Assembly (NCBI GenBank): GCA_039181205.1
Contig: JBCDCS010000001.1
Span: 1-45,256, forward strand
Reading direction: 5' to 3'
Length of the DNA: 45,256 bases
DNA from: Pseudomonadota bacterium
GTDB taxonomy: Bacteria > Pseudomonadota > Alphaproteobacteria > Rhodobacterales > Rhodobacteraceae
Position 1 is the stretch's first letter; each line of letters starts with the position of its first letter. The notes below the pieces were generated by a model, which was not told where the DNA came from, searched no databases, and saw only the letters and a program-made list of their open reading frames with translations. This document shows, piece by piece, positions 1-45,256 of this stretch. The position numbers and the translations under genes are program-made.

Positions 1-666
1 GCGAGCGAAGACCCATCCAAGCCCGTCGTCTGGGGCCGCATCTCACAGACGTCCAGCGCCTGATCCCGGAAGCAATGGCCTTCCTCCAAAAGCAGGAGAC
101 GCATGGTGGCGAGGCCTTCGGGCGTCGGAATGGGCTGGTCGGCGTCGGTCTCGGGCCGGATCAGCACAAAGTCTTCCTTCAGAAGCGGCCGTTCCATCAG
201 CGTTGGCTCGCCGAGAGGCAAGGCCACTATGGCGCAGTCGAGCCGCCCTTCGCCCAATTCCTGAAGCAGTGTGGACGTGACCGTTTCCCGGATGTCTGGC
301 GTGACATCGGGATGGGCCGCGGCCACCGCGCGCATCACCGAGGCCAGCAGATAGGGTGCCACCGTCGGGATCATCCCGATCCGCAAACGTCCGGCGAGCC
401 CACCTTGGGCCGCGCGAGCCAGATCGCCCAATTCCTCCACACTGCGCAGGATGTCGCGCGCCCTCGGGGCGAAGGTCTCCCCCAAAGCCGTCAACCGCAC
501 GCCCCGGGGTCCCCGTTCGAACAACGCCGCCCCCAATTCCGTTTCCAAATCCCGGATCTGCACCGATAGCGCAGGCTGTGAAATCGCCGCAGCCTCGGCG
601 GCGCGGCCGAAATGGCCATGCCGGGCCAGCGCTTCAAAGTAACGCAACTGTTTGAAGGTCATCACC

Positions 667-668
<2 letters not shown>
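1..668 (-). CDS. oxyR: LysR-family hydrogen peroxide-inducible regulator OxyR (partial, 3' end runs off window)
   Basis: Minus strand reads MVMTFKQLRYFEALARHGHFGRAAEAAAISQPALSVQIRDLETELGAALFER (LysR HTH). Divergent from katG. Absent from the ORF track because no stop lies in the window. Start 668 or 662. Confidence 0.88.
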
Positions 669-3028
<2,360 letters not shown>

Positions 3029-3044
3029 TTTCGGTCCCATCCGG

Positions 3045-3084
3045 ACGAGAGCGCGCGGCCCCTCGGGACCGCGCGTTTTTCGTC
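3045..3084 (+). terminator. Rho-independent terminator of katG
   Basis: GC-rich stem GCGCGCGG...CCGCGCG followed by TTTTT, just after the stop. Confidence 0.75.
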
Positions 3085-3247
3085 TCGGGGGCGAAAATTC
3101 ACGAATTGGGGGTGTTTTCAGGGGGCGGTTTCCCAATTTGTACAGAAATTCTGGCCTCGGGTGGCGCCTCCGTCCGCCCGTGCGGTTTCCCTAGGGTCCG
3201 CTGGTGACGCTCCCATTTCGCGCAAGACCGACGGTCGGCCCCCGGGT

Positions 3248-3459
3248 GCAAGCCGGTCCGCCGACGGGCCACGGTGAGGAGGGACCGTCGCGCCAGTGGC
3301 GCGGCGCAAGCCCGACGAACGCGATCCAACATTGGTTCTGACCGCTTTATCCCAGCCAAGTCCGTCCTCCGTCCGTGCGAAGCACCCAGCCCCAGCCAAA
3401 TCGCCGTGCCGGGGGCGGCCCGTCGATGGACCGGCGCCCTGCGGGCTTGATTCCGGTCC
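3248..3459 (+). repeat. Dispersed intergenic repeat, copy A (with ~43-nt palindromic insert at ~3278-3320)
   Basis: Colinear blocks shared with 9021-9243 and 11695-11874: AAGCCGGTC, GCGATCCA, CTTTAT..GCCA, GATGG(A/G)CCGG(C/T)GCCCTGC(G/C)GGCTT. Confidence 0.8.
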
Positions 3460-3614
3460 TGATCCTAAGGGGTTCAGCGAGACAGTCAATTTTAAGCCCT
3501 TCTTGATCGCAATAATCAGGAAAAAGTTCTCATATTCCGTAAAACCAATTAAGCTACAAGCGCGTTTAGTCAATATCCACCATGGTGACGATCTCAGCCG
3601 ATTAGGAGACTAGA

Positions 3615-4490
3615 ATGCCTTACAAGAGAAAATGGCTTAATCGTGAGGGCGCGCCATATCTGCTCTCCATCATTCTTGGCAAACTAGAGGCGATGAATGA
3701 GCCCTTCGTCACCTACGGCGAAACCGCTGAAATGCTAGAGCGAGAATTGGGTACCACGAAGATATTCAGCGTCCATATAGGTACCGTTGCCGCCACAATG
3801 ATGGACAAGATTTCTCTCATCGAGCGAGATGCGCCTTTAATCAATGCGTTAGTTACCAACAAGTCCGGTATCCCGGGAGATGGCTTTGCTGAATACTACG
3901 ATAATTTTTGGCGAGCGAAGCGAGGCCGAAAGTGGGAAGACCTCGACGAAGACAATAAGCTAGAGGTCGTGAGAGACATCCGTGAGGCAGCCAAGGAATA
4001 CGCAGGATGGGATCGTGTTTTTCAGTTGGCATTCGGAGGCAGACCCGAAAGGCCGGAGCAGAAAAACTTCACGGAAAGAGATGGCAAGCCACCAGAAACG
4101 GAATTTCCACTCGGCAAAGGAGAGAGCGAACAGCATCGTCGACTAAAGGAATGGGCTCGCGATAATCCAGGTGAGATCGGTCTTCCGCAGGAATTCAAGG
4201 GAACTGCGGAAATGGGTCTCTTGTCGGGCGACCGAGTCGACGTTCTCTTTACTAGAGGAGAGGAATTCGCGGTCGTGGAGGTAAAGTCTTGCCTTTCAAG
4301 CGACCCCGACCTCAGGCGCGGAATTTACCAATGTGTAAAGTATCGGGAGGTGGTCAGGGCAACACGGTTACCAGTCAAGGTGAAAGTGCATGCTATTCTT
4401 TTATCTGAACGAAAGTTGCCGTCAGAATTGGCTGACAAGGCTAAGAACCTTGGCGTAAAGTCAAAAGTGTACGTGGTGAACGGCGAATAG
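3615..4490 (+). CDS. Putative PD-(D/E)XK restriction-endonuclease-like protein with N-terminal winged-helix-like domain
   Basis: C-terminal GDRVDVLF...VVEVKS...RGIYQCVKYR nuclease motif. N-terminal VTYGETA...PLINALVTNKSGIPGDGF. AGGAG RBS. Visibly lower GC than flanks. Confidence 0.7.
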   Translation: MPYKRKWLNREGAPYLLSIILGKLEAMNEPFVTYGETAEMLERELGTTKIFSVHIGTVAATMMDKISLIERDAPLINALVTNKSGIPGDGFAEYYDNFWRAKRGRKWEDLDEDNKLEVVRDIREAAKEYAGWDRVFQLAFGGRPERPEQKNFTERDGKPPETEFPLGKGESEQHRRLKEWARDNPGEIGLPQEFKGTAEMGLLSGDRVDVLFTRGEEFAVVEVKSCLSSDPDLRRGIYQCVKYREVVRATRLPVKVKVHAILLSERKLPSELADKAKNLGVKSKVYVVNGE

Positions 4491-4642
4491 CGAGAAAACG
4501 AATCTGCCTTATTCCTCTCGGCATTTGCAGCGCGCATTCACACTTGCAGAAGCTAAAGGGCATCCATTGCAAATGGTAGCAAAGTCTCGCTAGGCAAATA
4601 TTTCGCTAACTAGAAAACTGAATCCAGTCCGTAACTTTATTC

Positions 4643-5827
4643 TCAAACCCCCGCCGCGACAATCGCGTCCGCTAGTTTCGGCACCGTCGTCTCGTTCAGC
4701 CCTGCGATGTTCATCCGGGAATCCCCGACCATGTAGATGCCGTGGTCGCGGCGCATGGCTTCGACCTGCTCAGGGGTCGCGCCGAGGAGGGAGAACATGC
4801 CGCGGTGTTGGGCGAGGAAGTCGAAGCGGTCGGAATTGGTGCGTTGGCGGAGGGCGGCGGCGAGTTGCTCGCGTAAGCTCAGCATGCCGGTGCGGACGTC
4901 TTCGAGCTCGGCTTGCCAGTCGGCGCGGAGGTCCGGGTCCTCCAGGATTATCTGCACGCAGCGGGCGCCGTGGTCGGGGGGGAAGGAGAAGTTCATGCGG
5001 TTGAGCGACGCCATGGCGCCTTGGGTGACCTTGAGCTTCTCGGGCGAGGGGGCGATGGCAATGAGGAGGCCCGTGCGCTCTCGGTAGATGCCGAAATTCT
5101 TGGAGCAGGAGGCGCCGATCAGGGCCTCGGGGACTTTTGCGATCAGCGCGCGGAGGCCGGCGGCATCGGCATCGAGGCCATCGCCGAAGCCTTGGTAGGC
5201 GATATCGATGAAGGGGATCAGGCCCTTGGCGGTGCAGAGGTCGGCCACGGCGTGCCATTGATCCAGCGTCAGGTTGGCGCCGGTGGGGTTGTGGCAGCAG
5301 CCGTGGAGCATGACGACGTCGCCGGGCTTCGCGGTGGCGAGGTCGGACATCATGCCGTCCACGTCGGCAGTGCCGGTGGCGGCGTCGAAATAGCGGTATT
5401 CGGCGAGAGGTACGCCGAGGTATTTGGCGATGGCCGGGTGGTTGGGCCAGGTGGGGGCGGAGAGCCAGAGGGTGGCTTCGGGCGAGGCCATTCGGACGAG
5501 TTCCAGGCCCTGGCGGATGGCGCCGGTGCCACCCGGCGTGGCGACCATGGCCAGGCGGTCGGCGGGTTTGGCATCGCCCAGGATCAAGTCCGAGAGCGCA
5601 GCGCCGAAGGCCGGGTCACCGGCGAGGCCGGTATAGACCTTGGTGGTCTGGGTCTCGACCAGGCGCCGTTCGGCGGCCTTGATGGCGCGCATGACGGGGG
5701 TGTTGCCGGACGCGTCCTTATAGACGCCGACGCCCAGGTCGATTTTGCCGTCGCGCGGGTCTTCCTTGAAGGCGGCCATGAGGGCCAGGATCTTGTCGGG
5801 GGCTTGCGGTTGGAGGGTTTCCAGCAT
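4643..5827 (-). CDS. tyrB: Aromatic amino acid/aspartate aminotransferase (class I)
   Basis: KIDLGVGVYKD, HGCCHNPTG and PLP-lysine motif SCSKNFGIYRERTG. Start MLETLQ overlaps the sseA stop (TGATG). Confidence 0.9.
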   Translation of the reverse strand: MLETLQPQAPDKILALMAAFKEDPRDGKIDLGVGVYKDASGNTPVMRAIKAAERRLVETQTTKVYTGLAGDPAFGAALSDLILGDAKPADRLAMVATPGGTGAIRQGLELVRMASPEATLWLSAPTWPNHPAIAKYLGVPLAEYRYFDAATGTADVDGMMSDLATAKPGDVVMLHGCCHNPTGANLTLDQWHAVADLCTAKGLIPFIDIAYQGFGDGLDADAAGLRALIAKVPEALIGASCSKNFGIYRERTGLLIAIAPSPEKLKVTQGAMASLNRMNFSFPPDHGARCVQIILEDPDLRADWQAELEDVRTGMLSLREQLAAALRQRTNSDRFDFLAQHRGMFSLLGATPEQVEAMRRDHGIYMVGDSRMNIAGLNETTVPKLADAIVAAGV

Positions 5828-6678
5828 CAGGCGTCTCCGGTCTCGATCATCAGGTCGGGATACATGCCCCATTCGGCCCAGGACCCGTCATAGAGCGAAT
5901 GGTCGGTGTGGCCCAGGATCGTTAGGCCCAGGTTGAGGATGGCCGCGGTGACGCCCGAGCCGCAAGAGGTGATGACGGGGCGGGTGAGGTCGACGCCGGC
6001 GTCTTCGAAGGCGGCGCGGAGGTGTTGGCCGCGTTTCATTGTGCCGTCGGCGTTGAAGAGGGTCCTGTAGGGGACGTTCCGCGCGCCGGGGATGTGGCCG
6101 GCGCGGAGGCCGGGGCGGGGTTCGGGTTCGTCGCCGCGGAAGCGGGGGGCACCGCGGGCATCGACGATCTGGGCGTGGCCGAGCTTGGCCGCTTGGGCGA
6201 CGTCGGTGACGTCGCGGAGGAGCTCGGGGTGGCGGGTGACGGTCATGTGGCGGTCGCGGATGGTCGGGAGGTCGGCGGTGACCGGGCGGCCCTCGGCCAG
6301 CCATTTGGGCAGGCCGCCGTCGAGGATCGCCGATGTCTGGCCGAAGAGGCGCATGAGCCACCAGACGCGGGCCGCCGAGAAGATGCCGGCGCCGTCATAG
6401 AGGACGATGGTGTGGCCGTCGCCCACGCCCATGCGGCGCATGCGGGACATGAATTTCTCGACCGGGGGGGCCATATGCGGCAGGGCCGAGCGGCCGTCGC
6501 TGACGTCGTCGAGGTGGAGAAAGCGGGCGCCGGGGATGTGGCGCTCACCATATTCCTCCAAAGGATCGCGGTTCATGTCGGGCAAATACCAGGACGCATC
6601 GATGATACGCAGGTCCGGCGCGGTCAACCGCGCAGCGAGCCAATCCGTGGAGACGAGGGTGCTGGGGTCGTCGGTCAT
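5827..6678 (-). CDS. sseA: 3-mercaptopyruvate sulfurtransferase (rhodanese)
   Basis: Active-site [18 protein letters not shown] and HIPGA motifs. Confidence 0.93.
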
Positions 6679-7325
6679 GCCTTGGCTTCCACCCGTTTCA
6701 AGAGGGCATGCCGCCAGCTTTCGTCCAATTCGGACAGGTTGGCTATGGTCCTCACCTCATCTTCGGGCGTGCGCTTGTCGAAAATCGCGGCCGCAACGCG
6801 GGCAACGGAGAATTCAGGATGCGGGCGATCGATCCGGGTGACGGTGTCGCCTACGGTAATCTCGCCCTCGTCCAGGACCCGCAGATACCAACCTGTGCGC
6901 CCTGTCTGGCGGACCAGTTTGACCATCCGCTTGTCGCCAACATGTTCGGCGAGTTTCCAGCAGGGCTGACGGCCCTGACTGATCTGCAAGCGGGTGGTGC
7001 CGATCTGCCAGATATCGCCGATACAGACATCCTGTTCGCTCCAGCCCGGGGTCGAGAGGTTTTCACCGAAGCCACCCGGCTGAAAGCGGATATTGTCACC
7101 CAGATCGATCTGCCAGGCCGCGTAGTGGTCTGCGGGGTAGACGTGGAGCGCCTTACCCAGACCGCCATGAACCGACAGATCGGCCTGGGCATCTTGCGTC
7201 AGTCCGGTCTGCGTCACCTGGCCCGAAGGGATGGCAGTTTTTCCGATGGCCGACGGGGCCTTGCCGGGCCAGCGATCCTGAACAGATCCAGCGAAGAGGC
7301 CCAGAAGCGGGACGGATTCGGACAT
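6675..7325 (-). CDS. MOSC domain protein (YiiM-like, with 3-alpha domain)
   Basis: [33 protein letters not shown] motifs. Start MSESVP at 7325. Stop overlaps the sseA start. Confidence 0.88.
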
Positions 7326-7430
7326 GGGGCATGGCCTCCGGTGGGCCTGAATTGGCCCGATGCGCCTCGGATTAGACCCCCTGCCAAGGCCATGCAACGG
7401 AAGGTGATCGGATATTCTGCCAAAACCCAC

Positions 7431-7459
7431 TTGCCACGCCACGCCCCCCCGTCTAAGTC
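7431..7459 (+). promoter_or_regulatory. Putative sigma70 promoter of rplY
   Basis: TTGCCA-N17-TAAGTC ending ~65 nt before the start codon. Confidence 0.45.
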
Positions 7460-7523
7460 GCGGCCTTCGAGACGCATGGGCGGACACCCTTGGAGGCCGC
7501 CCCCGAATATATTGGAGATACAC

Positions 7524-8183
7524 ATGGCCGGAGAGATTCCTGATCTCATCGCGCACGCCCGGACGGGGACAGGTAAGGGGGCCGCTCGTCAATCGCGCCG
7601 CAACGGGATGGTCCCGGGCGTCGTCTATGGCGGGGGTGCCGATCCGCTTCCGATCGAAATCCCCTTCAACGAATTGCTGAAGAAGCTGAAGGCCGGGCGA
7701 TTCCGCGCCAAACTGTGGAACCTGAAGGTCGAGGGTCAGGAAGACGTCCGCGTCATCTGCCGCGACGTGCAGCGTGACGTGATCAAAGACCTGCCGACCC
7801 ATCTGGACCTGATGCGCCTGCGCAGGACGTCGCGGGTGAACCTGTTCATTCCCGTGGACTTCCAAGGCGTTGACAGCGCGCCAGGCTCCCGCAAGGGCGG
7901 CGTGCTGACCGTGGTGCGGCCCGAAGTAGAACTGCGGGTGACCGCGGGCGAAATCCCCGAAAGCATCGTCGTGGATTGCTCGGGCCTGGAGATTGGCGAC
8001 ACGATCACCATTTCGTCGGTCGATCTGCCCAGCGGCGCGCGTCCGACCATCGACCGGGACTTCGTTTTGGCCAATATGCAGGCACCCGCAGGCCTGGCAT
8101 CGCAGAGCGACGACGAGGACGGCGAAGAAGAGACCCCGGAGACGGAAGTCATCAACGAGGCGGAAAAAGAGGCCGAGGACTGA
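7524..8183 (+). CDS. rplY: 50S ribosomal protein L25 / general stress protein Ctc
   Basis: [33 protein letters not shown], acidic tail. GGAG RBS. Confidence 0.95.
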
Positions 8184-8210
8184 TTTTCCGGCACATTCCA
8201 GGCAGGAGGA

Positions 8211-8243
8211 GCGCGAGAGAGAAGTCTTTCGCGCCCTTTTTAT
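8211..8243 (+). terminator. Terminator of rplY
   Basis: GCGCGAGAGA-GAAG-TCTTTCGCGC followed by CCTTTTTATT. Confidence 0.7.
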
Positions 8244-8307
8244 TGCACGCAAAGCGGGTAATGCTTCGCAGAGGGCCTATATATCTGTCAGAAGACGGAC
8301 CGGTTGC

Positions 8308-8955
8308 ATGCGCCAGGATATCGACCCACTGGTACCCGATGCGGCGTTGCCCCCGGCGGGCGCGGACGAAGATCCGTCGTCCAACGGTCTGACACCGATT
8401 ATCGATAATGTGCTCGCCTTGTGCGAAACCGGCGAGGCAGAAGTGGGGGCCATGGCGTCGGCCTTTGGCCGCGCAGGGCTTTTGCCGCTGGTGCTTCTGC
8501 CCGCCCTAATCGCAGTCAGCCCGATCAGCATCATCCCCTTGATTCCAACGATTTGCGGCATACTCATCACACTTGCCTCGCTGCAACTGGCCGTGGGTCG
8601 CCGCAGCCTGTGGCTTCCGGGCTGGCTACGACGCCGGTCCTTGCCGGTGGCCCGCGTGGAAGACGGGATGCAGCGCTTGCGGCCCGTGGCGGTATGGGTA
8701 GATCATCGGACGCGCCAGCGCCTGACTTGGCTGACGGTGCCACCGCTCTCCTGGTCCGTCGCGCTAGCCTGCGCGGCCTGCGGCTTGGCGATGCCGTTCC
8801 TTGAACTTGTGCCCATGTCGGCCACGCTTTTGGGCGCGACCGTGATGTTGATGGCATTGGGGCTTTTGGTACGGGACGGCCTCTTGATCCTCCTGGCGCC
8901 ATTGCCCCTGACCCCAGCTGTCGTGATCATTACCAAGATCTTGGTCCTGACCTGA
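8308..8955 (+). CDS. exoD: ExoD-family membrane protein
   Basis: Hydrophobic helices with SPISIIP, LWLPGWL, MPFLELVP typical of ExoD. Start uncertain. Confidence 0.8.
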   Translation: MRQDIDPLVPDAALPPAGADEDPSSNGLTPIIDNVLALCETGEAEVGAMASAFGRAGLLPLVLLPALIAVSPISIIPLIPTICGILITLASLQLAVGRRSLWLPGWLRRRSLPVARVEDGMQRLRPVAVWVDHRTRQRLTWLTVPPLSWSVALACAACGLAMPFLELVPMSATLLGATVMLMALGLLVRDGLLILLAPLPLTPAVVIITKILVLT

Positions 8956-9020
8956 AAGGTTCAGAAATCGGAGAGAGTGTCCGCACCTGATGGGCGGGCT
9001 TGGCGTCTGATCTGCTAAGG

Positions 9021-9243
9021 GCAAGCCGGTCCGTCGATCAGCCGCGGTGCGGCGATCCAACGGTCGTTCGGCAGCACTTTATCCTAGCCACATCTAAAGA
9101 CGCCCAAGGCTGAGCGCTCACATCAACAAAATCTCCGGGCCGGGGGGGGGGCGGTCGCCAGTGGGGGCGCCATTGGTTCAAGATCCACTGGCGACGCGAT
9201 GGACCGGTGCCCTGCCGGCTTCACTTCAGTCCGGGCGGAGCGG
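9021..9243 (+). repeat. Dispersed intergenic repeat, copy B (with hairpin insert 9154-9195)
   Basis: Aligns by eye with copies A and C. Contains a G10 tract (9142-9151) and a perfect 11-bp inverted repeat GTCGCCAGTGG/CCACTGGCGAC. Confidence 0.75.
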
Positions 9244-9281
9244 GGCGGGCAGGACAGTGACCCAGTCTCCTGATTGACCAG

Positions 9282-10268
9282 CTATGCCTCAGTACGCCCA
9301 CCGACCGCTTGGTAAATCGCATCGATGATGGCTTGCGTTCCCTGAGCATCCTCCAGGGTCCATGGCAGCTTGGCGCCGTCTCGAATGGCCCGGCCAAAGG
9401 CCTCGACCTGCAGGACATAGTGTTCCACACCCGGCCAGCGCCGTTCCTGCCGGGGCCCGTCCTTGCCCCACCAAGTCACGCGCGCCTCGCCGAAGCCCGG
9501 CGGGTTGAAAGGCGACGACATGTGGATGATCCCGGTCTGGCCGTGGAACGTCATCCGTTGATCCAAGGCCATGCGCATGGAAGTTCGCCACTGAGCCGTA
9601 AAGCCCGAAAACTGGGCAGAAACGCGGGCGACGGTGTCGCAGCCGCTCTCCCAATCCAGATGGGCATGGGTGATCTCCTGGGGCTCCTCCCCCGTTGCGA
9701 TCCGGGTGCCACCGATCACATAAACGCCGATATCAGGCAGCGAGCCGCCGCCGGTGGTGGCGCGGTTGCGGATATTTTCGCAGTCGGCCGAATTGTCATA
9801 GGTGAAGACGCCATCCACGTGGCGCAGATCGCCGATGGCGCCTTGGGCCAGCAGGTCTTTGACGAACGTCCATTGGGGGTGATGGGCGATCATATAGGCC
9901 TCGGTCGCGGGCAGGCCGGTCCTGTTCCGGGCGGCGATCAGCGGCGCGATTTCCGGCGCGGACATGGCGACTGGCTTTTCGATCAAGACGGGTTTGCCGA
10001 CGTCCAAGGCCTTGAGGCCCCATTCCACATGGAGCGTGTGCGGCAGCGGCACGTAGACCGCATCGATATCGGGATCAGCGAGGAGCGCCTCGTAGCTGTC
10101 ATGGATCCGGAGACCAGGGGCCAGCGCGACGAAGGGCGTGGCTTTGGCCGGGTCTCGGGTGGCCAGCCCGGCCAGTTTGTGGCCGGGTGTGGCATGGATG
10201 GCGGGGGCCATACTGTTGCGGGCGAATTTCGAGGCGCCCAGGATGCCCCAACGGATCGGGTCGGTCAT
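9282..10268 (-). CDS. Gfo/Idh/MocA family oxidoreductase
   Basis: IRWGILGA, DIDAVYVPLPH, VLIEKP, GGGSLPDIGVY motifs. Start MTDPIR. Confidence 0.92.
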   Translation of the reverse strand: MTDPIRWGILGASKFARNSMAPAIHATPGHKLAGLATRDPAKATPFVALAPGLRIHDSYEALLADPDIDAVYVPLPHTLHVEWGLKALDVGKPVLIEKPVAMSAPEIAPLIAARNRTGLPATEAYMIAHHPQWTFVKDLLAQGAIGDLRHVDGVFTYDNSADCENIRNRATTGGGSLPDIGVYVIGGTRIATGEEPQEITHAHLDWESGCDTVARVSAQFSGFTAQWRTSMRMALDQRMTFHGQTGIIHMSSPFNPPGFGEARVTWWGKDGPRQERRWPGVEHYVLQVEAFGRAIRDGAKLPWTLEDAQGTQAIIDAIYQAVGGRTEA

Positions 10269-10376
10269 ATGATGGTCTCGGTTCGCGGATCGATCCGCGT
10301 ACCAGGGCACGGGTAGAAACCGACTGCAAGCGAGCGATCCCCCGGTGGTGGCTCTCGCCGGGGTTACAGGGAGCGG

Positions 10377-10667
10377 TCAGCGGCGGAAACCGCCCCGAAA
10401 CCCACCGCGACGGAAGCCCCCGCGCCGGAAACCACCCCGGCGGAAGCCGCGCCGGAAACCCCGGCCCCGGAACCCACCGCGGCGGAAACCGCCCCGACGG
10501 AAGCCACCTCTACGGAAGCGTTCGATCTCGCCCTGCTCGCCGATGGCAGTGTCGATCTCATCGGCGATCGCGTCGACGGGGGCGGCTTTGACCGTGGTCG
10601 CCTGCACCAAAGCGGCGCCGACCAACAGGCTGCCAAACAGGAATCTGCGTCTCGAGATATCGGTCAT
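10377..10667 (-). CDS. Small Tat-signal protein with acidic spacer and Arg/Gly/Phe-only repeat tail (96 aa)
   Basis: MTDISRRRFLFGSLLVGAALVQATTVKA-APVDAIADEIDTAIGEQGEIE-RF(RRGGF)n. AAGGA RBS upstream. Repeat units use different synonymous codons. Confidence 0.82.
   Translation of the reverse strand: MTDISRRRFLFGSLLVGAALVQATTVKAAPVDAIADEIDTAIGEQGEIERFRRGGFRRGGFRRGGFRGRGFRRGFRRGGFRRGGFRRGGFRGGFRR
10380..10520 (-). repeat. Degenerate 15-bp coding tandem repeat (FRRGG)
   Basis: About nine RRGGF-like units with varied synonymous codons. Confidence 0.9.
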
Positions 10668-10804
10668 CGTGTTCGTCCTTCGATCTTTACGGCGGGCGCG
10701 AACATGGCGCCGCCTTCCAAGACAGAAGGTGGGGTGGCGATGCCCTGACCGCACTGAACACCTGGTCACGATCGGGGCAGGGCTTGTGATCTGCGGACGT
10801 CACG

Positions 10805-11170
10805 TCAGGCCCGTTCCTGCACAATAGGTTCGAACCCGCCCCACATCAGGCGCATCCCGTCGAAAGGCATCTCGGACACCTCCATGCCCGGGTCGAAATC
10901 GGGTGACATCATCTTTTCGCCCGCCGCATCATGGGTCGCCTTGTCTGGCCATTCGATCCAGGAAAAGACGACCGTCTCACCGTCCTTGGCCTTCACGGCC
11001 ATCGGGAAGGAGGTGACCTTGCCGTCCGGCACGTTGTCGCCCCAGGCCTCGACCATGGAGAGCGCACCCATGGGTTTGAAGATTTTGTCCCATGCCGCCT
11101 GGGCATGGGCGATGTAGGCCTCTTTGTTGGCATCGGGCACGGCCGCGAGGAATCCACCAAAATAAGACAT
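10805..11170 (-). CDS. DUF1428 (YbaA-like) protein
   Basis: EAWGDNVPDGKVTSFPMAVKAKDGETVVFSWIEWPDK and MPFDGMRLMWGGF. GGAG RBS. Confidence 0.9.
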   Translation of the reverse strand: MSYFGGFLAAVPDANKEAYIAHAQAAWDKIFKPMGALSMVEAWGDNVPDGKVTSFPMAVKAKDGETVVFSWIEWPDKATHDAAGEKMMSPDFDPGMEVSEMPFDGMRLMWGGFEPIVQERA

Positions 11171-11196
11171 GCGACTCTCCTTTCGTTGGGGAAAGG

Positions 11197-11224
11197 TTGA
11201 CAGAGAATTAGTTTGATATCAACT
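11197..11224. promoter_or_regulatory. Putative -35 and MarR operator palindrome
   Basis: TTGACA at 11197 and perfect palindrome TTGATATCAA (11213-11222) between divergent DUF1428 and marR. Confidence 0.55.
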
Positions 11225-11231
11225 CATTTCT

Positions 11232-11684
11232 ATGACGCGCCCCTTTCCCATGACTGCCGATGTCGCTGGACGCTGCCTCTGCTTTCGCACGCAGCGCGCG
11301 GCGCGGGTGCTGGCGCGGCGGTTCGATACGGTGTTCCGGCCCTTCAATCTGACGAACGGGCAGTTCTCGCTTCTGATGTCGCTATACCGGCCAGAGGCGC
11401 CGACAATGTCCGACGTGGCGCCGTTTCTAGGTATGGACCGGTCGACCCTGACGGCGGCGCTGAAGCCCCTGGAACGCCGGGATCTTCTTGAGGTCACGGT
11501 GGACAAAGAGGACCGGCGGGGACGGCGCCTGCATCTGACGGCGGCTGGACTGGCGTTGCTGGAGCGAGCTTATCCGGTCTGGAAGGCGGAGCATGATCGT
11601 CTGGATGCGGCGTTGGTGGCGCTGGATGCGGCGATCGACCCGGATGGGCTGCGGATCGGGGTGGAGGCGTTGGGGCGGACCTGA
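11232..11684 (+). CDS. MarR-family transcriptional regulator
   Basis: CLCFRTQRAAR, LTNGQFSLL, MDRSTLT, EDRRGRRLHLT wHTH pattern. Confidence 0.92.
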   Translation: MTRPFPMTADVAGRCLCFRTQRAARVLARRFDTVFRPFNLTNGQFSLLMSLYRPEAPTMSDVAPFLGMDRSTLTAALKPLERRDLLEVTVDKEDRRGRRLHLTAAGLALLERAYPVWKAEHDRLDAALVALDAAIDPDGLRIGVEALGRT

Positions 11685-11694
11685 GTCTGGGGAT

Positions 11695-11874
11695 AAGCCG
11701 GTCTGTCGGCGGGTCGCGGTGCCGCGATCCAGCGTGTCTTCATGGCACTTTATATCGGCCACATCCGACGAAGCTCAAAGCGATGCGCCAATATCAACCA
11801 GATCGCCGGACGGGGAGGCAGCCCGGCGATGGGCCGGCGCCCTGCGGGCTTGATTCCGGTCCAGGGTGGAGCGG
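11695..11874 (+). repeat. Dispersed intergenic repeat, copy C (no insert)
   Basis: 3' block GATGGGCCGGCGCCCTGCGGGCTTGATTCCGGTCC differs at one position from copy A. 5' blocks match A and B. Confidence 0.8.
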
Positions 11875-11945
11875 CAATGGCTGCTGGGGTCAAGTCTGCG
11901 GCTGGGAGTAAAGAGAACAAGCAGCGCATCTTCCCACCCACGAGC

Positions 11946-11976
11946 AAAAGGGGCGGTCCCATCGGATCGCCCCTTT
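11946..11976 (-). terminator. Terminator downstream of rpoH (possibly bidirectional)
   Basis: AAAGGGGCGGTCC-CATC-GGATCGCCCCTTT hairpin with A/T runs on both sides. Confidence 0.75.
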
Positions 11977-12031
11977 ACTTCCAATTGTTCTGCCGTGCCA
12001 GGACAGTGCATCCGCGCACCCGGGACAACAA

Positions 12032-12928
12032 TCAGACTGGAACCATGCCCTTCTGGCGCGCCAGTTCGCGGACACGCTTGGACAGCTTCTCGAACGCCCG
12101 GACCTCGATCTGGCGGATCCGCTCGCGTGAAACCTTGTACTTCGCGGACAGGTCCTCCAGCGTCACCGTTTCCTCGCTCAACTTGCGCTGGGTCAGAATG
12201 TCCCGCTCGCGATCGTTGAGCACGTCCATCGCCTCCGTCATGAGGCCGATCCGGCTCTCGTACTCGTCCTTCTCGGCGTAATCTCCGGCCTGGTCGGCGC
12301 TGTCATCGGCCAACCAATCCTGCCATTGCGTGGACCCGTCAGCGTCGGACCCGACCATGACGTTGAGCGACGCATCGCCGCCGGACATCCGGCGGTTCAT
12401 GGAGGTCACCTCTTCCTCAGTCACGCCCAGATCATTGGCGATCCGTTGAACGTTTTCAGGGCGCAGGTCGCCTTCCTCCAGCGCCCCGATGCGGTTCTTC
12501 GCCTTGCGCAGATTGAAGAACAGTTTCTTTTGCGCGCTGGTCGTCCCGAGCTTCACCATCGACCAGGACCGCAGGACATATTCCTGGATCGCGGCCCGTA
12601 TCCACCACATGGCATAGGTGGCCAGGCGGAAGCCCTTTTCAGGGTCAAACTTCTTGACCGCCTGCATCAGGCCCACATTGGCCTCGGAAATCACTTCGGC
12701 CTGGGGCAGGCCATAGCCGCGATAGCCCATGGCGATCTTGGCGGCGAGGCGCAAATGGGACGTGACGAGCTGATGCGCGGCGTCGGTATCCTCGTCCTCG
12801 ACCCAGCGCTTAGCCAGCATGTATTCCTGTTCTGGCTCCAGCATCGGAAACTTCCGGATTTCCTGGAGATAACGGTTCAGACCGGCTTCCGGGTTGGGGG
12901 CCGGCAAATTGGCATATGTCGAAGCCAT
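12032..12928 (-). CDS. rpoH: RNA polymerase sigma-32 factor (RpoH1 type)
   Basis: RpoH box QKKLFFNLR, FDPEKGFRLATYAMWWIRA, SRERIRQIE. Confidence 0.96.
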   Translation of the reverse strand: MASTYANLPAPNPEAGLNRYLQEIRKFPMLEPEQEYMLAKRWVEDEDTDAAHQLVTSHLRLAAKIAMGYRGYGLPQAEVISEANVGLMQAVKKFDPEKGFRLATYAMWWIRAAIQEYVLRSWSMVKLGTTSAQKKLFFNLRKAKNRIGALEEGDLRPENVQRIANDLGVTEEEVTSMNRRMSGGDASLNVMVGSDADGSTQWQDWLADDSADQAGDYAEKDEYESRIGLMTEAMDVLNDRERDILTQRKLSEETVTLEDLSAKYKVSRERIRQIEVRAFEKLSKRVRELARQKGMVPV

Positions 12929-12955
12929 TGTCTGTGTCTCCCAAATGTTAAGCGG

Positions 12956-12971
12956 GTTAACACCCCGTTAA
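12956..12971 (-). promoter_or_regulatory. CtrA consensus site upstream of rpoH
   Basis: Minus strand TTAACGGGGTGTTAAC = TTAA-N7-TTAAC. Confidence 0.55.
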
Positions 12972-12976
12972 AGGAG

Positions 12977-13004
12977 AGGTGGGTGTATTTGATCAGGGTT
13001 CAAG
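12977..13004 (-). promoter_or_regulatory. Putative RpoH-dependent promoter of rpoH
   Basis: Minus strand CTTGAA-N16-CCACCT resembles alphaproteobacterial sigma-32 promoters. Confidence 0.5.
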
Positions 13005-13129
13005 GCGCGTTGGAGTGTCGATGCACCCGGAGAAGTTGAGAAAGGCTTAAAATAGCGCATCCATGATGTATATGCATCATCTTAGCCTCAAGATTGTTCA
13101 ATTTTGCACAAATCGACCATTTTGCTCGG

Positions 13130-14143
13130 TCAAGCACGATCCGTATGGCCCCGTAAAGCGGCCAGAAGATCGGCCATATCTTGGGGCAGCGGCGCTTCAA
13201 ATCGCATTTCCTGCCCAGTCACGGGATGCACGAACCCCAGTGTCTCGGCATGCAGCGCCTGGCGCAAAAAGGCTGATGCGGCCGCGGTTCCAGGATGGCC
13301 CTTGGGTAGCTTGCGATGGCCGCCATAGACGGGATCGCCCACCAAGGCATGTCCCACATAGACCAGGTGCACGCGGATTTGATGGGTGCGACCGGTTTCC
13401 AAGCGGCAGTCTATCAAGGCGGCCGCGCCCAGATTTTCGATCCGCCGGACCCGGGTGACGGCGTGGCGCCCACCTTCCCACGTCACCGCCTGGCGCTGCC
13501 GGTCGGTTCGGTGGCGGGCAAGACCGGTGGTGATCTTGAGCACATCCCCCGCCTCCCAGGATACGCCCCGGGTCCCGCGCAGGCGCGGATCGCCCGCATC
13601 GGGCACGCCGTGGCAGATGGCCAGATAGCGCCGCTCGGCGCTGTGTTCGGCGAATTGCGCGGATAGCCCATGGTGGGCAGCGTCGGATTTAGCGACGACC
13701 AGCAAGCCGCTCGTGTCCTTATCAATACGATGCACGATGCCGGGCCGTTTTTCGCCACCCACGCCCGAAAGCTGGCCGCCAAAATGATGGAGAAGCGCGT
13801 TGACTAACGTGCCACTGGGCGCTCCAGGGGCCGGATGGACCACCATGCCAGCCGGCTTGTCGATGACAATGAGGTCATCGTCTTCATGGACGACGGTGAG
13901 CGGGATATCCTCGGCCCGCATCTCAGGGTCGTCGGCAACGGGAACACGGACCTCGACGGCATCGCCCTCGACCACCACCCCGGCGGCCGGCACCCCATTG
14001 ACCAGGACACGACCCTCCGCCAGCAATTTCGTCAGACGGGAGCGGCTGAGATGGGCGTCGGCTGGCACATCCCGGGCGATCGCCTTATCCAGGCGCGATG
14101 GCGGATCGGCTTGCACCCGGAAGGAAATGACAGTGTCGGACAC
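13130..14143 (-). CDS. rluD: RluA-family 23S rRNA pseudouridine synthase
   Basis: S4-like N-terminus (RLDKAI), DKPAGMVVHP, catalytic HRIDKDTSG, LETGRTHQIRVH. Likely GTG start at 14143. Confidence 0.92.
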   Translation of the reverse strand: MSDTVISFRVQADPPSRLDKAIARDVPADAHLSRSRLTKLLAEGRVLVNGVPAAGVVVEGDAVEVRVPVADDPEMRAEDIPLTVVHEDDDLIVIDKPAGMVVHPAPGAPSGTLVNALLHHFGGQLSGVGGEKRPGIVHRIDKDTSGLLVVAKSDAAHHGLSAQFAEHSAERRYLAICHGVPDAGDPRLRGTRGVSWEAGDVLKITTGLARHRTDRQRQAVTWEGGRHAVTRVRRIENLGAAALIDCRLETGRTHQIRVHLVYVGHALVGDPVYGGHRKLPKGHPGTAAASAFLRQALHAETLGFVHPVTGQEMRFEAPLPQDMADLLAALRGHTDRA

Positions 14144-14423
14144 GGAAGACCCCGGCTTGCCGCCCGACCTGCGCTTTCTGAAAGCCCTGGTCACGGTGCT
14201 GACGGCGGTGATGATCGTGGGCGTGATAACCATCGTCGCCCTGCTTGTCATCCGCCTGCCCTCGGGCGAGCCGCCCCTGCCGCCGGACTTCGCCCTGCCC
14301 GCCGGGACCGAGGTCCACGCCGTAACCCAGACGCCCAGCCGCTGGCTGGTCACGACGGCGGATGAGCGCGTGTTGGTTTTCAGCCCCGATGGCAGCCTGC
14401 TGCAGACGATCCCGCTGAACTGA
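14127..14423 (+). CDS. Small membrane-anchored protein (DUF6476-like)
   Basis: LRFLKALVTVLTAVMIVGVITIVALLVIRL TM helix, then beta-rich domain. GGAAGG upstream of ATG 14127 / GTG 14133. Confidence 0.75.
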   Translation: MTVSDTEDPGLPPDLRFLKALVTVLTAVMIVGVITIVALLVIRLPSGEPPLPPDFALPAGTEVHAVTQTPSRWLVTTADERVLVFSPDGSLLQTIPLN

Positions 14424-14444
14424 TCGTCTTCTCCGCAAAGATAC

Positions 14445-15053
14445 CTAAGGCGCGCCGCCCAGCAGCGGCGCCACGCTGGGCCAGAGCGACGCCAAGAGCA
14501 GTCCCGCCATCGTCCAGTTGAAGGCGCGGAGCCGTGTGCCGGAGGTCAGCCAGCGCCGCAACTGGACCCCCATCAGCAGCCACATGGTGATGGATGGCAG
14601 GTTCACCAGGGTGAACCAGGCTGCAACGGAGATCACGGCCCAGGGACCGCCCGCCGTGTAGAGCGTGACCGCCGTCAGCGCCATGGTCCAGGCCTTGGGA
14701 TTGACCCATTGGAACGCCGCCGCTTGCAGGAAAGTCAGCGGGCGGCCTTCCGCGGCTTGGGCTTCGGGCGGCGCGGCATGGGCGATCTTCCAGGCGAGCC
14801 AAAGCAGATAGAGAACAGAGAGACCGGCCAAGACGGTCTTTAGGACAGGGAAGGCCGCGAAGATCTGCGCCAGGCCGAGCCCGACCAGGACGATCATGGC
14901 GCCGAAACCCAAGGCAATACCCAAGAGATGGGGGACCGACCGCGCCACGCCGAAGTTGGCGCCCGAGGCCATGATCATCAGGTTGTTCGGCCCCGGCGTG
15001 ATCGAAGAGACGAAGGCGAAAACGGTCAGGCCGAGGAAGAGTTCGTAAGTCAT
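14445..15053 (-). CDS. LysE-family amino acid exporter
   Basis: SITPGPNN, FQWVNPKAW motifs. Hydrophobic. Confidence 0.92.
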   Translation of the reverse strand: MTYELFLGLTVFAFVSSITPGPNNLMIMASGANFGVARSVPHLLGIALGFGAMIVLVGLGLAQIFAAFPVLKTVLAGLSVLYLLWLAWKIAHAAPPEAQAAEGRPLTFLQAAAFQWVNPKAWTMALTAVTLYTAGGPWAVISVAAWFTLVNLPSITMWLLMGVQLRRWLTSGTRLRAFNWTMAGLLLASLWPSVAPLLGGAP

Positions 15054-15135
15054 GGGTGTCAGTCTGCCGCGTCTCGCCCGCTATGTTCTTGCAAAGATCG
15101 CGCTGGGGACCCATTTTCTGCAAGGGAGCGTGAAA

Positions 15136-15579
15136 ATGGATGCGATCGACGACAGGATCTTGCGAGCGCTTGCCAAGGATGGGCGTCTGACCAACCAAGC
15201 CCTGGCAGAGCGAGTCGGGCTATCCCCATCGGCGACCCTGCGCCGGGTCCAGGCGTTGGAAGCGTCAGGGATCATCAAGGGCTACCGCGCGGTGATCGAC
15301 CCCGAAAAGACCGGCATCGGCTTCACCGCCTATATCGCGGTGGGTCTGAACGACCATACCAAGCACGGGCAGGAAGCCTTTGAACGGGCCGTGGCCACGG
15401 CGCCGGAGGTTCGCGAATGCCACAACATCACCGGCACGGTGGAATACCTGCTGCGGGTCGAGGCCCGCGACCTGGCCGCCTATAAGCACTTCCATACCGA
15501 TGTGCTGGGCATCCTCCCCCAGGTCGCCTCGCTAACGACCTACGTGGTCATGGGATCGCCGAAGGACGAACGCGCTTAG
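15136..15579 (+). CDS. Lrp/AsnC-family regulator
   Basis: MDAIDDRILRAL..DGR..LAERVGLSPS..RRV..LE..GII.GY. Divergent from lysE. Confidence 0.93.
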   Translation: MDAIDDRILRALAKDGRLTNQALAERVGLSPSATLRRVQALEASGIIKGYRAVIDPEKTGIGFTAYIAVGLNDHTKHGQEAFERAVATAPEVRECHNITGTVEYLLRVEARDLAAYKHFHTDVLGILPQVASLTTYVVMGSPKDERA

Positions 15580-16091
15580 GGAGCCGCCCGAAGCGGCCGG
15601 TAGATATGGAAGCCGTCGAAATCCGCCTTGCCGATGGCCATTCCACCATTCCGCAGCCCGGCATAGGCCATGGACAAGTGGAACATCATGTTGGGCAGCG
15701 CAAAGCAGGTAACGTAACCCGCCACGTCCTGTTCCAGATCGGCCTCGCCCGCCTTGTGCGTAACCTTGGCCGCCAGATCGCCCAGGCCCAGCGGGTCGAT
15801 CATCTCCATGATCTCCTCACAGAAGGCGAGCAGGACCGGCAAAGACAGATCATCGGGGACATCGGGCACAGCGTGGCCGGCGGGCATGGCCAGCGCCCGG
15901 CCGGCGAAGCGGATGGCCAGGGCGAACTGGAAAGCAGTGTCGAACATATCGGGTGCCAGCCGCACGGCCATCAATCGGTCGGCCTCCGGTTCCCTGGCGA
16001 CCCGGTCAAGCAGGCGCCGCGTCCGGCCAAGATAGTATTTCACCGTGTCCGGGATCGAGGCTGCGAAGGATTGCGGCGTGGCGCGCTCCAT
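15576..16091 (-). CDS. DUF1993 family protein
   Basis: RLAPDMF, FALPNMMFHLSMAYAGLR..G..IGKADF motifs. Confidence 0.8.
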   Translation of the reverse strand: MERATPQSFAASIPDTVKYYLGRTRRLLDRVAREPEADRLMAVRLAPDMFDTAFQFALAIRFAGRALAMPAGHAVPDVPDDLSLPVLLAFCEEIMEMIDPLGLGDLAAKVTHKAGEADLEQDVAGYVTCFALPNMMFHLSMAYAGLRNGGMAIGKADFDGFHIYRPLRAAP

Positions 16092-16153
16092 GGATGTTCT
16101 CCTGTCGGTCGGGACGGGATGCCCCGCCTGGCCCTATCGGCTAGAGGTTGGGC

Positions 16154-16573
16154 ATGACACCCCCCTTTCGCCCCTTGGGCCTAGATCATGCCGTCCTCTG
16201 GATCCGCGATCTGCCACGTGCGGTGCGCTGGTACACGGACGTTCTGGGCTGCGAACCGGCCTTCTCCTACCCGGATATCGCCATGGAACATCTCTGGTTC
16301 GGCCAGATCCTCCTGGGTCTTTGGGATGCCGATGACCCTCGGGCGGCCTATGCCCGGCCAAGTATGGATGGCGGGACCAATGTGGATCATCTGGGTTTGG
16401 CTACTGGACCCTTCGACCCAGAGGCACTGCGCCAACATCTGGCCGCGCATGGCGTTTCGATTGAGAAAGAGTTGGTTCAGGGAGGGGCAAGGGGTGTCGG
16501 ACATTCGATCTATATCCGCGATCCATGGGGAAACCGTCTGGAACTGAAGGGGCCCGGACGGCACAGCACCTAA
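16154..16573 (+). CDS. VOC/glyoxalase family protein
   Basis: LDHAVL..WYTDVLG, GARG...SIYIRDPWGNRLEL. Confidence 0.88.
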   Translation: MTPPFRPLGLDHAVLWIRDLPRAVRWYTDVLGCEPAFSYPDIAMEHLWFGQILLGLWDADDPRAAYARPSMDGGTNVDHLGLATGPFDPEALRQHLAAHGVSIEKELVQGGARGVGHSIYIRDPWGNRLELKGPGRHST

Positions 16574-17151
16574 GGGCCCCCGGTCTGACCCAGTGCCGCC
16601 GCCCGGTCATGCCAAGCGCAGGTTACCACATGGTCGTTCACCAGACCCGCCGCCTGCATGAAGGCATAGCAGGTGGTCGGGCCGCAGAAACGAAATCCTT
16701 CTGCTTTCAATCGCTTGGACATGGCCTTCGACACCGGCGTCTCGGCCGGGACATCCGACAGGTCACGGCGCTTTTCTTGGACTGGCGTCCCATCCACGAA
16801 GCCCCAGATCAGATCGGCGAACCCGTCTTTGCCTTCGATCTCCAGGAAGACACGTGCGTTGGAGATGGTGGCTTCGATCTTACCCCGGTGCCGAACGATC
16901 CCAGGATCGGCCAATAATCGGGCCACATCCGCCTCCCCCCATCCGGCGATCACCTCAGGGTCGAATCCGGCGAAGGCGGACCGGAAGCCCTCGCGTTTGC
17001 GAAGGATGGTGATCCAGCTCAACCCAGCCTGAAAGCCTTCCAGGGTGAGTTGTTCCCACAGGGCGCGTCCATCCCGCTCCGGCACGCCCCATTCATCGTC
17101 ATGATAGGCTTGATAGAGCGGATCGTCGCCGACCCATCCGCAGCGTTCCAT
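16570..17151 (-). CDS. tag: DNA-3-methyladenine glycosylase I
   Basis: RCGW, YHDDEWG, LEGFQAGLSWITIL, GPTTCYAFMQAAGLVNDH. GGAGG RBS. Confidence 0.95.
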   Translation of the reverse strand: MERCGWVGDDPLYQAYHDDEWGVPERDGRALWEQLTLEGFQAGLSWITILRKREGFRSAFAGFDPEVIAGWGEADVARLLADPGIVRHRGKIEATISNARVFLEIEGKDGFADLIWGFVDGTPVQEKRRDLSDVPAETPVSKAMSKRLKAEGFRFCGPTTCYAFMQAAGLVNDHVVTCAWHDRAAALGQTGGP

Positions 17152-17343
17152 GGCATGTCCTCCTCGGTATGGGATCGCTCTCAATTGGCCATGCGGGATG
17201 GCATGCCATGGTGACCGAACACACGCCATCCCAACCTCTAGTGCAGACCAAACGAGGTTTCCGGGTCACCGGATCCGCGGCCGGAAATGGATGCACCGTA
17301 GCCTTCTAACCATCAAACGGATCGGCATGGCAGGCCATCGACG

Positions 17344-17493
17344 GGTCGTCCTTTCACAGGCTCCGCCGACGGTCCATGGACTGTTTGCCCTTGCGGCAGA
17401 CGCGCGGTAGCACGGGTCTCAGAACGGTGTGCGCGGGGCCTGTTCTGCCGGGGTCTTCGCCCCGCCTCCGTGCGCGCCAGTGAAAGGACGACC
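17344..17493 (+). promoter_or_regulatory. Structured 5' leader of phaA with long-range anti-RBS pairing
   Basis: GGTCGTCCTTTCAC (17344-17357) is the exact reverse complement of GTGAAAGGACGACC (17480-17493), which contains the RBS. Several internal hairpins. Confidence 0.55.
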
Positions 17494-17496
17494 AGA

Positions 17497-18672
17497 ATGA
17501 CCAACGTCGTGATTGCCTCCGCCGCCCGAACCCCCGTCGGCTCTTTCCTCGGCAGCTTTGCCAATACGCCCGCCCATGATCTGGGTACCGCTGTGATCGA
17601 GGAAGTGGTCGCCCGCGCCGGGGTCGAGAAATCCGACGTGTCTGAGACAATTCTGGGCCAGGTCCTGACAGCCGCCCAAGGCCAGAACCCGGCCCGTCAG
17701 GCCCATATCAACGCCGGCCTGCCGCAAGAATCCGCCGCCTGGGGCATTAACCAAGTCTGCGGCTCGGGCCTGCGCGCCGTCGCCTTGGGCGCCCAACACA
17801 TCCAACTGGGCGATGCCGACATCGTCGTGGCCGGCGGTCAGGAAAGCATGTCTCTCGCGCCCCATGCCCAAGCGCTCCGTGCCGGGCAGAAGATGGGCGA
17901 CATGAAATTCACCGACACCATGATCAAGGACGGCCTCTGGGACGCTTTCAACAACTACCACATGGGCCAGACCGCCGAGAACGTTGCCGAGAAATGGCAG
18001 ATCAGCCGCGAAGCCCAGGACGAATTCGCCGTCGCCTCCCAGAACAAGGCCGAGGCCGCCCAGAAGGCCGGCAAGTTCAAGGACGAGATCGTCGCCTTCA
18101 CGGTAAAGGGCCGCAAAGGCGACACCGTGGTCGAGGATGACGAGTACATCCGCCACGGCGCGACCATCGAAAAAATGGCCGGCTTGCGCCCGGCCTTTAC
18201 CAAAGAAGGGACGGTCACGGCCGCCAATGCGTCGGGCTTGAATGACGGCGCAGCCGCCACGCTGCTGATGTCCGCCGAAGAGGCCGAAAAGCGCGGCATC
18301 GAGCCGCTCGCGCGCATCGCGAGCTACGCCACCGCTGGTCTCGATCCGTCGATCATGGGCGTCGGCCCGATCTACGCCTCCCGCAAGGCGCTCGACAAAG
18401 CCGGTTGGAAAGTGAGCGACCTGGACCTGGTGGAAGCCAACGAAGCCTTCGCGGCCCAGGCCTGCGCCGTGAACAAAGACATGGGCTGGGATCCGGAGAT
18501 CGTGAACGTCAATGGCGGCGCCATCGCCATCGGCCACCCGATCGGCGCGTCGGGTGCCCGGGTCCTCAACACCCTGCTCTTCGAGATGAAGCGACGTGAT
18601 GCCAAGAAGGGCCTTGCCACGCTCTGCATCGGCGGCGGCATGGGCGTCGCGCTCTGCGTCGAACGCCCCTGA
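17497..18672 (+). CDS. phaA: Acetyl-CoA acetyltransferase (beta-ketothiolase)
   Basis: [29 protein letters not shown] thiolase motifs. Upstream of phaB. Confidence 0.95.
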
Positions 18673-18709
18673 TCGGATTGCGGGACCGGGCCTGCCCCGG
18701 TCCCCCTCC

Positions 18710-19603
18710 ATGCCGGACCCCGACCCAAGACATGCGGCCCAGCCGGACCGCGGAGCGGCCTACGAACAGCTCGTCTTCTCCGGCGGCGGCCTGCGATGCT
18801 TCTGGCATGGCGGCTGGATGGAGGTGGTCGAGAGCCGCTTTGCCCTCACCCCACAGCGCATCACCGGATCGTCGGGCGGCGCGCTGTCGGCCGCCGCTTG
18901 GATCGCCGGCACGGAAACGCGGCTTTTCGACCGTTTCAACCGCGCGCTTCGGCGCAACGACCGCAATTTCACCCTGGACGATCTGGGCCCCGCCCACGGC
19001 CGTTCGCCCCACCAGCGGGTCTACGACGCCATCGTTGAAGACGTGATCGACGCCGCCGCCCAGGCCCGCATCGCCGAGGGCCCCGTTTTCCAGATCAACG
19101 TCTCCACCACCGGCGACAGCGCGGCCGCCACGCTTCGCGCACTGGCGGCAGGCACCATCTATCAGGTGGAACAACTCGTCGCCCCCACACCCCGACCACG
19201 CGCTTCTGCCGCAGCTGGCGTCGAGCAGCGATTGATCGACGCGACCCGGGCCGCGCGCGACGGCACCCTGCCTGACCTGATCCGGATGGCTGCCACCGTG
19301 CCCCCTGCTTTCAGACCCGACACCTGGAACGACGAGCCGATCTATGACGGCGGCATGGTTGATAAGGCCCCCCTGCCCGAGCCGGACCGGGGCCGCACCC
19401 TAGTGCTCCTGACCAAACGCTTCCACAGCCTACCTGACGACGAAGCGGATCGCATCGACTACGTCCAGCCGTCCAAAACGCCGCTTTCGGGTTCGAAACT
19501 CGACTTTACGGACCCCGACCTCCTGCGCGAGGCTTGGGACCAAGGCCATCGCGACGGCGCGGCCTGGCTCAAAGACAACCAACCGGGAGGAGACCCAACA
19601 TGA
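18710..19603 (+). CDS. Patatin-like phospholipase/esterase
   Basis: FSGGGLR oxyanion loop, GSSGG nucleophile elbow, DGG motif. Stop overlaps the phaB start (ATGA). Confidence 0.85.
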   Translation: MPDPDPRHAAQPDRGAAYEQLVFSGGGLRCFWHGGWMEVVESRFALTPQRITGSSGGALSAAAWIAGTETRLFDRFNRALRRNDRNFTLDDLGPAHGRSPHQRVYDAIVEDVIDAAAQARIAEGPVFQINVSTTGDSAAATLRALAAGTIYQVEQLVAPTPRPRASAAAGVEQRLIDATRAARDGTLPDLIRMAATVPPAFRPDTWNDEPIYDGGMVDKAPLPEPDRGRTLVLLTKRFHSLPDDEADRIDYVQPSKTPLSGSKLDFTDPDLLREAWDQGHRDGAAWLKDNQPGGDPT

Positions 19604-20325
19604 CCAGAACCGCCATCGTCACCGGAGGCTCACGCGGCATCGGTGCCGCCATTTCCAAGGCGCTGCAGGCCCAAGGCTGCACCGTCGCCGCGACATATGC
19701 CGGCAACGACGAAAAGGCCAAGGCCTTCAGCGACGAGACCGGCATCAAGACCTACAAATGGAACGTGGCCGATTACGATGCGTGCAAAGAAGGTCTCGCC
19801 AAGGTCGAAGCGGAGGTCGGCCCCATCGACATCCTGGTCAACAATGCGGGCATCACCCGCGACGCGCCCTTCCACAAGATGACGCCGGAACACTGGCATG
19901 CCGTTATCGACACCAATTTGAACGGCGTCTTCAACATGACACATAACGTCTGGGGCGGCATGCGGGAACGGAAGTTCGGCCGCGTCATCACGATCAGCTC
20001 GATCAATGGTCAAAAAGGGCAGTTCGCCCAGGCCAACTACGCCGCGACCAAGGCAGGTGATATCGGATTTACCAAGGCACTCGCCCAGGAAGGCGCGCGG
20101 GCGGGGATCACGGTGAACGTGGTGGCACCCGGCTACATCAACACCGATATGATGAGCACGATCCCGGAAAAAGTCATGAACGAGGTGATCTTGCCGCAGA
20201 TTCCCGTGGGTCGACTGGGCGAGCCGGAGGAGATCGCACGCTGCGTGGCGTTCCTCGCATCCGACGATGGCGGATTCATCACCGGATCGACGATCTCCGC
20301 CAACGGGGGCCAGTACTTGGCCTGA
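19600..20325 (+). CDS. phaB: Acetoacetyl-CoA reductase
   Basis: TGGSRGIG, NNAGITRD, SSINGQKGQFAQANYAATK. GGAGGAG RBS. Confidence 0.95.
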   Translation: MTRTAIVTGGSRGIGAAISKALQAQGCTVAATYAGNDEKAKAFSDETGIKTYKWNVADYDACKEGLAKVEAEVGPIDILVNNAGITRDAPFHKMTPEHWHAVIDTNLNGVFNMTHNVWGGMRERKFGRVITISSINGQKGQFAQANYAATKAGDIGFTKALAQEGARAGITVNVVAPGYINTDMMSTIPEKVMNEVILPQIPVGRLGEPEEIARCVAFLASDDGGFITGSTISANGGQYLA

Positions 20326-20363
20326 CGATCCGGTCCTCTGATAGAATTTCAGACTGGCGAAAG

Positions 20364-20397
20364 AAACGGGCCTCCGCAGCGAGCGGAGGCCCGTTTT
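20364..20397. terminator. Bidirectional terminator between phaB and small ORF
   Basis: AAACGGGCCTCCGC-AGCGA-GCGGAGGCCCGTTT perfect 14-bp stem. Confidence 0.85.
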
Positions 20398-20416
20398 CCG
20401 TCGGAGCCCGCGCGGA

Positions 20417-20560
20417 TCAGGCCGTCTGGCCGGGGCGCGTCAGCAGGCCCGTCAGGGAGGGGAAGCGGAAGCTGAACAGGCTCCGGAAGATGGCGGCCCG
20501 TTCGGCACGGGCGCGAGCGAAGGCTTCGTCATAGGTTGTAGTGGTATGCGTCTCAAACAT
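20417..20560 (-). CDS. 47-aa small protein divergent from gcvA (RSP_7527-like)
   Basis: MFETHTTTTYDEAFARARAERAAIFRSLFSFRFPSLTGLLTRPGQTA*. AAGGGA RBS and own terminator. Below the ORF-track length cut-off. Confidence 0.7.
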   Translation of the reverse strand: MFETHTTTTYDEAFARARAERAAIFRSLFSFRFPSLTGLLTRPGQTA

Positions 20561-20648
20561 AGCGGCTATTCCCTTATATCAAGTGTTTCTGTCTTGAGAC
20601 CAATATGGAGTTACTGAAACAAGCTGACAAACGAGACTTTTCAAAGAG

Positions 20649-20666
20649 TCAGTTAAGATATACTGA
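20649..20666. promoter_or_regulatory. Putative LysR operator
   Basis: TCAGT-N8-ACTGA inverted repeat in the AT-rich divergent region just before the gcvA start. Confidence 0.45.
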
Positions 20667-20672
20667 ACTGTC

Positions 20673-21608
20673 ATGCCGGAACGCCTTCCACCGCTCACTG
20701 CCCTGCGGGCTTTCGAAGCCGCGGCCCGCCATCTGTCGTTCCAGGCTGCAGCAGCCGAATTGTCAGTGACGCCAGCCGCGCTGTCCTTTCAGATCAAGTC
20801 GCTGGAGGAACATCTGGGCGCCCCGCTCTTCCGGCGGCTAAACCGGCGGGTCGAGCTGACGGATGCGGGCCTGGCGCTCAGCACGCCGTCTTCCGAGGCA
20901 TTCCAAACCCTTGCGTCCGGGTGGCGGGCGGCGAAACGGGTTCTCGACACCGGTATTCTGACGGTGACGGCCGGTCCGGCCTTCACGGCCAAATGGCTCG
21001 CGCCCCGGCTCTTCGATTTTGCGCAGCGGCACCCTGAAATCGAGCTGCGCTTTGCGGCAACATTGAAGATGCTGGACTTCACTACGGACGATGTGGACAT
21101 CGCCATCCGCTTCGGTCCCGACGACAGCAGCGATGCGGGGCTGCATCGCGCCTTGACTATCGATGAATGGCTGACGCCGATGATGCACCCCGATCTGGCG
21201 TCCAAACATCCGACGCCGGAGAGCCTTCTGACGGCCCCGATAATCTTCGATGACTCCATCGCTTTTCTCAGAAATTCAGTTAGTTGGCGCGACTGGTTCG
21301 CCAGGCATGACATCGTCGCCGACGATCTGCATGGCACTCGGTTCAGCCAGGCGGACCATGCCATCGATGCTGCCCAAGCCGGGGCGGGCGTGGTGCTGGG
21401 ACGGGTCAGTTTGGGCGAAACGGCGCTGCGCCAGGGTGCCCTGGTCGCGCCCTTCGAGACAGCGTTGGTGCCGCGCGCGAACTTCCGGGTGCTTTGCCCG
21501 ATCGGTGCGGAAACGCGGCCAGCCACGAAGGCCTTCTTGGACTGGCTGGAAAAGGAAGCGGCCCGGATGGACGATCACGCCGAGAATCGGCGTCTCATCC
21601 GGGTATAA
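20673..21608 (+). CDS. gcvA: LysR-family regulator, GcvA-like
   Basis: LPPLTALRAFEAAARHLSF..AA.EL.VTPAALSFQIKSLE and DIAIRFG. Confidence 0.88.
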   Translation: MPERLPPLTALRAFEAAARHLSFQAAAAELSVTPAALSFQIKSLEEHLGAPLFRRLNRRVELTDAGLALSTPSSEAFQTLASGWRAAKRVLDTGILTVTAGPAFTAKWLAPRLFDFAQRHPEIELRFAATLKMLDFTTDDVDIAIRFGPDDSSDAGLHRALTIDEWLTPMMHPDLASKHPTPESLLTAPIIFDDSIAFLRNSVSWRDWFARHDIVADDLHGTRFSQADHAIDAAQAGAGVVLGRVSLGETALRQGALVAPFETALVPRANFRVLCPIGAETRPATKAFLDWLEKEAARMDDHAENRRLIRV

Positions 21609-21648
21609 TCCACGTCTGACCTATGTCCGACATTCGATTAGACGGGCG

Positions 21649-21676
21649 GCGGATCCGCAGAAGGATGCGGACCCGC
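21649..21676. terminator. Hairpin between convergent gcvA and DUF465 gene
   Basis: GCGGATCCGCA-GAAGGA-TGCGGACCCGC. Confidence 0.55.
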
Positions 21677-21684
21677 GATTTCTC

Positions 21685-21858
21685 TTAGTGTGTGGCTGCG
21701 CTCAGACGCTCGATCTGTTCCTTGATGGCCAGCTTGCGCTTTTTCATTTCGGCCAGTGCCACGCTGTCGACGGCGGGGGAGCGCTGCTCCTCCTCTACCT
21801 GCCGGGAGAGATTTTCATGTTTCTTTCGTAGCTCCTGCAGGTGCGACGTCAGCGACAT
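21685..21858 (-). CDS. DUF465 (YdcH-like) small coiled-coil protein
   Basis: MSLTSHLQELRKKH...MKKRKLAIKEQI. GAGGAG RBS. Confidence 0.88.
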   Translation of the reverse strand: MSLTSHLQELRKKHENLSRQVEEEQRSPAVDSVALAEMKKRKLAIKEQIERLSAATH

Positions 21859-21963
21859 ATGTGTCTCCTCTCTGTGATGGCTTGTCTGTCCAGTGCACCA
21901 TACGAGATGGGGACGTGTCACGGACTTTCGAAGCGCTCCGCAGAAATTTACACAGCTTTTGAG

Positions 21964-22689
21964 TCAATTTAGCGGAAGTGCGCCAGCGTCCCGCAGAACG
22001 GCCTGAGCATCCGCCGTATGGTGATCGCGGTCGCCATCATGCGCTGTGCCTTGATGCATGACGAATGGCGGGAGCAAGCGCATAGGTGCGCGGGCGCCCT
22101 TCACCCCCTGGACGATAACCCGACCGGCCTCGGCCCCCTTGCGACTGGCGATCGGCAGGACGACCAGGCCGCCCAAGCGCAGGGCGCCCAACAAGTCGGG
22201 CAACCGATCGGTGCGCGCGATGAATGTGACGCTGCCTTTCGGCGCGACCCTGCGGCATGCCAGATCAGCCCAAAGGGCAATCTGCCCGGCTTCATTTTCA
22301 CGCAATGCCGCTTCGCGCGCTAAATCGGGCGACGGGGATCCCCGACCGGCCGAAAAGTAGGGCGGGTTGCAGATCACATGGTCGAACGGTCGGCGCAGGG
22401 CCCGCGGCAGATCGAGCGCATCCGCCTCGACTACTTCGGCCGATCCATTCCGACGGGCAAGCGCGGCCATGTCGGGATCCCGTTCGATACCGGTCAAAAC
22501 GAGCTCCGGAACACGGGCGGCGAGGCAATACATCGCAGCCCCCACCCCGCAGCCCAGATCAAGCACCGTCTGACCCGGGCACGCGGGGCAAGCCGCCGCC
22601 AGGAGCACGGCATCCGACCCCGCCCGAAAACCCTTTGCAGGCTGCAATAAAGTGAGACGGCCGCCCAAAAAGCCATCGCTGGTGATCAT
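21964..22689 (-). CDS. tRNA1(Val) A37 N6-methyltransferase family SAM-dependent methyltransferase
   Basis: GFRAGSDAVLLAA, VLDLGCGVG, NPPY. Confidence 0.88.
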   Translation of the reverse strand: MITSDGFLGGRLTLLQPAKGFRAGSDAVLLAAACPACPGQTVLDLGCGVGAAMYCLAARVPELVLTGIERDPDMAALARRNGSAEVVEADALDLPRALRRPFDHVICNPPYFSAGRGSPSPDLAREAALRENEAGQIALWADLACRRVAPKGSVTFIARTDRLPDLLGALRLGGLVVLPIASRKGAEAGRVIVQGVKGARAPMRLLPPFVMHQGTAHDGDRDHHTADAQAVLRDAGALPLN

Positions 22690-22901
22690 TCGGAAACGGA
22701 AATCCCATTGTCGCGCATCGTGGCCCGCGCCATGAACAAATCCGCTTCCGCAACCATCATGCGACGCGGTAACACACCGATGGACCCTTCCAGAATGGAC
22801 GTGTTTGCGTCCAGAACGAAGGAGTCTATACCCTCGCCGTCGAGCAGAGCCGACGCGAAGGCGATGACCGTCGGGTCGTTCGTTCTAAGCAATTCGCGCA
22901 T
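22686..22901 (-). CDS. DUF2007 family protein
   Basis: MRELLRTNDPTVIAFASALL...SILEGSIGVLPRR. Stop overlaps the methyltransferase start. Confidence 0.82.
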   Translation of the reverse strand: MRELLRTNDPTVIAFASALLDGEGIDSFVLDANTSILEGSIGVLPRRMMVAEADLFMARATMRDNGISVSE

Positions 22902-22949
22902 GGCCCGACAGTTAGGGATACCGAAGGCCGGTGTCGAGGAGAGACAGCG

Positions 22950-23942
22950 ATGACTGAGGCCAGGCCGATTCGGCCCCATGATCGGCTCGCCGCCGCCTGC
23001 GCGGCGGAAATGGAAGCCGTGAACGGGTTGATCCGCGCGCGGATGGCATCAGAAAATGCGCCGCGCATCCCGGAAGTGACGGCCCACCTGGTCGAGGCGG
23101 GTGGCAAGCGGCTCCGTCCGCTGCTGACGGTGGCCTGCGCAAAGATGTGCGGCTACGACGGCGAAGATCATCTGAAGCTGGCCGCAACGGTGGAGTTCAT
23201 CCACACGGCGACGCTGCTCCATGACGATGTCGTGGATGAAAGCCAGCAGCGTCGGGGAAGACCGACTGCAAATCTTCTTTGGGACAATCAATCGAGCGTG
23301 CTAGTCGGCGATTACCTGTTCGCGCGGTCGTTCCAGTTGATGGTGGAGACCGGATCACTGCGGGTGCTGGACATCCTGTCGGGGGCGGCGGCGACGATTG
23401 CCGAGGGCGAGGTGCTGCAACTGACAGCGGCGCGGAACCTGGCGACGACGGAGGAGACCTATCTGCGGGTCGTGCGGGGCAAGACCGCGGCCTTGTTCGA
23501 GGCGGCCTGCGAGGTGGGCGGCGTCGTGGCAGATGTGTCCGACGAACAGATCGCGGCCGTGGCACAATTCGGCGATGCGCTCGGCGTAGCATTCCAGATG
23601 GTGGACGATTGGCTGGATTACGGCGGTGCGGGTGACGGGATCGGCAAGAATTTGGGCGACGACTTCCGGGAAGGGAAGCTGACACTGCCGGTAATCCGGG
23701 CGATAGCCCGCGGAGACGCGACGGAGCGGGCCTTCTGGCGGGACGCGTTGGAACTGGGCCGGTCTGATGACTTCCCACAAGCGCGGGAGATTGTGGCACG
23801 GCACGGCACATTGGAAGAAACGCGGCTGGAGGCCCTAGCTTGGCGCGACAGGGCACGGGCAGCGTTGGATATGCTGCCACAGAACGACCTGCGGGATATG
23901 CTGGGCGACCTAGCGGATTACGTGGTGGTGCGTGCGGCCTGA
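22950..23942 (+). CDS. ispB: Polyprenyl (octa/decaprenyl) diphosphate synthase
   Basis: GGKRLRP, LLHDDVVD, RRG, GKTA, QMVDDWLD, GKNLGDD. Confidence 0.93.
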   Translation: MTEARPIRPHDRLAAACAAEMEAVNGLIRARMASENAPRIPEVTAHLVEAGGKRLRPLLTVACAKMCGYDGEDHLKLAATVEFIHTATLLHDDVVDESQQRRGRPTANLLWDNQSSVLVGDYLFARSFQLMVETGSLRVLDILSGAAATIAEGEVLQLTAARNLATTEETYLRVVRGKTAALFEAACEVGGVVADVSDEQIAAVAQFGDALGVAFQMVDDWLDYGGAGDGIGKNLGDDFREGKLTLPVIRAIARGDATERAFWRDALELGRSDDFPQAREIVARHGTLEETRLEALAWRDRARAALDMLPQNDLRDMLGDLADYVVVRAA

Positions 23943-23955
23943 TCGAGGCCAAGTT

Positions 23956-24747
23956 TTAGGCCAATGAACAGGATCTGACCCACCAGCCCGTGGTTTCCAG
24001 GGCCGTGGCGGCGGCATCGGCGGCCGCGCGGGTGGGCCAGAGGCCGAAACAGGTGGCACCCGAGCCGGACATCCGGGCCAATTCAGCACCAGCGTGATGC
24101 AACGCATCGAGAGCATCGGCGACCACGGGCGCCGCGGCGATTGCGGGCGGTTCCAGATCGTTGCGTTGCCGGGCAATCCAGGCGCGCCAGGCGACCGGGT
24201 CCGGGTCGTCAGGCAGCGGATCCATGGGCGGGTTCCGGGGCGTCGCCAGACCCTGGAATACCCGAGCGGTGGGCAGATCGGCACCAGGATGAATCAGCAC
24301 GGCGTGGAGGCTCGGCATGGCGACGGGCGCCACGTCTTCGCCGATTCCACGCATCGTGGCGGCCCGGGCCTCAACGCAGACGGGGAGATCGGCACCGAGG
24401 GTGATCAAGCGATCGGTGGTCAGATCGGCGCCCGCCAGGCGAAGCGCAGTGGCCGCGTCGGAGGACCCGCCACCGATCCCGCCAGGATGGGGCAGGTTCT
24501 TTTCCACGGTGATCGCCCTAGGCGCCGCCGCCAAGGTGAGGGCCCGGCGGATCAGGTTCGTGTCATCGATTGGCACACCAGACGCGAAGGGGCCGTTGAC
24601 GGTAAGGCTGTCGCCATCGGTTGCGTGCAGAACGTCACCGATATCGGCGAATGCCACCAGGCTGTCGAGCAGGTGATATCCATCGGCACGGCGCCCGGTG
24701 ACGTGGAGCGTCAGGTTGACCTTGGCGGGGGCGAGGGCGCGGCGCAT
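23956..24747 (-). CDS. ispE: 4-diphosphocytidyl-2-C-methyl-D-erythritol kinase
   Basis: APAKVNLTLHV, GIGGGSSDAA, GADLPVC, MSGSGATCF. Confidence 0.95.
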   Translation of the reverse strand: MRRALAPAKVNLTLHVTGRRADGYHLLDSLVAFADIGDVLHATDGDSLTVNGPFASGVPIDDTNLIRRALTLAAAPRAITVEKNLPHPGGIGGGSSDAATALRLAGADLTTDRLITLGADLPVCVEARAATMRGIGEDVAPVAMPSLHAVLIHPGADLPTARVFQGLATPRNPPMDPLPDDPDPVAWRAWIARQRNDLEPPAIAAAPVVADALDALHHAGAELARMSGSGATCFGLWPTRAAADAAATALETTGWWVRSCSLA

Positions 24748-24806
24748 GGGCGGGGCGTAGCCGGTCGGCCAGCAAATGCCAAACCGCTCGACAGGTCCAG
24801 CTCGCG

Positions 24807-26492
24807 TTATTCGTCGGCGGCTTCGATGGCGCCCTTGCCGCCTTCTTCCTCCAGGACGACATCGAGACCGACATCGAGCTTGCGGCGGATCCGAGTTTCA
24901 TCCGTTTCCTCAGGGTCGAGGGACAAAGCACGGCGCCATTGAAACTCGGCCTCCAGCCGACGGCCCACGGTCCAGAGCACGTCGCCCAGATGGTCATTGA
25001 TGATCGGGTCGAGCGGCTGCAACTGGACGGCGCGCTCCATGGGCGGCACGGCTTCTTCGTAGCGGCCGAGCCGGTAGAGCACCCAACCCAGGGAGTCGGT
25101 GATGTATCCATCGTCGGGGCGGGCGGCGACGGCCCGTTCGATCATATCCAGCGCCTCATCGAGCTTCATGCGCTGCTCCACCAGGCCATAGCCCAAATAG
25201 TTCAGAACCAGGGGCTGATCGGGATTGAGGTCGAGCGCCCGGCGGAAATCGGCCTCGGCCGCATCCCATACACCGGTGCGTTCCACGGCAATGCCGCGCA
25301 CATAGTAGAGAAACCAGTCCTCTGGCGTATCCTCGTCAATCATAGAAATCGCGCGATCATAGGCTTCGGCGGATTCCTCGAACCGTTCGAGCCGCCGGAG
25401 CACGTCGCCATAAGCCGTCCAAACGGTCTGCTCATCAGGGTGGGAGCGTGTGAGGGCCCGCAACACTTCGACGGCGGCCTCCTCGCGGCCATCGGCCAGC
25501 AGCACCTCGGCGCGGGTGATTTCGGCTCCGAAGAAGCTGGGATCGTCGCGTGGCACTTGGGTAAGTGTGTCGCTGGCCAAATCGTACTGGCTCTGCATCT
25601 CGAAAAGCTCGCCCACCAGGATGAGCGCATCCACGTGGGAGGGCCGCAGCACGGCGGCAGCGCGAGCATTGAGCAGCGTGAAGGTGGGTGAGGTTTCACC
25701 GGCAAGGATGGCCGCGAGCGTGAAATAGGCCTCGGCCATGCCCTCCTTAGGATCGGTAATGAAGTCCCAGGACAGCGGCTCCCCGGCCGCGAGCTGGTCG
25801 GCTTGGCTCTGCAAGACGGGGGAATTGGTGGCGGCAGCGGCTTGGTTCAGCAATTCGGCGGCGTCTTCGATGCGGCCCAGTTCCACGAGAACTTGGGCCT
25901 GGGCAGTGGTGCCCCGGGTCGTCAGGCTCAGCGCGCCATACGCATCGCCGGACAGAATGTCCTGCGCGCCTTCGAAATTGCCCGACATGGCGCGCAGATA
26001 GGCTTGGTGCAGGCGGGCGATCGTCATGAAAGCCCGGCGCTGGGCGAGCGCATCAAATGCCTCTTCGGCGGCCGCGACATCCCCATTTGCCGCGGCGATC
26101 CAGCCGTCGATCAGACCATCGAGCAGGGCGCCACCCACGCTGCCAGACCCGCCGAGAAGCTCGGACGCGGCGGCGAGGTCTTCGTTCTTAAGGAAGGTGA
26201 TCAAACGGACGGCATTTGCGAACTGGCTCGGCTGTCCAGCCGCGATCAGTCGATCTGCAGCCTCAGCGGCGTCATCGAACCGGCCCAGCACGCCGTAGAT
26301 GATGACGGCGTTTTCCAAGACCTGGGGCGTGACCGTTCGGGTGCGTAGCAACCGATCATAATAGCGGGCCGCTGAGTCATAATCGTTGGAATATCCTGCG
26401 ATCCGGGCCGCCAGATAGGGTCCTGCGACGCCCTGAGCCTGTGCGGCAGCGGGGATAAGCAGCGTCGCGGCGAGAAGAAGCGATTTCAGCAT
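24807..26492 (-). CDS. Secreted tetratricopeptide repeat protein
   Basis: Signal peptide MLKSLLLAATLLIPAAAQA. TPRs with LNYLGY, DSLGW, DHLGD. Conserved position upstream of ispE. Confidence 0.9.
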   Translation of the reverse strand: MLKSLLLAATLLIPAAAQAQGVAGPYLAARIAGYSNDYDSAARYYDRLLRTRTVTPQVLENAVIIYGVLGRFDDAAEAADRLIAAGQPSQFANAVRLITFLKNEDLAAASELLGGSGSVGGALLDGLIDGWIAAANGDVAAAEEAFDALAQRRAFMTIARLHQAYLRAMSGNFEGAQDILSGDAYGALSLTTRGTTAQAQVLVELGRIEDAAELLNQAAAATNSPVLQSQADQLAAGEPLSWDFITDPKEGMAEAYFTLAAILAGETSPTFTLLNARAAAVLRPSHVDALILVGELFEMQSQYDLASDTLTQVPRDDPSFFGAEITRAEVLLADGREEAAVEVLRALTRSHPDEQTVWTAYGDVLRRLERFEESAEAYDRAISMIDEDTPEDWFLYYVRGIAVERTGVWDAAEADFRRALDLNPDQPLVLNYLGYGLVEQRMKLDEALDMIERAVAARPDDGYITDSLGWVLYRLGRYEEAVPPMERAVQLQPLDPIINDHLGDVLWTVGRRLEAEFQWRRALSLDPEETDETRIRRKLDVGLDVVLEEEGGKGAIEAADE

Positions 26493-26680
26493 CGAAAGCC
26501 CTCTGGGCGCAGGACGCGCCATGTCTGGTGTCTGACGGCGGCCGGAGTGGACGAACACGCCTTTGGGGTAGGCTAGGGGGCGGAAGGGCGTTGTGCAACG
26601 CACGAGGCGGAGCCGCCGCCCCAGCGTGGCCCTTCGGCCCGACCGAACACGGGATCGTGATCAGGGATCGGGCGCCAGCG

Positions 26681-28357
26681 TCACATGTTCGGGTAATTGG
26701 GCCCGTCGCCGCCCTGGGGCGTGGTCCAGACGATGTTCTGGGCAGGGTCCTTGATGTCACAGGTCTTGCAGTGGACGCAGTTCTGGAAGTTGATGACGAA
26801 CTTCGCATCGTCGCCTTCGCCCACGAATTCATAGACGCCCGCCGGGCAATAACGGCTGGACGGCGCGTCATATGTCTTCAGATCGACCGCCAAGGGGATA
26901 GCCGCATCCTTCAGGGTAAGGTGGGCGGGTTGGCTTTCTTCGTGATTGGTGAAGCTGTAGGCCACGTTGGTCAGGCGATCGAAGCTGAGCACGCCGTCGG
27001 GTTTCGGATAATCGATGGGTTTGTGTTTACCCGCCTTTTCCGTGCTTTCAGCATCGGATTTGTTGTGGTGGGTCGTGAACGGAGAGGTGCCGAAAAGGTT
27101 GTTGATCCACATCGAGGCGCCGCCGATGGTAAGCGATGCGGCCAGGCCGTAATGGGACCAGAGCGGCTTGACGTTCCGGACGGCCTTCAGGTCCTTGCCG
27201 ACAGCACCGGTGCGAATTTCGGCATCGTATTCCGTCAGGGTGTCGGAACCGCGCCCTGCTTCCAGTGCTGCATGGGCCGCTTCGGCGGCGGCTTTGCCCG
27301 ACAGCATGGCGTTGTGATTGCCCTTGATCCGGGGGACGTTCACCATCCCCGCCGCGCAACCCAGGAGCGCGCCGCCTGGGAAGACGGTCTTCGGCAGCGA
27401 TTGCCAACCACCTTCGGTGATCGCGCGGGCGCCATAGGCCACACGCTTTCCGCCCTTCAAAAGCTCGGCGACCATCGGGTGATGCTTGAAGCGCTGGAAT
27501 TCCATGTAAGGGAAGACGTAGGGATTCTTGTAGTTCAGGTGAACGACAAAGCCCACATAGACCTGACTGTTATCAATATGATAGATGAAGCTGCCGCCGC
27601 CCGCATTGGAACCCAGCGGCCAACCCATCGTGTGCACGACCTTGCCGGGCTCATGCTTGTCAGGATCGATCTCCCAGATTTCCTTCATGCCGATCCCGTA
27701 TTTCTGGGGGTCGGAATCGGCGTCCAGGCCATATTTGGCGATCACCTGTTTTGACAGGGAGCCGCGCACGCCTTCGCCCAGAAAGACGTACTTGCCGTGG
27801 AGTTCCATCCCGGGTTCGTAACCGTCGCCCATCGTGCCATCTGGGTTCTTGCCAAATTCCCCAGCGACGACACCCTTCACACGGCCTTCTTCATCAAAGA
27901 CCAGTTCGGAACAAGCCATGCCGGGAAAGATCTCGACGCCCATCTCCTCGGCCTGCTCCGCCATCCAGCGGCAGACATTGCCCATGGAGACGACGTAGTT
28001 GCCGTGGTTCGACATCAGCGGCGGCATCGCGATGTTGGGAACGCGAACTTTGCCGGCCGGCCCAAGGACATAGAAGCTGTCGGAGGTAACTGGAACGTCG
28101 AGTGGCGCGCCCTTTTCCTTCCAATCCGGGATCAGTTCGGTCAGCCCGACCGGGTCCAGCACCGCCCCCGAGAGAATATGCGCACCGACCTCGGAGCCTT
28201 TCTCCAACACGACGACCGAGCGTTCGGGATCGAGTTGCTTCAGCCGGATCGCCGCCGACAAGCCAGCAGGGCCCGCGCCGACGATGACGACGTCGTATTC
28301 CATCGCCTCGCGCTCGATGGCGGCGGTGTCTAGATCGGGTGCTGTCTGGTCGAACAT
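26681..28357 (-). CDS. etfD: Electron transfer flavoprotein-ubiquinone oxidoreductase
   Basis: DVVIVGAGPAGL FAD motif, GAHILSGA, Fe-S motif CPAGVY...NCVHCKTCDIKDP. Start 28357 or 28363. Confidence 0.95.
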   Translation of the reverse strand: MFDQTAPDLDTAAIEREAMEYDVVIVGAGPAGLSAAIRLKQLDPERSVVVLEKGSEVGAHILSGAVLDPVGLTELIPDWKEKGAPLDVPVTSDSFYVLGPAGKVRVPNIAMPPLMSNHGNYVVSMGNVCRWMAEQAEEMGVEIFPGMACSELVFDEEGRVKGVVAGEFGKNPDGTMGDGYEPGMELHGKYVFLGEGVRGSLSKQVIAKYGLDADSDPQKYGIGMKEIWEIDPDKHEPGKVVHTMGWPLGSNAGGGSFIYHIDNSQVYVGFVVHLNYKNPYVFPYMEFQRFKHHPMVAELLKGGKRVAYGARAITEGGWQSLPKTVFPGGALLGCAAGMVNVPRIKGNHNAMLSGKAAAEAAHAALEAGRGSDTLTEYDAEIRTGAVGKDLKAVRNVKPLWSHYGLAASLTIGGASMWINNLFGTSPFTTHHNKSDAESTEKAGKHKPIDYPKPDGVLSFDRLTNVAYSFTNHEESQPAHLTLKDAAIPLAVDLKTYDAPSSRYCPAGVYEFVGEGDDAKFVINFQNCVHCKTCDIKDPAQNIVWTTPQGGDGPNYPNM

Positions 28358-28411
28358 ATACAACCTCTCAAGATAGCGTCCGAAGACGGGTTGGACAGGG
28401 TATGGGTATGC

Positions 28412-28427
28412 CTGACGTGCACGTCAA
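28412..28427. promoter_or_regulatory. LiuR-type operator upstream of ETF-QO
   Basis: Perfect palindrome TGACGTGCACGTCA (28413-28426) resembles the LiuR motif TGACGT-N2-ACGTCA. ETF genes are typical LiuR targets. Confidence 0.6.
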
Positions 28428-28583
28428 TCGTGACGCAGCATCATGTCGCGGCGGTGATGGGCCGTGAGGTATGACGCCACGTCCACGGGCCGCCGGCGTG
28501 ACAAATGGCTCGTTTGCGACCCTGCCCTTTCCGCCTGCGCCGGGCTTCGATATTGGGGCGCGACCCTGTGCCGGAGGCCGACC

Positions 28584-28892
28584 ATGACCCCATTTCGTAT
28601 CCTTCTCATCGTGCTCTGCGTGGCAGGTGTGATCCTCCCGTTCCGTTATTTCCTGCCTTGGCTGCAGGCGAACGATTGGGACATGGGACTGATGCTAGAG
28701 GCCTGGCACGTGAACGATGCGACATCCGGCCTGGTCTGGGACCTGACCGTCGCGGCAGTGACGCTGACGGTCTGGTGCATCTGGGAAAGCGTGCGGACGC
28801 GCCGGTGGATCGGGCTTCTGGCGATCCCGGCAACCTATGGTGTGGGCGTTTCGCTGGGGCTGCCGCTCTATCTGCTGCTCAGGCGGACCTGA
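28584..28892 (+). CDS. DUF2834-like small membrane protein
   Basis: Three TM segments, SGLVWDL..A and GVGVSLGLPLYL. GGAGG RBS. Stop overlaps the lysA start. Confidence 0.8.
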   Translation: MTPFRILLIVLCVAGVILPFRYFLPWLQANDWDMGLMLEAWHVNDATSGLVWDLTVAAVTLTVWCIWESVRTRRWIGLLAIPATYGVGVSLGLPLYLLLRRT

Positions 28893-30166
28893 TGGACCAT
28901 TTCCTCTACCGGAACGGCGCGCTCCATGCCGAAGACGTGCCGCTGGCCCAGATCGCGGCCGAGGTGGGAACACCCGCCTATGTCTACTCGTCGGCGACGC
29001 TACTACGGCACTATCGGCTGTTCGACGAAGCGCTGGATTGGGGGCCGCATCTGGTCTGCTACGCGGTGAAGGCCGCGTCGAATGTCGCCATCCTGAAGCT
29101 GCTAGGGGATGCGGGCGCCGGAATGGATGTGGTCTCCGAAGGGGAATATCGTCGGGCCCGGGCAGCGGGCGTGCCGGGGGATCGGATCGTCTTTTCAGGC
29201 GTTGGCAAAACCGAAGGCGAAATGCGGCACGTGCTGGCCGAAGGCGTTCGGCAGATCAACCTGGAGAGCGAGCCGGAAATGCGGCTCCTGTCGAAGGTCG
29301 CGACGGAAATGGGTGTGGACGTGCCCGTGACCGTGCGGGTGAACCCGGACGTGGACGCCAAGACCCACGAAAAGATCGCCACCGGGAAGTCGGAGAACAA
29401 GTTCGGCATTCCAATTTCAAAGGCGCGGGAGGTCTACGCCGAGATCGCGCGCCTACCAGGGCTCACCGTCATCGGGATCGACGTGCATATCGGATCGCAG
29501 CTGACCGACCTGGACCCCTTCCGCCAAGCCTACCGCAAGGTGGCGGATTTGACCGAAATCCTGCGCGCAGACGGACATGAAATCAGCCGCCTAGACCTGG
29601 GCGGGGGCCTAGGCATTCCCTACGCCCGGTCAAATCTGGCGCCGCCCGTGCCGCTGGAATACGGCCAGGTGATCCGGGACGAGGTCGGACATCTGGGCTG
29701 CGAGATCGAGATCGAGCCGGGGCGGCTGATCGCCGGAAATGCAGGGATCCTGCTCGCCTCGACCATCTTTGTGAAATCCGGCGAAGGCCGGGATTTCCTG
29801 ATCCTGGATGCGGCCATGAACGACCTGATCCGGCCCGCCATGTATGGTGCGCACCATGACATCGTGCCAGTGGTCGAACCGGCGCCGGGCGTGGATCAAC
29901 GGCCCTATGACATCGTCGGCCCCGTCTGCGAAAGCGGCGATACCTTCGCCAAAGGGCGCGACATGGCGCCGCTCTCCACGGGCGATTTGGTCGCCTTCCG
30001 GTCAGCGGGAGCTTACGGATCGGTCATGGCAAGCGAGTATAACAGCCGTCCACTGATCCCCGAAGTGCTCGTGGACGGGGACAATTACGCTGTGATCCGC
30101 CGCCGTCCCACCTTTGACGAGATGATTTCGCGCGATACCATTCCGGAATGGCTCCACCGTCCTTAG
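28892..30166 (+). CDS. lysA: Diaminopimelate decarboxylase
   Basis: YAVKA, HIGSQ, DLGGG, EPGR, GPVCESGD, GAYG. Confidence 0.96.
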   Translation: MDHFLYRNGALHAEDVPLAQIAAEVGTPAYVYSSATLLRHYRLFDEALDWGPHLVCYAVKAASNVAILKLLGDAGAGMDVVSEGEYRRARAAGVPGDRIVFSGVGKTEGEMRHVLAEGVRQINLESEPEMRLLSKVATEMGVDVPVTVRVNPDVDAKTHEKIATGKSENKFGIPISKAREVYAEIARLPGLTVIGIDVHIGSQLTDLDPFRQAYRKVADLTEILRADGHEISRLDLGGGLGIPYARSNLAPPVPLEYGQVIRDEVGHLGCEIEIEPGRLIAGNAGILLASTIFVKSGEGRDFLILDAAMNDLIRPAMYGAHHDIVPVVEPAPGVDQRPYDIVGPVCESGDTFAKGRDMAPLSTGDLVAFRSAGAYGSVMASEYNSRPLIPEVLVDGDNYAVIRRRPTFDEMISRDTIPEWLHRP

Positions 30167-30194
30167 GTTGAGGGTCACGACCGGAGGGACGCCA

Positions 30195-32789
30195 ATGGCC
30201 GACGCGACGACCCATGTGCTGCGACAGCTTCGGCTGACCCGATTGGGCCTTTGGGCTGAACGGATAACCTGGTCCTTCTGGCCCACATGGTCGGCGTTGT
30301 TCGCGGCAGTCGCCGTCTGGGCTTTCGATATCGCACCTGATCTGTGGCGCGGCAGCCTGATCGCGGCATTCGGTTTGATGGCCTTGGTGACGGCGGGGCT
30401 CGGTCTCCGGACATTCCGAGTACCCACGGAAGACGAAGCTCGCGCCCGGCTGGATGAGACCCTGCCCGGCCGGCCGCTAACCGCCCTGCGGGACGATCAA
30501 GTCATCGGCGCCGACGATGCCGCGTCGGCGGCCGTCTGGGAGGCCCATCAGCGGCGCATGGCAGCCCGCCTGGCCGACGCCAAGGCGGTGGCACCCGACC
30601 TGAAAGTATCGACCCGAGATCCCTATGCCTTGCGCTACATGGCGGTTTTGCTGGCAGCGCTGGGTCTTCTTTTCGGGACGATCTGGCGGGCACCCGAAAT
30701 ACCGGATTTGGCCGGATCGGGCCAGGCCGTGGCTGCGGGCCCGGCCTGGGAAGCCTGGCTGGAACCACCACGCCATACCGGTCTGCCGACGCTTTATCTG
30801 CCAGAGATCGAACCTGGGGCCGTCGAAGTCCCGGAAGGCACTCGCGTCACTCTGCGGCTCTATGGCGATACGACGGAGTTGGCCGTAGCCGAGACCGTGT
30901 CGGGCCGCCAGACCACCGACCCAACGGCCCCCATGCAGGATTTTGAGGTGACACAATCGGGCACGCTCGCCATCGGCGTGACCGGCCCGGTCTGGTCGCT
31001 CACCGCCACGCCGGACGCGTCGCCCGAGATTGCCGTCACGGGGGCGCCGGACTTCGAGCATCCAGATCTGATCACTCTGCCCTGGGAAGCCTCGGACGAT
31101 TTCGGCGTCGCGGCCGCGCAGATTACGATTGCACTCGATGCCGATGCCACCGACCGGCGCCATGGTTTGGCGGTCGATCCAGAGCCACGCGAGCCGCTGG
31201 AAATGGACATGGCCCTGCCCATCTCGGGTGACCGTGCGGAGGTTGTGGCCACCTTCACCGCCGATTTGGTCAAGCATCCGCTGGCCGGGATGCCGGTGCG
31301 CGTCACGCTCGAAGCATTGGACGCCGCCGGTCAGTCCGGTTTGGACGAAGCGCAGATGATGCTGCCGGGACGCGCATTCTACGACCCGGTGGCCAGCGCG
31401 CTGATCGAACAACGCCGCGATCTGAACTGGTCGCGGGAAAATCAGGCGCGGGTCGCCCGTCTGCTGCGTGCGATCACGTGGAAGGGGGACGACACGTTCG
31501 ACAACCCCGCCGCGTTTCTGATCGTTCGCATGGCGATCCGACGGCTGGATGACGGCGAACTCACCGTCGAGGCCCGGGACGAGGTGGCCGAAATGCTCTG
31601 GCAAGCCGCGATCCGGCTGGAAGAGAACTCGCTGGATTCGGCCTTGGAGCGGTTGCGCCAGGCGCAGGAGCGGCTGTCGGAGGCCATCCGCCAAGGCGCG
31701 TCCGAAGAGGAGATCGCTCGCCTCACGCAAGAGATGCGCGAGGCGATGGATGACTACACCCGGCAACTTGCCCAGCAGCAGGGCCAGCAACAGCAGGGCC
31801 AACAACAGGCCCTGGGCGAGATGCAGGAAATCACGCCCGACATGCTGAGCCAGATGATGGAGCGGATCGAGGAGTTGATGCGCCAGGGCCGAACCGCCGA
31901 GGCCCAGGAATTGCTGCGCCAGTTGCAGGACATGATGGAGAATATGCAGGTCACCCAAGGCCAGGGCGGCCAAGGGCAGCCCGGCGAGGGCCAGCAGGCC
32001 ATGGACGAGTTGCGCGAGCAACTGCGCGAGCAGCAGGAATTGTCCGACGAGGCGTTCCGGGAGCTGCAGGAGCAATTCGGCCAGCAGGGCCAGCCCCAGC
32101 CCGGGCAGCAGCAAGGCCAGCAACAGGGCCAACAGCCGGGCCAGCAACCCGGTCAACAGCCGGGACAGCAATTCGGCCAAGGGCAGCCGGGGCAGCAAGG
32201 GCAACCTGGCCAGCCGGGCCAGCAATTGGGCCAGCCGGGCCAGGATCAGCGGGCCGAGGGCCCGGGCGCCGGAAACCAGCCCGGGACAGATGCGCAAGGG
32301 CTGGCCCAGCGCCAGGAGGCCCTACGCCGTGGACTCGAGATGTTGCGCAACAACCTACCGGGCGCGGGAACGGAAGCCGGTGAGGCCGCGCGGGAGGCCT
32401 TGGGGCGGGCCGAGGACGCCATGCGGGAGGCGGAGCGTGACCTGGCCGACGGCAACCTGGGCGGGGCGCTGGACGACCAGGCCCAGGCCATGGACGCGCT
32501 GCGCGACGGCATGCAGGAATTGGGCCGCGCCTTAGCTGAAAATGGTCAGCCGGGTCAGCCCGGCCAGCAGGGCCAGGCCAGCGGCCCGCCACAAACCGCC
32601 GACCGCGACCCCCTGGGCCGCCGGTCCGGCGAAGGCGGCACGCTGGGCACCAACGAGTCGCTGCTCGGCGGGCCTGACGCGGCGCGACGCGCCCGCGACC
32701 TTATGGATGAGATCCGGCGCCGGTCGGGCGAGCGGGAGCGGCCGCAACTGGAACTGGATTATCTGCGGCGTTTGCTGGACCGTTTCTGA
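30195..32789 (+). CDS. TIGR02302/DUF4175 family membrane-anchored coiled-coil protein
   Basis: N-terminal TMs, DPYALR, DDFGV, Gln/Gly-rich region, DPLGR, ELDYLRRLL. Typical position after lysA. Confidence 0.85.
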   Translation: MADATTHVLRQLRLTRLGLWAERITWSFWPTWSALFAAVAVWAFDIAPDLWRGSLIAAFGLMALVTAGLGLRTFRVPTEDEARARLDETLPGRPLTALRDDQVIGADDAASAAVWEAHQRRMAARLADAKAVAPDLKVSTRDPYALRYMAVLLAALGLLFGTIWRAPEIPDLAGSGQAVAAGPAWEAWLEPPRHTGLPTLYLPEIEPGAVEVPEGTRVTLRLYGDTTELAVAETVSGRQTTDPTAPMQDFEVTQSGTLAIGVTGPVWSLTATPDASPEIAVTGAPDFEHPDLITLPWEASDDFGVAAAQITIALDADATDRRHGLAVDPEPREPLEMDMALPISGDRAEVVATFTADLVKHPLAGMPVRVTLEALDAAGQSGLDEAQMMLPGRAFYDPVASALIEQRRDLNWSRENQARVARLLRAITWKGDDTFDNPAAFLIVRMAIRRLDDGELTVEARDEVAEMLWQAAIRLEENSLDSALERLRQAQERLSEAIRQGASEEEIARLTQEMREAMDDYTRQLAQQQGQQQQGQQQALGEMQEITPDMLSQMMERIEELMRQGRTAEAQELLRQLQDMMENMQVTQGQGGQGQPGEGQQAMDELREQLREQQELSDEAFRELQEQFGQQGQPQPGQQQGQQQGQQPGQQPGQQPGQQFGQGQPGQQGQPGQPGQQLGQPGQDQRAEGPGAGNQPGTDAQGLAQRQEALRRGLEMLRNNLPGAGTEAGEAAREALGRAEDAMREAERDLADGNLGGALDDQAQAMDALRDGMQELGRALAENGQPGQPGQQGQASGPPQTADRDPLGRRSGEGGTLGTNESLLGGPDAARRARDLMDEIRRRSGERERPQLELDYLRRLLDRF

Positions 32790-32811
32790 TGACCGGAGCC
32801 GCGCCTGAAGA

Positions 32812-33813
32812 TCACGCGTCGGGACCGATCATCTCCAGCAGGGACTCCGCCCCGGCCTCGACCCCCAGCCGGCCCCGATCGATCATATTCACATAGGTGT
32901 CCAGCGCATTGTCCAGCGCCGGCAGGGCAGCAACGATAGTATCGGCGAACGCGTAAGTCAGCACGGCCAGCAAGACCAACGCGACAACGCTCAAAAATCC
33001 GATGCGGAAACCGCTGCCTTCTGCTTGGCTGCTGGCTTGGTCGCTGGCCATGGCCGCGTCGGCTTCGGCAACCGCCTGGGCCTGAATGGCCGCCACTCGG
33101 TCATCTGGCCGCAGCGAAGAGTTGATCTCCTCGATATCCGGCAACAATTCTCGGCGCGGTGCCTGGGATGCAGCGCTATCAGCGTCCGCCCCGTATGCAT
33201 GGGCGTCCTCTTCAGACGCTTGGTCATCGCCTTCGTCGATTTCACCGTCGCGCAGGGCTTGGGCGATCGCATCGGCCACATCGTCCTTGGGTGGCGATGC
33301 CGATGGATGATCCGCAGACGGAGGTGAGGGTGGTTGCGGTGCGGAGGAGGGGGCGTCGCCGCTGCCACGCGAGCGCGCGACCGACGCTGCGGCGGCCATG
33401 CGCGCGGCTTCCAGCGCAGCAGTTTCACGGGCCTCGGCATCGTTTGGCTCGGCTGGGGGCCCCGCTGCTTCCTGTTGCGTCTGACCAGCCTCGGCACGGA
33501 GGCGTTCTTCGTGTTCCCGCTCTTGCCGGAGGATATCCAGCGTCCGTTCGTCGGCCATGGTCTGACGCGTCGGCGCCGGCGTATCCGGTTGCGGGGCGGG
33601 CGGCGGCACGGTTTCGGCGGCCGCAGGTACGTCGGACGGCGCGACGTCTTCGGGTGGCGGCGCCTGCGTCTCAGAGGCGGCGGCATCCTGCACACGGGCC
33701 TCCTGATGCCACGTCGTCCCGCAATTGGAGCACTGAACGTCCCGCCCTTCGGCCGGAATCATGCCGTCGGCGATCTCATACTGCGCACTACAATTTGGGC
33801 AGGTGATACGCAT
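32812..33813 (-). CDS. Zinc-ribbon (MJ0042 finger-like) membrane protein
   Basis: MRITCPNC.AQY...VQCSNCGTTW, long acidic/Pro-rich linker, C-terminal TM. Divergent from ftsE. Confidence 0.85.
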   Translation of the reverse strand: MRITCPNCSAQYEIADGMIPAEGRDVQCSNCGTTWHQEARVQDAAASETQAPPPEDVAPSDVPAAAETVPPPAPQPDTPAPTRQTMADERTLDILRQEREHEERLRAEAGQTQQEAAGPPAEPNDAEARETAALEAARMAAAASVARSRGSGDAPSSAPQPPSPPSADHPSASPPKDDVADAIAQALRDGEIDEGDDQASEEDAHAYGADADSAASQAPRRELLPDIEEINSSLRPDDRVAAIQAQAVAEADAAMASDQASSQAEGSGFRIGFLSVVALVLLAVLTYAFADTIVAALPALDNALDTYVNMIDRGRLGVEAGAESLLEMIGPDA

Positions 33814-33990
33814 GATGATGTGAACGCAGCCTTACCAGACAAGTGACAATCGTCCATACCGCGCCCCATTGGCCAGTCGGTGTCAACCCCAGCGGGTATG
33901 TCGCCGGCCGCCCCGTGGCCTGGGGCGCACGCATTGCGTCATCAATATGGCTGGGGCAGAACCGCGACGCGGCAGGAAGGAACAGCGGCG

Positions 33991-34668
33991 GTGATCGAGC
34001 TCAAAGGGGCCAGCTACAGCTATGGGCGGGACGCGCTGCTGCACGGTCTCGACCTAACATTGTCGCCCGGGTCGTTTCACTTCCTGACGGGGCCGTCGGG
34101 CGCAGGGAAGACCACTCTGCTAAAGCTCTGCTATGGGGAACTACGACCTACGGAGGGCGTGATCGAGCTGATGGGCCGCGATACACGCGGGCTGGACCGG
34201 GATGGCATGGCACGCCTACGCAGGCGGGTCGGCGTGGTGCATCAGGACTGCGAATTCCTGGATCATCTGTCGCTGATGGAGAACGTGGCTTTGCCGCTGA
34301 CAGTGTCGGGCGCGGATACGCCGGAGCGGCGGGATGAACTGACCCAGCTTCTGGCCTGGGTCGGGCTCGGGCACCGGGCCCACGCGCACCCACCGGAACT
34401 CTCGGGCGGCGAACGGCAACGCGCGGCACTGGCGCGCGCCGTGATCACCGATCCGGAGGTGCTGATCGCCGATGAACCCACGGGAAACATCGATTGGGAG
34501 ATGTCCCAGCGCCTGCTGTCGCTCCTGGCCGAACTCAACCTTATGGGGAAAACCGTGTTGGTCGCGACCCATGATCTTGCACTGATCCGGGCATCGAAAC
34601 CGACCGTGTCGGCCCGGGTTCTGCGGTTGGCGGGGGGCAGCCTGCAAACAGCCGGGGCGGAGCTGTGA
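33991..34668 (+). CDS. ftsE: Cell division ATP-binding protein FtsE
   Basis: GPSGAGKT, LSGGERQR, ADEPTGN, ATHD. GTG start. Followed by ftsX. Confidence 0.92.
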   Translation: MIELKGASYSYGRDALLHGLDLTLSPGSFHFLTGPSGAGKTTLLKLCYGELRPTEGVIELMGRDTRGLDRDGMARLRRRVGVVHQDCEFLDHLSLMENVALPLTVSGADTPERRDELTQLLAWVGLGHRAHAHPPELSGGERQRAALARAVITDPEVLIADEPTGNIDWEMSQRLLSLLAELNLMGKTVLVATHDLALIRASKPTVSARVLRLAGGSLQTAGAEL

Positions 34669-35552
34669 CCCTGATCGATATCTTGATCGGCGATCGGCAA
34701 GCCGACCGGGTCGTGCCGCCCGCTGGGCAGACCGCGTGGCTGACGGTGCTGCCAGCAGCCGCCATGGCGTTCCTGGCGGTGTTCGCACTGGCCCTGTCGC
34801 TGGCCACCGGCCGTCTGGCAGAGCGCTGGGACGAGTCTCTGGCCCAGGCGTCCACGATCCGGATTTCGGCGCCCGCCGACCAGGCCGACGCCCAGGTCGA
34901 CGCAGTTCTGTCGATCTTGGCCGGCACGCCCGGCGTCGCCACCGCCCGTGCCTTGGCGGCGGAAGAACAGGCGACCTTGCTTGAACCTTGGCTGGGCCCT
35001 GGCCTGCCCCTCGACCGGCTGCCCCTGCCCCGCTTGGTCGAAATCGTCGAAAGCGACGGGTTCGACGCCGAAGGGCTGCGCCTGCGGCTGCAGGCCGAGG
35101 TACCGGGCGCCGTACTGGACGACCACACCAGGTGGCGGCAGCCGATGGTCGAGGCCGCATCTCGGCTGCGCAGCTTGGGTTGGACGGCGCTTCTGCTCAT
35201 CGCAGGTGTGCTGGCGGCAATCGTGACCCTGGCCGCCCAGGCCGCTCTGGCCGCGAACGTCCAGGTCATCCGCGTTCTCCGCCTCGTGGGCGCGCGGGAT
35301 GTCTATGCGGTGCGGGCCTTCACCCGTCGGTTCACCCTGCGTGCGGTTGCCGGCGCGGCCACGGGCACGCTGCTCGGCATGCTGGCCGTCGCGCTCTTGC
35401 CATCGGCTCAGGTCGCGGGTGGTTTTCTGACTGGACTGGGCTTCACCGGGCTTTCATGGCTTCTGCCCTTGCTGATCCCCCCCTTTGTTGGCGTGATCGC
35501 GTTCCTGGCCACCCGCCGCGCGGCCTTTCGCGCCCTGGCCCGATTCGAGTAA
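34665..35552 (+). CDS. ftsX: Cell division permease FtsX
   Basis: Four TMs, LLEPWLG, LDDH..W, LRLVGA. Overlaps the ftsE stop. Confidence 0.9.
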   Translation: MTLIDILIGDRQADRVVPPAGQTAWLTVLPAAAMAFLAVFALALSLATGRLAERWDESLAQASTIRISAPADQADAQVDAVLSILAGTPGVATARALAAEEQATLLEPWLGPGLPLDRLPLPRLVEIVESDGFDAEGLRLRLQAEVPGAVLDDHTRWRQPMVEAASRLRSLGWTALLLIAGVLAAIVTLAAQAALAANVQVIRVLRLVGARDVYAVRAFTRRFTLRAVAGAATGTLLGMLAVALLPSAQVAGGFLTGLGFTGLSWLLPLLIPPFVGVIAFLATRRAAFRALARFE

Positions 35553-35561
35553 GGGGGCGAG

Positions 35562-36338
35562 ATGCAGTATCTCCGTTCTCTGATCTTCAACGTCGCCATG
35601 TATGCCTGGATGCCCATCGTCGGGCTGGCCTATCTACCCTTCGCCATCGCCTCGCCCGAAGGTGCGCGGGCCGGGTGCAACGCCTATGCCCGGTCCACGA
35701 TCTGGCTGCTGGAAAAGATCGTCGGCCTGCGTAGCGAAATCCGCGGCACGCCGCCCACGGGCGGTGTGTTGATCGCGGCCAAGCACCAATCCTTCCTGGA
35801 CATCTTGCTGATCTGGAACGCCATGCCGCGGCCCTTCTTCATTATGAAGTCGATCCTGAAATATGCGCCCTTTCTCGGCCAATACGCGTTGCGTTTGGGT
35901 TGTATCCCGGTGGAGCGGGGCAAGCGCGCCGATGCAATCAAGGCGATGCTGGCCGAGGTCCGGTCAGGCAAACGCGACAACGGGCAGCTCTTGATCTATC
36001 CCCAGGGCACGCGCGTCGCGGCCGGGGCCCATCTACCCTACAAGGTCGGGACCTTCGCGCTGTACGAGCAATTGGGTCAGACCTGCGTGCCGGTGGCGAC
36101 CAACGTGGGCGTGTTCTGGCCGAAGCGCGGCCTTCTTCGCAGACCCGGCCTGGCCGTGGTGGAATTCCTCGAACCGATCCCACCAGGCCTCGACCGGTCC
36201 AGCTTCATGGCGGTGATGGAACAGCGGATCGAAGCGGGATCGAACGCGCTGATGGCCGAAGCGGGTTTTCCGGTCGACCAATTGCCTCAACCGGCCGAAG
36301 GGTCCAAGATCGCAGCGAAAGCCGAACACGGAGCCTGA
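35562..36338 (+). CDS. plsC: 1-acyl-sn-glycerol-3-phosphate acyltransferase
   Basis: KHQSFLD (HX4D) and IYPQGTR motifs. Confidence 0.88.
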   Translation: MQYLRSLIFNVAMYAWMPIVGLAYLPFAIASPEGARAGCNAYARSTIWLLEKIVGLRSEIRGTPPTGGVLIAAKHQSFLDILLIWNAMPRPFFIMKSILKYAPFLGQYALRLGCIPVERGKRADAIKAMLAEVRSGKRDNGQLLIYPQGTRVAAGAHLPYKVGTFALYEQLGQTCVPVATNVGVFWPKRGLLRRPGLAVVEFLEPIPPGLDRSSFMAVMEQRIEAGSNALMAEAGFPVDQLPQPAEGSKIAAKAEHGA

Positions 36339-36570
36339 TGCGCGCACATTGGAAAATGGTGCAGACCCTCCTGCCGGACCATCATCCACTGGTGTTGATC
36401 GTCAGCCGGCTTTGGACGTCACGTTATCATGTGACCCGAAAGCTGGTTCCGCGTGCGGGAAAATGGCGGCTATGGGTCCAAAGCCACCCATGCCTCGTAG
36501 TGGACGAACATCGGCTTGCGCCTTATCCTAAAAAGCTCTTCGAGAACGAAGCCGGTAACAGGATGATCTC

Positions 36571-37530
36571 TTGGTGTTTTCACTTACAGAGCGCGGGTTT
36601 GATGAAGCGCAAGCCCATCTGAAGTCATTTCCCGACCTCAAGAGTGCCGGTCCCCAATGCCTAGCAGATGACTTCGAGAATGTGCCGCGGGAGACGCTCA
36701 TATCACTCAATGAAAGGTGCGCAAGGGAACCGCGTCTTTCATTGAGAGTTTTCAGCTCCTTGGATCGCAACGCCACCTGTGATCTTGCAGGTTTTGAGCT
36801 ATTGTCGGAGCTCCGTCATCTTAAACTTCACTATGGAGTCCCGAGCATCACAAACCAAGGAGCCCTTCAAAATCTGCGTAAACTGCAATCGGCTGAACTT
36901 GAGATTATAGCGGACTTCGACACCAGTTTTGTTGGAGCGTGGCGAAACCTGGAATACTTGTCGATCATACGCGACAATCCAAATGCGTCGAACAAACCCG
37001 ACTTTAACAACCTGGGAGATCTCCCGAAACTGAGTGAACTCTATTGCCTAGGTTATCGTAAGTGGCAGGATGGGGTCAAACGATCGACCTCACTTCGTCG
37101 TTTAACTTTACAACAACTTACTGTGGATAGCTGGGATTTTCTGCCTGCCCAAGACTTGGACGTCCTGCGTCTCAATGCAGTTCAGGGCCCAGCGGAATTT
37201 CCTAAGGCGCAGTTAGCTGCGAGAAGCAAGAAACTTGATCTGGTGCGCATGGAAAAGGCCCTGGGATTCGATCCCAAGCGATTATTCTCACCCCTTATTC
37301 GGCACGAGAACGGCTATTCAACCTGCATACAAGCCGACGAACTATCCCATGTAGCACGTGCAAAAATGAACGGTCATGGCTGGGCCAAAGAATTTGCTAA
37401 TTTGTCCGCAGTGCCCAAAGGCATCGAACTGGACGCAGAAGCTGATATGGTGGTCATCTACGGCAGCAAATCTGATGTAACGCGTTACAAGAGCACTTTG
37501 CTTAAAGCACTGGCAGAAGCTTATGGATGA
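36571..37530 (+). CDS. Low-GC leucine-rich-repeat-like protein with C-terminal Imm51-like domain
   Basis: LxxLxxLxL repeats (LSELRHLKL, LRKLQSAEL, LPKLSELYC). C-terminal NGHGW...LDAEADM. Start TTG 36571 or GTG 36574. Confidence 0.6.
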   Translation: MVFSLTERGFDEAQAHLKSFPDLKSAGPQCLADDFENVPRETLISLNERCAREPRLSLRVFSSLDRNATCDLAGFELLSELRHLKLHYGVPSITNQGALQNLRKLQSAELEIIADFDTSFVGAWRNLEYLSIIRDNPNASNKPDFNNLGDLPKLSELYCLGYRKWQDGVKRSTSLRRLTLQQLTVDSWDFLPAQDLDVLRLNAVQGPAEFPKAQLAARSKKLDLVRMEKALGFDPKRLFSPLIRHENGYSTCIQADELSHVARAKMNGHGWAKEFANLSAVPKGIELDAEADMVVIYGSKSDVTRYKSTLLKALAEAYG

Positions 37531-37735
37531 ATCCAGCGGTGCTGAAACAGTCTTGGTGGGGACAAATCGAACGCCCGTTTGTCCCGCAGACCGGATTTCC
37601 GGGCCAGAAATGCCCGACGTTCGGGTCAGTGATGGCTGACGAGCTGGTGTGGCAAATCCAGATAATCGACGGCATAAAGTAAATGGGTCGCGACACGCCG
37701 CAGTTGGCCTACCCTGCACCGGAGGGACAACCGAC

Positions 37736-38563
37736 TTGACCGCTGAGACCGCCCTGCTTGTCCGGGCCGATGATGCCGGGTCCAGCTGGGCCGCGAATAT
37801 CGGCTGTCTGCGTGCCTGCACCGATGGCATCGCCCGGAGTGTCGAGGTGATGATGCCCGGCGCTTGGGTGCCGCAGGCCGCGCGGCTCTTTGGCGACCGA
37901 CCTGAGATCGATATCGGCCTGCACCTGACTCTGACCAGCGAATGGGATGCGGTCAAATGGCGGCCACTGACCACGGCACCCAGCCTGGTGGATGCCGACG
38001 GCTATTTCCTGCCGCTCTTGACCGCGCGCCCTCGCGCCGGTCGTCCCAGCCTGGCGGAGCGTGACTGGTCGCTGGACGAGATCGCCCAGGAATTGCGGGC
38101 ACAGGTCACATTGGGCAAACGACTCTTCCCGCAGGCCAGCCATGTGAGCACCCATATGGCCCGGCATCTTGGCCAGATCGATCCGCGTCTCGGCGACCTG
38201 GTGTCTGAGCTCTGCGACGAGTTCGGGTTGATGGACGATCCGTTCGGCCATGGACTGCGCCGTTTCCAAGGCTACCCGCCCCATCCAAGGGACACGACCC
38301 GGCGGGTTTCGGCCTTCCGCGATGGATTGGCCGCTCTGCCGCCGGGTCTTCATATCTTCATCGATCACCCCGCGCTTGCCTCGGACGAATTGGCCGCGTT
38401 GGGACATGCGGGATATGAAGATGTGGCCCAGGATCGGGTGAGCTGTCTTGAGACCCTCACAAATCCGACTGTATCCCAGACGATCCGCGATCTGGGGATC
38501 GAACTGGTGAGCTACCGCGACCTGCGGGGCGATGGCCGGTGGCGCGTTCAGGAGAACACGTAG
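37736..38563 (+). CDS. YdjC/ChbG/HpnK family carbohydrate deacetylase
   Basis: RADDAG, GLHLTLTSEW, SHVSTHM. TTG start after GGAGG. Confidence 0.85.
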   Translation: MTAETALLVRADDAGSSWAANIGCLRACTDGIARSVEVMMPGAWVPQAARLFGDRPEIDIGLHLTLTSEWDAVKWRPLTTAPSLVDADGYFLPLLTARPRAGRPSLAERDWSLDEIAQELRAQVTLGKRLFPQASHVSTHMARHLGQIDPRLGDLVSELCDEFGLMDDPFGHGLRRFQGYPPHPRDTTRRVSAFRDGLAALPPGLHIFIDHPALASDELAALGHAGYEDVAQDRVSCLETLTNPTVSQTIRDLGIELVSYRDLRGDGRWRVQENT

Positions 38564-39117
38564 GCCCAAACGCCGCCCACCGAGAGCTGCGCTAGGGCAA
38601 GACTGGCCAGTAGAAGCCGTGTCACCAGGGTCGGAAAGCGGACCCAGCACCAGATGGCCACGCCCAGCACGAGGACGACTTCGGTGGGTGCGATCCAGCC
38701 GGCGTGGTGGTTGGTGTCCCAATAGCTGAACGGCGACGCGAAAATCCAATCGGTCAGCGGCCAGAAATGCGGGCGCCCGTCATCATTGTGCAGCGGAAAG
38801 TCCGTGGCCAAGTGCAGCAGCGCCGCCCCGCCCAGCGCCACGATCCAGGCTTTCTTGAGCCAGAGCCCCAGCCCCAGCACCGCGCCCCATACGAAAATCG
38901 AATTGTCGATGGCGAAGATCGTCTGCCAGGTTTCTGAGAAGTAGAGTTCATCGAAGACCCGCCCAGCCGGAATGCCGATGGCCAGCGCGCCACCGGCCAA
39001 AACGTAAAGCGACAGGTCCGGCATCAGCGCCCCGGCCAAGGCAGCGCCCGTGACACGCCGGTCGCCGGGCTTGCCGAAGGCCGCCAGACCGAGGATGAGA
39101 TGGGCGGGCGTATTCAT
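38548..39117 (-). CDS. Membrane-bound putative metal-dependent hydrolase (YdjM-like)
   Basis: MNTPAH, GALMPD, LLH..TDFPLH, HFWPL pattern with TM helices. Confidence 0.72.
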
Positions 39118-39145
39118 CTTTGCCCACATAGCAGGAAGGACGCGG

Positions 39146-40627
39146 ATGGCACGCGCGATCATGATCCAAGGCGCGGGATCGAATGTGGGCAAGTCCATGC
39201 TGGTCGCCGGGCTCTGCCGTCATTTCGCGCGCCAAGGTATGCGGGTGCGCCCCTTCAAGCCGCAGAACATGTCCAACAACGCCGCTGTCACCGCAGATGG
39301 GGGGGAAATTGGGCGGGCCCAGGCGCTGCAGGCACTGGCATCGGGCGTTGAACCAGTCGTGGACATGAATCCGGTGCTTCTGAAACCCGAAACCGACACC
39401 GGCAGCCAGGTCATCGTGCAGGGCACACGCATGGCCACGGTACGGGCGCGGGACTACGCGGCCTTCAAACCTCGGCTGCTGGCGGCCTGCCTGGACAGCT
39501 TCCGCCGATTGGCGTCGGATTGCGATCTGATCATTGTGGAAGGCGCCGGATCCCCGGCCGAGATCAACCTGCGGGCGGGCGACATCGCGAATATGGGCTT
39601 GGCGGAGGCCGCCGATATTCCCGTGATCCTGGCAGGCGACATCGACCGGGGCGGCGTTATCGCTCAGCTTGTCGGCACCCAGGCGGTGCTGGCGCCGGAG
39701 GACGCGGCGCGCATCAAGGGCTTCCTGGTTAACAAGTTCCGGGGCGACGTTACGCTTTTCGATGACGGCGTGGCCGAAATTGCCGCCCGAACCAAATGGT
39801 CGCCGCTGGGCGTCGTGCCTTGGTTTCCGGAGGCCTGGAAACTGCCCGCCGAAGACATCCTCGACATCCGATCGGCCCGGCGACCCGATACCTTCCGCAT
39901 CGCCGTCCCCCGCCTGACGCGGATCGCTAATTTCGACGATCTGGACCCGCTCTCCGCCGATCCGGCCCTGTCGGTCGAGATCGTGCCGCCGGGCTCGCCC
40001 CTGCCCGTCTGCGACCTCGTCCTGATCCCGGGCTCGAAAACCACCATCGCCGACCTAGCCGCCTTCCGCGCCGAAGGCTGGGACATCGACCTGGCCGCCC
40101 ATGTGCGACGTGGCGGCCACGTTCTGGGCATCTGCGGGGGATATCAGATGCTCGGCAAGACCATCGCCGACCCGGACGGGCTGGAAGGGGCGCCCTCTAA
40201 GGTGGCGGGCTTGGGCCTGCTGGATGTCGACACGGTGATGAAATCTGAAAAGCACCTGGCGCGGGTCGTAGCGAAGGATATCGCGTCGGGCACCGAAGTC
40301 ACCGGCTATGAAATCCACCTGGGCGAGACAACCGGCCCTGACACCGCCCACGGCTGGCTGCGCCGCGATGGCGTCGCCGTCGGCGCAGCAAGCCCCGATG
40401 GCCGGGTACGGGGCTGCTACCTTCATGGACTGTTTGCGGGCGATGGATTTCGCGCGGCCTATCTGGCTCGGTTGGGGGCGCAGACCACGGATATGGACTA
40501 TGCCGCAGAGGTCGACCGCACCTTGGATGCCCTGGCCGACCATCTGGCCCGAACCTTGGATATGGCGGAAATCCTACGCTTGGCCAAAGAGGTTGGCAGC
40601 GCACATTGTCCCGACGCAGCAACATGA
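39146..40627 (+). CDS. cobQ: Cobyric acid synthase
   Basis: [49 protein letters not shown]. Confidence 0.96.
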
Positions 40628-40663
40628 TACCGTCCGCCCAGCCGACCTAATCCGGAGCCACCA

Positions 40664-41455
40664 ATGATCCGCGCCCTTGCCGTCTCCTTTGCCCTCACCG
40701 CCGCGCCCGCCTTGGCCGCCCAATGCGGGAACGACGCGTCCGGCTGGTCCGCCTGGAAGCAAGCCTTCGCGCAGGAAGCCGCCGCCGTCGGGATCGGTCA
40801 GCCGGGCCTGCAGGCGCTGGCCAATGCACAATACGCAACCCGGACGATCGCGGCCGACCGCAATCAGCGGGGCGTACGCTACGCGTTGGACGACTTCATC
40901 CGCATTCGCCTGGGGTCGCTGGATAGTTTCGCGGCCCAGGCGCAAAAACGGCTGGATCGGAACCGGCCGTTTTTCCAGTCGCTGGAGCAGCGTTATGGCG
41001 TGCCGGCCGGCATCCTCTTGGCGATCCATGGCATGGAAACGGGGTTCGGGCGCTTCATGGGAGACGAGAACGTCGTATCATCGATTCTGACCGTGGCCTA
41101 TGATTGCCGCCGGTCGGCTTTCTTCACACCCCACGCGCTCGCCGCCCTGCAAATGGTTGATTCCGGGATGCTTTCACCCGCCACCAAAGGTGCAGCCCAT
41201 GGCGAACTCGGACATACCCAATTCCTGCCGGGCAATGCGATCCGCTATGGACAGGACGGGAATGGCGACGGCCGTGTGGATTTCTACGACTACGCCGATG
41301 CCATGGCATCGACAGCGAATTTCCTGCGCCAGAAGGGTTGGCAACCGGGGCAGCCATTCCAGCAGGGGACCGCGAATTTCGCCGTCCTGGACGATTGGAA
41401 CGCCGCGACCGTGTATCAACAGGCGATTGCGCTTTCGGCGGAGCGGATCCGGTAA
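40664..41455 (+). CDS. Lytic murein transglycosylase (MltB/SLT_2 family)
   Basis: Signal peptide, HGMETGFG, GELGHTQFLP, DGNGDG EF-hand-like motif, STANFL. Confidence 0.9.
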   Translation: MIRALAVSFALTAAPALAAQCGNDASGWSAWKQAFAQEAAAVGIGQPGLQALANAQYATRTIAADRNQRGVRYALDDFIRIRLGSLDSFAAQAQKRLDRNRPFFQSLEQRYGVPAGILLAIHGMETGFGRFMGDENVVSSILTVAYDCRRSAFFTPHALAALQMVDSGMLSPATKGAAHGELGHTQFLPGNAIRYGQDGNGDGRVDFYDYADAMASTANFLRQKGWQPGQPFQQGTANFAVLDDWNAATVYQQAIALSAERIR

Positions 41456-41641
41456 GAACCGCCGAAGGACGCCAATTCGTACATCAGAATCAGGCGTGTT
41501 TCCCAGTTTCTACAGAATTCCGAGCCCGGTCAGGGTTGGATTTTTCGGGCCGGATCACCGACGATATCGCCCCCATCGACCAGGCGAATGGGCCGCGGCC
41601 GCCTAAAGTGACCCTAATCGTCGGGACGACTGTGCATCAGG

Positions 41642-41726
41642 TGGTGCGGGCGGCGGGAGTCGAACCCGCATGGGCCAAGCCCGAGCGATTTTAAGTCGCT
41701 TGTGTCTACCGTTCCACCACGCCCGC
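41642..41726 (-). tRNA. tRNA-Leu (anticodon TAA)
   Basis: GCGGGCG acceptor stem, anticodon loop CTTAAAA, long variable arm, GGTTCGACTCC T-arm, encoded CCA end. Confidence 0.95.
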
Positions 41727-41768
41727 TCCGGTTTCCGGGCTATCGGGCAAGTGCGACCGCGGCAAGCC

Positions 41769-42347
41769 TCAGAGATCGATCTCTCGTTTCGGGATGCGCG
41801 CGGGATCCGGCGGACCACCCTCGGGGTCGAGCGCGAGAAACCGCCGCTCGGTCAGCCAGGGATTCAAGGCCAAAGCCGCGCGGATATCGGCCTGCCCCTC
41901 CGCGATCCGATCCAGGGCGATGAGTGTCAGGCCCCGCCCGGACAGAGCCGCCACATGGCGCGGACGCAGGGCCAACGCCCGGTCGAGATCGGCCAGGGCG
42001 GCATCATGATCCCCGGCGATGAAACTGGCGAAAGCCCGCTGGTTCCACCCTTCGGCGTAGTCCGGGCAATAGGTGACCAGGTCATCGAAGATGCGCCTGG
42101 CGCCGCGCAGATCGGACGCGGCCCGGCGACCCATCCCTTCATTCAACAGCGCCTGGGCCCGGGCATCGGGCGCGCGGGTCCACTGCTCCCACATCTTGTT
42201 GGAGATCTGCCGCGCCGCTTGTTGGTTGGGCGCGGCCTGCACTTCGGCCAACAGGCCATCCATCGCGCCTGTGATATCGGGTGCGACAGGGCAATCCGCC
42301 AAGGCGGGCAACGGCAAAAAGACTAGGGCGATCAGAGATCGACGCAT
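41769..42347 (-). CDS. Secreted TPR protein
   Basis: Signal MRRSLIALVFLPLPALA. TPRs (PDYAEGWNQRA, ALALRPRH, ALALNPW). Confidence 0.85.
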   Translation of the reverse strand: MRRSLIALVFLPLPALADCPVAPDITGAMDGLLAEVQAAPNQQAARQISNKMWEQWTRAPDARAQALLNEGMGRRAASDLRGARRIFDDLVTYCPDYAEGWNQRAFASFIAGDHDAALADLDRALALRPRHVAALSGRGLTLIALDRIAEGQADIRAALALNPWLTERRFLALDPEGGPPDPARIPKREIDL

Positions 42348-42388
42348 GGACCAAAGGATGCGCCGTCTCTGGCCTGGGTCAAGTCCGG

Positions 42389-43186
42389 TCAGTTGGAATT
42401 CGTTTCGACCGGGTCGTTGACGCGCACGGTCTTGCCCACGGGGCGAAGGGCCGGTGTCCGCGCCAATTCGGAAATGAGCACGTCCAATTCCCCCTCCATG
42501 GCGGCGGCGAGCGCGACGGGCTGCCCCTGCCATTCAGCCTTGGCCGAAATGATCGACACGATCCGGGGCTCGCCATCGATGATGGAAAAGACGGGCGATC
42601 CGGACGCGCCGAAATCCACGGCGCAGGACAAGACCAGAATTGCGTGATCCCGGGTCAGCACGTCGCAAGAATCCTGGCGTGAAGGCGCATCTGATCTCTC
42701 CCGGGCATAGCTGACGACCTGCACGGTCTGGCCCATGGCGATGTTCTGTTCGGTGCGGAACGGGCGGACATAGCCGTTGCGGATCGGGCGGTCCAGTTCC
42801 AGGATGGCCAGATCGCTGCCGACGCGGTCCAACCCATCGGCGCGGAAATAATCATAGTTCGGGTGCAACACCACGCGGCGGATGCCGCGATAGGCCTCCG
42901 CCCGACCAAAACGTAGGCCGGCCTGGAATTCGATCCGCTCCACCGGGATGCGCTCGCCGGTATCCTTGTTGAAGAGGCAGTGGGCGGCCGTGATCACGAT
43001 ATCGGCGGTGATCAAAGACGCCGTGCAGAACCCCTGCTGTCCGAAGTTGAGACGGCCCACCGCCTCCCAGCCACGGTTTTCATCGGCCGTTCGCAACGTC
43101 TTAAGAACGGGTTCGGCCGCCACAGGGGCACTCAACGTCGAGCAGATCATCAGAGCGGTGCAAATGGCTTTGAGACGATGAAGCAT
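42389..43186 (-). CDS. Secreted trypsin-like (V8-type) serine protease
   Basis: Catalytic triad motifs TAAHC, SDLAILEL, FGASGSPV. Signal peptide. Confidence 0.9.
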   Translation of the reverse strand: MLHRLKAICTALMICSTLSAPVAAEPVLKTLRTADENRGWEAVGRLNFGQQGFCTASLITADIVITAAHCLFNKDTGERIPVERIEFQAGLRFGRAEAYRGIRRVVLHPNYDYFRADGLDRVGSDLAILELDRPIRNGYVRPFRTEQNIAMGQTVQVVSYARERSDAPSRQDSCDVLTRDHAILVLSCAVDFGASGSPVFSIIDGEPRIVSIISAKAEWQGQPVALAAAMEGELDVLISELARTPALRPVGKTVRVNDPVETNSN

Positions 43187-43296
43187 TGGCAGCCCCTCCT
43201 GCGTGAGTCCTGTCATCATGGCGTCCAAACCGGGCCTGCTCTGGGCCGGATTATCGCCACTTTGCGTTGCTTTCACGGCTTTTTAGCCAAATTGTG

Positions 43297-44136
43297 TCAT
43301 CGTTCGGGTCGGCTGAAGCGGATCGTCCCGCTGGCGCTTTCACCGGGTTTGATAGTCTTGGCCCGTGGCGCCATGCGCGGCGCACGGGCGAATTCGGCCA
43401 GAAGCGGGTCGAGCCCGGCCTCGACCGTCGCGGCCAGGGCAACGCGACGGCCTTCGTAGATCGTCATGGCCGAGACCACCGACGCGATGCCGAGCCCCTT
43501 TGGATCGCGGTAGAAGACCGGCGCACCCGAAGCGCCGAAATCCACATCGCAGGTGAGCACCAGGATCTGCGGCCCGCGGGTGATGACGTTGCAATCGTCT
43601 TCCCGGCTGGCCGCGTGCGCGCGGGTCCGGGCATAGCTGACCAGTTCAACGCGATCGCCCTCGGACAATTCGCCGGTCACGGGCAAAGGCCGCATGGTCG
43701 GCAGATCGAGCGCCCGGTCCAGTTCCAGAAGCGCCAAATCGGCGGCCACGGCATCGCGCGTCGGGGCGCCCACGTGGCGATAGTCCGGATGCACGACCAT
43801 GCGGCGGATATTGCGGCGGGCTTTCTCCTCGCCGAAATGCAGGCCCGCCCGGAACGTCAGCAGATCGATATCGACGGGCACCGTGGACGGACCTTCGAAC
43901 AGACAATGGGCCGCCGTCAGCACCAAGGCGGGCGCCACCAGCGTCGCCGTGCAGAACCCATCATCGCCGATATCGAGCCGCCCCACCGCATCCAAGGCCT
44001 GCTCGGCCGCCAAAGCCGCGGTGCGGATGGTCGTGTCCTGAGGGCGGCCGATTTCCTGCCCAGATACGGGCGATTGCATGCACAAAAGCGACGTCACGAG
44101 GACGCACAGGGACGACAGGGTTTGGCGGCGACGCAT
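43297..44136 (-). CDS. Secreted trypsin-like (V8-type) serine protease, paralog
   Basis: TAAHC, ADLALLEL, FGASGAPV. Signal peptide. Confidence 0.9.
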   Translation of the reverse strand: MRRRQTLSSLCVLVTSLLCMQSPVSGQEIGRPQDTTIRTAALAAEQALDAVGRLDIGDDGFCTATLVAPALVLTAAHCLFEGPSTVPVDIDLLTFRAGLHFGEEKARRNIRRMVVHPDYRHVGAPTRDAVAADLALLELDRALDLPTMRPLPVTGELSEGDRVELVSYARTRAHAASREDDCNVITRGPQILVLTCDVDFGASGAPVFYRDPKGLGIASVVSAMTIYEGRRVALAATVEAGLDPLLAEFARAPRMAPRAKTIKPGESASGTIRFSRPER

Positions 44137-44189
44137 GGGCAGGCTTCCAGATGGTCAATCCAGACGTGCCCGTCAGATACGGCAGAACT

Positions 44190-45256
44190 TCAGCGCAATA
44201 TGGGCACGTCCGGGGCAGCGACCGGATCGTGATCCGCCAGCGCATTGGGCATCGGGCCGCCGGTCGCCCAATCCAGCAGTTCAACAGTATGAACGACGGG
44301 CACATTGGCCGCCGATCCGATCTGCATCATGCAGCCGATATTGCCGGCGGCGATGACGTCGGGCTTCCGCTCCATGAGCGTGGCGACCTTGCGATTCTTC
44401 AACTCGCCGCTGATTTCGGGCTGCATCAGATTGTAAGTGCCCGCACTGCCACAGCAGAGATGCGCATCACGGGGTTCCAGCACCTTCAGGCCCGCGCGTT
44501 TCAGCAGGGTCTTCGGCGTGTCCTTGATCTGCTGGCCGTGCTGCAGCGAACAGGCCGCATGATACGCCACATGCATAGGGCCGCTCTCGTCCGGGCGTTG
44601 GGGCGTGGCGACGATCCGGTCCTTGGACAGCAGGTCGTCCAGCACTTCGGACACATCCTTGGCCAGGGACGCGACCTTGGCCGCTTTCTCGGCCAGCGGA
44701 TCGTTGCGGAACATATGCCCGTAATCCTTCACGGTGGTCCCGCAACCGGACGTGTTGATGACGATCGCGTCCAGACCCTCGCCCTCGGCTTCCTTGATCC
44801 AAGCGTTGATGTTGCGCGCCGCGAAGCCGTGGGAGCTTTCGGTCTTGCCCATATGGTGGGTCAGCGCCCCGCAACAGCCCGCCCCTTCCGCCACCACGAC
44901 CTCCGCGCCGAGCCTAGTCAGCAAACGGATGGTAGCGTCGTTGATATCGGTGTTCAGCGCCTTCTGCGCGCAGCCGGTCATCAATGCGACGCGCATCTTC
45001 TTGTCCTCTGCGGGGAAGGTCTGCGGGTCGTCATTGGGGCTGACCGGCGGGATGGTCTTGGGGGCCATGGCGAGCATGGCCTTGAGCCGTGCATCGGGCA
45101 TCAGGAACGCGAAGGGCTTGCCGATCTTCGCGCCCAGAAGCGCCAGGCGGAAGCGCATCGGATAGGGCAGGATTTGCGCGAGGGTCCAGCGCAGGATGCG
45201 CTCGAACAAGGGGCGCTTATACGTCTTCTCGATATGCTCGCGCGCGTGATCGACCA
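44190..45256 (-). CDS. glcF: Glycolate oxidase iron-sulfur subunit (partial, 5' end off window)
   Basis: CCG domains (GCCGALTHH, YHAACSLQHGQ, CCGSAGTYN, GNIGC). Frame stays open to the window edge (VDHAREHIEKTYKRP). Confidence 0.92.
   Translation of the reverse strand, partial: VDHAREHIEKTYKRPLFERILRWTLAQILPYPMRFRLALLGAKIGKPFAFLMPDARLKAMLAMAPKTIPPVSPNDDPQTFPAEDKKMRVALMTGCAQKALNTDINDATIRLLTRLGAEVVVAEGAGCCGALTHHMGKTESSHGFAARNINAWIKEAEGEGLDAIVINTSGCGTTVKDYGHMFRNDPLAEKAAKVASLAKDVSEVLDDLLSKDRIVATPQRPDESGPMHVAYHAACSLQHGQQIKDTPKTLLKRAGLKVLEPRDAHLCCGSAGTYNLMQPEISGELKNRKVATLMERKPDVIAAGNIGCMMQIGSAANVPVVHTVELLDWATGGPMPNALADHDPVAAPDVPILR

Follow-up and report, generated by a model that had tools for sequence, protein, structure and literature searches.

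A predicted exported Arg/Gly/Phe-tailed peptide gene and a motif-linked peptide array in a Rhodobacteraceae genome

A small three-part gene on the minus strand

The window analyzed here, a 45,256-nucleotide stretch of contig JBCDCS010000001.1 (assembly GCA_039181205.1; family Rhodobacteraceae), carries on its minus strand a 96-residue ORF (P0002) in which a predicted signal peptide, an acidic spacer, and a tail built of Arg, Gly, and Phe follow one another (Table 1). The signal holds the twin-arginine motif SRRRFLF at residues 5 to 11 and a V-K-A|A site at residues 26 to 29, the spacer is free of Lys and Arg, and the tail has one Phe every 4 to 5 residues. The AAGGA ribosome-binding site (RBS) is separated from the ATG by 8 nt, and the end of a conserved 41-nt upstream motif lies 83 nt from it. 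An earlier note on this DNA, made from the letters alone, had described the ORF, the RBS, SRRRFLF, V-K-A|A, and the spacer and tail counts, and all of these proved correct; the strand, which it left unstated, is minus. Its reading of the synonymous-codon variation among the FRRGG repeats as protein-level selection also agrees with our counts: all six FRRGG units are distinct as DNA (3.2 differences per 15 nt on average), and 43 of the 48 pairwise differences among them fall at third codon positions. A run of at least four consecutive [GRS]1-4F units was unique to P0002 in the six frames of the 3.09-Mb source assembly (G000; 78% complete).

Table 1. Coordinates of the peptide gene, its parts, its context, and the linked array in the source genome
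Feature	Position	Strand	Remarks
P0002, 96-aa ORF: signal peptide, acidic spacer, Arg/Gly/Phe tail	10377..10667 (10667→10377)	minus	
Predicted Tat-type signal peptide, aa 1-28	10584..10667	minus	Sequence and profile comparison
Twin-Arg motif of P0002 signal	10635-10655	minus	
Acidic spacer of P0002	10521..10583	minus	21 aa, net −7, low-confidence helix
P0002 tail	10380..10520	minus	47 aa (20 R, 17 G, 10 F)
AAGGA ribosome-binding site	10676..10680	minus	Conserved in 4/4 orthologs
41-nt motif 5′ of P0002 gene	10751..10791	minus	Common to the G000 C102 peptide array
Inverted repeat TCACR-N14-YGTGA within the 41-nt motif	10766-10789	minus	
Gfo/Idh/MocA oxidoreductase gene (gfo)	9282..10268	minus	Context, downstream; 108 nt past the P0002 stop
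DUF1428 gene and divergent MarR gene	10805..11684	minus (DUF1428), plus (MarR)	Context, upstream
C102 array (L087) in G000	C102:5947-5729, 5520-5302, 5091-4969	minus	

Conservation of the coding frame

A protein search recovered full-length orthologs with 69% identity from two of the 33 other genomes of the genus (G009 and G014), and the gene order marR/DUF1428/peptide/gfo/exoD is common to these two and G000. The start position is conserved among the orthologs, which are 95, 96, and 99 residues long and whose tails vary in length by whole repeats; repeat order and number drift, while composition and Phe spacing stay. Over 52 nonrepetitive codons of the three orthologs, the P0002 frame had the lowest dN/dS of the six frames (0.38, 0.39, and 0.40, compared with 0.55 to 3.76 in the remaining five), a constraint that, on three sequences, appears moderate rather than strong. 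The antisense RRKPP frame, whose conservation the earlier note had named as a finding that would count against its reading, gave dN/dS values of 0.55 to 0.85 versus ~0.39 and has a stop at its start in G014; the dN/dS comparison ruled out both this frame and an opposite-strand A/E/P/T-rich frame as the true gene. Since the start, the RBS, the frame-preserving indels, the upstream motif, and the lowest dN/dS all point to the P0002 frame, the ORF is, by comparative sequence evidence, a real, conserved coding gene, and the three-part gene of the earlier note is borne out by syntenic orthologs in which frame, start, and RBS are conserved. An unexpressed shadow ORF or a decaying gene would be compatible with the restriction of the family to 4 of the 34 genomes of the genus and with a moderate dN/dS of 0.39 over 52 codons in three sequences, but with all of the above features sharing one frame, we consider it the least probable of the readings weighed here. 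A scan for sigma-70 promoters and terminators gave no useful result, a PDB sequence search with P0002 returned no matches, and the ESM Atlas yielded merely unnamed clusters (0.85 to 0.91), short of the bar for a shared feature.

Locus history and the Tat-type signal

The neighboring gfo gene is present in 31 of the 34 genus genomes, and the peptide gene was found by tblastn at 3 of the 30 gfo loci compared. A single-gene Gfo tree placed the three carriers in a clade (100/100) sister to G049 (98/92). At the same rpoH-gfo position, G049 has an ORF of 100 residues that shares the RBS and the upstream motif; its signal has no twin Arg, and its Arg/Phe/Ser tail is degenerate. Both the DUF1428 and MarR genes are missing from this spot. 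A remote homolog, P0140, is also without RR. The proteins of G000, G009, G014, and G049 and P0140 are homologs by profile comparison, because a tail-free HMM of the G049 protein and P0140 scored the three RR orthologs at 20.6 to 22.7 bits and all else at ≤6.7 bits. The window family (P0002 and its orthologs) is therefore counted in four of the 34 genus genomes (G000, G009, G014, and G049). At 18 of the 30 congener gfo loci (L027, L028, L047, and others), the peptide gene's place upstream of gfo is taken by the gene for an 89-aa Cys4 protein, which we take to be a DksA/TraR-type zinc finger; the G000 assembly had no match to this protein.

The accessible text of PMC6708511 gives as Tat criteria an S/T-R-R-x-F-L motif before the h-region, a signal of ~30 residues, a basic c-region residue, and an A-x-A site, along with Sec-avoidance features. 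The P0002 signal, with 28 residues, a basic c-region residue, and an A-x-A-type site, fits this description. The twin-Arg motif is SRRRFLF in G000, G009 and G014 both have PRRAFLF, and the G049 ortholog and P0140 are without such a motif. All three RR orthologs combine the RR pair with the next Phe and the c-region Lys, and both RR-less homologs have none of the three. With cleavage sites set by hand, a Lys was located within the final 8 signal residues in 3/3 RR orthologs, 0/2 RR-less homologs, and 0/6 peptides of the array described below. TatC scored above the cut-off in all three genomes tested. Curated Tat-signal models did not match P0002 (Pfam, E ≤ 0.1; NCBIfam, E ≤ 1); our own N-terminal HMM retrieved 19 RR-bearing N-termini of longer proteins from 400 other genomes of the order, several of them presumably SoxC, TRAP-binding proteins, and MsrB. 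Motif, c-region Lys, cleavage motif, and the presence of TatC together support the Tat-type signal that the earlier note had assigned in the source genome. Because the fourth ortholog (G049) and the remote homolog (P0140) are without the twin arginine, Tat routing seems to be derived in G000, G009, and G014. We infer a Sec-to-Tat signal switch in the ancestor of these three genomes, to which RR loss elsewhere is the alternative.

The cationic cargo was expected to be disordered, and AlphaFold modeling agrees (pTM 0.21; no predicted secondary structure beyond residue 53), which sets it apart from the folded cargo usual for Tat. The earlier note had regarded a disordered Tat cargo as an oddity. 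The predicted disorder stands, but the oddity is reduced, as the G049 ortholog and P0140 have no RR and unstructured FG repeats of 100 to 120 residues are tolerated by Tat according to the accessible text of PMC6708511.

A cytoplasmic RGG-type nucleic-acid binder, with an N-terminus that is not a working signal, would make sense of the tail in another way. RGG/GRG repeats with Phe, such as those present here, are typical of RNA-binding, phase-separating tracts. We nevertheless judge this reading highly improbable: the hydrophobic N-terminus and an A-x-A-type site are conserved in all five homologs, RR, Phe, and the c-region Lys co-vary, and the N-terminal HMM finds RR-bearing N-termini.

Spacer charge and the antimicrobial layout

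Spacer and tail charges in the three orthologs are −7 versus +20, −7 versus +21, and −6 versus +19. The P0002 spacer offsets 7 of the 20 tail charges, about a third, and the predicted mature peptide has a net charge of +13. A look-alike protein from genome G124 has a spacer of net charge 0 before a near-identical R/G/F tail, and look-alike spacers range from −5 to +2. With 7/20 charges offset and a neutral look-alike spacer, a neutralizing propiece appears unlikely, and the proposal that the peptide is held neutral by its propiece was not sustained. Positive charge directly after a signal peptide blocks export, and the first 18 mature residues had a net charge of ≤0 in 26 of 32 proteins of signal-spacer-tail layout (cleavage sites set by hand). 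We infer that keeping the mature N-terminus export-competent is a simpler explanation of the spacer, whose sequence is poorly conserved across the five window-family homologs, than neutralizing a tail of threefold charge.

In its order of signal, anionic piece, and cationic C-terminal peptide, P0002 has the layout of eukaryotic antimicrobial pre-pro-peptides of the defensin and frog-skin type as these are commonly described. It differs from them in its unbalanced charges (−7/+20), the absence of Cys and of a predicted tail helix, and a bacterial export route; no processing enzyme was seen, and the charge balance commonly expected of such precursors was absent from all three orthologs. We therefore weighed, and consider unlikely, an antimicrobial pre-pro-peptide whose acidic piece would mask the tail until a protease frees a membrane-active or DNA-binding toxin against competing microbes. 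Beyond the layout and a tail charge of +20 over 47 residues, this reading gains from the multi-copy, lineage-restricted occurrence of small exported peptides, which is typical of antagonism genes, and an invariant array spacer motif (ETVxDQEL, below) could be a processing site. Against it, the spacer offsets about one-third of the charge, and look-alike spacers lie between −5 and +2; neither locus was seen to contain a dedicated transporter, protease, or immunity-like gene; and the tail is one-third glycine with no helix predicted. Freeing the toxin in the periplasm of the producing cell would, moreover, be expected to expose that cell's own membranes to it.

An upstream motif shared with a second peptide locus

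Alignment of the upstream DNA of the orthologs revealed the conserved inverted repeat TCACR-N14-YGTGA. The bare pattern was not enriched in the genome (12 matches versus 2 to 13 for other spacings), and two of its matches pointed to contig C102 of G000. An array on this contig comprises two 72-aa genes (Sec-type signal, acidic spacer, and Lys/Phe tail) and then a 40-aa gene for a tail-less signal peptide, adjoined on one flank by a LysE/RhtB-type gene and on the other by a gene that we take to be ispH-like. The four arrays (L087, L078, L079, and L080) have two copies of the Lys/Phe gene each, or three in G049; the tail-less 40-aa gene is conserved in all four, its motif site is among the strongest, and the array spacers have an invariant ETVxDQEL motif. 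Arrays were found in 4 of the 34 genus genomes, a set identical to that of the window family (G000, G009, G014, and G049), and in none of 400 other genera. In a relaxed layout scan of 103,198 ORF starts in the genome, only the P0002 gene and the two array genes were convincing by eye among 28 rows.

A matrix built from the eight non-G000 sites ranked the four G000 peptide genes 1 to 4 of 6.15 million positions (44.8, 43.3, 26.5, and 19.8 bits, compared with a control maximum of 22.1 bits), at 74 to 83 nt from the starts. This test is inflated by orthology, and matrices were therefore cross-trained between the loci. The matrix from the seven array sites only placed the window site first among nontraining positions (17.3 versus 16.1 bits), and that from the four window-locus sites only put two array sites at the top (23.4 and 22.0 versus 17.5 bits); the margin is small in one direction, at 1.2 bits. 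A stricter pattern matched 16 times in the four genomes, at 14 distinct sites, and its reversed control matched once. Ten of the 14 sites precede these peptide genes, and the remaining four, located within other coding sequences, were taken as chance. Outside the clade, the pattern occurred at chance level (five single matches in 400 other genera versus three control matches). Homology ahead of the tail was not detectable between P0002 and the array peptides (≤6.7 bits). Judging from the common motif, the P0002 gene and the three array genes would be co-transcribed under one regulator, although the motif could instead reflect promoter descent.

Several candidates for this regulation were rejected. 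CenR is a Rhodobacter envelope two-component system with a TGA-N8-TGA direct repeat upstream of its regulon, according to the accessible text of PMC9275681; this repeat was found on neither strand in any of 11 motif sites (exact match within the 41-mer). The neighboring MarR is an unlikely regulator, because G049 has the motif but no marR at the locus. Co-regulation with an exopolysaccharide cluster on contig C10 was set aside as well: the G000 site scored 16.4 bits, inside the control range, where 6 matches exceeded 15 bits, and the site of the G009 ortholog reached only −6.4. The C10 cluster itself (L086:2403-6526) resembles XrtA/PEP-CTERM systems and includes genes for a priming glycosyltransferase, a PrsT-like TPR protein, an ATPase, a chain-length protein, and a tyrosine kinase, all below cut-offs. 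A separate short palindrome, TTCATGATGAA, lies upstream of the glycosyltransferase gene and is conserved in G000 and G009.

The array also bears on whether these are envelope signaling or regulatory peptides in which the signal/spacer, anchored or released, is the active part and the tail merely holds the peptide at the surface. The presence of a tail-less, 40-aa signal-plus-spacer gene with one of the strongest motif sites in 4/4 arrays, the invariant array spacer motif, and the loss of a regular tail in the G049 ortholog would all fit such a role. It is nonetheless distinctly unlikely, given that the five homologs of the window family agree poorly in their spacers, that no receptor or two-component gene was seen beside the array, and that the tails show clear compositional selection.

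Comparison with triceptide precursors

The best nonorthologous full-length match to P0002 was P0004 (42% identity over 96% of the query), which adjoins a GrrM/OscB enzyme (465.8 bits; cut-off, 310). Like P0002, GrrA/OscA precursors (TIGR04260; maturase GrrM/OscB, TIGR04261) have a signal, often twin-Arg, an acidic leader, and Gly-rich repeats with a Phe every 4 to 5 residues. They differ from P0002 in tail charge (+2 to +13 versus +20), and P0002 has neither the aromatic-x-Asn nor the RADxL-type leader motif; a maturase was found neither nearby nor in the four genomes. TIGR04261 matched in none of the four genomes (G000 and G014 are 78 to 79% complete). The seven radical SAM matches in G000 best fit the non-RiPP families MiaB, MtaB, RimO, RlmN, HemN/HemW-type, and PA0069, and MNIO (PF05114) was present in one of the four genomes. 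Among SPASM matches in the other genomes, that in G014 had no small precursor seen beside it, that in G049 was below the cut-off, and that in G009 sits in what we take to be a nir/heme d1 cluster.

Aromatic-x-Asn was the majority form in 17 of 18 GrrA-like proteins, in line with the triceptide core motif Trp/Phe-x-Asn(Asp) given in the accessible text of PMC11002830, and was found in 0/10, 0/11, and 0/10 cases in the ortholog tails, which have no Asp either. A GrrA-leader HMM scored the window-family N-termini at 10.9 to 15.0 bits and unrelated Tat controls at 7.8 to 20.2 bits, with the match confined to the signal region, and P0002 matched neither TIGR04260 nor any other NCBIfam model. Triceptide membership is ruled out by the missing maturase, the missing aromatic-x-Asn, and a leader likeness limited to the signal; the chance that a maturase was overlooked in incomplete assemblies is small. 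Very unlikely, too, is an orphan RiPP precursor whose aromatic-X-X repeats would be cross-linked or modified in trans, as by GrrM/OscB on GrrA/OscA. The P0004 match with its adjoining enzyme and the dominance of Tat signal, acidic leader, and Phe-repeat proteins among short profile matches point in this direction, and other triceptides include aromatic-to-Arg cross-links (accessible text of PMC11002830). These points are countered by the lack of a TIGR04261 match in four genomes, the non-RiPP radical SAM matches, the lack of aromatic-x-Asn, a leader score no better than that of Tat controls, and MNIO in a single genome.

Among the GrrA/OscA-like proteins themselves, a twin-Arg precursor lies beside a GrrM/OscB enzyme at L055:6001-7579, and the profile search returned ~17 comparable precursors that bear signals, mostly twin-Arg ones, and FRNGG repeats. 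P0004, the only such precursor scanned, scored under the TIGR04260 cut-off.

Look-alike proteins and other known systems

Protein searches returned numerous small proteins in which a short spacer connects a Sec-type signal to an R/G/aromatic tail, with Alphaproteobacteria and cyanobacteria as named sources; none of those scanned reached a Pfam or NCBIfam cut-off. About 60 short proteins from the profile search were inspected, and the long proteins heading it were set aside, as the three examined matched mainly via the repeat region. Back-translated pattern scans of the genome collection found look-alikes only. The G124 look-alike (L128:1453-1821), from another genus of the family, was the sole match among 400 other genera and has a 60-aa tail with 23 R, 19 G, and 12 F. 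Two other Sec-signal R/G/F-tail look-alikes, L053 and L054, came from two Caulobacterales genomes.

The look-alikes (for example, P0005, P0164 to P0167, L053, L054, and L128) share with P0002 the three-part layout and near-identical GFRGRG-type tails. They differ in having spacers that are mostly near neutral, in the absence of the twin-Arg motif (0 of 24 tabulated), and in showing no pre-tail homology to P0002. The upstream motif scored −6.7, −10.7, and 11.8 bits at three look-alike loci, the last of these (L054) within background. The resemblance of P0002 to this class may be of convergent origin.

Plant glycine-rich cell-wall proteins (Pfam GRP, PF07172) are loosely comparable to P0002 in being secreted, of low complexity, rich in Gly and in basic and aromatic residues, and thought to be structural; P0002 scored 17.7 bits against this model (E = 0.006; cut-off, 30), a match that is compositional. 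Mussel foot proteins, commonly described as cationic-aromatic adhesives, are similar in composition, but the P0002 tail has no Tyr/DOPA, and the likeness does not extend to demonstrated homology. No description of the family or of the upstream motif was found in the open-access literature covered. The P0002 family is an uncharacterized, lineage-restricted variant of secreted low-complexity cationic peptides. With respect to Tat and the propiece, it is plainer than the earlier note proposed; its membership in a motif-linked set makes it more interesting.

A candidate polycation of the envelope or matrix

Our preferred, though tentative, reading is that P0002 is an exported, disordered polycation of a motif-linked set that binds or cross-links polyanions of the envelope or biofilm matrix. 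The four small signal-peptide genes would be transcribed jointly under one regulator, and P0002 would be exported over the inner membrane, likely by Tat in the source genome. Predicted cleavage of residues 1 to 28 would yield a 68-aa product of net charge +13, with the nonbasic spacer mainly keeping the start of the mature chain export-competent rather than neutral. Arg, or Lys in the array peptides, may then pair with phosphate, carboxylate, or sulfate groups, and a Phe every 4 to 5 residues may provide cation-pi cohesion, giving an adhesive or coacervate-like layer.

A material-like role rather than that of a lock-and-key ligand is suggested because composition and Phe spacing persist while repeat order and number drift. 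The Lys/Phe peptides of the same genome, which have the same layout and motif but no pre-tail homology, also count for the preferred reading. In an analogous case, an increase in positive charge has been proposed to strengthen holdfast adhesion when ionic strength is high (accessible text of PMC8449245); the holdfast is a polysaccharide and P0002 a peptide, so that the likeness is one of analogy only. Other results count against the preferred reading. A type II secretin was above the cut-off in only two of the four genomes, the exceptions being G000 (78% complete) and G009. The degenerate G049 tail and the conserved tail-less 40-aa gene are unexplained by a pure tail-as-glue model, and the hint of co-regulation with the exopolysaccharide cluster failed (16.4 bits in the control range; −6.4). 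Of the roles that the earlier note had offered for a secreted cationic peptide, the matrix or adhesive one is favored, and the antimicrobial one is without genomic support (no transporter, protease, or immunity-like neighbor seen).

A bolder version, which we regard as speculative and rather doubtful, is that a four-species regulon of tiny exported cationic-aromatic peptides coacervates with envelope or host polyanions as a bacterial underwater glue. If true, the glue regulon would unite a tail-less partner with Lys/Phe forms in tandem and an Arg/Gly/Phe form whose export had moved from the Sec to the Tat route, and it would be the first defined case of a large unnamed class of alphaproteobacterial peptides that are exported and form condensates. 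Many alphaproteobacterial hypothetical proteins combine a signal peptide with an R/G/aromatic tail, and the scans run found no family model for them. The set described here offers several handles on this class: a promoter motif defining four genes, naturally occurring tails of the Arg/Gly/Phe and Lys/Phe kinds to compare, and a signal that likely switched from Sec to Tat ahead of a disordered cargo. Should the peptides prove to condense extracellular polyanions, phase-separation chemistry would extend to the bacterial envelope or matrix, and minimal adhesive sequences would be on offer. The peptides are short enough for synthesis, so that the main question is directly testable.

A further family of small signal-peptide proteins, ~50 residues long with a conserved NTKFP motif and unrelated to the motif-linked set, was observed in tandem on contig C191 of G009 (L125:1964-2449) and as two matches in G000 (C89:8959-8813 and C28:4293-4228).
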